Shown here one piece after another: positions 1 to 9,054 of a stretch of DNA of 9,054 bases (positions within the stretch are counted from its first letter, which is position 1; each line of letters begins with the position of its first letter). The translations under genes were made by a program, and so were the position numbers. The stretch comes from a virus. Its lineage: Duplodnaviria > Heunggongvirae > Uroviricota > Caudoviricetes. The stretch lies in the IMG/VR virus record IMGVR_UViG_2778261179_000015, positions 1 through 9,054 of that record. One strand, 5' to 3'. The notes beneath the pieces were generated by a model. That model made no database searches. It had not been told where the DNA came from and saw nothing but the letters and a program-made list of their open reading frames with translations.

Positions 1-1239
1 ATGAGCAGCGCAATTCATAGACTTAGCGACACTCTTTTACGAAAATTAAGCGGATCACCAACCACAAAAAACGCCTTTTTTAATGACGGTGGCAATCTTA
101 GCGTAAGACATTCCACCAGCGGCCTGTTAACCTGGTATTTCACTTACAGGGCCGGAACTGGCAGGCAGGTATCACCGGAACGCCTGAGACTGGGCAACTA
201 TCCCGATCTGAGCCTGAAAGCAGCCAGGGAAAAAGCGGCACAGTGTCGCGCCTGGCTGGCGGAGGGGAAAAATCCACGCCATGAGCTTAATCACACAGTG
301 CAGGAAGCGTTAGCCCCCGTGACGGTTAAGGACGCGCTCACTTACTGGCTTGAGTCGTATGCGAAGGAAAAGCGCACTGACCACGAATCACTGAAAAGCC
401 GTATCAATAAGCACATAATCAGCCAGATTGGTGCTATGCCGCTGGATAAATGCGAGCTACGCCACTGGCTGGCCTGTTTTGACCAGCTTGCTAAGCGTAA
501 TCCGGTATCAGCCGGCTTTTTGTTGCAGGTATGCAAACAGGCGCTTAAGTACTGCCGTAAACGTCGCTACGCCGTCAGTAACGTTCTTGATGATATGGTC
601 GTAGGTGATGTGGGAAAAAAAGCAGAAATAAGCGAGCGAGTGCTAACAAACAAGGAGCTTGGCGAGCTACTCCGCGCACTGGATGAAAAAATTTTCCCGC
701 CGTACTACAGCGCTTTAATTCGCCTTCTGATTGTCTTCGGATGCCGTACCACTGAGCTAAGACGCTCCGAGGTTCGGGAATGGGATTTTAAAGAAATGCT
801 CTGGACTGTGCCGAAAGAACACAGCAAAACGAAGGTAGCAATATTCAGGCCAATACCGGAAGCGATCTTGCCGTTCGTCATGAAGCTGGTGGAGCAGAAC
901 AGGCACACGGGCTTATTGCTTGGAGAACTGAAAGGGCAATCATCCGTAGCAGAGTACGGAAGAACGGCACACAGACGCATTAATCAAGCCCCCTGGTCGT
1001 TGCACGACATCCGGCACACATTTACAACCATGCTGAACGATTTAGGCGTGGATCCGCATATTGTCGAACAGCTTACTGCCCACCAGATGCCAGGAATGCA
1101 ACGCGTCTATAACCACTCCCGTTATCTCGATGCAAAGCGTGACGCTCTTAATCTATGGGTAGACCGTCTCGAGCTTCTCCAGAACAATGATGAAAAAATC
1201 GTTGTTATGACCCCGCGAATTTACCCCCAAAATTCTTGA
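1..1239 (+). CDS. int: Tyrosine integrase, P4-type (N-terminal arm-binding domain plus catalytic domain)
   Basis: 412-aa ORF. The N-terminal segment (LTWYFTYRAGTGRQVSPERLRLGNYPDLSLKAAREKAAQCRAWLAEGKNP) matches the pattern of P4-family integrase N-terminal domains. The C-terminus carries the tyrosine-recombinase motifs HDIRHTF and VYNHSRYLD with the catalytic Tyr. The ATG sits at window position 1, so upstream att/tRNA context is not visible. Confidence 0.9.
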   Translation: MSSAIHRLSDTLLRKLSGSPTTKNAFFNDGGNLSVRHSTSGLLTWYFTYRAGTGRQVSPERLRLGNYPDLSLKAAREKAAQCRAWLAEGKNPRHELNHTVQEALAPVTVKDALTYWLESYAKEKRTDHESLKSRINKHIISQIGAMPLDKCELRHWLACFDQLAKRNPVSAGFLLQVCKQALKYCRKRRYAVSNVLDDMVVGDVGKKAEISERVLTNKELGELLRALDEKIFPPYYSALIRLLIVFGCRTTELRRSEVREWDFKEMLWTVPKEHSKTKVAIFRPIPEAILPFVMKLVEQNRHTGLLLGELKGQSSVAEYGRTAHRRINQAPWSLHDIRHTFTTMLNDLGVDPHIVEQLTAHQMPGMQRVYNHSRYLDAKRDALNLWVDRLELLQNNDEKIVVMTPRIYPQNS

Positions 1240-1280
1240 CAAATTACGGCTGTTTTTTCTTTAAGAGATTACAGCCGTGA

Positions 1281-1320
1281 ATAGATCTTAGAATATCGGG
1301 GAATATCTGCAAATATCTTC
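1281..1320. repeat. Tandem 10-bp direct repeats (RAATATC core) in the int-alpA intergenic region; possible regulator binding sites
   Basis: gaatatcggg / gaatatctgc / aaatatcttc at 1291, 1301 and 1311, preceded by a degenerate copy atagatctta at 1281. The 10-bp phasing puts the sites on one helix face. They lie in a 420-bp AT-rich intergenic region. Confidence 0.35.
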
Positions 1321-1660
1321 TCTTTATATGTGTCAACTATCGAAAAAAATTGAAATGTCTTCTTCTGAACTTTTATTCTCTGTTTCTTGATTGTTCCAAC
1401 ACTTGATGGTTTATCTATTTGTTTTTAATGAGATAATTCAAGCGTAATGCCAAGTAACGACATTTTTTGTTGCATCGCTTAAAAACTCGTGACACGATTT
1501 TAAACACTAACGAGCTTCTACGAACCTTAGCGAACAAAGCCTTTAGCAAGGTTGTGTTTTTAATTTAAGAGGTGAAAAAAGAATCTAAGTAATATCCGAT
1601 CTCATATATCTACAGCTAAGAGAAAAGTTTATATACGTAATTTTTTATGTAGGTTTTTGT

Positions 1661-1870
1661 ATGCGTGAAATAAATGAAGATCGCGTAATCCGTGAGGATG
1701 AATGTCGTAAGTTAACTGGAGTGTGTCGCACTACACGCTATGAACTGGAGAAAAAAGGGAATTTCCCGTCACGCCGTAATCTGGGCGGTCGTTCTGTAGG
1801 TTGGCTGCTGTCCGAGGTTATGGAATGGGTTAAAAGCCGGGATCGCATTAATTCAGGCAAGGCAGCGTAA
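1661..1870 (+). CDS. alpA: AlpA-family transcriptional regulator / excisionase-like HTH protein
   Basis: 69-aa ORF. The sequence ECRKLTGVCRTTRYELEKKGNFPSRRNLGGRSVGWLLSEVMEWV fits the AlpA (CP4-57 regulatory protein) HTH pattern, and its position just downstream of a P4-type integrase is typical. A weak SD (agg) lies 7 nt upstream of the ATG. Confidence 0.85.
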   Translation: MREINEDRVIREDECRKLTGVCRTTRYELEKKGNFPSRRNLGGRSVGWLLSEVMEWVKSRDRINSGKAA

Positions 1871-1885
1871 AGGGGGGCATATGAC

Positions 1886-1920
1886 ACATAAAACAAAGGC
1901 GACCCGGATCAGAGGTCGCC
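1886..1920 (-). terminator. Putative intrinsic terminator for the minus-strand RHH gene
   Basis: Perfect 7-bp stem GGCGACC (1898-1904) / GGTCGCC (1914-1920) with a 9-nt loop. On the minus strand it is followed by TTTGTTTTATGTG. It sits in the gap between the convergent alpA and RHH genes. Confidence 0.45.
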
Positions 1921-2011
1921 AGTGGGAATACACTAAACATAAGCCCAGCCATCATAGCGATTTGCTGGCTGGTGGGCAATGTGATCAGTGTGCTGGCTTG
2001 CTGGTTGGCTG

Positions 2012-2185
2012 TCAGCCTTTGGGCTCGATACCGCGCTGTTGTAATTCTTTGCGGAGTATTCGTTTAATCCAAGTAGCTAATGAGGTGTCGCCGTCTGCCT
2101 TGGCTGCTTCCTCAAGTTGCGCTCTAAATTCTTCTGGTAGTCGCATTTGGTATGGTGGCGATCGTTTCTCTAATGGTGTTGACAT
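2012..2185 (-). CDS. Arc/MetJ-type ribbon-helix-helix DNA-binding protein (putative element repressor)
   Basis: Hand-translated minus-strand ORF of 57 aa: MSTPLEKRSPPYQMRLPEEFRAQLEEAAKADGDTSLATWIKRILRKELQQRGIEPKG. It is below the length cutoff of the ORF track. The segment PYQMRLPEEFRAQLEEAAKADG has the beta-strand/helix signature of Arc-family RHH proteins. SD AAGGG lies 8 nt upstream, an in-frame stop lies immediately upstream of the ATG, and the start codon abuts a palindromic operator. Confidence 0.75.
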   Translation of the reverse strand: MSTPLEKRSPPYQMRLPEEFRAQLEEAAKADGDTSLATWIKRILRKELQQRGIEPKG

Positions 2186-2225
2186 GGTAATTACCCTTAA
2201 TTACTATAGTTACATGGTAATTACC
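2182..2225. promoter_or_regulatory. Divergent promoter/operator region: two copies of the palindrome GGTAATTACC in a 14-bp direct repeat, flanking the palindrome ACTATAGT
   Basis: ACATGGTAATTACC occurs at 2182-2195 and 2212-2225, 30 bp centre to centre. Each copy contains the perfect 10-bp palindrome GGTAATTACC. ACTATAGT (2203-2210) is itself palindromic and includes a TATAGT -10-like hexamer. TTACCATT half-site repeats follow at 2221-2240. The region lies between the RHH gene start and the downstream + operon. Confidence 0.55.
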
Positions 2226-2321
2226 ATTGTACTTACCATTACACAAAAAACAACGCCCCGCACTGTAGGAGCAGTAACGGGGCGTCTAACCACCAACGAT
2301 AGCAGAAGTATCGAGGTCGCT

Positions 2322-2525
2322 ATGAGAAATCATACCACACACCCGCAAGGGCGGGATTCGCACAACCTGAATAAATACATCTGGCGTTTTATCGCCCTGA
2401 GCACGGCACAACCGCGCGTGATTACCATTGAGGCCAGCAGCGAACAGGAAGCACGCCAGCAATCCCCGGCTGGCTGCGTGATGGTATTCGCCGCCCGTAT
2501 TCGTCAGGGGGTATGCCATGCCTGA
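2322..2525 (+). CDS. Small protein, possibly Icd-like (host cell division inhibitor family); first gene of the early/replication operon
   Basis: 68-aa ORF taken from the in-frame ATG at 2322 inside the 1881-2525 ORF-track entry. SD GAGG lies 5 nt upstream. Its stop overlaps the next start (ATGCCTGA). The family assignment is a recollection of small proteins annotated Icd-like beside alpA in P4-like prophages and was not verified. Confidence 0.45.
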   Translation: MRNHTTHPQGRDSHNLNKYIWRFIALSTAQPRVITIEASSEQEARQQSPAGCVMVFAARIRQGVCHA

Positions 2526-2838
2526 TATGTCAAATTACCAGTACCTGATTAATCCGCATTTTAACTGTGAGCATGATATTGCTAAAAAGGTTTATTCCGC
2601 TGCGGATGGGGCTACTGACAATATATCAATGGCTGTTGCGTCAATTGGTAGCCTGATGTGGCATGCGTCAGAAAATAAGGACTATGACGAAAAGGCTATG
2701 CGCATTGATATGGGTAATATCGGTTTGTTACTGGCAATGCTTGGGCAGTTTGATATTTCGTTACGGTGCACCATTGAAAATGCCACAGATGCATTAAATG
2801 CCATAAAGAAAGCGAATACTGATTCAAATCGGGGATAA
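2518..2838 (+). CDS. Hypothetical protein (106 aa), function unknown
   Basis: Strong SD AGGGGG 6 nt upstream. Translationally coupled to the upstream gene by an 8-nt overlap. No recognisable motif. Confidence 0.6.
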   Translation: MPDMSNYQYLINPHFNCEHDIAKKVYSAADGATDNISMAVASIGSLMWHASENKDYDEKAMRIDMGNIGLLLAMLGQFDISLRCTIENATDALNAIKKANTDSNRG

Positions 2839-2844
2839 ATAATC

Positions 2845-3144
2845 ATGAGAACATATTTATCTGGCTTGACTGCCAGCGGTTATGCACACCCCAAAATTAT
2901 CCCCGGCGCTATTTATCTGGATAAGAACGGTAACAGAGTAACGGTAAAAGAACTGATGTTTGACCGTGTGTATTTTATTCGTGATGGCTATTCATTTCAT
3001 AGTTCGCTGAACGTGGAGATCTTTATTAGCAGATTCAGGCGGGAAATCCCGCTTTCCAGAAATAACCATGTGTCACGTGTGGATGTGGATAAAAAACTAC
3101 AGGAACTGAAAAACATGATTGCCGCGTGGAGAGAGCAGAAATGA
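2845..3144 (+). CDS. Hypothetical protein (99 aa), function unknown
   Basis: SD GGGGA upstream. Its stop overlaps the replication gene start in an ATGA arrangement. No recognisable motif. Confidence 0.6.
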   Translation: MRTYLSGLTASGYAHPKIIPGAIYLDKNGNRVTVKELMFDRVYFIRDGYSFHSSLNVEIFISRFRREIPLSRNNHVSRVDVDKKLQELKNMIAAWREQK

Positions 3145-5264
3145 AAAAAGCGCCAAATTTAAAACACCAGCCGCGTGACAAAATGACGGAAGTCATCATT
3201 TTTGCGGGTAGTGATGCGTGGGCACATGCGAAACAGTGGCAGGAACAGGACGGGCGACTGGCTGGCGATAACGTGCCACCTGTCTGGCTTGGAGAGCAAC
3301 AACTTGCCGAACTGGACAACCTGCAAATCGTACCGGACGGACGCTATCGCGTGCGTCTCTATCAGGCGGGGTTATTGCGTCCGGGGCTTGTTAATACCAT
3401 CGGGCAGAAACTGGCAGTGGCAGGTGTCAGGGATGCTGATTATTACCCTGAAGGAATGCACAGCCAGAAACGGGAGAACTGGCGCGAATATCTGGAACGT
3501 GAACGGGCAGAGCAGGCGGAAAAGAAAAAGGTAGTTGAACTGCCTGTAAAGAAAAAAGAGCCATGCTATCAGGATGATGAATTAAAGCCCCGCGTTGAAA
3601 GTCGCGTCGATGGTGTTTTCTGGGTAACGCCCAAAGTGGATAAGCAGTCAGGCGAAATTATCCGGCCTGAGACGTGGTTATGTTCTCCGCTTGAACTACT
3701 GGGAACGGGGACGATCGGTAAAGAACATTACCGCGTGATGCGCTGGAAAAAATCAGCAAACCATGAAGTCATCACAATGGCGATCCCGTGTGGTGGCATT
3801 GGCGACCGTGACGGCTGGCGGTTACTTAAAGATCACGGGCTGAACGTGACAACCAACGGCAAATACAGGGCAATCCTGGCGGACTGGATGCAGTTAAGCG
3901 GAAGCCATGAGGAATGGCAGTTAAGCACAACAACGGGCTGGCATTTTGGCGCGTACATCATGCCGGACGGTTCGATCATTGGTGATTCTGAAAAACCGAT
4001 CCTGTTTACCGGAAAAAGCGCCGCGATTAACGGTTATTCCGTGGCGGGTACGGCGGAGGGCTGGCGCGAGAGTGTGGCGCGGCTGGCTGGCGGTAATGCC
4101 TCAATGATGCTGGGTGTGGCAACGTCACTGGCAGCGCCTTTAATTGGCCTTGTGGGTGCTGACGGCTTCGGGGTGCATCTTTTCGAACAGTCATCGGCAG
4201 GTAAGACCACCACGCAGAACATCGCATCAAGTTTATGGGGAGAGCCGGACGCACAACGGCTTACCTGGTACGGAACGGCGTTAGGTATCGCCAACGAGGC
4301 AGAGGCGCACAACGACGGGCTGTTACCCCTGGATGAAATAGGCCAGGCCGGAAACGCGCGGGAGGTGTCCACGTCAGCCTATACGTTGTTTAACGGCTCC
4401 GGGAAATTACAGGGGGCGAAGGACGGCGGCAACCGGGAGATAAAACACTGGCGCACGGTGGCAATCAGCACCGGAGAAATGGACGTTGAGACATTCCTCA
4501 AAACGGAGGGGATAAAAGTCAAAGCGGGGCAGCTTGTCCGCCTGCTTAACGTTCCGATGGAAAAAGCCACGCACTTTCACGAATACAGCACCGGAAAGGC
4601 GCACGCAGACGCGTTAAAGGATGCCTGGACAGAAAATCACGGGGCAGCGGGTCGTGAGTGGGTTAAATGGCTGGCAGGCCACCAGCAGGAGGCAAAGGAT
4701 ACGGTAAGGGAATGCCGCGAACGGTGGCGCAACCTGATACCGGAGAGCTACGGCGAGCAGGTCCACCGCGTGGGTGAGCGTTTCGCCATACTGGAGGCCG
4801 CGCTTGTGCTTTCCGGTCATGTAACTGGCTGGGCCGCGCAGGAATGCCGGGACGCAATACAGCATAACTTTAATGCCTGGGTGAAGGAGTTCGGCACGGG
4901 TAACAGGGAATTTAAACAGATGGTTGAACAGGCTGAGGCGTTTTTGTCGTCGTTCGGGTTCAGTCGATACCTTCCTTACCCAAACAGTGATGAACGTGAT
5001 TTACCGATTAAAGACCTTGCCGGATACAGAAAGGGGAGTATCAGAAATGAAGATGATGAGTTCCGTTTTTACACGTTTCCTCATGTGTTTGAGGGGGAGA
5101 TCGCACAGGGATTTAACCCGTCCCACTTTGCCCGCGCGTTGAGTGCTGCCGGAATGCTGGAAGCGGGTAACGATCGCCGTTACAAGAAAAAGGCTCTCGG
5201 CAAAATTGGGGGGAAGCAGCATGTTTTTTACGTGCTGATGTTCCAGCCTGAGGCAGAAGATTAA
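3141..5264 (+). CDS. Replication initiator, putative primase/helicase-type P-loop NTPase (Pri-Rep-like)
   Basis: About 707 aa from the ATG at 3141, with SD GGAGAG 7 nt upstream. The ORF track begins at a GTG at 3126. Walker A motif EQSSAGKTTTQN and Walker B-like motif GLLPLDEIG are present. Size, position after alpA and before an iteron array match satellite replication proteins. Confidence 0.8.
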   Translation: MKKAPNLKHQPRDKMTEVIIFAGSDAWAHAKQWQEQDGRLAGDNVPPVWLGEQQLAELDNLQIVPDGRYRVRLYQAGLLRPGLVNTIGQKLAVAGVRDADYYPEGMHSQKRENWREYLERERAEQAEKKKVVELPVKKKEPCYQDDELKPRVESRVDGVFWVTPKVDKQSGEIIRPETWLCSPLELLGTGTIGKEHYRVMRWKKSANHEVITMAIPCGGIGDRDGWRLLKDHGLNVTTNGKYRAILADWMQLSGSHEEWQLSTTTGWHFGAYIMPDGSIIGDSEKPILFTGKSAAINGYSVAGTAEGWRESVARLAGGNASMMLGVATSLAAPLIGLVGADGFGVHLFEQSSAGKTTTQNIASSLWGEPDAQRLTWYGTALGIANEAEAHNDGLLPLDEIGQAGNAREVSTSAYTLFNGSGKLQGAKDGGNREIKHWRTVAISTGEMDVETFLKTEGIKVKAGQLVRLLNVPMEKATHFHEYSTGKAHADALKDAWTENHGAAGREWVKWLAGHQQEAKDTVRECRERWRNLIPESYGEQVHRVGERFAILEAALVLSGHVTGWAAQECRDAIQHNFNAWVKEFGTGNREFKQMVEQAEAFLSSFGFSRYLPYPNSDERDLPIKDLAGYRKGSIRNEDDEFRFYTFPHVFEGEIAQGFNPSHFARALSAAGMLEAGNDRRYKKKALGKIGGKQHVFYVLMFQPEAED

Positions 5265-5287
5265 CCCCCTGTGTGAGGTGAAAAGTT

Positions 5288-5602
5288 GCGGGTTATGCGG
5301 GTTACTCTGTGTATAAGTGCATTAACTGCATGAATAAAAAGGAAATCAATAACCCGCACGTAACCCGCAAAACGGCAGTTATAACCCGCAAAAGTGCGAT
5401 TATAACCCGCAGATGAATAACAGGAAGTGACAGCAAACAGCCACGCGTAACCCGCAGAAAAAACCCCGTTTGCGGGTTATTTTGAGCATTTTGCGGGTTA
5501 CGCCACGGCTAAACAGTAAACAGTTAATTTTGTAATGTATTGATATTAAGGAATAAAAAATACTTAGCAAGCGAAGATAACCCGCTAACCCGCATAACCC
5601 GC
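5288..5602. repeat. Replication origin: array of about 12 iterons (R)TAACCCGC / GCGGGTTA(Y) flanking AT-rich segments
   Basis: GCGGGTTA orientation at 5288-5296, 5297-5305, 5472-5480 and 5493-5501. TAACCCGC orientation at 5349-5357, 5361-5368, 5381-5389, 5402-5410, 5447-5455, 5577-5585, 5586-5593 and 5594-5602. AT-rich stretches lie at 5505-5576 and 5607-5626. The array starts immediately downstream of the replication gene stop. Confidence 0.75.
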
Positions 5603-5644
5603 ACTGTTTTGTATATATATATACGAAAAATTGAGATCTGAACT

Positions 5645-5887
5645 ATGAAGGCAAACCGCAAACAACCACACTACCGCGCTATTGACCTTACAGAGCACTG
5701 GCTGAGAGTGGCGATAAAAATCATCGACCGAAACACGGGGGAAGGATATGCAAAAGCACATCCCGAACTGATAAGCGCATTCATGACAACGGCAGCTGCA
5801 AACTTTGCCACGTTGACAGAACGGGAGATTGCCGAAGCGGAACAGGTGACAACCATCAACGTTAAAACCGGAGAGCAGACAGCATGA
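5645..5887 (+). CDS. Hypothetical protein (80 aa), function unknown; co-operonic with ssb
   Basis: ORF directly after the origin. Its stop overlaps the ssb start (ATGA at 5884-5887). No recognisable motif. Confidence 0.5.
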   Translation: MKANRKQPHYRAIDLTEHWLRVAIKIIDRNTGEGYAKAHPELISAFMTTAAANFATLTEREIAEAEQVTTINVKTGEQTA

Positions 5888-6306
5888 CAGCACAGATAGC
5901 GGCTTACGGACGGCTGGTGGCTGACCCGCAGTTAAAGACCACCAGCAAGGGTACACAAATGGCGATGGCTAGTATGGCGGTCCCCCTTCCGTGCAGCCAG
6001 GCAGATGACGGAACGGCGATGATGTGGTTATCCGTCCTGGCGTTTGGCAGACAGGCCGACGCACTGGCAAAACACCACAAAGGCGAACTGGTGAGCGTGG
6101 CGGGTAACATGCAGGTAAGCCAGTGGACAGGCCAGAACGGCGAAACGCGGCAGGGCTGGCAGGTTATCGCAGACAGCGTGATCAGTGCGCGAACAGCGCG
6201 ACCGGGCGGCAAAAAAGGCCAGCAGGGGCAGGCCACTGACGCACTGAACAGGGCAAAACAACAGTCGGGGAATGATGATCCGTACGGCGATAATATACCG
6301 TTTTAA
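5884..6306 (+). CDS. ssb: Single-stranded DNA-binding protein (SSB) homolog
   Basis: 140 aa. The OB-fold core aligns by eye with E. coli SSB (IAAYGRLVADPQLKTTSKGTQMAMASMAV and WLSVLAFGRQADALAKHHKGELVSVAGNMQVSQWTGQNGETRQGWQV). A Gly/Gln-rich linker is followed by the C-terminal tip DDPYGDNIPF, resembling the SSB acidic tail ending DDDIPF. Confidence 0.8.
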   Translation: MTAQIAAYGRLVADPQLKTTSKGTQMAMASMAVPLPCSQADDGTAMMWLSVLAFGRQADALAKHHKGELVSVAGNMQVSQWTGQNGETRQGWQVIADSVISARTARPGGKKGQQGQATDALNRAKQQSGNDDPYGDNIPF

Positions 6307-6323
6307 ATTCTGCAAACAAAAAG

Positions 6324-6352
6324 ATGCCGGAAAAAAATAGATTTTCCGGCAT
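6324..6352. terminator. Stem-loop at the end of the ssb operon (possible terminator; the T-tract is on the minus strand)
   Basis: ATGCCGGAAAA (6324-6334) pairs with TTTTCCGGCAT (6342-6352) around a 7-nt loop. The plus strand has an A-tract before and no U-tract after. The minus strand has CTTTTTGTTTG after the stem. It separates the replication module from the capsid module. Confidence 0.4.
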
Positions 6353-6517
6353 GCTACATAAATCCCGACCAAAGGAAGTAAATACATTAACACGAATTAT
6401 CAGCACTGAAGTTGTCACGGCATATTTTATACAACATTGCACTTGGTTGCATGTATTCGCATAGCAGACATCGGTAATAGAATATATTCACAATTATTTG
6501 TAATGAATGTAAAGAGG

Positions 6518-7564
6518 ATGAGTATGGTTGACTTATATTCGCCTACACAGCTTGTGCAGGTGGCTAATGCTGAAGATGTGCAAAAAAAATTAAATGCGTT
6601 GTTTACCAGTTTGTTTTTCACTCGCTCGGTAATGTTTGAATCGAGAGACATTATTCTTGATACGATCGACGATCCAAATATCCCGATCGCGGCGTTTTGC
6701 TCTCCTATGGTGGGCAGTAAAGTTTCACGAGATGAGGGATACGAATCAAAAACAATTCGTCCAGGTTATATGAAGCCGAAAAGCAGCATTGATCCAAATA
6801 AGTTAGCTGTGCGCCCTGCTGGTGTGTCACCTGAGCAATACAATGCTTTTGGGGCGCGTAATATTAAAGTTAAACAGGCGATTGTAAATCAGGCTAAAGC
6901 TATTCGTGCACGTATTGAATGGCTTGCTGTTCAGGCAATCACAACGGGGAAAAATATCATTGAGGGCGATGGTATTGAACGTTATGAGCTGGACTGGAAT
7001 ATAAAACCACAAAATATCATCACTCAGTCTGGCGGTACTGAGTGGTCAGGTAAGGATAAAGAAACTTTTGATCCAAATGATGATATTGAGAGCTACGCAG
7101 AATTTAGTGAGGGCGTCACTAATATCATCATTATGGGTGGTAATGTATGGAAGAAATACCGTTCATTCAGAGCGATAAAAGAGGCTTTGGATACCCGTCG
7201 TGGTTCTAATTCCGAACTGGAAACGGCCCTTAAAGACCTTGGTGATTCGGTGAGTTTTAAAGGGTATATGGGCGATGTTGCGATTGTTGTTTACAGCGGG
7301 CGTTATACCGACGAGGACGGAACAGAAAAACATTTCCTTGATCCTGATTTGATGGTGCTTGGCAATACGGCTCTTCAGGGGATTGTCGCCTATGGCGGTA
7401 TTCAGGATCCGGAGCTAATCCGAATGGGGCTGACTAAAGCCGAACTTGCACCGAAAAACTATATTGTGCCTGGTGATCCGGCTATTGAATATGTGCAGAC
7501 ACATTCAGCACCACAGCCAATACCGGCCCGCATCAATCGTTTTGTTACCGTTCGCATTGGCTAA
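6518..7564 (+). CDS. Major capsid protein, phage lambda gpE-like (HK97-fold family)
   Basis: About 348 aa from MSMVDLYSPTQLVQ, which parallels the lambda gpE N-terminus MSMYTT. SD AAGAGG is immediately upstream. Extended similarity to recalled lambda gpE includes ITQSGGTEWS, KEALDTRRGSNSELETALKDLG and GDVAIVVYSG. The ORF track starts earlier at 6437, probably upstream of the true start. Confidence 0.85.
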   Translation: MSMVDLYSPTQLVQVANAEDVQKKLNALFTSLFFTRSVMFESRDIILDTIDDPNIPIAAFCSPMVGSKVSRDEGYESKTIRPGYMKPKSSIDPNKLAVRPAGVSPEQYNAFGARNIKVKQAIVNQAKAIRARIEWLAVQAITTGKNIIEGDGIERYELDWNIKPQNIITQSGGTEWSGKDKETFDPNDDIESYAEFSEGVTNIIIMGGNVWKKYRSFRAIKEALDTRRGSNSELETALKDLGDSVSFKGYMGDVAIVVYSGRYTDEDGTEKHFLDPDLMVLGNTALQGIVAYGGIQDPELIRMGLTKAELAPKNYIVPGDPAIEYVQTHSAPQPIPARINRFVTVRIG

Positions 7565-7573
7565 GGGGGAGCA

Positions 7574-7915
7574 ATGGCTACTCATTACACTGAACTCATG
7601 GCTGGCACTGAAGCACTGGTGACTACGCTGGGGATATTTTCAGCTAATAAAGGGGTAATTCCTGCATTTACGCCACTGATGCAGGAAGATGCAACAGGTG
7701 CACTGGTGGTATGGGATGGTTCGAGCGTAGGTAAAGCGGTTTATGTTTCCGCTGTACAAATCGACACAGCGAAAAAAACACAGGCACAGGTTTATAAGAC
7801 AGGTGTTTTAAATGTTGATGCTCTGAACTGGCCTGAGTCTGTAAAAGAACTGTCGGCAAAGGTTGCCGCGTTTGTTGGCTCAGGTATTTCTGTTCAGCCG
7901 CTGGCTCGTGTGTAA
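7574..7915 (+). CDS. Head decoration protein, phage lambda gpD-like
   Basis: 113 aa. The segment TPLMQEDATGALVVWDGSSVGKAVYVSAVQIDTAKKTQAQVYKTGVLNVDALNWPE parallels recalled lambda gpD (TPLMLDTSSRKLVAWDG...FYKSG...LWPE). SD AGGGGGA upstream; lies 10 nt after the capsid gene stop. Confidence 0.8.
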   Translation: MATHYTELMAGTEALVTTLGIFSANKGVIPAFTPLMQEDATGALVVWDGSSVGKAVYVSAVQIDTAKKTQAQVYKTGVLNVDALNWPESVKELSAKVAAFVGSGISVQPLARV

Positions 7916-7926
7916 AGGGGGATACA

Positions 7927-8310
7927 ATGCAGAATCATTACAATGACCTTAAGCCAATTGCCGAAATGATGTATCCGGATCCAGCAGTAGAGGAATTAAA
8001 GGCTATTGCTGACAAAATGCGTTTAAGTGAACGCCTTGTTGATATGAATCAGGTGATGGAACTTACTACCCTTAGCCGTCGCACATTGCTAAACCTTGAG
8101 GCTCGCGGAGAGTTCCCCGAACGCGTACAGGTTACGGAAGGGCGTAAGGCCTGGTATTTAAGTGAAGTGATCGACTGGATAAACAATATTCCTCGATCTT
8201 CTGAATATTGCCGCGTACCTGTCCCAAAAAAGCCAGATGCGGCGCTATGCCTCAAGATTGAGCGTGTACGTCGCAATGCACGGGATGGTCGCTATAAGTT
8301 GATTGGTTGA
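7927..8310 (+). CDS. AlpA-type HTH domain protein (127 aa) with N- and C-terminal extensions; putative regulator or DNA-specificity factor
   Basis: The central segment MNQVMELTTLSRRTLLNLEARGEFPERVQVTEGRKAWYLSEVIDWINN matches the AlpA/excisionase-type HTH pattern and resembles the alpA product at 1661-1870. SD GGGGG 5 nt upstream. The gene ends about 25 bp before the cos core. Confidence 0.7.
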   Translation: MQNHYNDLKPIAEMMYPDPAVEELKAIADKMRLSERLVDMNQVMELTTLSRRTLLNLEARGEFPERVQVTEGRKAWYLSEVIDWINNIPRSSEYCRVPVPKKPDAALCLKIERVRRNARDGRYKLIG

Positions 8311-8335
8311 TGAAATTAGGGCCCGTTCTGGCTGG

Positions 8336-8400
8336 CGGGTCCTTTCCGGCGATCCGGTAGGCTACGGGGCGGCGACCTCGCGGGTTTTCGCTATTTATGA
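8336..8400. other. Lambda-type cohesive end site (cosQ-cosN), with the 12-nt cohesive-end sequence GGGCGGCGACCT at 8367-8378
   Basis: Window 8336-8366 (CGGGTCCTTTCCGGCGATCCGGTAGGCTACG) matches the recalled right end of the lambda genome (CGGGTCCTTTCCGGTGATCCGACAGGTTACG) with 4 mismatches. Window 8367-8400 (GGGCGGCGACCTCGCGGGTTTTCGCTATTTATGA) matches the first 34 nt of the lambda genome exactly. Similarity is lost downstream of 8400, in the presumptive cosB (8401-8500). Confidence 0.85.
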
Positions 8401-8511
8401 GCCTTTTTCGGGTGCTGGTGGTGGTTTTGTTGTTCGCTCTATCTCTATGAATAAAAAGGAAAAGATAAAGCCAATACACCAACCTGAAACATTACTTAAG
8501 TGGGGATATTG

Positions 8512-9054
8512 ATGAAATCGCACCTGATGAACAAAAAAAACATGGCGCAAAGCTGCCGTGTAAGTGCGACAGCGTTCGACAAGTGGGGAGTGACTCCCGT
8601 TGAACGTAAAGGCCGCGAGGCGTTTTATGATGTTGCCAGCGTAATAGACAATCGGGTTAGCAATGCAATTAACCAGATTACAGACGACAAAGGCGAGATT
8701 GATAATGATGAGCTTTTGCGAGTCAGGATCAGATTGCTGACAGCGCAGGCGGAGGCGCAGGAGCTTAAAAACGAGCGCGAACGCGGCGATGTGATTAGTA
8801 CGGAATTTTGTATATATGCGCTTTCAAAACTGGCGAGTCAGATTTCTTCAATCATGGGCAGCCTGCCGCTTACTATGCAAAGGAGCTTCCCACAGATGAC
8901 CCCCGCCATGCTGGATGGCCTGAAAAAAGAAGTTGTCAGAGCCTGTAACGCATGCACAAAACTTGATGAAAACATCCCGCGAATGCTGTCCGATTATCTG
9001 ATGGAAACTACCGGAAATGTGCCTGATAAGTTTCAGCCGGATAAAGACAAGTAA
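8512..9054 (+). CDS. terS: Terminase small subunit, phage lambda Nu1-like
   Basis: About 180 aa from the ATG at 8512, with SD GGGGA upstream. Alternative starts exist at 8527 and 8542, and the ORF track begins at a GTG at 8500. The C-terminal two thirds (RLLTAQAEAQELKNERERGDVISTEFCIYALSKLASQISSIMGSLPLTMQRSFP...LDENIPRMLSDYLMETTG) parallels recalled lambda Nu1 (RLTRAQADAQELKNARDSAEVVETAFCTFVLSRIAGEIASILDGLPLSVQRRFP...LDELIPGLLSEYIEQSG). The N-terminal DNA-binding region is more diverged. The gene lies immediately downstream of cos, as in lambda. Confidence 0.85.
   Translation: MKSHLMNKKNMAQSCRVSATAFDKWGVTPVERKGREAFYDVASVIDNRVSNAINQITDDKGEIDNDELLRVRIRLLTAQAEAQELKNERERGDVISTEFCIYALSKLASQISSIMGSLPLTMQRSFPQMTPAMLDGLKKEVVRACNACTKLDENIPRMLSDYLMETTGNVPDKFQPDKDK

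Follow-up and report, generated by a model that had tools for sequence, protein, structure and literature searches.

The stretch of DNA analysed here (the window, 9,054 nucleotides, running from the int start to the terS stop) combines an integrase, a replicon and lambda-type capsid and packaging parts, which raises the question of whether it belongs to a prophage or to a phage satellite, and how the DNA of such a satellite is packaged. A preliminary description had read it as a phage-inducible chromosomal island (PICI) with the order int, alpA, divergent small repressor, early operon ending in Pri-Rep, iteron origin, ssb, capsid genes, cos and terS, and all of these parts were found in that order (Table 1).

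Table 1. Features of the window, with their positions, strand and the basis of each assignment
Feature	Position	Strand	Basis
Tyrosine integrase, arm-binding N-terminal domain	1-1239	+	Arm-DNA-bind_3 PF13356 and Phage_integrase PF00589; PHROG 1
int-alpA intergenic region	1240-1660		AT-rich, about 33-39% GC
AlpA activator/excisionase-type regulator	1661-1870	+	PF05930, E=2.9e-16
Terminator-like hairpin, 3' of leftward repressor gene	1898-1920	-	Consensus scan only
57-aa ribbon-helix-helix (Arc-like) repressor candidate, divergent from early operon	2012-2185	-	PHROG 228, E=3e-7
Rightward early promoter TTGACA-17-TACTAT and palindromic operators	2179-2240	+	Promoter/palindrome scans
Two-hairpin leader, 5' of Icd-like gene (hairpins 2253-2285, 2292-2317)	2253-2317	+	Conserved
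Icd-like 67-aa protein, first early-operon gene	2322-2525	+	NCBIfam NF033153, E=1.7e-19
orf106, 106-aa protein	2518-2838	+	phrog_15327, E=9.5e-72
DUF4222 protein, distant RgdR-family member	2845-3144	+	PF13973, E=7e-17
Replication initiator/helicase 'Pri-Rep', DUF927 core and PICI-type N-terminal domain	3141-5264	+	PF06048, E=2.5e-48; PHROG 1139, E=1.9e-181
Replication origin, iterons around AT-rich segment (~5505-5570)	5287-5603	both orientations	TAACCCGCA repeats
80-aa conserved PICI protein	5645-5887	+	phrog_1231, E=7e-49
Single-stranded DNA-binding protein (SSB)	5884-6306	+	PF00436, E=1.7e-15
Lambda gpE-type major capsid protein homologue	6524-7564	+	PF03864, E=3.8e-41
Lambda gpD-type head decoration protein homologue	7574-7915	+	PF02924, E=4e-15
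Second AlpA-family wHTH protein, 127 aa	7927-8310	+	PF05930, E=1.3e-8; PHROG 2790, E=2.4e-48
Helper-mimicking cos core	8337-8400	+	cosQ-like GGGTCCT 8337-8343; cosN GGGCGGCGACCT 8367-8378; then 22 bp identical to lambda
Island-specific cosB	8401-8511	+	Candidate TerS site GGTGGTGGTTTTGTTGTT around 8417-8434
Full-length Nu1-type small terminase (terS)	8512-9054	+	PF07471, E=1.2e-21, residues 68-151; PHROG 57, E=1.9e-50

Extent and identity of the island

The boundaries were taken from a near-identical genome (locus L009), in which the whole island, nearly all of it covered by the window, measures 10,332 bp (10.3 kb) and is flanked by att repeats with an 11-bp core, ATGATAGTTAT, delineated by comparison with MG1655. 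Insertion is between cspD/yljB and clpS (cspD-clpS intergenic region), with the att site overlapping the yljB stop codon; the att repeats expected earlier were thus located, though not at a tRNA, one of the loci suggested for them. The attR lies ~1.08 kb past terS, and cataloguing of the intervening stretch of L009 yielded a single 96-aa ORF and nothing else. The complete 10,332-bp island lacks terL as well as genes for portal, protease, scaffold, tail and lysis functions; when lambda A, W, B, C, Nu3, FI and FII were used as tblastn queries, none matched anywhere in it. The contiguous tail, lysis and terL genes that would mark a complete prophage are not present between the window and the att repeats either. 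The element is therefore a satellite and not a prophage, as proposed, and the reported absence of prophage structural and lysis genes holds over the entire island beyond the gpE/gpD pair.

With high confidence, the window can be assigned as the int-to-terS body of a classical Gram-negative PICI of Escherichia coli, of the TerS-encoding group at cspD-clpS. This PICI is real but ordinary, a published kind of phage parasite, its att site, architecture, capsid/decoration homologues and TerS-bearing subgroup having all been reported (PMC6092414 Table S1 and text; PMC10085698; PMC10111431). The suggestion of a new candidate lineage had to be abandoned: EcCIIHE3034 and EcCI18098 have been listed at cspD-clpS with core ATGATAGTTAT and as TerS-encoding (Fillol-Salom et al., 2018, PMC6092414 Table S1), and EcCICFT073 has the same order. 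Across its first 8,392 bp the window matches a Logan contig at 100% identity; it differs from GCA_012754895.1 at 153 positions.

The cos site and small terminase

The cosN is exactly that of lambda, and the surrounding core is near-identical to lambda, gapless, from about -30 to +34, and 95.5% identical across 66 bp to many lambdoid phages. Past +35, the island cosB diverges from lambda, N15 and EcCICFT073 cos1; the candidate site GGTGGTGGTTTTGTTGTT lies across the positions equivalent to lambda R3 (8414-8431, 48-65 bp past cosN). The N15-like motif of cosB lies ~9 bp farther from cosN than N15 R3, and spacing is critical in lambda (PMC9026076), a point that counts against the proposed reading. 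An ORF running across cos (8303-8512, phrog_11159) is probably spurious.

The start of terS was corrected from the ORF list to 8512. TerS aligns with lambda Nu1 from end to end at 35% identity and is 46% identical to N15 gp1 and 84% to EcCIIHE3034 TerS, with all phage homologues below 60% identity. It consists of an N15-like winged-helix DNA-binding domain followed by the conserved Nu1 C-terminal region, for which TerL binding has been reported in lambda; conservation against Nu1 is highest in the C-terminal half. Across loci, cosB co-varies with the type of TerS DNA-binding domain. Islands with the N15-like domain always carry a GGTGGTGG..TTGTTGTT cosB and 145-150 nt from cosN to ATG, whereas the O157 islands, whose TerS is 96% identical to that of the window in the C-terminal 90 aa but has a lambda/21-like DNA-binding domain, have three R-like repeats in a cosB resembling that of lambda, at 210 nt.

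This covariation bears on the packaging route described for EcCICFT073, in which an island protein (Rpp-like) heterodimerises with the helper TerS, and under which the annotated terS would only interfere with the helper. EcCICFT073 shares the overall architecture and cosQ-cosN, and a second wHTH protein adjoins cos in the window; however, RppA aligned with neither TerS nor the AlpA-like protein (the latter was also without similarity to c1501), the Nu1 C-terminal region retained in the island TerS is missing from Rpp proteins (PMC9026076), and the TerS DNA-binding domain varies together with cosB, so that such a route is very improbable here.

Integration, regulation and replication genes

The integrase shares 95% identity with Int of EcCIIHE3034 and 78% with that of EcCICFT073, and it targets the cspD-clpS att site, where an identical protein occurs in many genomes. 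Its earlier designation as P4-type stands for the domain architecture but not for the sequence, which is only 24% identical to P4 Int. From work on EcCICFT073 (PMC6092414), the int-alpA intergenic region is presumed to contain the alpA promoter and a helper-responsive control region. AlpA itself is 98.6% identical to EcCIIHE3034 AlpA and 45% to P4 Vis.

The ribbon-helix-helix assignment of the divergent repressor is that of a candidate, the match to Pfam Arc (E=0.0057) being under the family cut-off and that to AmrZ weak. Its alleles co-vary with the neighbouring palindromes in four loci (L009, L020, L022 and L023), and its start codon is overlapped by the -35 hexamer in every allele examined. 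The top sigma-70-like promoter of the window (2179-2207) lies within palindromes ATGGTAATTACCAT, and palindromic operators ATGGTAATTACC(AT) at 2184-2195, 2214-2227 and 2229-2239 overlap it. The leader was folded with RNAalifold across 8 PICIs, giving 20 pairs, 7 of them with compensatory changes, and had no Rfam family at E<=1. The Icd-like protein is 97% identical to its EcCICFT073 homologue and 94% to that of EcCIIHE3034; the 214-aa ORF listed at 1881-2525 was rejected in its favour.

The early genes (Icd-like, orf106, DUF4222 and DUF927 Rep) run in the same direction with overlapping or abutting ends. No match to orf106 was found in Pfam, NCBIfam or PADLOC. The DUF4222 protein is 35% identical to CFT073 c1493, which is RgdR (PMC3378721), but lacks the RGD motif at residues 20-22. 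Rep, the start of which was corrected to 3141, matches the solved 'Pathogenicity island protein' of PDB 8TCH (E=1e-14) and the SCCmec Cch helicase (5DGK), and over its first 160 aa it shares 62% identity with EcCICFT073 Pri-Rep; no domain of primase type was detected in this 'Pri-Rep'. The origin holds 12 exact iterons and one copy with a single mismatch, and at <=1 mismatch the whole window gave 14 matches against 2.24 expected, a count reached in 0 of 200 shuffles. Its position directly 3' of rep is that of PICI origins (PMC6092414). The 80-aa protein is 92% identical to homologues in EcCICFT073 and EcCIIHE3034, and SSB is 89% identical to EcCIIHE3034 SSB.

Capsid and decoration homologues

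The gpE-like protein, whose gene starts at 6524 and not at the listed 6437, is 42% identical to lambda E and 55% to c1499 of EcCICFT073, with no phage homologue at 60% identity; the gpD-like protein is 38% identical to lambda D and 54% to c1500. Together with the Nu1 homologue and cosN, these values bear out the lambda-type capsid and packaging parts recognised earlier. Comparison of the gpE-like gene with four other genera gave pN of 0.07-0.13 and pS of 0.70-0.78, dN/dS of the gpD-like gene was about 0.07-0.12, and across the two genes pN ranged over 0.07-0.20 against pS of 0.62-0.79. The pair is under strong purifying selection, and both homologues are functional proteins. In EcCICFT073, deletion of the capsid or decoration homologue left transfer and interference unchanged. 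The adjoining 127-aa AlpA-like protein matches the AlpA regulator of PDB 8C3T (E=8e-11), is 64-72% identical in L020-L023 and is linked to the capsid allele of the window.

The lambda type of E, D, Nu1 and cos, and the generic RefSeq labels of such regions, would also suit a decaying lambdoid prophage remnant in which int, some of the early genes, E, D, cos and Nu1 were kept, and which represents no autonomous satellite lineage. This is very unlikely: megablast against 50,697 phage records found the 66-78-bp cos core (8335-8412) as the only DNA common to the window and lambda-like phages, the one further match being 80 bp (5540-5619) to an unannotated 2.2-kb record, and the phage homologues of the capsid protein and TerS are all below 60% identity. 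The E-then-D order is the inverse of that in lambda, the replicon, with iterons and a DUF927 helicase akin to 8TCH, is that of a PICI and not lambda O/P, the att repeats are precise, architecture and size are equal in several genera, and purifying selection is strong. Least probable of all is a capsid-forming PICI (cfPICI), building its own heads and taking only tails from the helper: a major capsid protein, decoration protein and small terminase are encoded and both structural genes are under purifying selection, but the complete island is without the portal, protease/scaffold, head-tail adaptor or connector, HNH and terL that separate cfPICI from PICI (PMC10085698; bioRxiv 2022.09.08.507074), so that of the 'own capsid genes' claimed earlier only the gpE/gpD pair remains.

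Proposed life cycle of the TerS-encoding PICI

The island is self-replicating, and its packaging probably falls to a lambda-like helper phage, dependence on a helper of lambda type being plausible. By analogy with EcCICFT073, we infer a life cycle in which every step, from induction and the identity of the helper to the recognition of cosB and the binding of TerL by TerS, is a proposal. A lambda-like helper, either induced or infecting, would switch on alpA, AlpA would lead to excision, and the early operon would be expressed; Rep would unwind the iteron origin and the island would replicate to concatemers. With its N15-like winged-helix domain, the island TerS would then bind the island-specific cosB and, with its conserved Nu1 C-terminal region, bring the helper large terminase to the lambda-identical cosQ-cosN. 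Island DNA, and not phage DNA, would in this way be cleaved and packaged into particles whose heads and tails are built by the helper. Helper TerL would be used directly, whereas EcCICFT073 converts the helper TerS with Rpp. Four island copies amount to 41.3 kb, about 85% of lambda length, which would fit a full-size lambda head. Transfer of EcCIIHE3034 and EcCI18098 out of their native strains was reported at very low frequency only (PMC6092414 Table 1), and no efficient helper is documented for this subgroup.

Comparison with known satellites

EcCIIHE3034 and EcCI18098 share with the island the att core, insertion site, size class (10.5-10.8 kb against 10.3 kb) and gene order, which takes in the capsid and decoration genes, cos and a TerS of 180 aa. 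They differ in Rep (D5_N/DUF5906 there, DUF927 here, related only in the N-terminal 160 aa), in capsid/decoration alleles only 54-55% identical to those of the window, in an unrelated 137-aa ORF in place of the 127-aa AlpA-like gene, and in a YlcI/YnfO regulatory module in place of the ribbon-helix-helix repressor candidate; on sequence comparison, the element is a mosaic relative to EcCIIHE3034. EcCICFT073, the prototype Gram-negative cos PICI, is syntenic throughout, with c1499 and c1500, the same cosQ-cosN core, a DUF4222/RgdR gene, SSB and a terminal 93-96-aa ORF, but is inserted at ycfD-phoQ, carries PerC and a different cosB and, having no TerS of its own, is packaged through hijack of the helper TerS by RppA.

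Helper-embedded PICIs (11capE type; PMC10111431) in Cedecea and Kosakonia share the capsid, decoration and AlpA-like module at 64-86% identity; these islands (L022, L023) lie between lambda D and gene E, the matched part of E comprising only 262-264 of 341 residues, whereas the island studied here is chromosomal (cspD-clpS) and its integrase is 42% identical. The pac SaPIs follow the same functional logic, a satellite TerS redirecting helper TerL to satellite DNA, cos SaPIbov5 has, like the island, a satellite homologue of the helper capsid protein (Ccm), and the island Rep helicase is related to the 'pathogenicity island protein' of 8TCH. In contrast to SaPIs, packaging is of lambda cos type and not headful, regulation is by AlpA and not Stl, and no capsid-size redirection has been shown for E. 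coli gpE homologues. Satellite phage P4 is alike in size, arm-type tyrosine integrase, Vis/AlpA regulator and helper cos packaging, but its helper is P2-like and not lambda-like; alpha primase, sid, psu, delta, epsilon and cI are missing from the island, and membership among P4-like satellites was rejected, no P4 hallmark gene being present in the whole island.

Against the SatelliteFinder 'PICI' model (de Sousa et al., 2023, PMC10085698), all five core components (integrase, AlpA regulator, primase-replicase, capsid component and small terminase) are present and the forbidden tail, holin and portal components absent, with no material departure from the model, so that, with the class read from the model's components alone, the island would count as a complete PICI (Type A). 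From int to terS it measures 9.05 kb, near the median of 9.5 kb given for that model (PMC10085698).

Gene content and assignment to the phage-inducible chromosomal islands

The element in the window is real, was rightly described from its sequence as a phage satellite with its own capsid genes, cos and terS, and is a mosaic member of the well-known kind of phage-inducible chromosomal islands (PICIs). The parts and gene order named in the preliminary description were borne out by six-frame ORFs and profile searches, with several gene starts corrected; for Rep, an exact-sequence look-up matched the version with an ATG start at 3141 and gave no match for a 712-aa version with a GTG start. All family-supported genes are co-directional on the plus strand, the sole exception being the repressor candidate. 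Two further ORFs that are picked by gene callers and PHROGs are probably artefacts: one of 214 aa (1881-2525), in which the 67-aa Icd-like gene is prolonged at its 5' side through the promoter region, and one of 69 aa (8303-8512, phrog_11159), which crosses cosQ-cosN. ARAGORN detected no tRNA in the window, and PADLOC identified no defence genes among eight ORFs (small ORFs, Rep and the 96-aa ORF past terS).

Features of the window, with strand and the evidence for each assignment
Feature	Coordinates	Strand	Evidence
Tyrosine integrase (Int), arm-binding domain	1-1239	+	six-frame ORFs and profile searches
AlpA	1661-1870	+	PF05930, E=2.9e-16
Arc-like ribbon-helix-helix protein, 57 aa, repressor candidate	2012-2185	-	weak profile matches
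Early promoter-like site, TTGACA-17-TACTAT	2179-2207		best promoter-like site of the window
Leader, two hairpins	2253-2317		conserved
Icd-like gene	2322-2525	+	profile searches
106-aa ORF	2518-2838	+	
DUF4222 protein	2845-3144	+	profile searches
DUF927 protein (Rep), 707 aa	3141-5264	+	profile searches
Iterons	5287-5603		whole-window scan
80-aa ORF	5645-5887	+	
SSB	5884-6306	+	profile searches
gpE-type capsid protein (lambda)	6524-7564	+	PF03864
gpD-type decoration protein	7574-7915	+	PF02924
Second AlpA-family protein, 127 aa	7927-8310	+	profile searches
cosN	8367-8378		exact lambda cosN
Nu1-type small terminase (TerS)	8512-9054	+	PF07471

Comparison with satellite classification schemes placed the island among the Gram-negative PICIs: int lies at the left end with the other core genes co-directional, an AlpA-family regulator is encoded 3' of int, the replication module is its own with an iteron origin directly 3' of rep, a capsid-type component is accompanied by a small terminase and cos with the exact lambda cosN, tail, lysis, portal and terL genes are absent, and the att core is that of the published EcCIIHE3034/EcCI18098 site. 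EcCIIHE3034 (NC_017628.1:920272-930825, 10.5 kb) and EcCI18098 (10.8 kb) carry the att core ATGATAGTTAT at cspD-clpS (Fillol-Salom et al., 2018, PMC6092414, Table S1) and encode a TerS, which EcCICFT073 and EcCIO42 do not (PMC6092414). EcCIIHE3034 shares the gene order of the window, through capsid, decoration and cos to a TerS of 180 aa, with identities of 95% for Int, 98.6% for AlpA, 94% for the Icd-like protein, 89% for SSB and 84% for TerS. EcCICFT073 (L015:31931-42655; 1,377,930-1,388,654 in NC_004431.1) is syntenic with the window; of its products, c1499 has been reported as a putative capsid protein and c1500 as a head decoration protein. The PICI model of SatelliteFinder comprises five core components (integrase, regulator, primase-replicase, capsid component and small terminase) and takes int and the final core gene as the limits of a PICI, for a median length of 9.5 kb (PMC10085698); the 9,054-bp window matches both this core set and this span. 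A capsid gene was present in 21 of 29 reference Gram-negative PICIs in a separate survey. From the likeness to the two published islands, the SatelliteFinder model and this survey, the kind is therefore already known, and the proposal of a new capsid-encoding lineage was abandoned in favour of membership in the published E. coli PICI group. The main result is this correct filing; on a first reading the window could pass for a defective prophage or for a new lineage of capsid-encoding satellites.

Source, boundaries and attachment site

The window DNA is that of E. coli: a Logan contig is 100% identical to its first 8,392 bp, two complete genomes match it at 98.2% identity across 97% of its length, and at least 80% of it is present in 15 of 5,426 complete E. 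coli genomes. From the corresponding stretch (L009:6861-15914) of the near-identical island of GCA_012754895.1 it differs at 153 positions. The att repeats, which the preliminary description expected outside the window, were located by comparing L009 with the empty site of MG1655: the junctions fall on an 11-bp core, ATGATAGTTAT, continuing imperfectly to approximately 22 bp, in the intergenic stretch between cspD and clpS, where the core shares bases with the stop codon of yljB, a small gene. In L009 attL lies 173 bp 5' of the int start and attR about 1.08 kb past the terS stop, giving an island of 10,332 bp that fits the PICI range of approximately 8-15 kb and has macB-cspD-yljB as its left flank and clpS-clpA as its right flank. 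Cataloguing of downstream genes yielded one gene beyond the window, a 96-aa ORF 70-74% identical to the terminal ORFs of EcCICFT073 and EcCIIHE3034.

Alternative classifications

The reading as a satellite, which contiguous tail, lysis and terL genes were to have overturned, holds, because the flanks are chromosomal and tblastn of lambda A, W, B, C, Nu3, FI and FII against the island returned no match. A capsid-forming PICI (cfPICI) is suggested by the capsid and decoration genes and is ruled out by the absence of the hallmark genes, as no portal, protease or scaffold gene stands beside them; lambda-type terL, adaptor, portal and protease had no match anywhere in the island in a search that covered these proteins, and no unassigned island ORF is big enough to encode any of them. 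A prophage remnant was rejected on the PICI-type replicon, the precise att repeats and the strong selection described below; in a comparison with 50,697 phage records, moreover, similarity to phage DNA was confined to the cos core, bar an 80-bp match of 5540-5619 with one unannotated record of 2.2 kb. A P4-like satellite was rejected, as sid, psu, delta, epsilon/ash and the alpha primase-helicase were not found and tblastn of P4 proteins against the island matched Int (24%) and Vis (45%) only. A complete temperate prophage was dismissed on its missing contiguous terL, portal, tail and lysis modules and the chromosomal flanks.

Mosaic structure and replication module

The island is a mosaic relative to EcCIIHE3034 and EcCICFT073. 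The Rep of both is a D5_N/DUF5906 primase whereas that of the window is a DUF927 protein, the shared part being approximately the first 160 residues (about 60%). Window Rep matches PDB 8TCH, a "pathogenicity island protein" (E=1e-14), and also the Cch helicase of SCCmec; a primase domain was not detected in it, and the earlier name "Pri-Rep" is therefore only half verified. Between Rep and the 80-aa ORF, 12 exact copies of the iteron TAACCCGCA and one copy with a single mismatch are arranged in both orientations around an AT-rich core; a scan of the whole window gave 14 matches against 2.24 expected, a number reached in none of 200 shuffles. Before cos, EcCIIHE3034 and EcCICFT073 carry a c1501-type 137-aa ORF unrelated to the AlpA-family protein found there in the window, which matches PDB 8C3T (E=8e-11).

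Islands in O157-type genomes (L003-L008, e.g. L003:10001-19475) encode an integrase 100% identical to that of the window at the same cspD-clpS site. Their cargo is without capsid genes and comprises a D5_N/DUF5906 primase, PerC, a ProQ-like protein and a Nu1-type TerS, which shows that modules are freely exchanged at this site. The nearest "phage" integrase, at 48% identity, comes from LR881103.1 (H106), whose description is that of an induced prophage; at 16.5 kb, the record has a size that suggests a satellite deposited as a phage.

To our knowledge, RgdR (ECs1581/c1493) is encoded by all E. coli PICIs. The DUF4222 protein of the window belongs to this family, is 35% identical to c1493 and is without the RGD motif at residues 20-22. 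Because of this identity and the absent motif, the virulence-regulatory activity of RgdR, a regulator of LEE/type III secretion (PMC3378721), may not extend to it.

Repressor candidate, operators and leader

The best promoter-like site faces the early operon. Two to three copies of the palindrome ATGGTAATTACCAT lie across it, and the repressor start codon shares bases with its -35 hexamer. In L009 (8866-9150, against window 2006-2290) the repressor and promoter region is a 46%-identical allele of equal length with different putative operators, and in the Cedecea island L022 (6067-6320) a 67%-identical repressor allele is paired with TTGTAATTACAA palindromes. An invertible segment at 2006-2290 was ruled out on comparison of the window with L009: repressor and operators have been replaced there by another allele. 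In a comparison of the window, L009, L022 and the Kosakonia island L023 (5799-6030), repressor and palindromes were observed to be swapped as a unit between otherwise near-identical islands, and the residues of the repressor beta-strand co-vary with the operator sequence. Such an exchange is the pattern of an immunity module. The presence of a repressor in Gram-negative PICIs was left open in 2018 (PMC6092414), and the 57-aa ribbon-helix-helix gene is a concrete candidate for their global repressor. EcCICFT073, EcCIIHE3034 and locus L001 differ in carrying at this position another module, built on a YlcI/YnfO family protein.

The leader separates the early promoter from the start codon of the Icd-like gene, and 7 of its 20 predicted pairs show compensatory changes across eight PICIs. 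Its place ahead of such a gene is reminiscent of the P1 c4-icd-ant and P4 CI RNA systems. Rfam gave no match in the window at E≤1, and a P1 C4-like or P4 CI-like RNA 5' of the Icd-like gene is therefore unsupported by homology.

Capsid and decoration genes

The capsid and decoration genes form a second allele pair, 54-55% identical to c1499/c1500; the capsid protein is 42% identical to lambda E, the decoration protein 38% to lambda D, and no phage homologue exceeds 60% identity. Together with the AlpA-like gene they are inherited as a trio, which is found at 64-86% identity in Kluyvera, Superficieibacter, Cedecea and Kosakonia. Against these four genera pS is 0.62-0.79 (near saturation) and pN 0.07-0.20 for capsid and decoration, with dN/dS about 0.07-0.12 where computable. 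From the low pN against near-saturated pS, both genes are therefore maintained as proteins, and the purifying selection estimated for them across five genera is strong.

Deletion of the capsid or decoration homologue of EcCICFT073 has been reported to leave interference and transfer unchanged, the island being packaged in phage-sized capsids; the experiments so far, which are limited to EcCICFT073 with lambda and phi80, gave no phenotype for the homologous genes and phage-sized DNA only. The homologues are strongly conserved though the prototype shows no phenotype for them. Possible roles of the pair include co-assembly with helper E, interference with the helper, or a satellite-specified shell for which the helper provides portal and scaffold. 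By arithmetic, a head of lambda size would hold four copies of the island (41.3 kb).

In Cedecea and Kosakonia the same capsid/decoration/AlpA-like module was observed in related islands (L022:3375-13400, L023:3080-13700) located between lambda-like D and gene E, the matched part of E being just 262-264 of 341 residues. These two have the published configuration of helper-embedded PICIs (PMC10111431), lying inside a helper late gene, whereas the window island lies between chromosomal cspD and clpS. Their position points to lambda-like phages as putative helpers of this capsid allele.

cos site and packaging specificity

Gap-free near-identity to lambda extends from approximately 30 bp 5' of cosN, which lies between the AlpA-like gene and terS, to 34 bp 3' of it, and includes a cosQ-like GGGTCCT; the sequence beyond is unrelated. 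Among the phage records, the DNA that the window has in common with lambda-like phages is this cosQ-cosN core of 66-78 bp only. TerS, whose gene starts 145 nt 3' of cosN, aligns end to end with lambda Nu1 (35% identity), the C-terminal half being best conserved, and its Pfam match covers positions 78-161 of the 164-position Nu1 model, which takes in the part for which TerL binding has been reported. The nearest phage relative of TerS is N15 gp1 (46%), mainly via the N-terminal winged-helix domain. Full-length alignment to both proteins, across the winged helix, the central assembly region and the C-terminal region, and the adjoining cos identify a Nu1-type terminase with predicted TerL binding. 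The Nu1 homology was established by direct BLASTP, as a search against PDB sequences found neither Nu1 nor RppC. Rpp-type packaging, in which a protein of 144-153 aa with a winged helix-turn-helix and a dimerisation helix is without the TerL-binding C-terminal region (PMC9026076), was rejected, as no Rpp homologue was found (neither TerS nor the AlpA-like protein gave a BLASTP alignment with RppA) and TerS carries the Nu1 C-terminal domain.

Across the collected loci, an N15-like TerS DNA-binding domain accompanies a cosB of GGTGGTGG..TTGTTGTT and a cosN-to-ATG distance of 145-150 nt, and the lambda/21-like domain of the O157 islands accompanies three lambda R-like repeats and 210 nt; despite this domain, the C-terminal 90 residues of the latter TerS are 96% identical to those of the window. 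L003-L007 were observed to encode a 194-aa TerS with the lambda/21-like domain and cosB, and L008 the 180-aa TerS and cosB of the window type. The two halves thus behave independently: cosB and the DNA-binding domain go together, and the C-terminal domain varies apart from them. Their pattern would be that of an adaptor, one end reading satellite DNA and the other docking on a helper protein. The island would mimic just what the helper TerL must cut, as suggested by the restriction of DNA shared with lambda-like phages to the cosQ-cosN core, and would provide its own specificity subunit, a likeness to the pac SaPIs; it would not convert the helper TerS, unlike EcCICFT073, whose Rpp does so. 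Against this route count the N15-like motif, which lies approximately 9 bp farther from cosN than N15 R3, and the weak transfer of EcCIIHE3034 and EcCI18098 from their native strains (PMC6092414). The co-variation of DNA-binding domain and cosB against a nearly constant C-terminal domain provides a directly testable model of packaging specificity. We know of no TerS-type cos PICI that has been dissected experimentally.

We consider improbable a wider scheme in which the gpE-like/gpD-like pair is no relic and may assemble on helper portal, scaffold and protease into a satellite-specified shell (chimeric or smaller), an intermediate between PICI and cfPICI, while a full-length TerS with swappable DNA-binding domain and cosB captures helper TerL directly as a second route of cos hijacking beside Rpp. 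Compatible with it are the strong purifying selection on the pair, its joint inheritance with the AlpA-like gene and the lack of phage homologues above 60% identity.

At the R3-equivalent position of the window (8414-8437) cosB reads GGTGGTGG, and cos1 of EcCICFT073 (L015, ~41606-41625) carries its complement, CCACCACCACC, almost equally far from cosN; this complementarity may have arisen by chance or may reflect a recognition motif common to both in opposite orientation.

Follow-up and report, generated by a model that had tools for sequence, protein, structure and literature searches.

Two small, coupled early genes of an apparent Escherichia coli phage satellite: a DUF4222 (RgdR-family) gene overlapping the primase gene and a gene for an acidic protein of an unnamed family

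Positions 2518 to 3144 hold two genuine genes of an early operon, ORF-A and ORF-B, both tightly coupled to the operon. The explanation that we favor, with slightly more than even confidence, is that they are two independent small genes of an E. coli PICI-type satellite, ORF-B encoding a DNA-binding accessory or regulatory factor of the early replication program and ORF-A a protein-binding modulator.

The satellite and its early operon

Profile matches in the window (the whole stretch of 9,054 nt that was analyzed) comprised the PICI gene set, namely Phage_integrase, AlpA, DUF927, SSB, Phage_cap_E, HDPD, and Nu1. A full phage gene set, looked for within the window, was absent, only partial packaging/capsid genes being present. 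At the sequence level, the element is an E. coli phage satellite of the PICI type, and its relatives are of the cf-PICI and helper-embedded PICI types. The gene order is integrase, AlpA, a divergent Arc-like gene with the promoter, Icd-like gene, ORF-A, ORF-B, DUF927 primase/helicase, SSB, capsid-E/decoration-D homologues, AlpA-like, and Nu1-like TerS. The features of the early region are as follows:

2012..2185, - strand: divergent Arc/YlcI-YnfO-like ribbon-helix-helix gene, 57 aa (Pfam Arc 0.0057; NCBIfam YlcI_YnfO_N 0.001; phrog_228 "Arc-like repressor" 3e-07)
2179..2207, + strand: putative early promoter, sigma-70-type, TTGACA-17-TACTAT (a consensus match alone, 10/12)
2184..2241, no strand: operator-like palindromes ATGGTAATTACC(A/C)T at 2184-2197 and 2214-2227, with a degenerate copy at 2229-2241, all overlapping the promoter
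2322..2525, + strand: Icd-like gene that opens the early operon, 67 aa, pI 10.1 (NCBIfam NF033153 1.7e-19, 69.6 bits, cut-off 25; phrog_6196 4.5e-46)
2518..2838, + strand: ORF-A, 106 aa, acidic (pI 4.9), predicted helical hairpin, unnamed family phrog_15327/phrog_6805
2845..3144, + strand: ORF-B, 99 aa, basic (pI 10.0; 9.99), DUF4222, divergent RgdR-family member
3141..5264, + strand: DUF927-type primase/helicase, 707 aa, the island replication gene (PF06048 2.4e-48; phrog_1139 "DNA primase" 1.9e-181)
3141..3563, + strand: N-terminal 141-residue domain of the replication protein, which travels with the Icd-like/ORF-A/ORF-B module

An earlier note on this DNA had placed an early promoter upstream of the two ORFs. 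This was plausible, the promoter-like sequence being overlapped by the palindromes and separated from ORF-A by the Icd-like gene. In a repeat search, the palindromes were detected as the repeat families D1/D2 and the inverted repeat I1 (12 nt, 100% complementary). Two palindromes of this type on the promoter adjoin the divergent Arc-like gene, whose homologue is a "YlcI/YnfO family protein" in RefSeq. The 57-aa protein is a candidate early-promoter repressor, and the early operon is probably under repressor control. An Rfam scan of the whole window gave no match at E <= 1, and hence no RNA of the P4 CI or P1 C4 type. Homologues of the Icd-like gene are likewise the first operon gene in the Sakai, Hafnia, Serratia, and L012 satellites, and across related islands the genes between the Icd-like gene and the primase form a zone of variable cassettes.

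The earlier note had also described two ORFs of 106 and 99 aa in this interval, coupled by overlaps of 8 and 4 nt, and both were present there on the + strand. The overlaps were confirmed with the upstream Icd-like gene and the downstream primase, respectively: the ORF-A ATG (2518) overlaps the Icd-like stop (TGA 2523-2525) by 8 nt (ATGCCTGA), and the ORF-B TGA (3142-3144) overlaps the primase ATG (3141) by 4 nt (ATGA). ORF-A and ORF-B themselves are separated by a 6-nt spacer, with no overlap. SD-like sequences precede both starts, GGGGG 6 nt upstream of ATG 2518 and GGGGA 9 nt upstream of the ORF-B ATG.

We give practically no credence to the two ORFs being chance reading frames or decaying pseudogenes. 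Their small size and the lack of a Pfam or NCBIfam match for ORF-A would speak for it; against this, both are under purifying selection, with dN/dS values of 0.24 and 0.16 for ORF-A and ORF-B, respectively, relative to a related element (L011; 66% and 87% identical, dS 0.4-1.0). The pair was found in 474 of 5,426 complete E. coli genomes at 95-99% identity, RefSeq annotates both genes in every E. coli copy examined, and distant homologues of both from several genera align without gaps. These conservation data already refute such a reading. Searching GenBank phages at the DNA level and by tblastn with the two ORFs gave no match, and a Klebsiella DUF4222 query gave none either.

ORF-B and the replication initiator

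ORF-B matched the Pfam family DUF4222 (PF13973) with 61.1 bits (cut-off 27, E 7.2e-17) over residues 16-67, corresponding to profile positions 1-52 of 53, and phrog_285 at 2.2e-21. RgdR itself scored 82 bits against PF13973. BLASTP aligned ORF-B with RgdR (ECs1581) over residues 1-99 on 1-99, including the C-terminal extension (32% identity, E 8e-14), and the motifs SGLxASG, [PR]G[DA]IY, and RVxFxR[DE]GY are common to both proteins. The view of the earlier note that the two products match nothing recognizable thus failed for the 99-aa protein; for the 106-aa protein it stood as regards Pfam and NCBIfam, but that protein does belong to a recognizable, uncharacterized family. A search of PDB sequences with profiles of both families returned chance-level matches only, with no solved-structure relative of DUF4222 detectable.

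A DUF4222 gene lies directly before an initiator gene and overlaps it in five contexts, the window included. The others are the following:

E. coli islands with an unrelated 605-aa primase core
Sakai
Klebsiella, with a D5_N/Pox_D5 primase
e14, SfIV, and 720R4, with an O-like initiator

DUF4222 genes were found ahead of four kinds of replication initiator, one copy being hidden in e14 of E. coli K-12. The adjacency is not universal: there is one intervening gene in L012, and DUF4222 is encoded in L023 after an AntA gene and four genes ahead of the primase. A different small basic protein (phrog_6610, pI ~10) fills the slot in Hafnia and Serratia. These 112-115-aa pre-primase proteins were considered as divergent DUF4222 members and rejected, as they belong to phrog_6610 and have no DUF4222 HMM match.

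The first 141 residues of the primase are 97-99% identical in islands in which the remaining primase is unrelated (24%), and between the window and Sakai the N-terminal domain is only 71% identical and the remainder 95%. Such mosaicism shows that the Icd-like gene, ORF-A, ORF-B, and the sequence for these 141 residues recombine as one module. The DUF4222 subtype co-varies with the 141-residue domain, which could reflect physical linkage alone.

We propose that ORF-B would be translated along with the replication initiator gene, the two overlapping at the initiator start codon. Like RgdR, it would bind DNA with low specificity, with which its pI of 9.99 is consistent, and it may act as an accessory or regulatory DNA-binding factor for the early replication program of the element. 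Any effects on host promoters, like those that RgdR has on LEE1 and motility, could then arise as a by-product. To our knowledge, RgdR has been cited as a virulence regulator of E. coli PICIs and a role in the island life cycle has never been addressed. An RgdR-type gene lacking RGD in a primase-overlapping slot, together with the four kinds of initiator and the co-variation of subtype and N-terminal domain, provides a testable hypothesis for the primary function of the family.

ORF-A and its Icd-like neighbor

ORF-A matched phrog_15327 at 9.5e-72. By exhaustive HMMER and profile searches, its family comprises ~133 members of ~100 aa, aligned without gaps and found in Enterobacterales only. 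All 64 sampled members matched phrog_15327 and all but one (63/64) matched phrog_6805; all 64 are acidic, with a median pI of 4.66. None had a Pfam match at E <= 10, and there was no catalytic-family match. Hundreds of E. coli and Klebsiella genomes carry the family, which has no name in Pfam and whose members are often mislabeled "ubiquinol-cytochrome C reductase."

An AF2 model obtained with a 64-sequence alignment, which replaced a 5-sequence alignment that gave an unusable model (pLDDT 55.8), predicted a two-helix hairpin with helices at 19-52 and 58-105 (pLDDT 84.9). The core pattern of the family, G-x-S-x-IG-x-LMF-x-A ... Y ... DM-x-x-IG-x-x-L, is present in ORF-A, and the conserved core (G39, I43, G44, L46, M47, A50, Y56, D64, M65, G69, and L72) lies near the hairpin tip. 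Two-helix hairpins of this kind are also seen in EsxA (WXG100), HP0062, ROP, and the DksA coiled coil. ORF-A was considered as a WXG100 protein and rejected: its turn reads S-E-N-K-D-Y-D, with no W-x-G, and no T7SS genes are nearby. The resemblance of the model to WXG100/EsxA is one of fold only. A transmembrane protein is unlikely, since the maximum Kyte-Doolittle 19-residue score was 1.46 (family median 1.38).

Genes of the ORF-A family were always found in an early operon, either in satellites or in Yersinia lambdoid prophages, where they are the first early-left gene, after cI or cI-rexA-rexB. The cassettes neighboring them are likewise small and acidic. ORF-A would thus be one of several interchangeable small acidic cassettes between the Icd-like and the DUF4222/primase genes. 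With its conserved residues clustered near the acidic, aromatic tip of the predicted hairpin, it may bind and modulate, non-enzymatically, another protein, whether from the host, the element itself, or a phage resident in the same cell.

The position of ORF-A next to an Icd-like gene raises two alternatives. One, which we consider very unlikely, is a toxin-antidote pair, in which acidic ORF-A neutralizes the basic, translationally coupled Icd-like protein. The opposite charges (pI 4.9 vs 10.1), the 8-nt overlap, and the Icd::ORF-A fusion reading frames seen in some assemblies (P0002 and P0057) are in its favor. The pairing is not obligate, however: Sakai has the Icd-like gene without ORF-A, and ORF-A-like genes come after small genes other than Icd in Klebsiella, Hafnia, and Serratia, while in Yersinia prophages they are found on their own.

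The other alternative is abortive infection or superinfection exclusion. The early operon (Icd-like toxin, small cassettes, DUF4222, and primase) would be a cell-death module, derepressed by an accessory protein of an invading phage, with ORF-A and ORF-B as required co-factors or modulators of the Icd-like effector. We regard this as unlikely. In its support, Silas et al. described a "prophage" locus in ECOR61 whose six linked genes, an Icd-like gene and a DNA primase among them, cause cell death upon expression of phage orf24 (bioRxiv 10.1101/2023.04.06.535777). In ECOR61, the suppressor transposons had hit genes 366, 186, and 192 nt long that overlap by 8 nt and 1 nt. The two latter genes and the overlaps match ECs1578 (186 nt) and ECs1579 (192 nt) of Sakai, with the same 8-nt and 1-nt overlaps, and the 366-nt Icd-like gene corresponds in position to ECs1577, which is annotated with 198 nt in Sakai. 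The ECOR61 locus would therefore be an OI-51-type operon with an RgdR-type gene among the six, the gene identities being derived from the lengths only. The window operon is laid out alike, with ORF-A replacing two or three small cassettes. Against this reading, ORF-A itself is absent from the ECOR61 locus, the transposon hits could be polar, and PADLOC returned no defense-system match for either protein. Moreover, the ORF-A family has no adjacent Icd-like gene in Yersinia prophages, and other genes lie between the two in Klebsiella, Hafnia, and Serratia. Returning to ORF-A as a protein-binding modulator, its family is a tractable target for learning the roles of early satellite cassettes; the finding is not surprising in kind, as phages and satellites routinely carry small uncharacterized early genes.

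Comparison with RgdR, e14-type phages, and P4

RgdR, a Pfam DUF4222 protein, is ECs1581 of the Sp7 prophage (O-island 51, OI-51) of EHEC O157:H7 Sakai and corresponds to C1493 of EcCICFT073. ORF-B and RgdR are both basic PF13973 members of 99 aa that can be aligned end to end. Both are encoded by the final gene ahead of the island primase, with a 4-nt overlap (in Sakai, from the primase start at 4601 to the end of ECs1581 at 4604), in PICI-type islands that have an Icd-like gene upstream. They differ in that only about one-third of the residues are identical, and the upstream cassettes differ as well (ECs1578-1580 in Sakai, ORF-A in the window). The RGD tripeptide of RgdR (residues 20-22) is replaced in ORF-B by P20-G21-A22, and PGD is found in the closest non-E. 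coli relatives of ORF-B and in most of the family. The RGD motif marks the EHEC RgdR subgroup and not the Pfam family.

RgdR binds DNA non-specifically and alters LEE1 and motility expression; both RgdR and C1493 activate LEE1/T3S and repress motility, the RGD residues matter for RgdR activity, and deletion of OI-51 lowers colonization of sheep (PMC3378721). RgdR was reported in all analyzed E. coli PICIs and listed by Fillol-Salom et al. as a PICI accessory virulence gene (PMC6092414). ORF-B could then be mainly a host-directed accessory ("moron") regulator like RgdR, acting on virulence, motility, or surface genes for the benefit of the lysogen and without a role in the island cycle. We find this distinctly unlikely. 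ORF-B is part of the early operon, for which repression is probable in the resident state, and is translationally coupled to the primase, whereas a promoter of their own is typical of morons. Strains and genera that lack LEE, and temperate phages as well, have conserved the family in this slot. Since RGD, important for RgdR activity, is replaced by PGA in ORF-B, the specific virulence phenotype of RgdR cannot be assumed.

DUF4222 is also found in the autonomous temperate phages e14, SfIV, and SfII. In e14, SfIV, and vB_EcoM-720R4, we have found an unannotated DUF4222 ORF (8.6e-19) overlapping ymfM out of frame. YmfM itself was rejected as a DUF4222 protein, the annotated frame being unmatched and the match lying in the overlapping unannotated frame. 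Like ORF-B, the hidden ORF is directly ahead of the initiator and overlaps its start; unlike ORF-B, it is 59-73 aa long, without the C-terminal helix-like extension. It belongs to the early-right operon of an autonomous temperate phage and follows a CII-like gene.

The earlier note had singled out both ORFs as candidates for helper manipulation. ORF-A would then be an analogue of P4 epsilon or P1 Ant, an Icd-coupled antirepressor inactivating the repressor of a helper prophage, and ORF-B might interfere with the helper. We assign this a low probability. The architecture is P4-like, with an Icd-like ORF overlapping the next gene by 8 nt, which in P4 is epsilon. P1 couples the translation of icd to that of its antirepressor gene, ant, and in P22 arc lies ahead of ant; the window joins Arc-like and Icd-like genes. 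ORF-A is small, acidic, and helical, as many anti-repressors are, and its slot is in the variable cassette zone. Its position agrees with the proposal, but no homology to epsilon was found: BLASTP and hmmsearch were negative and hhalign gave a probability of 0.5%. Sequence and profile comparison led us to reject a similarity of either ORF to P4 epsilon, ORF151, or ORF106. Furthermore, helper derepression makes no sense in the Yersinia lambdoid prophages, which are autonomous, and in Gram-negative PICIs induction runs from the helper to the island, via AlpA, and not the reverse (PMC6092414, PMC11773190). As both families, DUF4222 included, are found in autonomous temperate phages, they are not satellite-specific helper-manipulation devices. 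Helper manipulation by either gene is supported by position only. The 99-aa protein is recognizable, and the characterized member of its family regulates host genes and not a helper (PMC3378721).

A bolder proposal, which we consider improbable, is that DUF4222 proteins are an unrecognized class of initiator-coupled replication accessory factors of PICI-type satellites and e14/SfIV-type phages, with subtypes matched to the N-terminal domain of the replication protein. Virulence regulation by RgdR would be a side effect, and the division-inhibition assignment of e14 "SfiC/YmfM" would be confounded by the hidden DUF4222 gene. ORF-A would stand in for P4 epsilon without being homologous to it, inhibiting, in an Icd-coupled manner, a repressor or a host factor and so letting the island take control on entry.

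The ORF-A family differs from P4 epsilon, annotated "helper derepression protein" (PF25738), in having no sequence or profile similarity to it and in occurring also in autonomous prophages. ORF-A and epsilon are alike in their slot, right after an Icd-like ORF and upstream of the primase, with an 8-nt overlap (for P4, GTGCGTAA). They are similar in size (106 and 95 aa, respectively), and the preceding ORF matches NF033153 in both elements, at 1.7e-19 in the window and 7.8e-21 for the P4 "cI" ORF.

The gene pair and its island

The window is a PICI-type island, a phage satellite of E. coli, with the following layout.

Features of the island in the window (strand given where assigned)
1-1239, integrase
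1661-1870, AlpA
2012-2185, minus strand, small Arc/YlcI-like gene (57 aa)
2179-2207, consensus-like sigma-70 promoter, TTGACA-17-TACTAT (10/12 matches)
2322-2525, Icd-like gene
2518-2838, plus strand, ORF-A (106 aa)
2845-3144, plus strand, ORF-B (99 aa)
3141-5264, DUF927 primase/helicase, following ORF-B
between the primase/helicase and the capsid E homologue, SSB
6437-7564, 7574-7915, 7927-8310 and 8500-9054, homologues of lambda capsid protein E and decoration protein D, second AlpA-like gene and Nu1-like small terminase

The earlier note had described ORF-A and ORF-B as two coupled genes matching nothing recognisable. Both ORFs and their overlaps were found as described: the Icd-like ORF runs over the first 8 nt of ORF-A, from its ATG at 2518 (ATGCCTGA), and the ORF-B stop and the primase start share ATGA. 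The two ORFs are separated by 6 nt, with Shine-Dalgarno-like G-runs upstream of both starts. They are genuine, conserved genes. Of 5,426 complete E. coli genomes, 474 carried the 627-bp pair at 95-99% identity (471 of them with at least 80% of the query covered), and the annotation order in these copies was always Icd-like, hypothetical, DUF4222, primase. Compared with a metagenomic relative of identical layout (L011), ORF-A showed a dN/dS of 0.24 (dS ~1.0, 66% protein identity) and ORF-B one of 0.16 (dS ~0.4, 87% protein identity).

Overlapping the promoter (region 2179-2241) are two ATGGTAATTACC-type palindromes plus a third, degenerate one, and these abut the start of the divergent Arc/YlcI-like gene. 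Taken together, these elements make it reasonable to read the ORF-A/ORF-B operon as early and repressor-controlled, and 2179-2241 with 2012-2185 looks like the putative repressor-operator switch of the island, in an arrangement resembling P22 immI. The ~110-nt leader that separates the promoter from the start of the Icd-like gene contains a G+C-rich hairpin (GCCCCG...CGGGGC, 2252-2288), and the immunity RNAs of P4 and P1 are encoded at the equivalent place. No Rfam family was matched across the entire window at E <= 1.

Islands with the same module were also seen inside a prophage major-capsid gene, the helper-embedded PICI type, in E. coli MMC-J-0066 (L016) and Klebsiella (L003/L004). The MMC-J-0066 island carries the same capsid E, decoration D, second AlpA-like and Nu1-like terminase set as the window, and additionally one gene with a TIR domain and one for abortive infection.

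ORF-B, the DUF4222 family and the replication initiator

ORF-B matched Pfam DUF4222 (PF13973; 61 bits, cut-off 27) as well as phrog_285. The family includes RgdR (ECs1581), a 99-aa regulator from O-island 51 (prophage Sp7) of EHEC O157:H7, which is reported to switch on type III secretion and the LEE1 promoter, to repress motility, to bind DNA with low affinity and no specificity, and to require residue 20, part of an RGD motif (PMC10877973, PMC3378721). According to Fillol-Salom et al., RgdR is encoded by every E. coli PICI in their analysis, EcCICFT073 among them (PMC6092414). ORF-B and ECs1581 aligned end to end (32% identity, E 8e-14), and the two genes occupy an identical slot, being the last ahead of the primase and overlapping it by 4 nt. 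ORF-B shares with the family the motifs SGLxASG, [PR]G[DA]IY and RVxFxR[DE]GY, whereas the RGD of RgdR is changed to PGA in ORF-B and to PGD in most relatives. The Pfam match, alignment, slot and motifs, with the RGD changed, identify ORF-B at the sequence level as a new, divergent member of the RgdR/DUF4222 family. The specific RgdR phenotype is not transferable to it.

As in the window, DUF4222 genes elsewhere lie directly before, and overlap, the gene of a replication initiator. In other E. coli islands this is a 605-aa primase whose core is unrelated, in Klebsiella a D5_N/Pox_D5 primase, and in prophage e14 and phages SfIV and vB_EcoM-720R4 an O-like initiator. Two loci were exceptions, with one gene between the DUF4222 gene and the primase (L012) or an AntA gene followed by the DUF4222 gene (L023). 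The pre-primase slot of Hafnia and Serratia satellites is taken by another small basic protein (phrog_6610, pI ~10).

The e14, SfIV and vB_EcoM-720R4 ORFs are unannotated and lie out of frame within the 3' half of ymfM, the annotated "cell division inhibitor YmfM" gene (Pfam 8.6e-19). The e14 ORF (L022:3502-3681; K-12 MG1655, NC_000913.3 about 1204001-1204180; also L020:3438-3659 and L021) shares its last 11 nt with the beginning of ymfN/oweE, the replication gene, and its own TTG start is preceded at 8 nt by a perfect AAGGAG. Among three sequences, four of four substitutions per pair in the ymfM/DUF4222 overlap were silent in the DUF4222 frame but changed the amino acid in that of ymfM. Most of this hidden ORF would be carried on the published ymfM over-expression clone.

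We have compared the primase N-terminal region (window 3141-3563) with L016, L017, L019 and the Sakai locus (L002). In global alignments, the window primase was 97-99% identical to the 605-aa primase over the first 141 residues and 24% over the remainder, whereas the Sakai primase was 95% identical to it beyond residue 141 and only 71% before. In the same type of alignment, the Sakai DUF4222 and Icd-like proteins were 35% and 54% identical to those of the window. Residues 1-141 are thus a separately recombining domain, and the contrasting identities show that the recombining unit consists of the Icd-like gene, ORF-A, ORF-B and the primase N-terminal domain. The DUF4222 subtype also co-varies with this domain. 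From the mosaic unit and this co-variation we infer that DUF4222 proteins may be DNA-binding accessories tied to the replication initiator, their effects on host genes then being secondary. The initiator-coupled pattern and the co-variation are among the most useful results of this analysis.

The ORF-A family and its cassette junctions

ORF-A gave no match in Pfam, NCBIfam or PADLOC, and none of 64 relatives matched Pfam. The description "matches nothing recognisable" was thus half wrong, failing for ORF-B and holding for ORF-A in Pfam and NCBIfam; judging from its profile matches, ORF-A nevertheless belongs to an uncharacterised but catalogued PHROG family. All sampled members matched phrog_15327 and 63 of 64 matched phrog_6805, both without assigned function. 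A word-indexed search returned close E. coli copies only, whereas an exhaustive HMMER search retrieved distant relatives of ~100 aa that aligned without gaps. A profile search then yielded 133 proteins, all from Enterobacterales (E. coli, Klebsiella, Hafnia, Serratia, Yersinia, Raoultella, Phytobacter). Most Klebsiella members (P0080, P0085, P0089 and others) are named "ubiquinol-cytochrome C reductase" in NCBI/UniRef; no Pfam match backs this name, which looks like a propagated annotation error.

The family is acidic throughout (median pI 4.66). AF2, run on the 64-sequence alignment, predicted with confidence a two-helix hairpin (pLDDT 84.9, helices 19-52 and 58-105), and in this model the conserved residues (G39, I43, G44, L46, M47, A50, Y56, D64, M65, G69, L72) concentrate in the third nearest the acidic tip. 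The definition of this hairpin family and the hidden DUF4222 gene of e14 are likewise among the most useful results.

Satellites of Klebsiella, Hafnia, Serratia and other hosts have the ORF-A-family gene in the same operon. It follows an Icd-like gene, either directly or after one or two small cassettes, and precedes the primase and a DUF4222 or phrog_6610 gene. In lambdoid prophages of Yersinia it comes first after cI or cI-rexA-rexB, where lambda carries N, the leading gene of its early-left operon. Hence, satellites and autonomous temperate phages alike have the ORF-A-family gene among their early genes, and it is one of several small cassettes, most of them acidic, that can take this place.

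Such genes are repeatedly joined by an 8-nt ATGNNTGA overlap (window 2518-2525; P4, L010, 8168-8175; junctions in L008, L012, L014 and L002), so that upstream proteins end in ...H-A or ...H-V and downstream ones begin with M-x-D/E/K. This recurrence suggests a common coupling or recombination junction for cassette swaps. Two entries (P0002, P0057) come from assemblies with reading frames fusing the Icd-like protein to ORF-A (…RIRQGCAMPDMSNYQ…). A 1-nt change inside the overlap would yield them, and they could be sequencing errors or natural frameshift variants.

Proposed helper manipulation, and cell death in a probably related operon

The earlier note had proposed ORF-A and ORF-B as candidates for helper manipulation. 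The old "cI" ORF of P4 contains an Icd-like domain (7.8e-21) and overlaps by 8 nt the helper-derepression gene epsilon, the same architecture as Icd-like/ORF-A in the window. In P1, too, icd is coupled to an antirepressor gene, ant. However, ORF-A has no homology to epsilon, both families are also present in autonomous phages, and Gram-negative PICIs are described as helper-induced through AlpA (PMC6092414, PMC11773190). In our analysis, what speaks for helper manipulation is purely positional, and we consider such a role unlikely.

Cell death has been reported for a related arrangement. According to Silas et al. (bioRxiv 10.1101/2023.04.06.535777), a six-gene "prophage" locus of ECOR61 that includes an Icd-like gene as well as a primase kills the cell upon phage accessory gene expression, with the Icd-like protein as their likely effector. 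The transposon-hit genes measure 366, 186 and 192 nt, with 8-nt and 1-nt overlaps (Supplementary File 5 of that study). The two smaller genes and both overlaps correspond to those of ECs1578 (186 nt) and ECs1579 (192 nt) in Sakai (L002:3501-4067), and the 366-nt Icd-like gene takes the position of ECs1577, annotated there as 198 nt. Judged by length only, the six genes of the ECOR61 cell-death locus probably make up an early operon of the OI-51 type, with an RgdR-type gene among them.

Follow-up and report, generated by a model that had tools for sequence, protein, structure and literature searches.

A two-unit iteron array 3' of a DUF927 initiator-helicase gene as the probable replication origin of an E. 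coli PICI

Results

The stretch of DNA analysed here (hereafter the window; 9054 bp) spans a phage satellite from the start codon of its integrase gene to the stop codon of its small-terminase gene. The genes follow one another in the order int (1-1239), AlpA (1661-1870), DUF4222 (2845-3144), Rep (3141-5264), a set of repeats, ORF80 (5645-5887, plus strand, PHROG 1231), SSB (5884-6306, plus strand; Pfam SSB, E 1.7e-15), capsid, decoration protein, a second AlpA-like HTH protein and TerS (8500-9054, PHROG 57). Judged from this content and order, the window is an E. coli PICI of about 10 kb laid out like the prototype EcCICFT073, and the two elements are syntenic (int 78%, ORF85 92%, SSB 69%, MCP 55% and decoration protein 54%). 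The arrangement is that of the Gram-negative PICIs, with int-alpA-rep-ori-morphogenesis/packaging genes, a dedicated att site and a size of ~10-15 kb: in the closest complete genomes, at 98.2% identity, the element is an island of ~10.3 kb lying between cspD/yljB and clpS. Moreover, the cf-PICI EcCIEDL933 has a rep-origin-SSB block with 86% identity to the one in the window.

Some further features of the window deserve a brief description. The region 6524-9054 encodes a lambda gpE-like major capsid protein, a gpD-like decoration protein, the AlpA-like HTH protein and TerS and carries no portal, protease or TerL gene, which corresponds to a partial morphogenesis set as in EcCICFT073. The int-alpA intergenic region (1240-1660) has 30-34% GC and accounts for four of the ten least stable 41-mers in the window; presumably it is here that the island is regulated. 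The 214-aa plus-strand ORF at 1881-2525 is probably not a gene; in close relatives, the annotation of this stretch shows a YlcI/YnfO gene on the minus strand and a short Icd-like gene.

The rep gene (3141-5264, plus strand) encodes a 707-aa DUF927 initiator-helicase, the PICI "Pri-Rep", with a variable N-terminal part of ~145 aa, a conserved AAA+ core with the Walker A motif SSAGKTT, and a specificity-determining C-terminus. The protein matches Pfam DUF927 (E 2.5e-48) and PHROG 1139 "DNA primase" (E 2e-181), while its core matches the SaPI initiator-helicase in PDB 8tch (E 1e-14) and also 5dgk (Cch). RefSeq annotates the same CDS in two of the loci that we compared (L001 and L173). The C-terminal ~120 residues (4908-5261, plus strand), the putative iteron-recognition domain, probably form a winged helix, as suggested by a structural model of the C-terminal third of Rep that matches 8tch, 5dgk and the winged-helix protein TcpK, with a pLDDT of 40-70 in the relevant part. 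A profile search with this C-terminal domain (CTD) against PDB sequences found nothing, and an AF2 prediction of the CTD alone (22 sequences; pLDDT 53) was too poor for use. The N-terminal domain (3141-3575, residues 1-145) is hypervariable, forming at least six clusters at 75% identity, and has been shuffled without regard to either the near-invariant core or the CTD. It matches the PHROG "DNA primase" profiles in part only, and it is the only part in common with the P4-family Pri-Rep of EcCICFT073 (62% over 160 aa). Whereas this latter protein matches TIGR01613, no such match was found in the Rep of the window, and we are thus not dealing with a P4-family replicon.

The 380-bp gap between the rep ORF and the 80-aa ORF that starts at 5645 (5265-5644) is occupied by an array of repeats. 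The word TAACCCGC is present in 12 exact copies, all of them within 5288-5602; no other exact copy exists in the 9054-bp window, for which base composition predicts ~0.25 copies. When one mismatch was allowed, the word had 24 matches vs 7.2 +/- 2.6 in shuffled sequences, none of the 200 shuffles reaching 24. Of the 12 exact copies, 11 are part of the longer 9-mer TAACCCGCA. The minus strand carries four copies (5288, 5297, 5472 and 5493) and the plus strand eight (5350, 5361, 5382, 5403, 5448, 5578, 5586 and 5595), which bears out the initial annotation of this DNA, where some 12 nine-bp iterons in both orientations had been reported. The start-to-start spacings are 9; 11, 21, 21; 45; 24, 21; and 8, 9 bp, so that the 21-bp period ascribed to a part of the array holds for three intervals, and the first iteron begins 24 bp 3' of the rep stop codon (5262-5264), that is, immediately 3' of the initiator gene, as had also been claimed. 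Between the opposed iteron sets lie two spacers (5305-5349 and 5501-5577), each of them 69% AT vs 52% for the window. These are AT-rich tracts bracketed by iterons, in keeping with the earlier description; the (TA)6 run at 5612-5623, in contrast, is outside the brackets, just 3' of the last repeat.

An Rfam search of 5150-5750 had P9 as its sole match (E 0.68), which is at chance level and thus does not indicate a known RNA. A consensus scan of the array region found no sigma-70 promoter, and the four minus-strand "terminators" obtained by scanning are iteron pairs read as hairpins and hence uninformative. A literature search for the iteron word returned unrelated primer sequences only, and the supplementary files of the 2018 PICI paper contain no iteron sequences in text form.

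The array is made of two units. Module A (5288-5410) has a left arm of two tandem minus-strand iterons with a 9-bp period, directed away from the spacer (5288-5304), a 45-bp spacer (5305-5349) that ranks tenth among the least stable 41-mers of the window, and a right arm of four direct plus-strand iterons at 11, 21 and 21 bp (5350-5410). Module B (5448-5633) starts with a plus-strand bridge iteron (5448-5455), placed head-to-head with the copy at 5472 across a 16-bp spacer, followed by a left arm of two inverted, minus-strand iterons 21 bp apart (5472-5500), a 77-bp spacer (5501-5577), a right arm of three direct plus-strand iterons at 8-9 bp (5578-5602) and a tail, TGTTTTGTATATATATATACGAAAAATTG (5605-5633), which ranks third among the least stable 41-mers of the window. 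The bridge in this form is found only where A and B are fused, its equivalent being inverted in the islands in which they are split, while the triplet of the right arm is common to the fused and the distal B. The tail accompanies module B everywhere, next to A or far from it, in origins of class 0 as well as of class 1 (see below for the classes), and it could act as a promoter element or as one more tract that melts readily. In a duplex-stability scan, the least stable 41-mer of the whole window was 5522-5562 (dG -40.9 vs a mean of -56.1, sd 4.7), which lies in the B spacer and makes this spacer the best candidate for the DNA-unwinding element. The tract TATATATATA, to which this role had been given previously, is easily melted and conserved, but as an appendage of module B outside the brackets, and is the poorer candidate of the two.

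Inside the module A spacer, beside the left iteron pair, there is a relaxed match to a DnaA box (TTATACACA, 5308-5316, minus strand), and a perfect one (TTATCCACA) is found at the same place in origins of the L005 type. The window contains four matches vs 0.96 expected. The box occurs in the E. coli class-0 origins and is absent from the class-1 and Salmonella origins; since it is not conserved across the classes, we have left it out of the mechanism proposed below.

We gathered ~100 loci with relatives of Rep from E. coli genomes, IMG/VR, metagenomes and other assemblies; a profile search of genome contigs with the Rep alignment gave 2 loci only, and the scans of IMG/VR and of the metagenomes supplied loci instead. 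The iteron of each locus was taken, with no prior assumption, as the most repeated 8-mer in the 450 bp 3' of the stop codon. The three clusters formed by the CTD (C-terminal 110 residues) coincided with three iteron classes in 88 of 88 loci: TAACCCGC(A) in 63, GGGACAAC/G in 16, and TGAACCAAC in nine from Klebsiella, which have a 946-aa Rep. Four finer CTD variants had words of their own, namely TAACCCGT, TAACCCAC (Salmonella and Plesiomonas), GAGACAAC and TGAACCACG (Raoultella). Whereas the word varies among all of these in ~90 related loci, the number and orientation of the repeats and the 9 / 11-21-21 spacing are constant: every class has two or three inverted copies with a 9-bp period ~24-47 bp past the stop codon, an AT-rich spacer of 45-55 bp and four direct copies at 11-21-21 bp, and the offset from rep is similar in the ~90 relatives. 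This last spacing was seen in 54 TAACCCGY loci and 11 GGGACRAS loci, as well as in the TAACCCAC, TGAACCACG and TAACCCGT origins. Within class 0 (35 distinct sequences), the iteron columns vary less than the spacer columns (minor-allele fraction 0.032 vs 0.093, p = 5e-4).

A natural domain swap points to the probable determinant of the iteron word. The Reps of L003 and L008 are 96.5% identical at the N-terminus (147 columns) and 97.1% identical in the core (448 columns) but only 35.5% identical over the last ~120 columns, and their origins have TAACCCGC and GGGACRAC, respectively, at equivalent positions. More generally, the N-terminal clusters 0, 1, 2 and 4 each pair with both CTD types, and the iteron tracks the CTD in 74 of 74 loci. 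Neighbouring genes behave differently: ORF80, SSB and DUF4222 are 95%, 97% and 91% identical between islands with different iterons, while DUF4222 and AlpA can be as little as 37% and 52% identical between islands with the same iteron. ORF80 is thus not the specificity determinant, and we found the iteron word to co-vary neither with the N-terminus or core of Rep nor with any gene nearby. As the compared loci are related to one another, independent events are fewer than these counts suggest; it is the mosaicism that provides independent evidence, at least four N-terminal backgrounds carrying both CTD types. Together, these comparisons argue strongly that the repeats are the recognition sites of the Rep C-terminus, and the co-variation suggests that each set of iterons is specific to its cognate Rep.

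Module A lies next to rep in all the loci compared, while module B is either fused to A or distal. Many relatives have only module A between rep and SSB. In six of seven such islands from complete genomes, a cognate B is present 8.1-10.9 kb downstream, the exception being truncated by IS1. Overall, a cognate B with its tail, 7.7-10.9 kb downstream and close to the right-hand end of the island, was observed in L108 and L109, in four of five complete-genome islands chosen regardless of B (the fifth being the one cut by IS1), in nine IMG/VR contigs and in L165, where the contig end trims B to its left arm. Conversely, no distal B was found in the islands in which A and B are fused (this window, EDL933 and others). 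The fused form, with the same geometry, is present in at least four iteron classes, and is therefore ancient rather than recently duplicated. A module B in every island was considered, but this did not hold for several IMG/VR contigs, and what we say on the distribution of B is accordingly based on complete genomes only; no B was present in the available sequence of four IMG/VR contigs with module A (L147, L152, L155 and L164), which are predicted-prophage fragments and possibly truncated. We do not claim that B is obligatory, and it may be dispensable. Since B is fused in some islands and 8-11 kb away in others, we infer that it is a separate cis element bound by the same Rep. In the E. coli complete genomes, A-like sequences are present in 245 of 5426 and B-like sequences in 300 of 5426. 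ORF80 was considered as a partner of module B and rejected, EcCICFT073 having a 92% identical ORF and no B tail.

Some B modules do not correspond to the Rep of their own island. The L008 island, located between tRNA-Pro/yejM and yejO, encodes a class-1 Rep C-terminus and has its own fused origin of GGGACRAC iterons, and yet 6.6 kb downstream (L008 7209-7360; NZ_CM143727.1) it carries a B module with class-0 TAACCCGC iterons, flanked by a PerC gene and a Panacea-domain gene. Orphan B modules in similar contexts were seen in dozens of E. coli genomes. The L008 orphan could be either a relic of recombination or a site responding to the Rep of another satellite.

Discussion

The SaPI origins lie immediately downstream of rep and consist of 6-12 iterons, with at least two to either side of an AT-rich centre and the two sides oppositely oriented; Rep is a self-loading helicase that reads them by way of a winged helix in its C-terminal domain (PMC9371898). 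The same origin design has been reported for the E. coli PICIs, where a fragment with pri and ori from EcCICFT073 kept a temperature-sensitive plasmid only if both pri-rep and ori were intact, and autonomous replication with rep and ori has been demonstrated for EcCICFT073, SaPIbov1, SaPI1 and EfCIV583 (PMC6092414). The gap 5265-5644 shares with the origins of SaPIbov1, SaPI1, SaPI5 and EcCICFT073 its position 3' of rep, the opposed iterons around an AT-rich region, an initiator that is, or in the window is predicted to be, a helicase and, as far as co-variation indicates for the window, the reading of the iterons by the C-terminal domain, all in a phage satellite with integrase and AlpA. The opposed arrangement is present not once but twice (two minus and four plus copies in A; two minus and three plus in B). 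We consider it highly probable that 5265-5644 is the vegetative replication origin of this PICI, with two units whose iterons would be read by the Rep C-terminus and with a SaPI-like mechanism. The proposal that the array is where the initiator binds the origin is hence strengthened by the co-variation, the conserved geometry and the match to the SaPI/PICI design, while the notion of a single array needs revision: the grammar is that of an origin, but there are two origin-like modules, the second of which is separable and lies kilobases away in related islands.

Origins of this kind are not new, those of E. coli having been described in 2018. What appears to go beyond the published text that we found is the explicit correspondence between CTD and iteron, with at least seven specificities, as well as the fused vs split organisation of the two modules and the orphan, non-cognate B modules. 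The probable origin and its putative specificity determinant are hereby placed for a replicon found in roughly 5% of the complete E. coli genomes (245-300 of 5426) and shared with the model cf-PICI EcCIEDL933. On a common scaffold, nature offers at least seven pairings of a Rep C-terminus with a 9-bp iteron; they constitute a set for decoding how this initiator family reads DNA, and they might be usable for orthogonal small replicons. In addition, the existence of fused and split forms of A and B offers a simple genetic test of whether a second cis site is needed, as it is in P4.

By analogy with the SaPIs, replication could proceed as follows. The DUF927 Rep, acting as a hexameric initiator-helicase, would read TAACCCGCA with its last ~120 residues, which probably fold as a winged helix. 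Opposed iteron sets flanking an AT-rich spacer would place Rep assemblies face to face, the hexamers docking by their C-terminal domains on the two sets and melting the spacer without a separate loader. The helicase would then load itself, unwinding would proceed in both directions, and the island SSB, a likely accessory of origin melting, would take over together with the host replisome. The 21-bp spacing would put sites on one face of the helix, while the tandems at 8-9 bp would allow contiguous occupancy. Module B could provide a second place of initiation, or it could act like the crr of P4 as a site for enhancement or pairing.

Several known systems resemble this one in part. With respect to the SaPI and PICI origins, the iterons of the window are longer (9 bp vs 5-6 bp) and there are two complete origin-like units in tandem, the second of which is detached by 8-11 kb in relatives; EcCICFT073 differs further in its P4-family primase-helicase (TIGR01613) and its GGTAGAYA iterons. 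The iteron plasmids (pSC101, R6K, P1 and RK2) have direct repeats of 17-22 bp in one orientation and a WH-WH Rep that recruits the host DnaB, in contrast to the 9-bp words in both orientations found here and the initiator that is itself predicted to be the helicase. No Rep_3 domain was found in the window, and the origin has only one relaxed DnaA-box match; the words in both orientations and the lack of a Rep_3 domain rule out an origin of the Rep_3 plasmid type. The Cch/Cch2 proteins of SCCmec (DUF927, MCM-like) belong to a cassette chromosome and not to a phage satellite, and we know of no iteron origin defined for SCCmec. Phage P4 has short 8-bp iterons at two separate cis sites several kilobases apart, and crr is needed in cis. 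The islands in which A is separate from a distal B look like P4 ori/crr in this respect, while the window, with its fused modules, is different. The P4 α protein is a multifunctional primase, helicase and origin-binding protein with a C-terminal winged helix (PMC2777425), and crr has been named as the P4 ori site (PMC6092414).

How the two modules divide the work is the point on which the readings diverge. One tentative reading, possible but short of probable, is a bipartite origin in which the rep-proximal A cooperates with a position-independent, Rep-binding B, analogous to P4 ori/crr but with a different initiator family; if this were so, an orphan B of another class would enable a satellite either to react to the Rep of a co-resident one or to titrate it. 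A serious competitor, to which we would give a little less than an even chance, is that only module A is the origin and that B (5448-5633) is an accessory Rep-binding element and not a start site, for instance an element with an enhancing or pairing role like that of P4 crr, a site of copy control through handcuffing or incompatibility, or a promoter region controlled by Rep. This fits the invariable attachment of A to rep, the flexible position of B and its absence from some contigs, and the orphan, non-cognate B of the L008 island, as well as the conserved non-iteron tail, in which TG-TATATA resembles an extended -10 element, and the location of B directly upstream of ORF80-SSB in the window. 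However, B has the full grammar of an origin and the least stable DNA of the window, while the A spacer is shorter and more stable than that of B. As for a promoter region in particular, the consensus scan gave no promoter, and a distal B is not followed by an island gene in the integrated state.

Two readings would deny the repeats a role in replication altogether. The array stands between two co-directional gene blocks, directly upstream of ORF80, and the island encodes two AlpA-like HTH proteins, so the repeats might be operators through which AlpA or another HTH transcription factor of the island controls an ORF80-SSB-capsid operon. Yet the word follows the Rep C-terminus alone and shows no co-variation with AlpA, DUF4222, ORF80 or SSB; the same repeats are also present at island ends with no downstream gene, and the design is that of characterised SaPI/PICI origins. 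We regard this as very improbable. More improbable still is that the repeats are a packaging site, pac or cos-adjacent, for the island TerS. TerS proteins often bind short repeated sites and the island does encode one (8500-9054), but the repeats co-vary with Rep and are 3 kb from terS, and identical iterons are found in islands with unrelated packaging modules: the window has a PHROG 57 TerS and a lambda-type capsid, whereas EDL933 and L109 have a P27-family TerS, TerL and an HK97-type capsid. Both the operator and the TerS readings are therefore contradicted, by the exclusive co-variation with the Rep CTD and by the identity of iterons across unrelated packaging modules, and an origin read by Rep is the interpretation that we retain.

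The islands that carry this replicon or a related one have other features worth recording. Some cf-PICIs with a related replicon are inserted inside the terL gene of a resident prophage, the split halves of which flank the element (L109, 1833-2861 and 18111-18854; L174, 5136-5879), and another cf-PICI, L175, is inserted in yifB/comM. Finally, three large co-directional hypothetical genes of ~2.5, 2.1 and 2.8 kb stand between PerC and module B in some of the islands that have the same replicon (L108, 10949-18296; L176, 2830-10177; and the equivalent regions of L177 and L178), a cargo that may be a defence system.

Follow-up and report, generated by a model that had tools for sequence, protein, structure and literature searches.

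Why would a phage satellite encode a single-stranded DNA-binding protein (SSB) of its own, and why would the gene sit next to a replication origin, overlapping a small neighbor? These questions are raised by ssb and the gene immediately upstream of it, here called ORF80, in a window of 9,054 nucleotides, by which we mean the whole stretch of DNA that was analyzed. An answer has to consider what kind of element carries the pair, what the two proteins are, and whether the genes travel together.

Element type and gene order

The window is an Escherichia coli Gram-negative PICI of the EcCICFT073 type. Gram-negative PICIs were recognized by a unidirectional series of int, alpA, pri/rep, ori, and late/packaging genes that covers about 10 kb between host genes, and the window displays this layout in its gene content, as does a 98.4% identical island in its chromosomal placement. 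All genes of the window lie on one strand, as annotated by profile matches. Their order (int, alpA, Icd, DUF4222, DUF927, ori, ORF80, SSB, capsid E, decoration D, AlpA-like, Nu1-like TerS) bears out a preliminary description of the DNA, which had called the SSB satellite encoded. The main blocks are as follows.

5' part of the window, one strand: tyrosine integrase, then alpA, Icd, and DUF4222 (profile matches)
3126-5264, + strand: DUF927-type primase/helicase (the PICI pri-rep), 712 aa (PF06048 DUF927, E = 2.5e-48; phrog_1139 DNA primase, 606 bits)
Between the DUF927 primase/helicase and the capsid E gene: replication origin, ORF80, and SSB, in this order along the window
3' of SSB: lambda E-like major capsid, lambda D-like decoration, second AlpA-like HTH, and Nu1-like TerS (profile matches)

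Positions 2255 to 9054 share 98.4% identity with an island in E. coli 1EC213 that is located between nfeF and tRNA-Ile/mug. In that island, PGAP calls the product of ORF80 a "hypothetical protein" and SSB a "single-stranded DNA-binding protein" (WP_000126634.1); the primase/helicase that precedes the origin of the ORF80-ssb cassette bears the PGAP name "DUF927 domain-containing protein." The int/alpA module (positions 1 to 2255) stems from a different lineage than the remainder, and so the element is a mosaic. A search of Rfam at the gathering threshold gave no match anywhere in the window. In the literature, helper-dependent induction, replication, and packaging have been shown only for EcCICFT073 and a few other such elements.

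Replication origin and the ORF80-ssb junction

The region between the primase/helicase and the capsid gene contains the following features.

5287-5603, both orientations: iteron origin with 12 copies of TAACCCGCA (repeat search and shuffle test)
About 5611-5623, after the iterons: TATATATATA run (read from the repeats)
5645-5887, + strand: ORF80, encoding an uncharacterized 80-aa protein (ORF table)
5870-5875, + strand: Shine-Dalgarno sequence GGAGAG inside ORF80, for ssb (read from the sequence)
5884-5887, + strand: ATGA stop/start overlap of ORF80 and ssb (read from the sequence)
5884-6306, + strand: SSB, 140 aa (ORF table)
6324-6352: 11-bp GC-containing hairpin just 3' of the ssb stop, with a T-run on the minus strand only (scored as minus-strand terminator-like)

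The origin is located between the stop codon of the primase-helicase gene (5264) and the start of ORF80 (5645). Eleven of its 12 iterons are exact and one carries a single mismatch, and they form two groups around an AT-rich stretch at about 5505-5575. In the window as a whole, TAACCCGCA was matched 14 times against an expectation of 2.24, a count that none of 200 shuffles reached. Origins of E. coli PICIs have been described as lying downstream of pri and consisting of two sets of iterons with an AT-rich region between them (PMC6092414), and the origin in the window is built in this way. The preliminary description had placed the two genes "directly after the origin," and the 12 iterons do precede ORF80. 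It had also reported an 80-aa upstream partner that overlaps ssb by ATGA; the coordinates are exact, and the overlap is visible in the sequence.

ORF80 has a weak ribosome-binding site of its own (GAG at 5633-5635). As read from the sequence, ssb is probably translationally coupled to ORF80, and the two genes would be transcribed together. Simple scans of positions 5200 to 5645 detected neither a sigma-70-like promoter upstream of ORF80 nor a + strand terminator. The 3' edge of the cassette is marked by the hairpin at 6324-6352, and homology to other PICIs stops at 6310.

A bacterial-type SSB with a host-like tip

The 140-aa product of ssb is a genuine SSB of the bacterial type and would be expected to bind ssDNA. 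It matches Pfam PF00436 (E = 1.7e-15; 57.4 bits, with a cutoff of 26) and TIGR00621 ssb (59.3 bits, with a cutoff of 53.95), as well as PHROG 44 (SSB). A sequence search of the PDB returned 28 matches, of which 27 are SSBs and the last is a weak catalase match near the threshold. We took an OB fold to be a five-stranded barrel that resembles solved SSBs and has its third and fourth strands joined by a helix, and the AF2 model has such a fold over residues 1-103 (pLDDT, 80-91), with strands at 2-11, 16-19, 25-36, 44-54, 69-82, and 88-101 and a helix at 55-62. When this model was compared with the PDB by Foldseek, the best 50 matches were all bacterial SSBs (E from about 1e-9 to 1e-7). The preliminary description had proposed an SSB with an OB-fold core, and profiles, model, and fold search agree with it; placement in a non-SSB OB-fold family was looked for by profile and fold search, and both placed the protein among the SSBs.

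The remainder of the protein, residues 104-140, is predicted to be disordered (pLDDT, <50), and the layout is therefore an OB fold (1-103), an indel-rich linker (104-130), and a tip, DDPYGDNIPF (131-140). Comparison of 35 homologs revealed that the OB core is conserved, while the linker is shortened by 13 residues in some variants and lengthened by 9 in others. This indel pattern is more telling than a comparison of the three regions across the 97 closest homologs, which are all more than 70% identical and hence uninformative. In the same 35 homologs, D136 and F140 of the tip are invariant, and I138 and P139 show conservation of at least 90%. An aromatic residue (Y, F, or W) usually occupies the position six before the C terminus, as F171 does in the E. 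coli chromosomal SSB (EcSSB). The tip consensus is aromatic-x-D-x-I-P-F, and a tip resembling D-x-[IL]-[PS]-F ends about 110 of the 120 best database homologs. The disordered linker thus leads into a conserved acidic tip with an I/L-P-F end, and the host-like C-terminal tip noted in the preliminary description is both present in the product and kept across its homologs. Pairwise dN/dS values for ssb range from 0.085 to 0.18, and the gene is under strong purifying selection.

EcSSB (PDB 1EQQ and 1EYG) shares with the PICI protein the OB fold, the disordered linker, and the aromatic-x-D-x-I-P-F tip. Of the four DNA-binding aromatics of EcSSB, three have counterparts in the PICI protein: W54, F60, and W88 correspond to W48, F54, and W81, all three of which are invariant among the 35 homologs. 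Nevertheless, the two proteins are only 26% identical over the core and differ in length (140 aa versus 178 aa). The PICI linker is about half as long as that of EcSSB and is basic/polar rather than Gly/Gln/Pro rich. Also, W40 of EcSSB is replaced by Gln, and His55, at the EcSSB tetramer interface, is replaced by Leu (Leu49 in the alignment), and so the oligomeric state and binding mode may differ from those of EcSSB. The tip is less acidic, GDNIPF versus DDDIPF, and affinity for partners may be weaker because the last five residues include a single acidic one (DNIPF versus DDIPF).

Bacterial-type SSBs with a host-type tip are found in the replication modules of other mobile elements, including Staphylococcus and Streptococcus phages, SPP1 (G36P), and conjugative plasmids. 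Among phage-database matches, however, identity to the PICI protein is at most about 30%, and the closest are SSBs of Staphylococcus and Streptococcus phages. Relatives at 50 to 69% identity come only from enterobacterial chromosomal islands and from small circular elements, the latter being island-like "plasmids" in Klebsiella, Enterobacter, Serratia, and Sodalis. These values indicate that the SSB belongs to a PICI/island-specific lineage. Capture from a coliphage was rejected, because the best phage matches reach about 30% and belong to Gram-positive phages; capture from a conjugative plasmid was rejected because the closer plasmid matches turned out to be island-like elements, small and circular, or else misassigned chromosomes.

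At the level of identity, then, the SSB gene is already known, as evidenced by its name in RefSeq, its presence in EcCICFT073, and the listing of SSB as a replication family (PMC10111431); it is an ordinary, correctly annotated gene. In that listing, Mageeney et al. grouped SSB with primase and DUF5906 in the "Replication" category of GN-PICIs (PMC10111431). Our literature search found no functional study of a PICI SSB and no published phenotype for either the small ORF or the ssb gene of EcCICFT073.

A conserved family of small, predicted helical proteins

The preliminary description saw no recognizable features in the 80-aa protein. This holds for Pfam, NCBIfam, and PADLOC, none of which gave a match, but not for PHROGs, where ORF80 matches phrog_1231 end to end (E = 7e-49; 77 of 80 residues covered) and so belongs to a broad conserved family, itself without annotation or a Pfam model. 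When 1.8 billion representatives were scanned exhaustively with HMMER, 199 clusters matched at an E value of ≤1e-3, and a profile search extended the family to 598 clusters. Members are 70 to 110 aa long, and conservation extends across Proteobacteria to identities as low as about 30%. They share the motif A-I-x2-I-D-x3-G-x-G-Y-A-K-x-H-P-E-L-I-A-A-F-M-x-T-A-A, whose conserved loop, GxGYAKxHPEL, served as the mark of membership and is present in ORF80. Five residues, D28, G34, A36, H39, and L42, are invariant in 81 sequences.

AF2 predicts that ORF80 is a helical hairpin made of helices 8-31 and 40-79 (mean pLDDT, 82; core, >90), with the conserved motif in and around the hairpin turn. A fold search found no solved or similar structure, the fold gave no functional clue, and a Pfam scan of 56 family members yielded noise only. 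Among E. coli copies of ORF80, dN/dS ranges from 0.21 to 0.55. The gene is under purifying selection, and these values argue that it encodes a real protein and is not merely a leader ORF. The breadth of the family, together with its predicted alpha-hairpin fold, is a modest new point.

Separable genes in a portable cassette

Comparison with EcCICFT073 shows how far the arrangement is shared. Like the window, EcCICFT073 has a primase, an iteron ori, a small ORF, and ssb with a 4-nt overlap, followed by capsid E-like and decoration D-like genes. Its pair is C_RS06990 (85 aa) and C_RS06995 (SSB, 136 aa); the small ORF is 92% identical to that of the window and the SSB 69%, with a different linker length and the tail DDPYGDDIPF. 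The surroundings differ more, as the EcCICFT073 replicase is of the D5_N/DUF5906 type rather than DUF927, its iterons are of the TCTACC type rather than TAACCCGCA, and PerC and one extra ORF are inserted between ssb and the capsid gene (c1499), with the decoration protein being c1500. Homology between the window and CFT073 begins within the 5'-terminal part of the small ORF. Within E. coli, the cassette is preceded by three unrelated replicases, each with its own iterons: DUF927 in the window, D5_N/DUF5906 in CFT073, and, where only the 80-aa gene is present, the RepA-type AAA_25 helicase of L007. This portability across replicase types is a modest new point.

Other PICIs reveal that the two genes are separable. 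In L005, a capsid-forming PICI that lacks the right half of the origin, ssb is kept with only the last 33 nt of ORF80, the stretch that holds the coupling junction. In L006 and L018, ssb follows a P4-family primase and is found without ORF80; small ORFs in these islands overlap ssb by the same 4 nt as ORF80 but are unrelated to each other, and that of L006 is also unrelated to ORF80. Conversely, in L007, a RepA-type AAA_25 helicase precedes an ORF80 homolog, and there is no ssb. An obligate two-gene unit was therefore rejected, with ssb alone in L005, L006, and L018 and ORF80 alone in L007. That ssb is repeatedly coupled in translation to a small ORF is a further new point, likewise modest.

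Distant members of the ORF80 family were read at nine distinct loci. A large mobile-element primase-helicase lies within 2 kb or two genes at six of the nine (L004, L008, L011, L013/L014, and L016). The replicase is of the DUF927 type in L008 and L016 and of the DUF5906 type in L011 and L004, while the neighbor in L013 and L014 is a 957-aa protein without a Pfam match. No primase was found nearby in the other three: L009 and L010 lie in early regions of Pseudomonas prophages, next to a DNA methylase, and L015 is near phage lysis genes. An SSB gene is adjacent at none of the nine, which indicates that the coupling of ORF80 to SSB is specific to enterobacterial PICIs. Separability of the genes, the lack of SSB neighbors among remote ORF80 relatives, and the three loci with no primase nearby count against the cassette role favored below. 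A peptide-pattern scan of genome contigs with ORF80 recovered two loci only, its patterns being too specific.

The DNA of the pair was also counted in complete E. coli genomes, as follows.

Small-ORF DNA, 5426 complete E. coli genomes: 1617 with a match, 1124 with ≥80% coverage
ssb DNA, 5426 complete E. coli genomes: 1819 with a match, 1083 with ≥80% coverage
Contiguous pair DNA, 5426 complete E. coli genomes: 1869 with a match, 1065 with ≥80% coverage

A proposed role in satellite replication

The preliminary description had offered two roles for the SSB, support of the satellite's own replication and competition for the partners of host SSB. We lean toward the explanation that the pair is a portable replication-zone cassette of EcCICFT073-type PICIs, in which the SSB is a nonessential accessory that makes use of host SSB partners. 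The C-terminal tail of SSB is a hub at which host replication and repair proteins dock. On induction of the island by a helper phage, the island primase-helicase would open the adjacent iteron origin, and the SSB would most likely coat the single-stranded DNA exposed there at that time. Its tip could then couple the coated ssDNA to host proteins that bind the SSB tail, such as Pol III chi, PriA, and nucleases/helicases (ExoI and RecQ). In this way, the satellite may gain an SSB supply of its own while it and its helper replicate together.

Two observations bear on how much the satellite would depend on this supply. First, the helper prophage of EcCICFT073 has been placed at icd (PMC10111431), and CFT073 carries a lambdoid prophage next to icd. 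In the stretch of it that was read, which runs from int to the first head genes and includes Q, no gene is annotated as an SSB. Given the absence of an annotated SSB in that stretch, the satellite would bring its own supply. Second, a segment of EcCICFT073 that holds only pri and ori is described as sufficient to replicate a plasmid (PMC6092414), from which it follows that the SSB is probably not essential and not needed for the basic firing of the origin. The role of the satellite protein is better viewed as accessory, because host SSB can take its place.

The part played by ORF80 is proposed with low confidence and from context. It would be translated immediately upstream of ssb and may serve as an accessory factor of the replication module, where we place it because remote members of its family are usually found next to, or not far from, the primase-helicases of mobile elements.

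Alternative explanations

An unlikely alternative is interference, in which the SSB tip diverts host SSB partners, or the protein displaces host SSB on helper DNA, and thereby throttles helper or host replication. Such a function would suit a tip that is conserved and host-like, and there are precedents that point in this direction. For instance, the title of a paper on SPP1 refers to replication strategies that promote viral and disable host replication in vitro (PMC3561973). Also, the phage SSB-like protein Bas52_0087, which resembles the PICI protein in being a mobile-element SSB-like protein with a host SSB tip (FDDDIPF), has been proposed to disturb host ExoI (bioRxiv 10.64898/2026.04.29.721553). 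Nevertheless, published work argues against strong interference: when post-ori genes of EcCICFT073 were singly expressed, only c1503 (rpp) cut lambda plaques (PMC6739421). That paper does not name ssb, whose inclusion among the cloned post-ori genes we infer from position. The lack of a PADLOC match weighs against interference too.

Another reading, which we consider speculative and doubtful, makes more of ORF80. Here, ORF80 and SSB would form a self-contained, horizontally exchanged "replisome-access" cassette that gives the satellite priority over its helper in access to host Pol III and repair factors. The invariant D/G/Y/H/P/E loop of ORF80 might bind a host replisome or repair component or SSB itself, and the other small ORFs found in the coupled slot might be alternative solutions to the same task.

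It is quite improbable that the pair serves in protection or counterdefense, with the SSB, perhaps together with ORF80, shielding satellite ssDNA or concatemers from nucleases or acting as a decoy for immunity that senses SSB or ssDNA. Immune systems with such triggers exist, as AbpAB is reported to be triggered by phage SSBs (PMC10732053), and DRT10 has been reported to be triggered by a phage SSB. The latter trigger is Bas52_0087, for which engagement of host ssDNA-processing factors has been proposed (bioRxiv 10.64898/2026.04.29.721553); this known defense trigger differs from the PICI SSB in that it is phage encoded and much larger and has two OB folds. PICIs are known carriers of accessory functions, and three small ORFs unrelated to one another occupy the slot between ori and ssb in different PICI lineages, which is typical of arms-race loci. 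However, neither protein matches defense-system profiles (PADLOC-DB, E up to 0.1), the cassette is inside the replication zone rather than at a known accessory hotspot, and dN/dS for ssb, at about 0.1, reflects purifying rather than diversifying selection. A defense or antidefense system was rejected for want of profile support.

We also regard as quite improbable a role in making a substrate for packaging, whereby SSB and ORF80 would promote recombination-dependent or rolling-circle replication, not theta replication, and so yield concatemers for cos packaging. SSBs of mobile genetic elements often work with annealing proteins, which counts in favor of this idea, as does the position of the cassette between the replication and packaging modules. 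Moreover, DNA of E. coli PICIs is packaged as phage-length concatemers (PMC10111431, citing PMC6092414). On the other hand, the annotation of the island contains no recombinase or annealing protein, and fold searches revealed nothing in ORF80 that resembles a recombination mediator.

Finally, it is highly improbable that ORF80 lacks a protein function and merely delivers ribosomes to ssb by translational coupling, since this pure leader role, which would fit the 4-nt overlap with its internal Shine-Dalgarno sequence, the unrelated small ORFs that other PICIs hold in the same position with the same overlap, and the weak ribosome-binding site of ORF80, is contradicted by the conservation of the family with invariant residues even in contexts without ssb, by the dN/dS values, by the confidently predicted fold, and by the persistence of the gene without ssb in L007.

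Implications for satellite-helper conflict

PICIs are among the commonest mobile elements of E. coli, and roughly one in three complete genomes of the species carries DNA homologous to the ORF80-ssb pair. How these satellites secure replication resources while their helper replicates is poorly understood, and the conflict between satellite and helper has so far been described mostly at the level of packaging. Should the SSB and its small partner enhance replication of the satellite, or divert host proteins that interact with SSB, they would add a replication-level layer to that conflict.

The small-ORF slot upstream of ssb

The overlap of a small ORF with a PICI-type ssb extends to two P4-primase-type PICI-like elements, as follows.

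L006:5702-6435, small ORF of 100 aa before ssb, 4-nt overlap with ssb
L018:7212-8035, small ORF of 126 aa before ssb, 4-nt overlap with ssb

Comparison of the L006 100-aa ORF with the L018 126-aa ORF revealed no relationship, and the L006 ORF is not related to the 80-aa family of the window either. Because different occupants share the same 4-nt overlap with ssb in L006 and L018, a coupled small-ORF slot recurs 5' of ssb. In some islands, namely, that of Shigella flexneri (L003, ~6230-6560) and hits H85 and H86, an extra ORF of ~100 aa separates the 80-aa gene from ssb, and the overlap is thereby broken.

Relative to the window, the capsid-forming PICI of E. coli 10035776-3 (L005:4823-5034) is missing the right-hand iterons and the AT-rich region, and its 80-aa ORF is reduced to the last 33 nt, with the Shine-Dalgarno sequence and ssb retained. 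This layout could be a deletion derivative defective in replication or, alternatively, a different origin layout.

Two further features of the window lie within or just beyond ssb.

5922-5930, iteron copy with one mismatch, TGACCCGCA, within the ssb coding sequence
6324-6352, perfect 11-bp hairpin, ATGCCGGAAAA...TTTTCCGGCAT, 18 nt past the ssb stop, with a T-run on the minus strand only

The iteron copy, which is also found in L005, is probably a chance occurrence. On the 3' side, homology of the ssb cassette ends at the hairpin, whose T-run lies on the minus strand, yet all genes of the island are on the plus strand.

Mosaicism and related elements

Window positions 1-2255, the int/alpA end, have no match in the E. 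coli 1EC213 island (L001), which is 98.4% identical elsewhere, and the window element is therefore a mosaic. Its integration module is swapped relative to that of the 1EC213 island, and its attachment site presumably differs as well. The first base of the window is exactly that of the int ATG and the last is the stop of the terS-like gene, as would be expected of a record from a satellite catalogue.

The terminal ORF of the window lies downstream of a second AlpA-like gene.

7927-8310, AlpA-like helix-turn-helix (HTH) gene
8500-9054, terminal Nu1-like ORF

The match of the terminal ORF to lambda Nu1 is confined to the C-terminal half (PF07471 profile positions 78-161), and no similarity was detected to L002:7660-8091, the sole post-capsid ORF of EcCICFT073 compared. 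The product may serve in packaging redirection and carry a different DNA-binding region at its N-terminus.

L018 is a 22.9-kb circular, nonmobilizable "plasmid" of K. pneumoniae (NZ_CP033626.1) that carries PICI-like genes (antirepressor, DUF4222, Icd-like, primase-helicase, ssb, PerC, and integrase) alongside a tape-measure gene. The record could represent either an excised satellite or a phage-like element assembled as a plasmid.

Finally, an 80-aa family member with a 55% identical core is encoded at L004:5956-6186, in a methanotroph phage-like region of a Methylovulum MAG, with a Toprim/DUF5906 primase and a large terminase that contains an intein nearby. The range of the 80-aa family thus extends well past the enterobacteria.

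Follow-up and report, generated by a model that had tools for sequence, protein, structure and literature searches.

As judged from gene content, the genes for a major capsid protein (MCP) and a head decoration protein (Dec) in the window (the whole analysed stretch of 9,054 nucleotides) together make up the shell module of a classical, that is, non-capsid-forming, Gram-negative PICI of the cos type. The best explanation for their presence, to which we would give somewhat less than an even chance, is that the module works: the satellite would supply the shell, the cement and the packaging specificity, and the helper phage all else, including portal, scaffold and TerL. A gene pair of this kind on such islands has already been published, namely c1499/c1500 of EcCICFT073, a precedent of which the original prediction was unaware; what is added here is the satellite MCP clade, the counts of MCP-then-Dec (E>D) gene order, the dN/dS values, the scaffold and protease genes of sister lineages, and a marker-placement problem in the published experiments. 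The pair is widespread, with a close copy in 395 of 5426 complete E. coli genomes (~7%), yet the sole published tests found no phenotype. The selection acting on the module, its private clade and its scaffold or protease neighbours make its role directly testable, the flaw of the published tests being the placement of the resistance markers. If the two proteins do enter satellite particles, the dependence of PICIs on their helpers would be less complete than has been assumed, classical and capsid-forming PICIs would form a continuum, and PICI-based delivery vehicles could be given a shell that is engineerable apart from the helper.

The surroundings of the two genes are those of a satellite, as originally proposed (Table 1). 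The integrase, alpA and primase/replication genes run in one direction, and the predicted origin lies 3' of the replication gene (pri-rep), whose start was taken from the RefSeq annotation in L001, a 98%-identical E. coli locus; an origin directly 3' of pri-rep is also found in published PICIs (PMC6092414). The repeat search at this origin yielded families D1-D6 and I1-I22. In L001, the att core AATGGTGTAGTTAATTTT lies ~38 nt upstream of the integrase gene, and the island, flanked by cspD/yljB and clpS, ends ~1 kb past the window, after one 94-aa ORF that follows the small terminase (TerS) gene, at an 18-bp att repeat bounding 10.5 kb (about 10-10.5 kb for the island as a whole). The closest whole-window relatives are inserted between cspD and clpS, a site that sets them apart from helper-embedded PICIs (HE-PICIs), which lie within a late gene of a helper prophage. 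The absence of portal, protease and scaffold genes, noted from the window at the outset, holds on Pfam and PHROG searches of the window and for the L001 island as a whole, where TerL, too, is lacking; tail and lysis genes are likewise missing from the L001 island. A neighbouring lambdoid prophage, complete and in normal gene order, was considered as the owner of the pair and is ruled out, the islands in L001 and L015 being bounded by att repeats and chromosomal genes.

Table 1. Features of the satellite, in window coordinates
Feature	Position	Strand	Basis or remark
Tyrosine integrase of satellite	1..1239	+	Pfam Phage_integrase 1.6e-17, Arm-DNA-bind_3 1.2e-16
AlpA regulator, PICI hallmark	1661..1870	+	Pfam Phage_AlpA 2.9e-16
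DUF4222 gene	2845-3144		precedes pri-rep
DUF927 primase/replication initiator (pri-rep)	3141..5264	+	Pfam DUF927 2.5e-48, PHROG 1139 'DNA primase' 1.9e-181
Predicted replication origin: >12 TAACCCGCA/TGCGGGTTA iterons in both orientations; AT-rich palindrome 5602-5633	5286..5633	.	repeat search
phrog_1231 gene	5645-5887		precedes SSB gene
Single-strand DNA-binding protein (SSB)	5884..6306	+	Pfam SSB 1.7e-15, PHROG 44
Predicted capsid-operon promoter region: conserved motif TTTATACAnnATTGCAC-N4-TTGCA, then TTCGCA-16-TAGAAT	6427..6483	+	promoter scan match 6456-6483
Satellite major capsid protein, lambda gpE family, 346 aa	6524..7564	+	Pfam, PHROG, BLASTP, PDB, AF2 model
Satellite head decoration (cement) protein, lambda gpD / phage 21 SHP family, 113 aa	7574..7915	+	Pfam, PHROG, PDB
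Second AlpA-like HTH protein (AlpA2)	7927..8310	+	Pfam Phage_AlpA 1.3e-08, PHROG 2790 2.4e-48
cos: exact lambda cosN (GGGCGGCGACCT) and 22 further bases identical to lambda left end	8367..8400	+	comparison with lambda
Full-length Nu1-like small terminase (TerS), 180 aa	8512..9054	+	Pfam Phage_Nu1 1.2e-21, PHROG 57 1.9e-50

The cos site is of the helper type and reproduces the lambda left end for its first 34 nt, whereas the sequence 3' of cosN (cosB) diverges from lambda; the same arrangement is found in L001, and a different cosB has been reported for EcCICFT073 (PMC6739421). Rpp-type packaging redirection was considered for the last gene. Rpp proteins are 144-153 aa long (PMC6739421) and combine a TerS-like DNA-binding domain with the lack of a TerL-binding C-terminus; the window protein, in contrast, aligns with lambda Nu1 at 35% identity over residues 3-180, the C-terminal TerL-binding part included, and its length together with this alignment to residue 180 rules out an Rpp. 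A PDB search with it gave no RppC match at E<0.01.

A capsid-forming satellite, one of the two possibilities raised in the original prediction, does not survive in the published sense of the term. Such cf-PICIs encode MCP, protease, portal, connectors, HNH, TerS and TerL (bioRxiv 10.1101/2022.09.08.507074). The window resembles them (e.g. EcCIEDL933) inasmuch as a capsid protein and a small terminase are encoded by the satellite itself, but of the head and packaging genes it has only MCP, Dec and TerS, and none of their protease, portal, head-tail connectors, HNH and TerL; the missing portal, protease and TerL rule out cf-PICI identity. Among classical cos-type Gram-negative PICIs, helper-driven induction, replication and high-frequency transfer have been demonstrated only for EcCICFT073 (PMC6092414).

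Both shell genes encode full-length relatives of the lambda head proteins, as had been recognized from the sequence. The MCP covers positions 4-327 of the 329-position profile Pfam PF03864 Phage_cap_E (E=2.9e-41), matches PHROG 29 'major head protein' (2e-89), and is 42% identical to lambda gpE over the full length (BLASTP, E=2e-87). In a PDB sequence search its best match was 3BQW (1e-121), a 'putative capsid protein of prophage' from CFT073 that is the product of c1499, followed by lambda gpE (9e-78). The AF2 model (pLDDT 83) superimposes on 3BQW with a TM of 0.94 and on lambda gpE 7SJ5 with a TM of 0.91, which assigns to the MCP a complete, untruncated fold of the HK97/lambda type. Dec, in turn, belongs to the gpD/SHP family, scoring above the gathering cutoff of Pfam PF02924 HDPD (4e-15; 56.4 bits vs 29.1) and matching PHROG 49 'head decoration' (6e-26) as well as the solved structures of phage 21 SHP (3.8e-16) and lambda gpD (8e-12). 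Its identity to gpD is 38% over the 78-residue BLASTP core and 30% over the full-length alignment; the N-terminus is satellite-specific, and the C-terminus carries an SVQPL extension.

The MCP gene is thus real and intact, but its start had been placed at ATG 6518, and ATG 6524 appears more likely: a ribosome-binding site (RBS), AAGAGG (6512-6517), lies 6 nt upstream of the latter, and both RefSeq and the cluster representative give 346 aa. The MCP, Dec and AlpA2 genes are closely spaced, each with a strong RBS, and AlpA2 is kept 3' of Dec throughout the window lineage with a dN/dS of about 0.07. The motif upstream of the MCP gene, a single copy of which occurs in the window and in each locus, is conserved across Escherichia, Kluyvera, Superficieibacter and Kosakonia loci; we take it to be a putative promoter.

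The order of the two genes, E then D, is indeed the reverse of that in lambda, where D (5747-6079) precedes E (6135-7160). This reversal is shared by nearly all the satellites sampled: the 19 curated loci, from 10 named genera, all combine an int-alpA-primase backbone with the E>D order, as do 78 of 80 loci from IMG/VR; a single-protein scan of genome contigs yielded only 4 close loci. In a 59-sequence sample, satellite and phage MCPs are 36-48% identical, and the split between them was recovered in 300 of 300 neighbour-joining (NJ) bootstraps with P0043 left out; with P0043, a lambda/satellite chimera, included, the NJ support is only 54%. In a large protein database, near-full-length matches to the MCP show, this chimera excepted, a gap between 51-52% and 44% identity. 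By these comparisons, the satellite MCPs are a separate, deep and satellite-exclusive clade. A recent capture from a helper was considered as well and is ruled out by this gap and by the INPHARED phages, the best of whose MCPs is 42% identical to that of the window.

At a dS of 0.05-0.29, the dN/dS ratios are 0.03-0.10 for the MCP and, the sparsest pairs aside, 0.05-0.18 for Dec, a tighter constraint than that on the neighbouring TerS gene (0.15-0.24); by this measure, both shell genes are under strong purifying selection. These values contradict the notion that the pair is a functionless leftover of a phage head operon that the satellite had captured. Occasional degenerate copies do exist (Dec is interrupted by an IS in L030, and a few clusters are truncated), and EcCICFT073 showed no phenotype, but the ORFs are full-length in the 10 named genera, the promoter motif and RBSs are conserved, and the clade is old and found in satellites exclusively, so that we find a remnant hardly credible.

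The substitutions specific to the satellite MCP clade are concentrated where the shell and its cement would meet. Of the 20 fixed substitutions that distinguish the clade, 14 fall within the E-loop and the P-domain sheet (74 of 346 residues; p=4e-6), as placed on the predicted monomer with general knowledge of HK97 capsids; from the HK97 fold, the P-domain sheet presumably lies at the inter-capsomer seat of the decoration protein. The E-loop and the N-arm bind the N-terminal strand of gpD under the threefold site (PMC5701804). The substitutions, together with the correspondingly different N-terminal strand of Dec, would explain why the MCP and Dec genes travel together. The satellite proteins share Pfam families and folds with lambda gpE/gpD and phage 21 SHP and differ in their sequences (42% for the MCP, 38% for the Dec core), in gene order, in the E-loop and P-sheet and in the ends of Dec. 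By analogy with gpD and SHP, which as trimeric cement staple the E-loop and N-arm at threefold sites (PMC5701804), Dec trimers would be expected to occupy the threefold sites once the capsid has expanded.

The working of the module can be envisaged as follows. Upon induction of the island by a lambdoid helper, the MCP-Dec-AlpA2 operon would be transcribed from its own conserved putative promoter, and the satellite MCP would polymerise, alone or mixed with helper gpE, into procapsid shells on the helper portal, scaffold and protease. After expansion of the shell, satellite Dec trimers would clamp the satellite-type threefold sites; the Nu1-like TerS of the island would read the island cos/cosB, recruit the helper TerL and package satellite concatemers; and helper connectors and tails would complete the particle. 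The shell may be as large as that of the phage, in agreement with the published data on EcCICFT073 and lambda, or it may be smaller; the timing of expression, the assembly on helper parts, the entry of the proteins into particles and the T number are conjectural elements of this scheme. Besides the complete fold of the MCP, the match of Dec to the SHP/gpD core, the strong purifying selection, the exclusive clade, the satellite context with its E>D order, the assembly genes of sister lineages and the clustered substitutions, it is supported by the strong RBSs, the tight spacing of the genes, the motif shared across genera, the cos site, and the conservation of the C-terminal half of TerS with Nu1. 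Against it stand the results with EcCICFT073, the only relative studied by experiment, whose MCP is 54% identical (the null deletions, the transfer without c1499, the phage-sized DNA and the failure of the single shell genes to inhibit lambda), and the lack of a scaffold or protease gene in the window lineage. A bolder version, which we regard as somewhat unlikely, would make classical cos PICIs 'shell-forming' satellites, intermediate between pure pirates and cf-PICIs, in which an ancient, private E-like MCP and a D-like cement build a satellite-specific lattice, possibly of smaller T, on the helper portal, with a Nu3-like scaffold (c1501) or a gpC-like protease added in sister lineages, the published lack of phenotype being due to disruption of c1501 or c1499.

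The EcCICFT073 island (L021) adjoins phoQ and has the same int-alpA-primase backbone and the same gene pair as the window, the capsid gene c1499 (PDB 3BQW) and the decoration gene c1500 (PMC6092414), in E>D order after ori/SSB and before cos. The window differs in having an AlpA-like gene after Dec in place of the Nu3-like c1501, a full-length Nu1-like TerS in place of the 144-aa RppA, a DUF927 primase and the cspD/clpS site, and in lacking the small phrog_3255 ORF before the MCP gene. Transfer by the native helper and interference with lambda were both unaffected when c1499 or c1500 was deleted; phage 80 transferred the island at up to 1e6/ml with cat in place of c1499, and only phage-sized DNA was packaged with lambda (PMC6092414). 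Under laboratory conditions, the two proteins are therefore dispensable for transfer. Every marked derivative in Table 1 of that paper is, however, either c1501::tetA or c1499::cat, and the negative result may for this reason not be decisive; our literature search found no later functional study of c1499/c1500.

The same data bear on the possibility that MCP and Dec serve as poisons or decoys, which disturb lambdoid capsid assembly or titrate a host or phage factor and make no useful capsids. PICIs commonly interfere with their helpers, and an identity of 36-48% to the sampled phage MCPs makes dominant-negative co-assembly possible. Nevertheless, when the genes after ori were cloned one at a time, c1503 (rppA) was the sole inhibitor of lambda (PMC6739421); c1499 or c1500 alone had no such effect, and their deletions relieved no interference. 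Moreover, a poison needs no cognate cement protein, and sister lineages that used one would need neither a maturation protease nor a scaffold. We consider such a role very improbable.

Some sister lineages (L010, L020) encode a gpC-like S49 protease whose tail is Nu3-like, and others c1501, a 137-aa homologue of the Nu3/gpC C-terminus (scaffold). The homology of these 137/143-aa ORFs is seen only with the C-termini of the satellites' own and helper gpC proteins and with PHROG profiles: plain BLASTP against lambda Nu3 gave nothing or E=12, and Pfam gave no matches for them or for the small ORF upstream of the MCP gene. Protease and scaffold genes in these lineages make sense only if the MCP is assembled and matured.

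The second possibility in the original prediction was redirection of capsid size in the manner of Ccm: the satellite MCP and Dec would co-assemble with helper gpE, for instance as pentons, into a shell of smaller T, with room for one or two satellite genomes but not for that of the helper. It was rightly stated that the sequence alone does not decide between this and a capsid-forming satellite. Two copies of a ~10.1 kb island would fill about 96% of a T=4 shell, by arithmetic scaled from the textbook capacity of lambda, and the similarity of the short c1501 (137 aa vs 201 aa for Nu3) to the helper scaffold is confined to the C-terminal end of the latter. A similar logic, a short protein resembling the scaffold C-terminus, has reportedly been seen in SaPI CpmB. 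An MCP homologue redirects capsid size in cos SaPIs, as cited in bioRxiv 10.1101/2022.09.08.507074, and PmCI172, which likewise encodes an MCP homologue, forms capsids of small size (PMC6092414). SaPIbov5 Ccm, as the homologue of a helper HK97-fold MCP on a cos satellite, is a possible functional analogue, although no sequence relationship is expected, the small-capsid phenotype demonstrated for Ccm was not seen in the E. coli relative with lambda, and the window element also carries a cognate decoration protein. The Penades group put the idea to the test on the sister island EcCICFT073, for which redirection is unsupported, given the phage-sized DNA and the deletions of c1499/c1500, although the disrupted c1501 or c1499 leaves this negative perhaps indecisive; later papers from the same group give large capsids with about 3 genome copies (bioRxiv 10.1101/2022.09.08.507074). 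The window lineage has no scaffold-like gene, and no sequence feature predicts the T number. On balance, we hold size redirection to be unlikely.

Finally, the module could be a backup copy: satellites residing inside helper late genes (E, portal) would retain private E and D genes as a source of shell protein for as long as their insertion disrupts the helper gene, an idea raised previously (PMC10111431). In line with it, the module occurs in satellites within helper gene E in E. coli (L014, L016) and in Cedecea and Kosakonia (L008, L009), and within the portal gene in Edwardsiella (L011), and a helper-type E gene or fragment lies within 8 kb in 38 of 80 IMG/VR loci. The MCP-Dec-AlpA2 module of the 11capE-type helper-embedded PICIs (PMC10111431; L014, L016) is 97% identical to that of the window at the nucleotide level, but these elements have integrases of a different clade and are inserted in helper gene E, whereas the island of the window is chromosomal. 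A backup role appears rather improbable to us: it calls for neither a private Dec nor a deeply diverged MCP, capsid genes are found in 21 of 29 reference Gram-negative PICIs regardless of integration site (PMC10111431), and in the chromosomal island, whose integrase is 42% identical to the helper-embedded ones, the module is equally constrained.

The major capsid gene (MCP) of the window encodes a full-length member of the lambda gpE family: its product covers nearly the entire Pfam profile (2.9e-41), shares 42% identity with gpE and has 3BQW as its top PDB sequence match (1e-121), and its AF2 model (pLDDT 83) superimposes on 3BQW with a TM score of 0.94 and on gpE with 0.91. The next gene (Dec) belongs to the gpD/SHP decoration family (Pfam, 4e-15; SHP, 4e-16; gpD, 8e-12). 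The original prediction of full-length lambda-type E-like and D-like genes is thus upheld, as is their order, E then D, which reverses the D then E of lambda. The predicted span of 6518-7915 holds for the gene pair, except that the more likely first codon is the ATG at 6524, favored over 6518 by the ribosome-binding site and the database representatives. The absence of portal, protease and scaffold genes was likewise correctly perceived; where flanking portal, protease and terL genes were sought, L001, a 98%-identical E. coli locus, adds only one small ORF before the att repeat, and the element (window plus L001 remainder) contains no portal, protease, scaffold, TerL, connector, tail or lysis genes. 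The finding is accurate and already known in the literature, and its two hypotheses, a capsid-forming satellite and a capsid-size redirection device, are the same ones that the field raised in 2018.

Features of the window
Feature	Position	Strand
Tyrosine integrase	1-1239	+
AlpA	1661-1870	+
Arc/YlcI-like ribbon-helix-helix gene	2012-2185	-
Icd-like cell-division-inhibitor ORF	~2322-2525	
DUF4222 protein gene, among small genes between AlpA and primase	2845-3144	+
DUF927 primase/initiator	3141-5264	+
Iteron field, TAACCCGCA in both orientations, with AT-rich palindrome	5286-5603	
phrog_1231 gene and SSB	5645-6306	+
Hairpin, perfect 11-bp stem (ATGCCGGAAAA...TTTTCCGGCAT)	6324-6352	
TTTATACAnnATTGCAC-N4-TTGCA motif, then -10-like element	6427-6483	
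MCP	6524-7564	+
Dec	7574-7915	+
Second AlpA-like gene (AlpA2)	7927-8310	+
cos site, exact lambda cosN GGGCGGCGACCT	8367-8400	
Nu1-like small terminase (TerS), 180 aa	8512-9054	+

All long ORFs lie on the plus strand, and the iteron field occupies the ori position known for PICIs (PMC6092414). As judged from L001, the whole island measures ~10.5 kb, carries an 18-bp att repeat at both ends and is flanked by cspD/yljB on one side and clpS on the other. The ribbon-helix-helix gene is the sole convincing minus-strand ORF; the Icd-like ORF that follows it is annotated from its L001 homologue. The hairpin between SSB and the capsid operon has its T-run on the minus strand.

Starting with cosN, the cos site is identical to lambda over the initial 34 nt of its left end; beyond these the sequence diverges, so that cosB differs from that of lambda. 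The site is placed after AlpA2 and ahead of TerS, as lambda cos is ahead of Nu1. TerS is 35% identical to Nu1, the C-terminal, TerL-binding half being the better conserved. The packaging-redirection protein Rpp was rejected as an identity for this last gene, the full-length Nu1 homologue having 180 aa as against 144-153 aa for Rpp; this places the island among the E. coli PICIs that encode a TerS, a group that has received little study.

Among phages, 437 INPHARED records contain a match, with a top identity to the window MCP of 42%. In a search of 5.8 billion proteins, near-full-length matches run from 100% to 51-52% identity and the next stand at 44% or below, the exceptions to this gap being partial hits and one chimera, P0043. 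Every inspected locus above the gap is an int-alpA-primase satellite (19 curated loci, the window included, from Escherichia, Kluyvera, Superficieibacter, Cedecea, Kosakonia, Lelliottia, Edwardsiella, Salmonella and Serratia, plus two further loci), and the split between satellites and phages recurs in 300/300 neighbor-joining bootstraps with P0043 left out. The satellite clade is marked by the E-before-D order, which is found in all 19 curated loci and in 78 of 80 IMG/VR loci; of the other two, one reaches a contig end and one has Dec interrupted by a putative IS. In the L015 satellite (8002-9393), MCP is 84% and Dec 96% identical to the window genes, so this mosaic module must have recombination breakpoints between or within the two genes.

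Where a satellite is embedded in its helper prophage, both orders occur at one locus, namely, helper B, C/Nu3, D, E and satellite E, D (L008, L009, L011, L014 and L016). The module could be viewed as a backup copy serving helper-embedded satellites, given that L014 and L016 have a 97%-identical module inside helper gene E and that a helper E is nearby in 38 of 80 IMG/VR loci; this view leaves both the chromosomal islands and the private Dec unaccounted for, and we consider it unlikely.

The P0043 gene (metagenome scaffold L022, 2801-3829) consists of ~650 nt of lambda-like E followed by 377 nt identical to the window MCP, joined at a common 16-nt stretch, with lambda-like B, C and D upstream and satellite Dec and AlpA2 downstream; known from one contig of one sample, it may be either a product of natural recombination between helper and satellite or an artefact of assembly. 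Two rare variants are P0005 (463 aa), an MCP-Dec fusion ORF with the Pfam domains E then D, and the L030 copy (6608-8069), in which Dec is apparently split by an insertion, a putative IS.

For unsaturated pairs (dS 0.05-0.29), dN/dS is 0.03-0.10 for MCP (reaching 0.16 in the lineage of the EcCICFT073-type islands), 0.05-0.18 for Dec, ~0.07 for AlpA2 and 0.15-0.24 for TerS. Purifying selection is strong, which contradicts the notion that the module is a relic and makes it scarcely credible. Twenty MCP positions are fixed differently between satellites and phages; in the model, 14 of these lie either in the E-loop (57-89) or in strands of the P-domain (143-157, 309-334), with p=4e-6, and the part most common to both groups is the A-domain (~174-253). 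In lambda, the E-loop and N-arm form the binding site for the gpD N-terminal strand at the threefold (PMC5701804). The N-terminus common to satellite Dec proteins is different and shorter, and their C-terminus is extended by SVQPL. The monomer model thus suggests that MCP and Dec are a cognate pair, which would explain the constant pairing of the cement gene with the capsid gene.

Sister lineages within the MCP clade carry further assembly genes. In L010 (11409-12752) and L020 (11418-13083), E and D are followed by an S49 head protease of the gpC type, which shares 50% identity with lambda gpC and has a Nu3-like C-terminus; this order, E, D, C, fully permutes the C, D, E of lambda. L020 has an additional, separate 143-aa Nu3-like ORF, and, despite the protease gene, portal and TerL are absent from both loci. 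In EcCICFT073-type islands, Dec is followed by a 137-aa ORF (2084-2497 in L021, the CFT073 locus; 10018-10431 in L003) that matches the Nu3-like scaffold region at the C-terminus of gpC from the helper of CFT073 itself (BLASTP, 2e-10) and positions 495-567 of 583 in PHROG 53 (1e-8). This protein is c1501, to which the supplement of the 2018 paper assigns 137 aa (PMC6092414).

This gene pair has a published record, and the observation is an ordinary one to a PICI specialist. Fillol-Salom et al. (2018) annotated c1499 of EcCICFT073 as a "putative capsid protein" and c1500 as a "head decoration protein" (PMC6092414); 3BQW, a 2008 entry for a putative prophage capsid protein of E. coli CFT073, matches c1499 in source and length (351 residues). 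A capsid homologue and large capsids are mentioned in a review (PMC6893505), and MCP genes occur in 21 of 29 reference GN-PICIs, where they are dispensable for transfer (PMC10111431). In the literature searched, no later paper assigns a function to c1499/c1500-type genes, a pair that is common and strongly selected. An interference or decoy function appears very unlikely: deletions of c1499/c1500 neither relieved lambda interference nor changed transfer (PMC6092414), and, when each post-ori gene was cloned singly, only c1503 (rppA) blocked lambda (PMC6739421).

The 2018 study also asked whether c1499/c1500 act like Ccm, the capsid homologue with which SaPIbov5 redirects capsid size (PMC6092414), a possibility that we regard as rather unlikely. 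All marked EcCICFT073 derivatives in its Table 1 are c1501::tetA or c1499::cat (PMC6092414); tetA interrupts the scaffold-like gene, and cat, the other marker, stands in place of the MCP gene. If c1501 functions together with c1499 and c1500, as expected of a scaffold homologue, then no strain scored for packaged DNA size, transfer and interference had an intact capsid module, and any combined activity would escape single-gene expression tests. The marker placement is no proof of size redirection, but it leaves the published negatives short of a clean exclusion. In the window lineage, an AlpA-like gene takes the c1501 position, so helper scaffold would be needed in any case.

The best-supported reading, which we put forward tentatively, is that of a functional satellite shell module. 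Satellite MCP would assemble on portal, scaffold and protease from the helper, satellite Dec would cement the shell, and the island TerS and cos would direct helper TerL to satellite concatemers. By simple arithmetic, within the textbook lambda packaging range, a full-size head would accommodate four copies of ~10.1 kb (83% of the lambda length).

The TTTATACAnnATTGCAC-N4-TTGCA motif is kept upstream of MCP, one copy per locus, across four genera in the window lineage, and its sequence is probably that of an activator-dependent promoter of the capsid operon. In every satellite lineage except that of the window, where it is absent, a 68-79 aa ORF (phrog_3255) overlaps the MCP start with its stop (L003 8396-8602, L021 463-669, L010, L011, L017, L019, L020). 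Downstream of the capsid module, L006 (12062-12661) and L019 (10367-10975) encode a homologue of lambda tail assembly protein I. Related satellites vary in the cargo at their right ends, which comprises HEPN plus DUF262, Abi_C, Hok/Gef and DUF2971 (L016 10297-12013; L019 11326-12090; L017 12452-12604; L014 11958-12716) and has the look of defence or addiction genes.

Follow-up and report, generated by a model that had tools for sequence, protein, structure and literature searches.

The AlpA-family protein Vis of satellite P4 regulates the late promoters PLL and Psid, the second of which drives sid-delta-psu, an operon of capsid-size and decoration genes. Vis is encoded next to int and also acts as the excisionase. 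Its homology to AlpA, the autoregulating transcription activator of PICIs, has been noted before (PMC6092414), and typical E. coli PICIs are said to encode a single AlpA (PMC11773190). Proteins of the RDF type bind direct repeats placed one helical turn apart, and some of them also control promoters (PMC7498355, PMC11963761). One such protein, RdfS, oligomerises through an extra N-terminal helix (PMC11963761).

The window, which is the whole stretch of 9,054 bp analysed here, represents a nearly complete Gram-negative PICI of the same kind as EcCICFT073. An E. coli chromosome with 98% identity carries this PICI, about 10 kb long there, between cspD/yljB and clpS. When phage genomes are compared with the window, the cos stretch is the sole matching part. 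The gene order comprises a tyrosine integrase (int, 1-1239), the canonical PICI AlpA of 69 aa (1661-1870, + strand), a DUF4222 protein, a DUF927 primase (3126-5264), SSB (5884-6306), the major capsid protein of the λ gpE family (6524-7564, + strand), the head decoration protein of the λ gpD family (HDPD; 7574-7915, + strand), a 127-aa AlpA-family wHTH protein (7927-8310, + strand) and, beyond cos, the satellite terminase small subunit TerS of the Nu1 family (8512-9054, + strand; 180 aa from ATG 8512). The mechanical list of open reading frames starts the capsid gene at TTG 6437 (375 aa); this start was rejected, as RefSeq and all homologues use ATG 6524, and the capsid homologues are 346 aa long in all loci compared. 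The iterons of the replication origin, at least 12 copies of ATAACCCGCA in both orientations, follow directly after the DUF927 primase gene at 5285-5603. The Rfam search of the window returned no RNA family.

The zone between alpA and the replication genes is variable and makes up the 3% of the window outside the E. coli match. It contains an Arc-like ORF of 57 aa (2012-2185, − strand; phrog_228, E 3e-7), and in the closest E. coli relative it carries a YlcI/YnfO gene and an Icd-like gene. In the gap between int and alpA, three copies of AATATCT/AATGTCT occur in helical phase at 1301-1363 with spacings of 10 and 42 bp; they are possible candidate sites for the canonical AlpA or for the arm domain of the integrase.

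The original prediction, made from the letters of the sequence, that the element has two AlpA-like HTH proteins was confirmed. The Pfam Phage_AlpA profile matches both the 69-aa protein (59.5 bits), which is encoded in the canonical place downstream of int, and the 127-aa protein (35 bits). The location of the second gene was also given correctly, between the decoration gene and cos and about 25 bp before cosQ; the cosQ sequence starts 26 nt past its stop codon.

The 127-aa gene is real. It is annotated in RefSeq, is preceded by the strong Shine-Dalgarno sequence GGGGGA at 7917-7922 and starts 11 nt past the stop codon of the decoration gene. The initiation regions and first codons of the decoration gene (GGGGGAGCAATGGCTACTCATTACACTGAACT, 7565-7596) and of the 127-aa gene (GGGGATACAATGCAGAATCATTACAATGACCT, 7918-7949) are 72% identical over 32 nt, and the N-terminus of the 127-aa protein differs in other genera. 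Sequence and modelled fold both place the protein in the AlpA/excisionase wHTH family. The match of PF05930 to residues 36-85 covers positions 2-51 of the 51 positions of the profile and lies above the gathering score (cut-off 21 bits, E 1.3e-8), and PHROG 2790, labelled as ‘excisionase and transcriptional regulator’, spans residues 11-109 (E 2e-48). The AF2 model is confident for the wHTH (pLDDT about 90) and only moderately so for the rest (pLDDT 48-78). Two helices, a β-hairpin wing and a third helix superpose on solved excisionases, in agreement with the excisionase/MerR-like ‘putative DNA-binding domain’ fold. The nearest structural relatives are the AlpA-family/RDF excisionases (8c3t, RdfS, Xis) and BldC, and 8c3t was the sole match in the phmmer search of the PDB. 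The protein matched neither Phage_Nu1 nor the TerS PHROG, which sets it apart from terminase small subunits.

From the N-terminus, the predicted layout of the protein starts with two helices (8-15 and 19-33), followed by the wHTH (36-86), a linker rich in proline (87-104) and, towards the C-terminus, a basic amphipathic helix (105-119). Residues P100, P103, L107, K110, R113 and R115 of the C-terminal tail are invariant. The extensions outside the HTH had been described as not recognisable. This holds for Pfam and for NCBIfam, where the 127-aa protein found no family, but not for PHROG 2790, whose span reaches into both of them; besides, both extensions are conserved and predicted to be helical. 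The profile search that had been suggested for identifying the extension domains found no distant relatives of the extensions among 1.84 billion representative proteins. Only three clusters at 50% identity reach past the wHTH into the C-terminal tail, one at full length (P0001) and two from profile positions 15 and 24 (P0100 and P0104). The remaining matches (E ≤ 1e-10) either represent fragmentary members of the family or do not extend beyond the wHTH, and the extensions are therefore specific to the narrow 127-aa family.

The canonical AlpA of Gram-negative PICIs, known from EcCICFT073 and encoded in the window at 1661-1870, has in common with the 127-aa protein the Pfam family, the wHTH and the kind of satellite. 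The 127-aa protein, however, is only 32% identical to it over 56 aa and is twice as long, with N- and C-terminal extensions, and its gene lies at the end of the capsid module, whereas the canonical alpA is next to int. PICI master regulators, which are required for induction and activate PalpA, measure 60-75 aa and are encoded directly downstream of int, so the 127-aa protein departs from them in both size and position. The excisionase of GIsul2 (8c3t) and RdfS (8dgl) are RDFs linked to their own recombinases; the linkage of the 127-aa protein is to capsid genes, and compared with both it has one more helix at the C-terminus. P4 Vis is the nearest functional analogue, being a satellite AlpA-family regulator of late promoters, including that of a capsid-morphogenesis and decoration operon. 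Vis has no extensions comparable to those of the 127-aa protein, and to our knowledge its target sequences are unrelated to the repeats described below. The literature was searched for a second AlpA or a late-zone HTH protein in PICIs, and no description of the 127-aa gene was found. Within the literature searched, neither this gene nor its likely operator has been described previously, and the statement that E. coli PICIs encode a single AlpA (PMC11773190) is not true of the lineage carrying this gene. The alpA_1 gene of EcCIMP1 was considered as its counterpart and rejected: it is a different gene, which lies at the far end of EcCIMP1 and on the other strand.

About 100 loci with the 127-aa gene were gathered, mostly from IMG/VR and by single-protein look-ups, while a scan of GTDB species representatives yielded four loci only. 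In all of them, the gene is the third in an unbroken trio of capsid, decoration and 127-aa genes. The surroundings of the trio vary. The integrases and integration sites differ (cspD/clpS, fis, or inside a prophage capsid gene), the primase is of the DUF927 or D5_N/DUF5906 type, and the first regulator is an AlpA of 69 or 75 aa, an HTH_17 protein or an unclassified protein. Beyond cos, some loci have a window-type TerS and others a TerS of 36% identity, Rpp-like genes or unrelated ORFs; some have nothing there, and one Kluyvera element possesses a λ-type cosB without TerS or Rpp. The cosQ sequence is found no more than 60 nt past the stop codon of the 127-aa gene in 91 of the 99 informative loci. 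In Pluralibacter and in some E. coli elements, another gene parts the 127-aa gene from cos (distances of 415 and 776 nt); the inserted ORF is Rpp-like in Pluralibacter and Lambda_tail_I-like in a few E. coli elements.

The PICIs of Pluralibacter gergoviae contain two Rpp-like genes (L007 9389-9780; L008 9033-9428; L009 1848-2243 and 2392-2811). The product of the gene before cos is 131 aa long and 35% identical to RppA, and that of the gene after cos is 139 aa long and 70% identical. Most related elements (L002-L005 and many IMG/VR loci, e.g., L017-L024) are helper-embedded PICIs located in the prophage major-capsid (E) gene, with a truncated Phage_cap_E and the gpFI, FII, Z, U and V genes within about 2 kb downstream. 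Helper-embedded PICIs inside a prophage capsid gene have been described earlier (PMC10111431).

EcCICFT073 itself encodes capsid and decoration proteins at 54% identity, but its third gene is c1501, and RppA follows cos. No BLAST alignment was obtained between c1501 and the 127-aa protein. Given this lack of similarity, the published c1501::tetA insertion data are not applicable to the 127-aa protein. In EcCICFT073, the c1501 gene (L011 25083-25496) stands where the 127-aa gene would be, and published studies used it as the place to insert a marker. Over 83 aa it shares 37% identity with the Nu3/scaffold portion at the C-terminal end of the S49 peptidase encoded by the lambdoid prophage of CFT073 (L010 40394-40627). 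It may encode a scaffold-like protein, judging by this similarity; a BLASTP comparison of c1501 with λ Nu3 gave no match.

Of 5426 complete E. coli genomes, 398 (about 7%) carry the 127-aa gene. Full-length orthologues with 57-95% identity, nearly all of them 127 aa long, occur in Enterobacter, Citrobacter, Klebsiella aerogenes, Salmonella, Pluralibacter, Kosakonia, Kluyvera, Scandinavium and Buttiauxella. More distant relatives, with 50-53% identity, are found in Serratia and in one unassigned contig. As indicated by its substitution pattern, the gene is under purifying selection. Its whole-gene dN/dS is about 0.07-0.18, and between genera, where synonymous sites are saturated, the pN of the wHTH is 0.02-0.07. 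The extensions evolve faster than the wHTH yet stay constrained.

A candidate operator precedes the capsid gene. It consists of four direct repeats with a 10-bp period at 6427-6462 (+ strand), namely TTATAC (6427-6432), TTGCAC (6437-6442), TTGCAT (6447-6452) and TTCGCA(T) (6456-6462). In the window, the fourth unit, TTCGCA, coincides with a −35-like hexamer and is followed after 16 bp by TAGAAT (6478-6483, + strand), the putative −10 element of the capsid operon, with 9 of 12 matches for the pair. In other genera, the −10 element of the capsid promoter is of the extended type (TGnTAnnAT). When the stretch preceding the capsid gene was aligned for Escherichia, Pluralibacter, Kosakonia, Kluyvera, Superficieibacter and Cedecea, the array and the −10 block, with GTGATAGCATTAT, emerged as the only conserved intergenic blocks. 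The 10-bp indel between them, which distinguishes E. coli from the other genera, preserves the helical phase. The array falls within the spurious 5′ extension of the capsid ORF (6437-7564).

Between ssb and the capsid module lies a GC-rich hairpin, ATGCCGGAAAA-7-TTTTCCGGCAT (6324-6352, + strand), with 11 of 11 complementary positions and an A-run on its 5′ side. Every lineage has the A-run and hairpin some 100 bp before the array (e.g., L002, L007, L012-L015, L096 and L100). It is likely that the hairpin is a terminator or insulator parting the replication module from the capsid operon, and its constant position suggests that the capsid module forms a transcription unit of its own. A role of the array as the replication origin was ruled out by the iterons located elsewhere and by the different primase types of the loci that share the array.

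The array pattern has one match in the window against 0.01 expected by chance and occurs once per related element. In a 21-kb locus including both chromosomal flanks (L001), it is the sole match at 15/18 or better. At the same threshold, 91 of the 94 loci carrying the 127-aa gene have the array, against none of the 79 EcCICFT073-type loci, whose third gene is a different one. The three negative loci carry the most diverged orthologues of the 127-aa protein, from Buttiauxella and Serratia. The diverged loci keep a phased array at the same position with variant units, which read TTATAC in the Buttiauxella/Scandinavium group; in the Serratia group they are TTAGAC, TTGTGC or TTGTAC. The recognition helix and wing of the Buttiauxella and Serratia orthologues differ too. 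No array was detected in the int-alpA region with PalpA, in the att and chromosomal flanks of L001, in phage λ and the CFT073 lambdoid prophage (the two helpers checked), or in the helper flanks of helper-embedded PICIs.

A scan of IMG/VR for three exact TTGCAY units gave more than 120 matches, for the most part unrelated contigs with 10-bp TTGCA arrays of their own. The 127-aa gene was found in the PICI matches only, and the scan is therefore uninformative on other targets. Unrelated viral contigs with four to seven TTGCAC/TTGCAT units at a 10-bp period include L190, L196, L205, L208, L209, L216, L238, L262, L277, L280 and others, and some of these arrays stand just upstream of σ70-like promoters (e.g., L216 and L277). 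The phased TTGCA architecture recurs in phages.

It seems about as probable as not (roughly 0.5) that the 127-aa protein is a dedicated, autoregulating and probably activating regulator of the satellite capsid operon. A unique and conserved array, located at the promoter of the operon that includes the regulator gene and covarying with the 127-aa protein, is the sequence pattern of an autoregulated operator-promoter. The variation of the first regulator helps to assign the array. In Pluralibacter and in L100, the first regulator is an unrelated HTH_17 protein, yet the same TTGCAC array is accompanied by the same recognition helix of the 127-aa protein. The canonical AlpA of Serratia has a recognition helix almost identical to that of the window AlpA (62% identity overall), but the 127-aa orthologue there is diverged (56% identity) and the array units differ (TTAGAC/TTGTGC), and EcCICFT073 has a 59%-identical canonical AlpA and no array. 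The array follows the 127-aa protein and not the canonical regulator, and we infer that this protein is its binder. The array and the gene are, however, inherited as one module, so that their co-occurrence is confounded by shared ancestry, and in effect only two or three lineages are being compared with a single one. The roles put forward in the original prediction included that of a late activator acting on the capsid/terS operon. This part is strengthened by the covarying phased repeats at the promoter, and the binding and the direction of control are what we infer from them.

The proposed transcription unit would comprise, in this order, the hairpin, the four repeats, the −10 element and the capsid, decoration and 127-aa genes, followed by cos. 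Several copies of the 127-aa protein would bind the repeats head-to-tail, in the manner of excisionase-type wHTH proteins on phased direct repeats; protein-protein contacts would be supplied by the N-terminal helices, by the amphipathic helix at the C-terminus, or by both. By analogy, the oligomerising helix of RdfS offers a plausible role for the extensions. The protein bound around −44, −54 and −64 (in other genera also at about −74) would control RNA polymerase at a promoter with an extended −10 element and, in most genera, a weak −35 element or no usable one. This geometry favours activation, and the location of the gene inside the operon would make the autoregulation positive, which is the most likely direction. 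The coincidence of the fourth unit with the −35 hexamer in the window could be equally compatible with autorepression. It speaks against the regulator reading that an operon-distal gene for its own activator needs basal or read-through expression to start; priming could come from basal activity of the promoter or from read-through of the upstream hairpin.

At the other end of the proposed unit, the window has a hairpin with cosQ as its 3′ arm (8318-8343, + strand), which could terminate transcription no more than weakly (−16 kcal/mol, z −0.84). At the same position, L015 (z −3.9) and EcCICFT073 (L011, z −1.9) possess clear intrinsic terminators. Since the hairpin is weak in the window, transcripts probably cross cos into terS, and such read-through would raise terS expression.

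The alternative that retains most weight, although it is rather improbable, is that the array is bound by another factor, such as a CII-type activator of the helper or the canonical AlpA, and that the 127-aa protein acts elsewhere, for instance on late or capsid genes of the helper. The λ CII promoters resemble the array in having direct tetranucleotide repeats with a 10-bp period and a poor −35 element, and TTGCAC-N4-TTGCAC contains TTGC-N6-TTGC, the λ CII box (PMC4651098). The scan with the array pattern scored the PRE site of λ itself at 14/18. It is common for satellites to sense proteins of their helper, and which helper factor induces alpA is not yet known (PMC6092414). The array differs from the CII promoters, however, in having four units instead of two, further upstream and with longer conserved units. 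The units centre near −41 and further upstream and do not flank the −35 element; they are 6-7 bp long (aTTGCAy) and become TTAGAC or TTATAC where the 127-aa protein has diverged, and this protein is not a member of the CII family. The array does not track the type of the canonical AlpA, and its absence from λ, from the CFT073 prophage and from the helper flanks also speaks against this alternative.

It is unlikely that the 127-aa protein is a packaging factor which binds the cosQ side of cos or pairs with the helper or satellite TerS through a TerS-like wHTH. Such a protein would act like Rpp or Ppi, aiding the packaging of the satellite or blocking that of the helper. The cos stretch of the window is 95% identical to lambdoid phage cos. 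It includes cosQ (GGGTCCT, 8337-8343) and the 12-nt cohesive-end sequence GGGCGGCGACCT of cosN (8367-8378), identical to that of λ, followed by a candidate satellite cosB (8414-8486, + strand). The blocks GCTGGTGGTGGTTTTGTTGTTC (8414-8435) and CAATACACCAACCTG (8472-8486) are conserved only among elements with a window-type TerS and are candidates for satellite-specific cosB sites; EcCICFT073 carries CACCACCACCAC in their place. Both blocks contain inverted GGTGG/CCACC-like cores. In the spacer from the stop codon to cosQ and in the whole of 8311-8511, no repeats or conserved sites were detected besides cosQ, cosN and the TerS-type-specific cosB blocks, and no copy of the candidate operator repeats was present. 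The spacer is not conserved between genera, and in the Pluralibacter and some E. coli elements mentioned above an extra gene separates the 127-aa gene from cos.

The variety of packaging arrangements is a further argument against this role. The 127-aa gene stays unchanged beside at least four solutions: an own TerS, the 36%-identical TerS, Rpp-like genes, and a λ-type cosB with neither. The Rpp protein of EcCICFT073-type PICIs (RppA, RppB or RppC), which binds the helper TerS, is encoded downstream of cos in the terS position, a slot that the 127-aa gene does not occupy, and co-occurs with the 127-aa protein in Pluralibacter elements. The 127-aa protein displays no sequence similarity to Rpp; for RppA, the direct comparison covered c1501, and the phmmer search of the PDB with the 127-aa protein found 8c3t only. 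The window TerS shows no homology to RppA either. For elements like L013, with a helper-type cosB and no TerS, blocking the helper TerS would be self-defeating. The suggestion that the 127-aa protein contributes to cos recognition or to telling satellite from helper DNA was therefore not upheld. Proximity to cos is a tempting but wrong ground for inferring a packaging role, and the position of the gene is most simply explained by its being the last gene of a late operon. In a variant that we consider quite unlikely, the protein would be a packaging-side factor that mimics the DNA-binding domain of TerS and biases termination or initiation toward satellite concatemers, and would not be (only) a promoter regulator. 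If this were true, it would represent a third solution beside Rpp and Ppi.

Pseudomonas aeruginosa AlpA is a Q-like processive antiterminator whose N-terminal segment reaches into the RNA exit channel. That the 127-aa protein is an antiterminator of this kind, loading at the array and allowing read-through of the pre-cos hairpins into terS, appears very unlikely. The N-terminal extension before the HTH, the promoter-proximal array and the hairpins or terminators between the gene and cosQ in many loci would fit such a mechanism. The comparisons made detected no similarity, however, and a common variant of 114 aa does without the extreme N-terminus, which would thus seem dispensable.

A second excisionase or RDF for the satellite integrase would agree with the nearest structure (8c3t), with the PHROG 2790 label and with the dual function of many RDFs (PMC7498355, PMC11963761), but it is very improbable, as the 127-aa gene lies 6.7 kb from int while the canonical alpA is in the RDF position beside it, stays with the capsid module in elements whose integrases and att sites are several and unrelated, where an RDF would be expected to co-vary with the integrase, and, presuming that the array is its binding site, has no array copy in the att flanks of L001.

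The regulation of Gram-negative PICIs has so far been described with one regulator, AlpA. If the control of the capsid operon by the 127-aa protein is confirmed, it would constitute a second regulatory tier in a PICI lineage found in about 7% of complete E. coli genomes. Deletion of the capsid and decoration genes in EcCICFT073 caused no change in transfer or interference (PMC6092414). Once confirmed, the regulator would provide a direct on/off switch for the capsid module, with which the role of this module could be probed.

Follow-up and report, generated by a model that had tools for sequence, protein, structure and literature searches.

A lambda-type cos site with its own cosB region and a Nu1-family terS gene in a PICI-type satellite of Escherichia coli

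The stretch of DNA analysed here (9,054 bp; "the window" always refers to its full length) runs exactly from the start of an integrase gene to the stop codon of a small terminase gene (terS), the limits by which SatelliteFinder delimits PICIs (PMC10085698). All genes and cos features described below are given on the plus strand. A tyrosine integrase (1-1239) is followed by a small HTH protein and then a DUF4222 protein, both encoded ahead of the gene for a DUF927 primase-type replication protein (3126-5264). An SSB gene comes next, and then those for a lambda gpE-like major capsid protein (Phage_cap_E; 6437-7564), a gpD-like decoration protein (HDPD; 7574-7915) and an AlpA-like regulator (7927-8310). 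Behind the capsid-like genes and the AlpA-like gene lie the cos site and, last in order, terS (8512-9054).

The complete island could be delimited in a relative with 98% identity, found in E. coli E6474 (locus L001; NZ_CP116981). This relative spans about 10.5 kb between yljB/cspD and clpS, its boundaries are imperfect direct (att) repeats with a spacing of 10,477 bp, and a single 94-aa ORF, with nothing further, separates terS from attR. We did not find TerL, portal, protease or tail genes in it. The element had been called a satellite in the preliminary description, and this holds: an island of about 10.5 kb with no TerL, portal or tail genes is not a prophage. The PICI of SatelliteFinder consists of an integrase, an AlpA-type regulator, a primase-replicase, a capsid-like gene and a small terminase in conserved order, spans about 9.5 kb and has no other structural or lysis genes (PMC10085698); the island falls within this definition. 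Judged from its gene content, the element is a PICI-type satellite of about 10.5 kb belonging to the EcCICFT073 family. Islands of this type occupy several places in the chromosome, in clpS, phoQ and rpoD-side contexts. Of 5,426 complete E. coli genomes, 770 contained the module formed by cosB and terS at an identity of at least 80%, among them records of O157:H7 and Nissle 1917, a frequency that indicates maintenance. A search of GTDB species representatives with the TerS protein alone retrieved no related loci, and, but for one relative in Scandinavium, the module seems practically restricted to E. coli and Shigella.

Between the AlpA-like gene and terS, the window reproduces the junction of the lambda genome ends. 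With the right end of lambda (NC_001416) joined to its left end, 60 of the 64 positions of 8337-8400 were identical in register, the score being 27/31 over -31..-1 and 34/34 over +1..+34. A 64-nt pattern derived from lambda, in which the four mismatched positions were set to N, had a single match in the window, at 8337-8400, against 0.00 expected from 200 dinucleotide-preserving shuffles. The preliminary description had claimed such a junction of about 65 bp, with the exact 12-nt cohesive end and 22 further nucleotides of lambda, and on these points it was correct. The heptamer GGGTCCT (8337-8343) stands at -30..-24 from the top-strand nick, with lambda spacing, and is identical in register to the lambda right end; the lambda heptamer at these positions is what we take to be cosQ, and we accordingly regard 8337-8343 as its equivalent. 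The window contains a single copy of the cohesive-end 12-mer GGGCGGCGACCT (8367-8378), an exact match to the lambda left end. By homology to lambda, it forms with 2 bp on each side the predicted cosN (8365-8380), following the 12 + 2 + 2 bp definition of PMC9026076 (section 1.3). The 22 nucleotides to its right (8379-8400) are identical to lambda bp 13-34, and the whole of +1..+34 is also identical (34/34) to cos1 of EcCICFT073. Nicks are predicted between 8366 and 8367 on the top strand and between 8378 and 8379 on the bottom strand; these positions, already proposed in the preliminary description, follow correctly from the lambda register.

The block CGGGTCCTT was unchanged in every aligned cos site of the sister islands, and PICIs generally have the cosQ and the cosQ spacing of their helpers (PMC9026076). 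When 8300-8520 (221 nt) was compared by blastn with 50,697 phage records, just 8335-8412 (35% of the query) found a match, in 92 lambdoid phages and with an identity of about 90%; the best of these (e.g., PhiR29_1) are lambda-like phages with the lambda Nu1/gpA pair and a lambda cosB. We conclude from these comparisons that 8337-8400 is a genuine cos site of lambda type, carried by a small phage satellite of E. coli. The site might instead be a non-functional relic, the cos-Nu1 end left behind by a decayed lambdoid prophage, as would be compatible with a set of phage-derived genes (gpE-like, gpD-like, Nu1-like) lacking TerL, portal and tail genes. We consider this very improbable: the PICI layout is complete and ordered, the ORFs are intact, the att repeats are in place, the island recurs at several chromosomal sites with its cosB and terS module in the 770 genomes mentioned above, and cosQ and cosN are perfectly kept while their flanks diverge.

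The closest characterised system, and the only characterised relative, is EcCICFT073, studied in the Penades laboratory (Fillol-Salom 2018, 2019). Its cos1 has lambda/phi80-like cosQ and cosN but no phage cosB, and it is experimentally functional, being used by lambda, phi80 and CFT073 phage 4 (PMC6092414, PMC6739421). The product of the gene adjacent to cos, Rpp, binds the helper TerS, and the resulting heterodimer recognises the cosB of the island in place of that of the phage (PMC6092414, PMC6739421); the helper TerS is strictly required (PMC6092414). Rpps are proteins of 135-154 aa with a wHTH and dimerisation helices and no TerL-binding tail, so that the helper TerS must supply TerL (PMC9026076). 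In the CFT073 locus (L004) the order is MCP-like gene, decoration-like gene, 137-aa ORF, cos1 (2559), RppA (2660-3094), 93-aa ORF and phoQ. The 3' half of the window is syntenic with positions 669-3655 of this locus: both have an MCP-like gene, a head-decoration-like gene, a small ORF, cos, a specificity gene and an ORF of 93-94 aa, the cohesive end and the cosQ spacing are shared, and in both the specificity gene is immediately preceded by a non-phage cosB. They differ in that the specificity gene here encodes a full-length Nu1/gp1 homologue of 180 aa, not an Rpp of 135-154 aa, and in that the cosB region measures 111 bp here and 67 bp there. Moreover, the cosQ-side flank of the window is nearer lambda (87%) than cos1 (65%), and the window lineage does not have the second, inverted cos2. 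The signature of packaging piracy recognised in the preliminary description was therefore correctly identified, but the high novelty implied there is unwarranted, since the same signature has been published and experimentally dissected in this sister island (PMC6092414, PMC6739421, PMC9026076).

The terS gene (8512-9054) encodes a full-length small terminase subunit of the Nu1/gp1 family, 180 aa long, which we presume to be the reader of the island cosB; in identical relatives PGAP also places the start at the ATG at 8512. The protein scored 77.5 bits against Pfam Phage_Nu1 (cut-off 30) and matched phrog_57 over its full length (residues 1-173, E = 2.8e-50). In BLASTP it was 46% identical to N15 gp1 (E = 3e-53), its best phage relative, and 35% identical to lambda Nu1 (E = 2e-33), with an alignment that reached the C-terminal motif. 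This motif, LDE-IP--L--Y, is common to lambda and N15 and absent from 21-type TerS. Over the DNA-binding module (aa 1-50), identity reaches 59% with N15 gp1 and 43% with lambda Nu1, the wing has the short N15-like form with the same indels as gp1, and in an AlphaFold2 model the N-terminal winged HTH superposes on the DNA-binding domain of lambda TerS. As in lambda, terS stands directly downstream of cos, and homology to Nu1 extends from end to end. Differences from lambda are a DNA-binding domain with a shortened wing and a linker helix that lacks some 20 residues, a distance of 145 bp instead of 190 bp between cosN and the ATG, and the absence of a gpA gene behind terS. The gene in fact has no cognate large terminase as a neighbour, and the island has no TerL gene, so TerL must come from a helper. 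The C-terminal half of the protein was found in satellites only and is about 35-40% identical to any phage TerS, so direct binding to a lambda-type TerL is not assured.

The 111 bp between the lambda-identical block and the start codon of terS (8401-8511, +35..+145) form the island-specific cosB region. Similarity to lambda was said in the preliminary description to stop abruptly at its left border; instead it fades gradually. The segment +35..+46 still matches at 8 of 12 positions (GCCTTTTTCGGG in the window, AAATTTTCCGGT in lambda), and in-register identity is 56% over +35..+70 and 39% over +71..+145. The alignment to the lambda ends thus gave the near-identity expected over about 65 bp, but not the expected absence of similarity beyond it, where residual cosB homology remains. 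The divergence of cosB itself, also claimed there, is evident: the R3-I1-R2-R1 set of lambda is missing, and a small-terminase homologue lies directly downstream. In this region we did not find the lambda pattern R3-I1(IHF)-R2-R1, but one degenerate R-like 12-mer alone (10/12, minus strand), and no match to the IHF consensus WATCAANNNNTTR with up to one mismatch was present in 8400-8512. The R3 core, the three-fold R repeat and the IHF consensus of lambda are all missing from this region. By register counts, the R3 core is not conserved: 8/16 positions over bp 50-65 and 3/9 over the TerS-contacted bp 55-63. No promoter or terminator was found at 8300-8520. Among islands that share the same TerS N-module, the region 8401-8511 is kept.

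Within it, the segment GGTGGTGGTTTTGTTGTTCG (8417-8436, +51..+70) is our candidate for an R3-equivalent TerS-binding site, on the grounds of its conservation and fixed spacing. The conserved motif GGTGGTGGTTTTGTTGTT begins at +51, a position that overlaps the R3 of both lambda (bp 50-65) and N15 (bp 48-60; PMC9026076). GGTGGTGGTTTTGTTGTTCG was unchanged in 15 protein-anchored loci whose TerS is at least 82% identical, and the variants GGTGGGCGTGTTGTTGTT and GGTGGTGGTGTTGTTATC were found in relatives with 71% and 50% TerS identity, despite different cosN sequences. Searching IMG/VR with the motif yielded 59 independent contigs: 58 of them have the motif start at +51, 51 have a cohesive end identical to that of lambda, and none starts or ends at the predicted nick. 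The fixed position at +51 fits the strict requirement of lambda for the cosN-R3 spacing (PMC9026076). For PICIs, an R3-equivalent has been proposed at bp 48-65, with a conserved segment at 55-63 (Murialdo & Feiss 2022, PMC9026076). The corresponding sequence, ACCACCACC, is not found at bp 55-63 of the window, which reads GTGGTTTTG; the window has GGTGGTGG at +51..+58 of the top strand, whereas PICI-A has ACCACCACC at 55-63, in complementary orientation.

The cosB of N15 has a single R3, which is read by gp1 (Feiss lab work, PMC9026076). Like it, the island cosB is short and has at the R3 position a G/T tract with a 3-nt period (GAGGTTGTTGTTT at bp 48-60 of N15, GCTGGTGGTGGTT at bp 48-60 of the window). 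The two segments agree at 8 of 13 positions in register and share the low-complexity 8-mer TTGTTGTT at an offset of +9. Identity of the island site with the N15 R3 was not sustained statistically, with only this 8-mer in common and a p value of 0.36 for the local alignment against shuffles; it remains a lead. Other features set the window apart from N15: its cohesive end is that of lambda and not the GGGCGGCGTCCG of N15, it has extra conserved distal blocks, and the C-terminal half of its TerS is satellite-specific.

One conserved block of the cosB region is A/T-rich (8445-8465) and contains a degenerate lambda R2-like element, AAAAAGGAAAAG (8453-8464), whose reverse complement CTTTTCCTTTTT agrees with the R consensus CGTTTCCTTTCT at 10 of 12 positions. 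The block aligns with lambda 101-121, the R2 region, with a score of 13 (shuffles 8.3 +/- 1.3, p ~0.006). The TTTCC core of the element is not kept in sister lineages, and the block is therefore probably a vestige or a bend element. A conserved distal block is CCAATACACCAACCTGAAA (8471-8489), tentatively an imperfect inverted copy of 8406-8424 (TTTCGGGTGCTGGTGGTGG). Its ACACCAACCTGAA is unchanged among close sister islands. We also considered a pair of inverted R3/R2-like arms in the window, but the repeat search found none there (its own inverted-repeat score, 10 against 8.0 +/- 1.5, lies within the shuffle range); the arrangement is clearer in sister loci, with scores clearly above shuffles in L016 (17 against 8.5 +/- 1.5) and L020 (15 against 7.7 +/- 1.5).

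These observations bear on whether the island needs a TerS of its own. An unmodified helper terminase might simply use cosQ and cosN, helped perhaps by the residual cosB homology, with the island TerS mainly interfering with helper packaging or being dispensable. In the absence of Rpp, the cloned EcCICFT073 cos, which has no phage cosB, still allowed lambda and phi80 plasmid transfer at a reduced level (PMC6092414, PMC6739421); in addition, the in-register similarity to lambda reaches +70, and the R2-like element keeps the critical T56, C58 and C59. However, only 3 of 9 positions of the lambda R3 core are kept over bp 55-63, the core of the R2-like element is lost in sister lineages, conservation is strong for the island-specific motif as well as for its spacing, and deletion of cosB in lambda leads to poor and inaccurate nicking (PMC9026076). 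We regard this explanation as quite unlikely; it fits the conservation data poorly, as does a decayed prophage end.

Sister loci were fetched through TerS homologues. The gene layout is common to sister islands at phoQ, clpS and elsewhere, and the TerS proteins of these islands consist of two modules: an N-module of N15-type or lambda/21-type and a C-tail of type A (LDENIP...) or type B (ADNLP...). The modules have been re-assorted in all four combinations, represented by 36, 35, 5 and 2 proteins among the 120 homologues listed. One chimera (P0101) is 97% identical to the TerS of CFT073 phage 4 over aa 1-100, while its C-terminal half is 96% identical to that of the window TerS. The type of cosB follows the N-module, and both swap together as one cassette. 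In all islands with an N15-type N-module, GGTGGTGGTTTTGTTGTT (or a close variant of it) is accompanied by ...TATGAATAAA... and ...ATACACCAACC..., and the GGTGG...GTTGTT cosB accompanies this N-module even where the cohesive end differs (L015 and L013, the 71% and 50% relatives). Where the N-module is of 21-type, the cosB has 21-type R-repeats, and the Rpp island has ACCACCACC. As cosB lies next to the N-module, the two could have been inherited together through linkage alone. That the island TerS reads the island cosB, as proposed in the preliminary description, is a reasonable inference from the gene content and from this co-variation.

The main rival to an autonomous TerS is a mode of action like that of Rpp. 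Instead of replacing the helper TerS, the island TerS would join it in mixed dimers or oligomers, in the manner of RppA and RppC. Such a hybrid DNA-binding unit would read the island cosB and no longer the phage cosB, and the helper TerS would supply or share the contact with TerL. EcCICFT073, with its strict need for the helper TerS, provides the precedent. As a candidate Rpp, however, the island TerS was rejected: BLASTP gave no alignment to RppA (E <= 100), and a PDB sequence search gave no match to the solved RppC or TerS(1-98) chains. The protein is moreover full length with a Nu1-like C-terminus, unlike Rpps, which have no TerL-binding tail (PMC9026076), and chimeras of the P0101 type, in which a DNA-binding domain identical to that of the helper is joined to a satellite C-half, would gain nothing from heterodimerisation of that domain. 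We therefore hold an Rpp-like mode to be unlikely, although it has more in its favour than the two explanations dismissed above.

Our preferred reading, to which we assign a probability of roughly 60%, is that 8337-8511 acts as a functional cos of the EcCICFT073 family, nicked by the TerL of a helper that is directed by the island TerS bound at the island cosB. A lambda-like helper would induce the island, which would excise, circularise and replicate to concatemers. The helper TerL, of gpA type, would then make staggered nicks in the lambda-identical cosN. Specificity for island DNA would come from the island cosB, with +51..+70 as the core candidate and the block at 8471-8489 possibly serving as a second, inverted arm. 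The winged-HTH domain of the N15 gp1-type TerS would read the core, while the satellite-only C-half would recruit the helper TerL, presumably by direct contact that dispenses with the helper TerS. Packaging would proceed rightward through cosB and terS and end at the next usable cosQ-cosN. In EcCICFT073 the packaged DNA is phage-sized (PMC6092414); by extension, about four units (~42 kb) of the ~10.5-kb genome would fill a lambda head.

The modular structure of the sister proteins suggests a more general version of this reading, which we advance with somewhat less than even confidence. In it, cosB and the DNA-binding module of TerS would be an exchangeable cassette, fused at the invariant AQELKN to a satellite-only C-module that captures TerL, so that no helper TerS is needed. 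Private pairs of cosB and DNA-binding domain (N15-type, 21-type, lambda-like) would have been taken from other phages and would be orthogonal to the current helper, and the inverted cos copies that flank the cassette in sister islands would promote its inversion and exchange.

The combination of a helper cosQ and cosN with a different cosB has already been published and tested for the EcCICFT073 family, and the cos site is thus an expected feature of a known class. PICI terS genes are likewise generic core components (PMC10085698), and "some" Gram-negative PICIs were noted to have terS homologues as early as 2018 (PMC6092414). What appears to be new is the association of a helper-type cosN and a private cosB with a complete Nu1/N15-type TerS that replaces Rpp, in a modular cassette, for which we found no example in the literature searched. 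That literature, of incomplete coverage, contained no experiments on a Nu1-type TerS from a cos PICI of E. coli and none, for cos phages, on packaging without the helper TerS, a mode distinct from that of Rpp. If our reading is correct, islands of the EcCICFT073 family would have two interchangeable ways to solve the shared problem of getting packaged by a lambda-type terminase to the exclusion of the helper genome: an Rpp adaptor that hijacks the helper TerS, or a complete satellite TerS with its own cosB. The frequency of the terS-type module in E. coli genomes (770/5,426) means that the question bears on the spread of the virulence and defence cargo of these islands. Which parts of TerS set the choice of cosB and of TerL is a classic question of the lambda/21 system, and the natural chimeras between phage-type DNA-binding modules and satellite C-modules would offer a panel for mapping both choices in Nu1-family proteins.

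In concept, the arrangement resembles that of the SaPIs, in which a satellite small terminase, together with the helper TerL, redirects packaging to a satellite-specific site. SaPI TerS proteins (e.g., that of SaPIbov1) are of the pac type, with headful packaging, and SaPIbov5 is of the cos type and carries the helper cos with no TerS of its own (PMC6092414, PMC6739421), showing that satellites can carry a helper cos. Unlike the SaPI proteins, which belong to a different family, the TerS of the island is a cos-type member of the Nu1 family and stands beside a helper cosN and a private cosB.

The TerS proteins of these satellites, including the one encoded in the window (8512-9054) and the homologues P0101, P0120 and P0054, among others, are natural chimeras (alignment A1). 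The N-terminal DNA-binding module is of either the N15 type or the lambda/21 type, the C-terminal tail is one of two kinds found only in satellites, and the junction between modules is marked by an invariant AQELKN motif. All four possible combinations of N-module and C-tail were found among satellite TerS proteins. P0101 and the TerS of CFT073 helper phage-4 share 97% identity over residues 1-100 but only 35% beyond residue 100.

A related satellite was identified in Scandinavium manionii (loci L013 and L014, 2994-6517), inserted within the Phage_cap_E major capsid gene of a prophage, a location that matches the helper-embedded PICI configuration described by Tommasini et al. (PMC10111431). 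Its TerS is of the N15 type (50% identity), and the GGTGGTGGTGTTGTT motif of cosB is retained despite a different cosN. Cohesive ends also vary among the sister islands, with GGGCGTCGACCT, GGGCGGAGACCT, GGGCGACGACCT and GGGCGTCAGCGT observed (L009 at 4813, L020 at 2856, L015, and the IMG/VR loci); these variants presumably follow different helper terminases. In the window, a 9-nt direct repeat (CTGGCGGGT / CTCGCGGGT; 8332-8340 and 8377-8385, 45 nt apart) joins the cosQ region with the right edge of cosN, and its CGGGT core is likewise present at both places in lambda.

In many sister islands, and also in the characterised island EcCICFT073 (cos2), another cosN lies in inverted orientation approximately 190 nt 3' of terS or of rpp, so that the cassette is flanked by inverted cos copies. 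All of the following lie on the minus strand: L007 at 5729, L012 at 5776, L016 and L024 both at 3734, and cos2 of EcCICFT073 itself at 3309 of L004. The lineage of the window (the window and its relative L001) lacks cos2. In one sister island (L011, 5001-5585), the orientation of the terS cassette is flipped relative to the capsid genes, and the cos of this inverted cassette has a cosQ flank of the cos2 type; together, these two features suggest that the inversion arose by recombination between cos1 and cos2.

The (GGT)n tract of cosB (+44 to +56, counted from the start of the cohesive end) differs in length between two sister-island loci. L007 is identical to L008 except for 6 nt missing from this tract, so its ATG lies 139 bp from cosN instead of 145 bp. 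Such shortening is rare: of the 59 IMG/VR loci, 58 have the cosB motif beginning at +51.

The window also carries genes for a major capsid protein resembling lambda gpE (6437-7564) and for a gpD-like decoration protein (7574-7915), whereas portal, protease and scaffold genes are absent from the island. For the EcCICFT073 homologues of these two proteins, c1499 and c1500, a 2018 study detected no phenotype (PMC6092414).

Directly 3' of the DUF927 gene, region 5340-5600 contains TAACCCGCA iterons, densely arrayed in both orientations, and an A/T-rich stretch, and is probably the replication origin of the island. An exact 16-mer, ATGAATAAAAAGGAAA, occurs twice in the window (0.00 expected): one copy (8447-8462) lies within cosB, and the other (5330-5345) borders the iteron-rich putative origin, 3' of the primase gene. 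The 16-mer could be a host-factor or bend site common to both places, or a recombination scar; the origin copy was observed in this replicon lineage only (the window and L001).

Follow-up and report, generated by a model that had tools for sequence, protein, structure and literature searches.

A satellite-borne Nu1-family small terminase gene next to a hybrid cos site in an enterobacterial PICI

Satellite small terminases are an accepted route by which many PICIs steal the packaging motor of their helper phages, and to our knowledge the sole enterobacterial cos-type PICI studied in depth uses an Rpp protein. The stretch of DNA analysed here (9,054 nt, hereafter the window) ends in a gene for a lambda Nu1-like small terminase (TerS). 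This locus raises the questions of whether a cos satellite endowed with its own TerS needs that of its helper, and of how a C-terminal half ~43% identical to that of lambda could engage a gpA-type large terminase (TerL).

The terS gene occupies positions 8512..9054 of the (+) strand as one intact ORF of 180 codons, with an ATG start and a GGGGA ribosome-binding site (8502-8506) 5-9 nt before it. The gene class is common, already catalogued and annotated (RefSeq label "terminase small subunit"), and the N-terminus of the product (MKSHLMNKKNMA...) is common to its homologs. The original prediction of a Nu1-like small terminase, which a proper search with no detectable similarity to Nu1 was to refute, was robustly supported by Pfam and BLASTP: Phage_Nu1 (PF07471) matched the 180-aa product with E=1.1e-21 and 77.6 bits (cut-off 30), and lambda Nu1 (J02459) aligned with it over almost the full length at 35% identity (E=2e-33). 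By these scores, the assignment of TerS to the Nu1 family is real and far above chance. The two proteins are near-equal in length (180 aa vs. 181 aa in lambda), share the order of winged helix-turn-helix (HTH), coil, self-association and C-terminal regions, and are both encoded just 3' of cosN-cosB. On the other hand, TerS differs from gpNu1 in sequence (35% identity overall, 43% in the C-half), in its DNA-binding domain (DBD), which is of another class with loop and wing deletions, in the position of its ATG (bp 146 vs. bp 191 in lambda), in an extra tail of 12-14 aa and in that no gene A follows. The Pfam match is confined to residues 64-147 (profile positions 78-161 of 164), with the N-terminal ~60 aa outside. 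An AlphaFold2 model of moderate confidence (mean pLDDT 71) predicts a b-a-a-b-b-a fold at residues 5-56, then four long helices. Foldseek comparison of the whole model with the PDB returned nothing significant (weak MerR-family winged-HTH matches only), and a phmmer search of PDB sequences with the whole protein gave no relevant match. Comparison with the O157 allele revealed purifying selection on terS (dN/dS 0.18 overall, 0.23 in the DBD and 0.155 over residues 96-166), as well as dS values that lie four-fold apart between the two halves (0.22 vs. 0.87), a sign that the halves have evolved separately.

The window spans from the start of int to the terS stop codon. Upstream of terS, it encodes on the (+) strand a PICI tyrosine integrase (1..1239; PF00589 and PF13356), an AlpA-family regulator (1661..1870; PF05930, E=2.9e-16), a DUF4222 protein (2845-3144; Pfam) 5' of the gene for a DUF927 primase/helicase-type replication protein (3126..5264; PF06048, E=2.5e-48), satellite copies of a lambda gpE-type major capsid protein (6524..7564, RefSeq start; PF03864, E=3.8e-41; 42% identical to a lambdoid E protein) and of a gpD-type head decoration protein (7574..7915; PF02924, E=4.1e-15), and a second AlpA-family protein of 127 aa directly 5' of cos (7927..8310; PF05930; PDB 8c3t AlpA, E=8e-11); an SSB gene lies at 5884-6306. 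The 127-aa product was also considered as an Rpp candidate, and was ruled out by its AlpA-family relationship (PDB 8c3t) and the lack of a match to RppC. SatelliteFinder defines a PICI by an integrase, an AlpA/MerR/Stl regulator, a primase-replicase, a capsid-morphogenesis gene and a small terminase (PMC10085698). All five core genes are found in the window in the defined order, and tail, lysis, portal and TerL genes are absent. By gene content, the window is a PICI and terS its last core gene. Helper-driven induction, excision and transfer have been demonstrated for the related EcCICFT073 (PMC6092414).

As anticipated from the open reading frames, the window lacks terL: neither TerL nor portal or protease similarity was detected in any of its frames, and HNH was found neither there nor in the flanks. 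A check beyond position 9054 was possible in E. coli E6474, which carries the same island (98% identical) between yljB/cspD and clpS; its terS is followed by one 94-aa ORF and then by clpS and host genes. No terL lies 3' of terS in 21/21 satellite loci with enough sequence, and neither terL nor portal appeared 3' of it in complete genomes, where host genes come next. Indeed, proteins at least 49% identical to the TerS of the window are encoded without a terL 3' in all 21 judgeable cases, nearly all more distant ones have it, and phage homologs, at ≤51% identity, have a gpA-type terL next. The missing terL points to a satellite-borne gene rather than to a phage operon layout. Since the island has its own capsid and decoration proteins, autonomous packaging could be envisaged, after the fashion of capsid-forming PICIs (cf-PICIs) with their own TerL, portal and protease; none of the cf-PICI hallmarks (own TerL, HNH, portal, protease, connectors) was found, and the absence of TerL, portal, protease and HNH from window and flanks leaves this reading a negligible chance. 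Orphan Nu1 homologs occur in defective E. coli prophages, and one nohD annotation was seen among our loci, which would fit a functionless cos-nu1 leftover of a decayed prophage, as with the nohA/nohD genes in cryptic prophages. The cos-terS module is nevertheless present in 793/5,426 complete E. coli genomes (~15%), O157:H7 included, and the terS ORF is intact in 763 of the 5,426 (at least 80% coverage). With a dN/dS of 0.18, a constant place in a conserved satellite architecture across several att sites and several genera, and never a terL fragment next to it, such a remnant is extremely improbable. We regard both readings as excluded.

The cos site lies 145 bp before terS; over positions 8336-8411, 68/76 nucleotides agree with the circularised cos junction of lambda. 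It consists, all on the (+) strand, of a left cosN flank on the cosQ side (8336..8366; 27/31 to lambda 48472-48502), putatively used by the helper large terminase, of the 12-base cohesive-end sequence GGGCGGCGACCT of cosN (8367..8378; 12/12 to lambda bp 1-12) and of bp 13-44 past the nick (8379..8410; 28/32 to lambda), a TerL-proximal spacer with a conserved CGCTATTTATGA box. Over cosN, the cosQ flank and bp 13-34, the window hardly differs from lambda. Similarity fades after bp 44, to 14/28 over bp 45-72 and 29/73 over bp 73-145 in register, which confirms, against the 12/12 match of cosN, the suspected divergence of the DNA where cosB should lie. This part contains a putative TerS binding site, GCTGGTGGTGGTTTTGTTGTTCG (bp 48-70; 8414..8436), proposed from its register and conservation as the equivalent of R3, and the remaining cosB/leader region with the ribosome-binding site (8437..8511), which is 60/75 identical to the O157 island. 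The R3/I1/R2/R1 array of lambda is lacking, and the region 8437..8511 has no equivalent of lambda R2, R1 or I1. A repeat search of 8360-8520 uncovered neither direct nor inverted repeats, and an inverted R2-like element, CACCAACC, spotted by eye at ~bp 112-119 was dropped for lack of support from that search. The cos of EcCICFT073 is a hybrid of the same kind (PMC6092414, PMC6739421). Variant cosN interiors among the loci include GGGCGGAAGGCG and GGGCGTCAGGCG.

The N-terminal half, expected to be a diverged version of the Nu1 winged HTH, is indeed missed by the PF07471 profile and 35-38% identical to lambda, but it is no orphan. Searches of phage records with residues 1-67 revealed 51% identity to N15 gp1 and ~60% over 47 aa to Pseudomonas D3-like TerS proteins. 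When several sequences were aligned together, identity of the DBD (residues 1-55) was highest with N15 (56%), followed by MD8 (53%) and lambda (35%); with a Pseudomonas D3-like phage TerS, identity is 53%. In profile-profile comparison (hhalign), residues 6-48 align with residues 3-50 of lambda-type DBDs (E=2.5e-5, 75% probability). Profile comparison and structural model place the N-half in the Nu1 winged-HTH fold, and its DBD, at residues 5-56 (8524..8679, +), is of the N15/D3 class, a known alternative. N15 gp1 is the nearest phage protein to TerS (46% overall, 56% in the DBD), and phage N15 also has a short cosB, in which neither an IHF site nor R2/R1 is obvious, and, at the R3 position, a G/T-rich element containing GTTGTTGTT. 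The two systems differ in this motif (GGTTGTTGTTT in N15 vs. GGTGGTGGTTTTGTTGTT in the window), in the C-half (78% identical to lambda in N15, 43% in the window), and in that N15 has GGGCGGCGTCCG as cosN and its own TerL. The window TerS combines the N15/D3-class DBD and single G/T-rich R3 site of N15-type TerS proteins, and lacks their lambda-type C-half and own gpA-type TerL.

The register of the window motif (bp 48-70) matches those of R3-N15 (bp 48-60) and R3-lambda (bp 50-65) (PMC9026076). Comparison of ~100 satellite and phage loci, comprising the islands collected and 80 IMG/VR loci, revealed strict co-variation of DBD class and cosB class across five DBD classes, with the caveat that the anchor used to set the cos register in distant phages failed, or is perhaps wrongly placed, at some of the loci. 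Satellites with an N15-type DBD carry GGTGGTGGT(G/T)TTGTTGTT at the R3 position, and phages with this DBD and a gpA-type terL next carry GGTTGGTTGTTGTT (24 loci, cos anchored in about half of them). The corresponding sequences are CGTTTCCGTTCTTCTT for the SIRTIQNWQ DBD of lambda, CATGTCGGTACT for the DPRTIERWQ DBD (21-type), CATGTCAGTTCTT for DIRTIDRWQ and AGATCCGTTCTTCTT for DVRTI(S/T)xWQ. The R3-like motif occurs once in the window, vs. 0.01 occurrences expected by chance, and is kept in all satellites with N15-type DBDs, which come from E. coli, Kosakonia, Scandinavium and metagenomes and vary in cosN and flanks. Co-variation of the motif with DBD class, its single occurrence in the window and its persistence despite this variation make a strong, if indirect, case for recognition of the R3-position element by the DBD.

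The close alignment with lambda Nu1 that had been claimed for the C-half is not borne out. From AQELKN on, it is 41-43% identical to lambda, 43% to N15 and 39% to 21-type TerS, and the lambda and 21-type C-halves are themselves 43% identical to each other. Lambda and 21 are reportedly TerL-incompatible specificity classes, as judged from classical chimera work. Identity of the C-half rises to 53% with the lambdoid phage PhiR5_1 and to 73% with the O157 satellite, and none of 50,697 phage records exceeded 51%. These values point to a satellite-specific lineage of the Nu1 self-association and putative TerL-binding half, which covers residues 88-166 in the alignment (8773..9009, +). It is predicted to be all-helical, keeps the conserved positions of the family, and is present in full in all terS alleles. 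Residues 167-180 (9010..9051, +) form a satellite-specific C-terminal tail (ETTGNVPDKFQPDKDK region) that the alignments do not reveal in phage TerS; this tail (12-14 aa, ...METTGNVPDKFQPDKDK) is found in most E. coli satellite alleles. Residues 100-181 of lambda TerS are the TerL-interacting portion (cited in PMC6739421). The homologous helical segment of the satellite protein, which is under selection, may likewise bind a large terminase. With cosN taken as a proxy for the helper TerL, no co-variation was seen between the types of cosN and of the TerS C-terminus, which speaks against direct recruitment of the helper enzyme.

Natural satellite-helper pairs bear further on this point. The capsid, decoration, AlpA and TerS module also occurs in PICIs inserted within the major capsid gene of lambdoid prophages, which is split at residue ~80-82, a helper-embedded configuration that has been described (PMC10111431). 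Fetching these loci through the integrase yielded 11 distinct pairs that hold both cos-terS sets, nine of them with an N15-type satellite DBD. The enclosing prophages have lambda-type Nu1 and gpA, and are termed helpers here, although embedding in a prophage does not prove that this prophage is the helper. Such relatives embedded in lambdoid prophages are suggestive of the helper type. The helper-embedded junction of locus L024 found no match in complete E. coli genomes. The satellite cos agrees with that of the helper over the cosQ flank (26-30/31 in N15-type pairs) and bp 13-44 (19-31/32). In the nine N15-type pairs, bp 45-72 are unrelated (8-15/28) and the DBD parts are 32-39% identical. 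This hybrid cos, which keeps the TerL-proximal parts and matches the helper in cosQ and bp 13-44 but not in cosB and DBD, favors direct recruitment of helper TerL. The opposite is suggested by the C-parts, which are 40-45% identical between satellite and helper TerS in 8/9 of these pairs (72% in the remaining one, L120), as well as 43% identical to lambda in the window, and by the cosN interiors, which are the same in 3/11 pairs and different in 8/11. The latter counts also overturned the notion, based on just the Kosakonia pair, that the cosN of a satellite follows that of its helper. Satellites L146 and L154 have the TerS C-terminal allele of L037 and L061, whose TerS is ~90% identical to that of the window, and the Nu1 C-terminus of the prophages enclosing them is identical to that of lambda. 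In a further pair, L134, the satellite shares the DBD (97%) and cosB (27/28) of its helper, but not its C-part (38%).

Mosaic alleles reveal how these parts are exchanged. The E. coli homologs include 194-aa proteins that switch type at AQA(D/E)AQELKN, and the coil motif AQAEAQELKN of the window (residues 78-87; 8743..8772, +) marks the recombination joint of DBD half and C-half, since mosaics P0101, P0103, P0119 and P0120 change type here. P0101 joins a DBD half near-identical to that of the CFT073 "phage 4" (21-type) TerS to a satellite C-half close to that of the window, and in P0103 and P0120 other lambda-like DBDs are joined to a satellite-type C-half; all three reside in PICIs without terL. 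A natural mosaic of another type, that of L062, has a lambda-like C-half. At the DNA level, homology between the E6474 and P0103 islands begins at terS codon ~77, with 97% identity beyond this point and no relationship between it and cosN. A larger replacement distinguishes the O157:H7 island from EcCICFT073, which occupy the same att site beside phoQ and are 94% identical to bp ~42 past the nick, unrelated over cosB and the gene, and homologous ~150 bp after the gene. In this gap, O157 has terS and CFT073 has a 144-aa RppA. Such a swap in otherwise 94%-identical islands makes terS and rppA alternative cassettes. As read from these alignments, the exchangeable cassettes are "cosB + DBD" and "cosB + whole gene" (terS or rppA), with boundaries in bp ~13-44 of cos (left edge at ~bp 42) and at the AQA(D/E)AQELKN codons (~77).

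The finding of terS at the exact position of rppA and at the same att site would also fit a TerS that acts as an Rpp-like adaptor, in which mixed oligomers with helper TerS form via the central coil, the satellite DBD reads cosB, and the helper C-terminus brings TerL; such an adaptor would simultaneously favor the satellite and block its helper. Conservation between the TerS proteins of satellite and helper peaks in the central coil (55% in the Kosakonia pair), and the C-half is as distant from lambda as that of 21-type TerS, both of which are consistent with this role, as is the requirement of EcCICFT073 for helper TerS (PMC6739421). The Rpp proteins (RppA/B/C) of EcCICFT073-type PICIs likewise occur in the same kind of island, right after a hybrid cos with conserved cosQ/cosN and private cosB, and have a winged-HTH DBD. 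Nevertheless, they are 135-153 aa long, have ACCACCACC as cosB core and no Nu1 C-half, and work by binding helper TerS. Rpp proteins are shorter by 30-40 residues at the C-terminus (PMC9026076), whereas the window TerS keeps a full C-half under selection (dN/dS 0.155), and their target is the DBD of TerS and not its coil (PMC6739421). RppA is 30% identical to lambda-type DBDs (E=3e-6) and shows no detectable similarity to the window TerS, which has neither the size nor the truncated C-terminus nor the RppA/B/C similarity of the Rpp group. On these grounds, we deem an adaptor role, the foremost rival reading, unlikely. An additional suspected Rpp island, H137, with a weak capsid match, turned out to be an ordinary lambdoid prophage.

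Retention of the satellite C-half alongside the DBD and cosB of the helper itself, as seen in P0101, P0103, P0120 and L134, together with restriction of this C-half lineage and its extra tail to satellites, might alternatively be taken to mean that TerS is mainly an interference factor. Its C-half would then be a TerL trap or poison subunit against helper packaging, with packaging specificity coming from elsewhere. The cosB of the window lineage lacks helper-type R sites, however, so that helper TerS alone should recognise it poorly, and the tight co-conservation of DBD and site implies productive DNA recognition. Interference as the main function thus appears quite improbable. The pairing of the helper's own DBD and cosB with a satellite C-half in P0101 and L134 does indicate that altered DNA specificity is not the whole story for the family, since it fails to account for preferential packaging of these alleles.

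On balance, the sequence data favor a model, probably the correct one, in which the TerS of a PICI parasitic on lambda-like cos phages binds a private R3-type site, oligomerises and directs a helper gpA-type TerL to the hybrid satellite cos. The N15-class winged HTH (residues ~5-56) would bind GGTGGTGGTTTTGTTGTT at the R3 position (8417-8434), and the helical C-half would oligomerise and recruit the helper TerL, which would then nick the satellite cosN for packaging of satellite concatemers into helper-derived heads, possibly modified by the gpE- and gpD-like proteins of the island. Competition for TerL by satellite TerS may in turn lower helper yield. Directing helper TerL to satellite DNA is the role of the small terminase of PICIs in the published model (PMC10085698). 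The original prediction of such redirection gains from the lack of a downstream terL and portal, from the evident Nu1 similarity, from the hybrid cos and from the co-variation of DBD and cosB; its argument from C-half conservation, at 43% identity, is weak. We also entertain, as a possibility we would not yet bet on, that recombination shuffles three identity modules at the packaging locus of enterobacterial cos-PICIs, namely the interior of cosN, the unit of cosB + DBD, and either Rpp or the C-half of TerS, with the satellite C-half as the actual hijacking determinant. The 21-type-like distance of this half from lambda, its private tail and its retention in alleles with helper DBD and cosB speak for that view. 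If so, the C-half would seize helper TerL or re-programme it and would shield satellite TerS from that of the helper, and Rpp would represent a truncated form of solution that was derived later at this locus.

Among other known systems, the TerS of the pac-type staphylococcal islands (SaPI TerS_S) is likewise a satellite small terminase of an island without TerL that redirects helper TerL, a pairing that we infer for the window. It differs in headful (pac) packaging, in an unrelated TerS family and in a separate Ppi that blocks helper TerS; in the window island, only the cosB part of cos is private and no Ppi-like gene was identified. By analogy, the window TerS would be the cos-system counterpart of a SaPI TerS, at the location otherwise taken by Rpp. 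P4 and SaPIbov5, which copy the helper cos, similarly depend on the helper terminase cutting a helper-type cosN, but they have no TerS and rely wholly on that of the helper, whereas the window island has its own TerS and cosB. Beyond the generic statement of SatelliteFinder, no characterised cos-type Nu1 TerS of a PICI was found in the literature searched, which is no proof of absence, and neither were the pairing of N15-class DBD and site, the allelism of terS and rppA, the nested cassettes or the natural-pair data. The comparative data touch on questions raised with Rpp, namely its origin, the existence of several variants and the two cos sites in some islands (PMC6739421), and the compact DBD/site pair could serve orthogonal cos-packaging systems. 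These findings do not overturn the current understanding of satellite packaging; rather, the terS type offers a second solution at the rppA locus in ~15% of complete E. coli genomes.

The interior of the 12-base cohesive end is not constant among satellites with a common TerS and cosB, in which it appears as GGGCGGCGACCT, GGGCGGCAGACG, GGGCGGAAGGCG, GGGCGTCAGGCG, GGGCGTCGACCT or GGGCGGAGACCT (loci L131, L135, L146, L150, L177 and L134; L031 and L044-L048). In contrast to the interior as a whole, cosN positions 1-5 and 11 are conserved, as are the flanks. In 8 of the 11 pairs of satellite and enclosing lambda-type prophage, the satellite interior is unlike that of the putative helper. The variant GGGCGGCAGACG also occurs in the strain C5 island (L010:4565-5728), which lacks capsid and decoration genes; there, a complete 21-type cosB with R-like CATGTCGG repeats precedes a mosaic TerS, followed downstream by S-type pyocin/immunity cargo. 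A further satellite TerS lineage (L062-L064, L109 and L120) joins an N15-type DNA-binding domain to a lambda-like C-terminal half and accompanies a GGTGGTGGTGTTGTTGTT site, an architecture matching that of N15 gp1. Its C-terminal half stands at 74% to lambda and 72% to its own helper. Regarding cosB itself, the Rpp-type core of EcCICFT073, ACCACCACC (bp 55-63 after the cosN at L013:19559), is the reverse complement of GGTGGTGGT in TerS-type islands (window 8417-8425), and the two lie almost equally far from cosN. This relationship could be a coincidence of low-complexity DNA, or the core could be a related site in inverted form.

Islands at the phoQ site (O157:H7, CFT073 and one carrying the mosaic TerS allele P0120) were additionally observed to hold an extra, perfect cosQ-cosN in inverted orientation (minus strand; L008:9846, L013:20309 and L020:7776), 191-215 bp downstream of terS or rppA. 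The cosB of this inverted copy differs in type from the first cosB and is directed back into the terS/rppA gene. At another locus, the entire cos-terS cassette is reversed relative to the island (L021:7001-7585), which is the expected outcome of recombination between inverted cos copies. The window's own lineage, as represented by strain E6474, lacks an inverted cos copy of this kind within 700 bp.

Upstream of cos, the window has its own genes for a capsid protein of the lambda gpE type, which stands at 42% to a lambdoid E, and for a gpD-type decoration protein (6524-7915), yet none for a portal, protease or scaffold. In EcCICFT073, interference with lambda was not relieved when the homologs of these two genes, c1499 and c1500, were deleted (PMC6092414). 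Helper-embedded PICIs (L024, L026, L027, L028, L109, L113, L118 and L119) interrupt the major capsid gene E of the helper at residue ~80-82 and bring a gpE-like gene of their own (about 41-43% identity). The Cedecea locus among them (L028) retains the module but has no terS of at least 100 aa.

Directly upstream of cos lies a second AlpA-family protein of 127 aa (window 7927-8310; HTH at residues 36-85), whose size and position are conserved in the distant islands L023, L024 and L062; in O157 and CFT073, this place is occupied by an unrelated 137-aa ORF. A 69-aa ORF with a TTG start spans the cos site (window 8303-8512) and is probably spurious, as it has neither a Pfam match nor a RefSeq annotation. 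The AT-rich non-coding stretch between integrase and alpA (window 1250-1650, 33-39% GC) presumably serves the island as its regulatory region. Finally, islands sharing the packaging module differ in their replication modules, namely DUF927 in the window (3126-5264), a RepA/AAA_25 helicase in O157 (L008:3727-5127) and a D5_N primase in CFT073 (L013:14242-15996), which shows that modules are exchanged on the left side of the island too.
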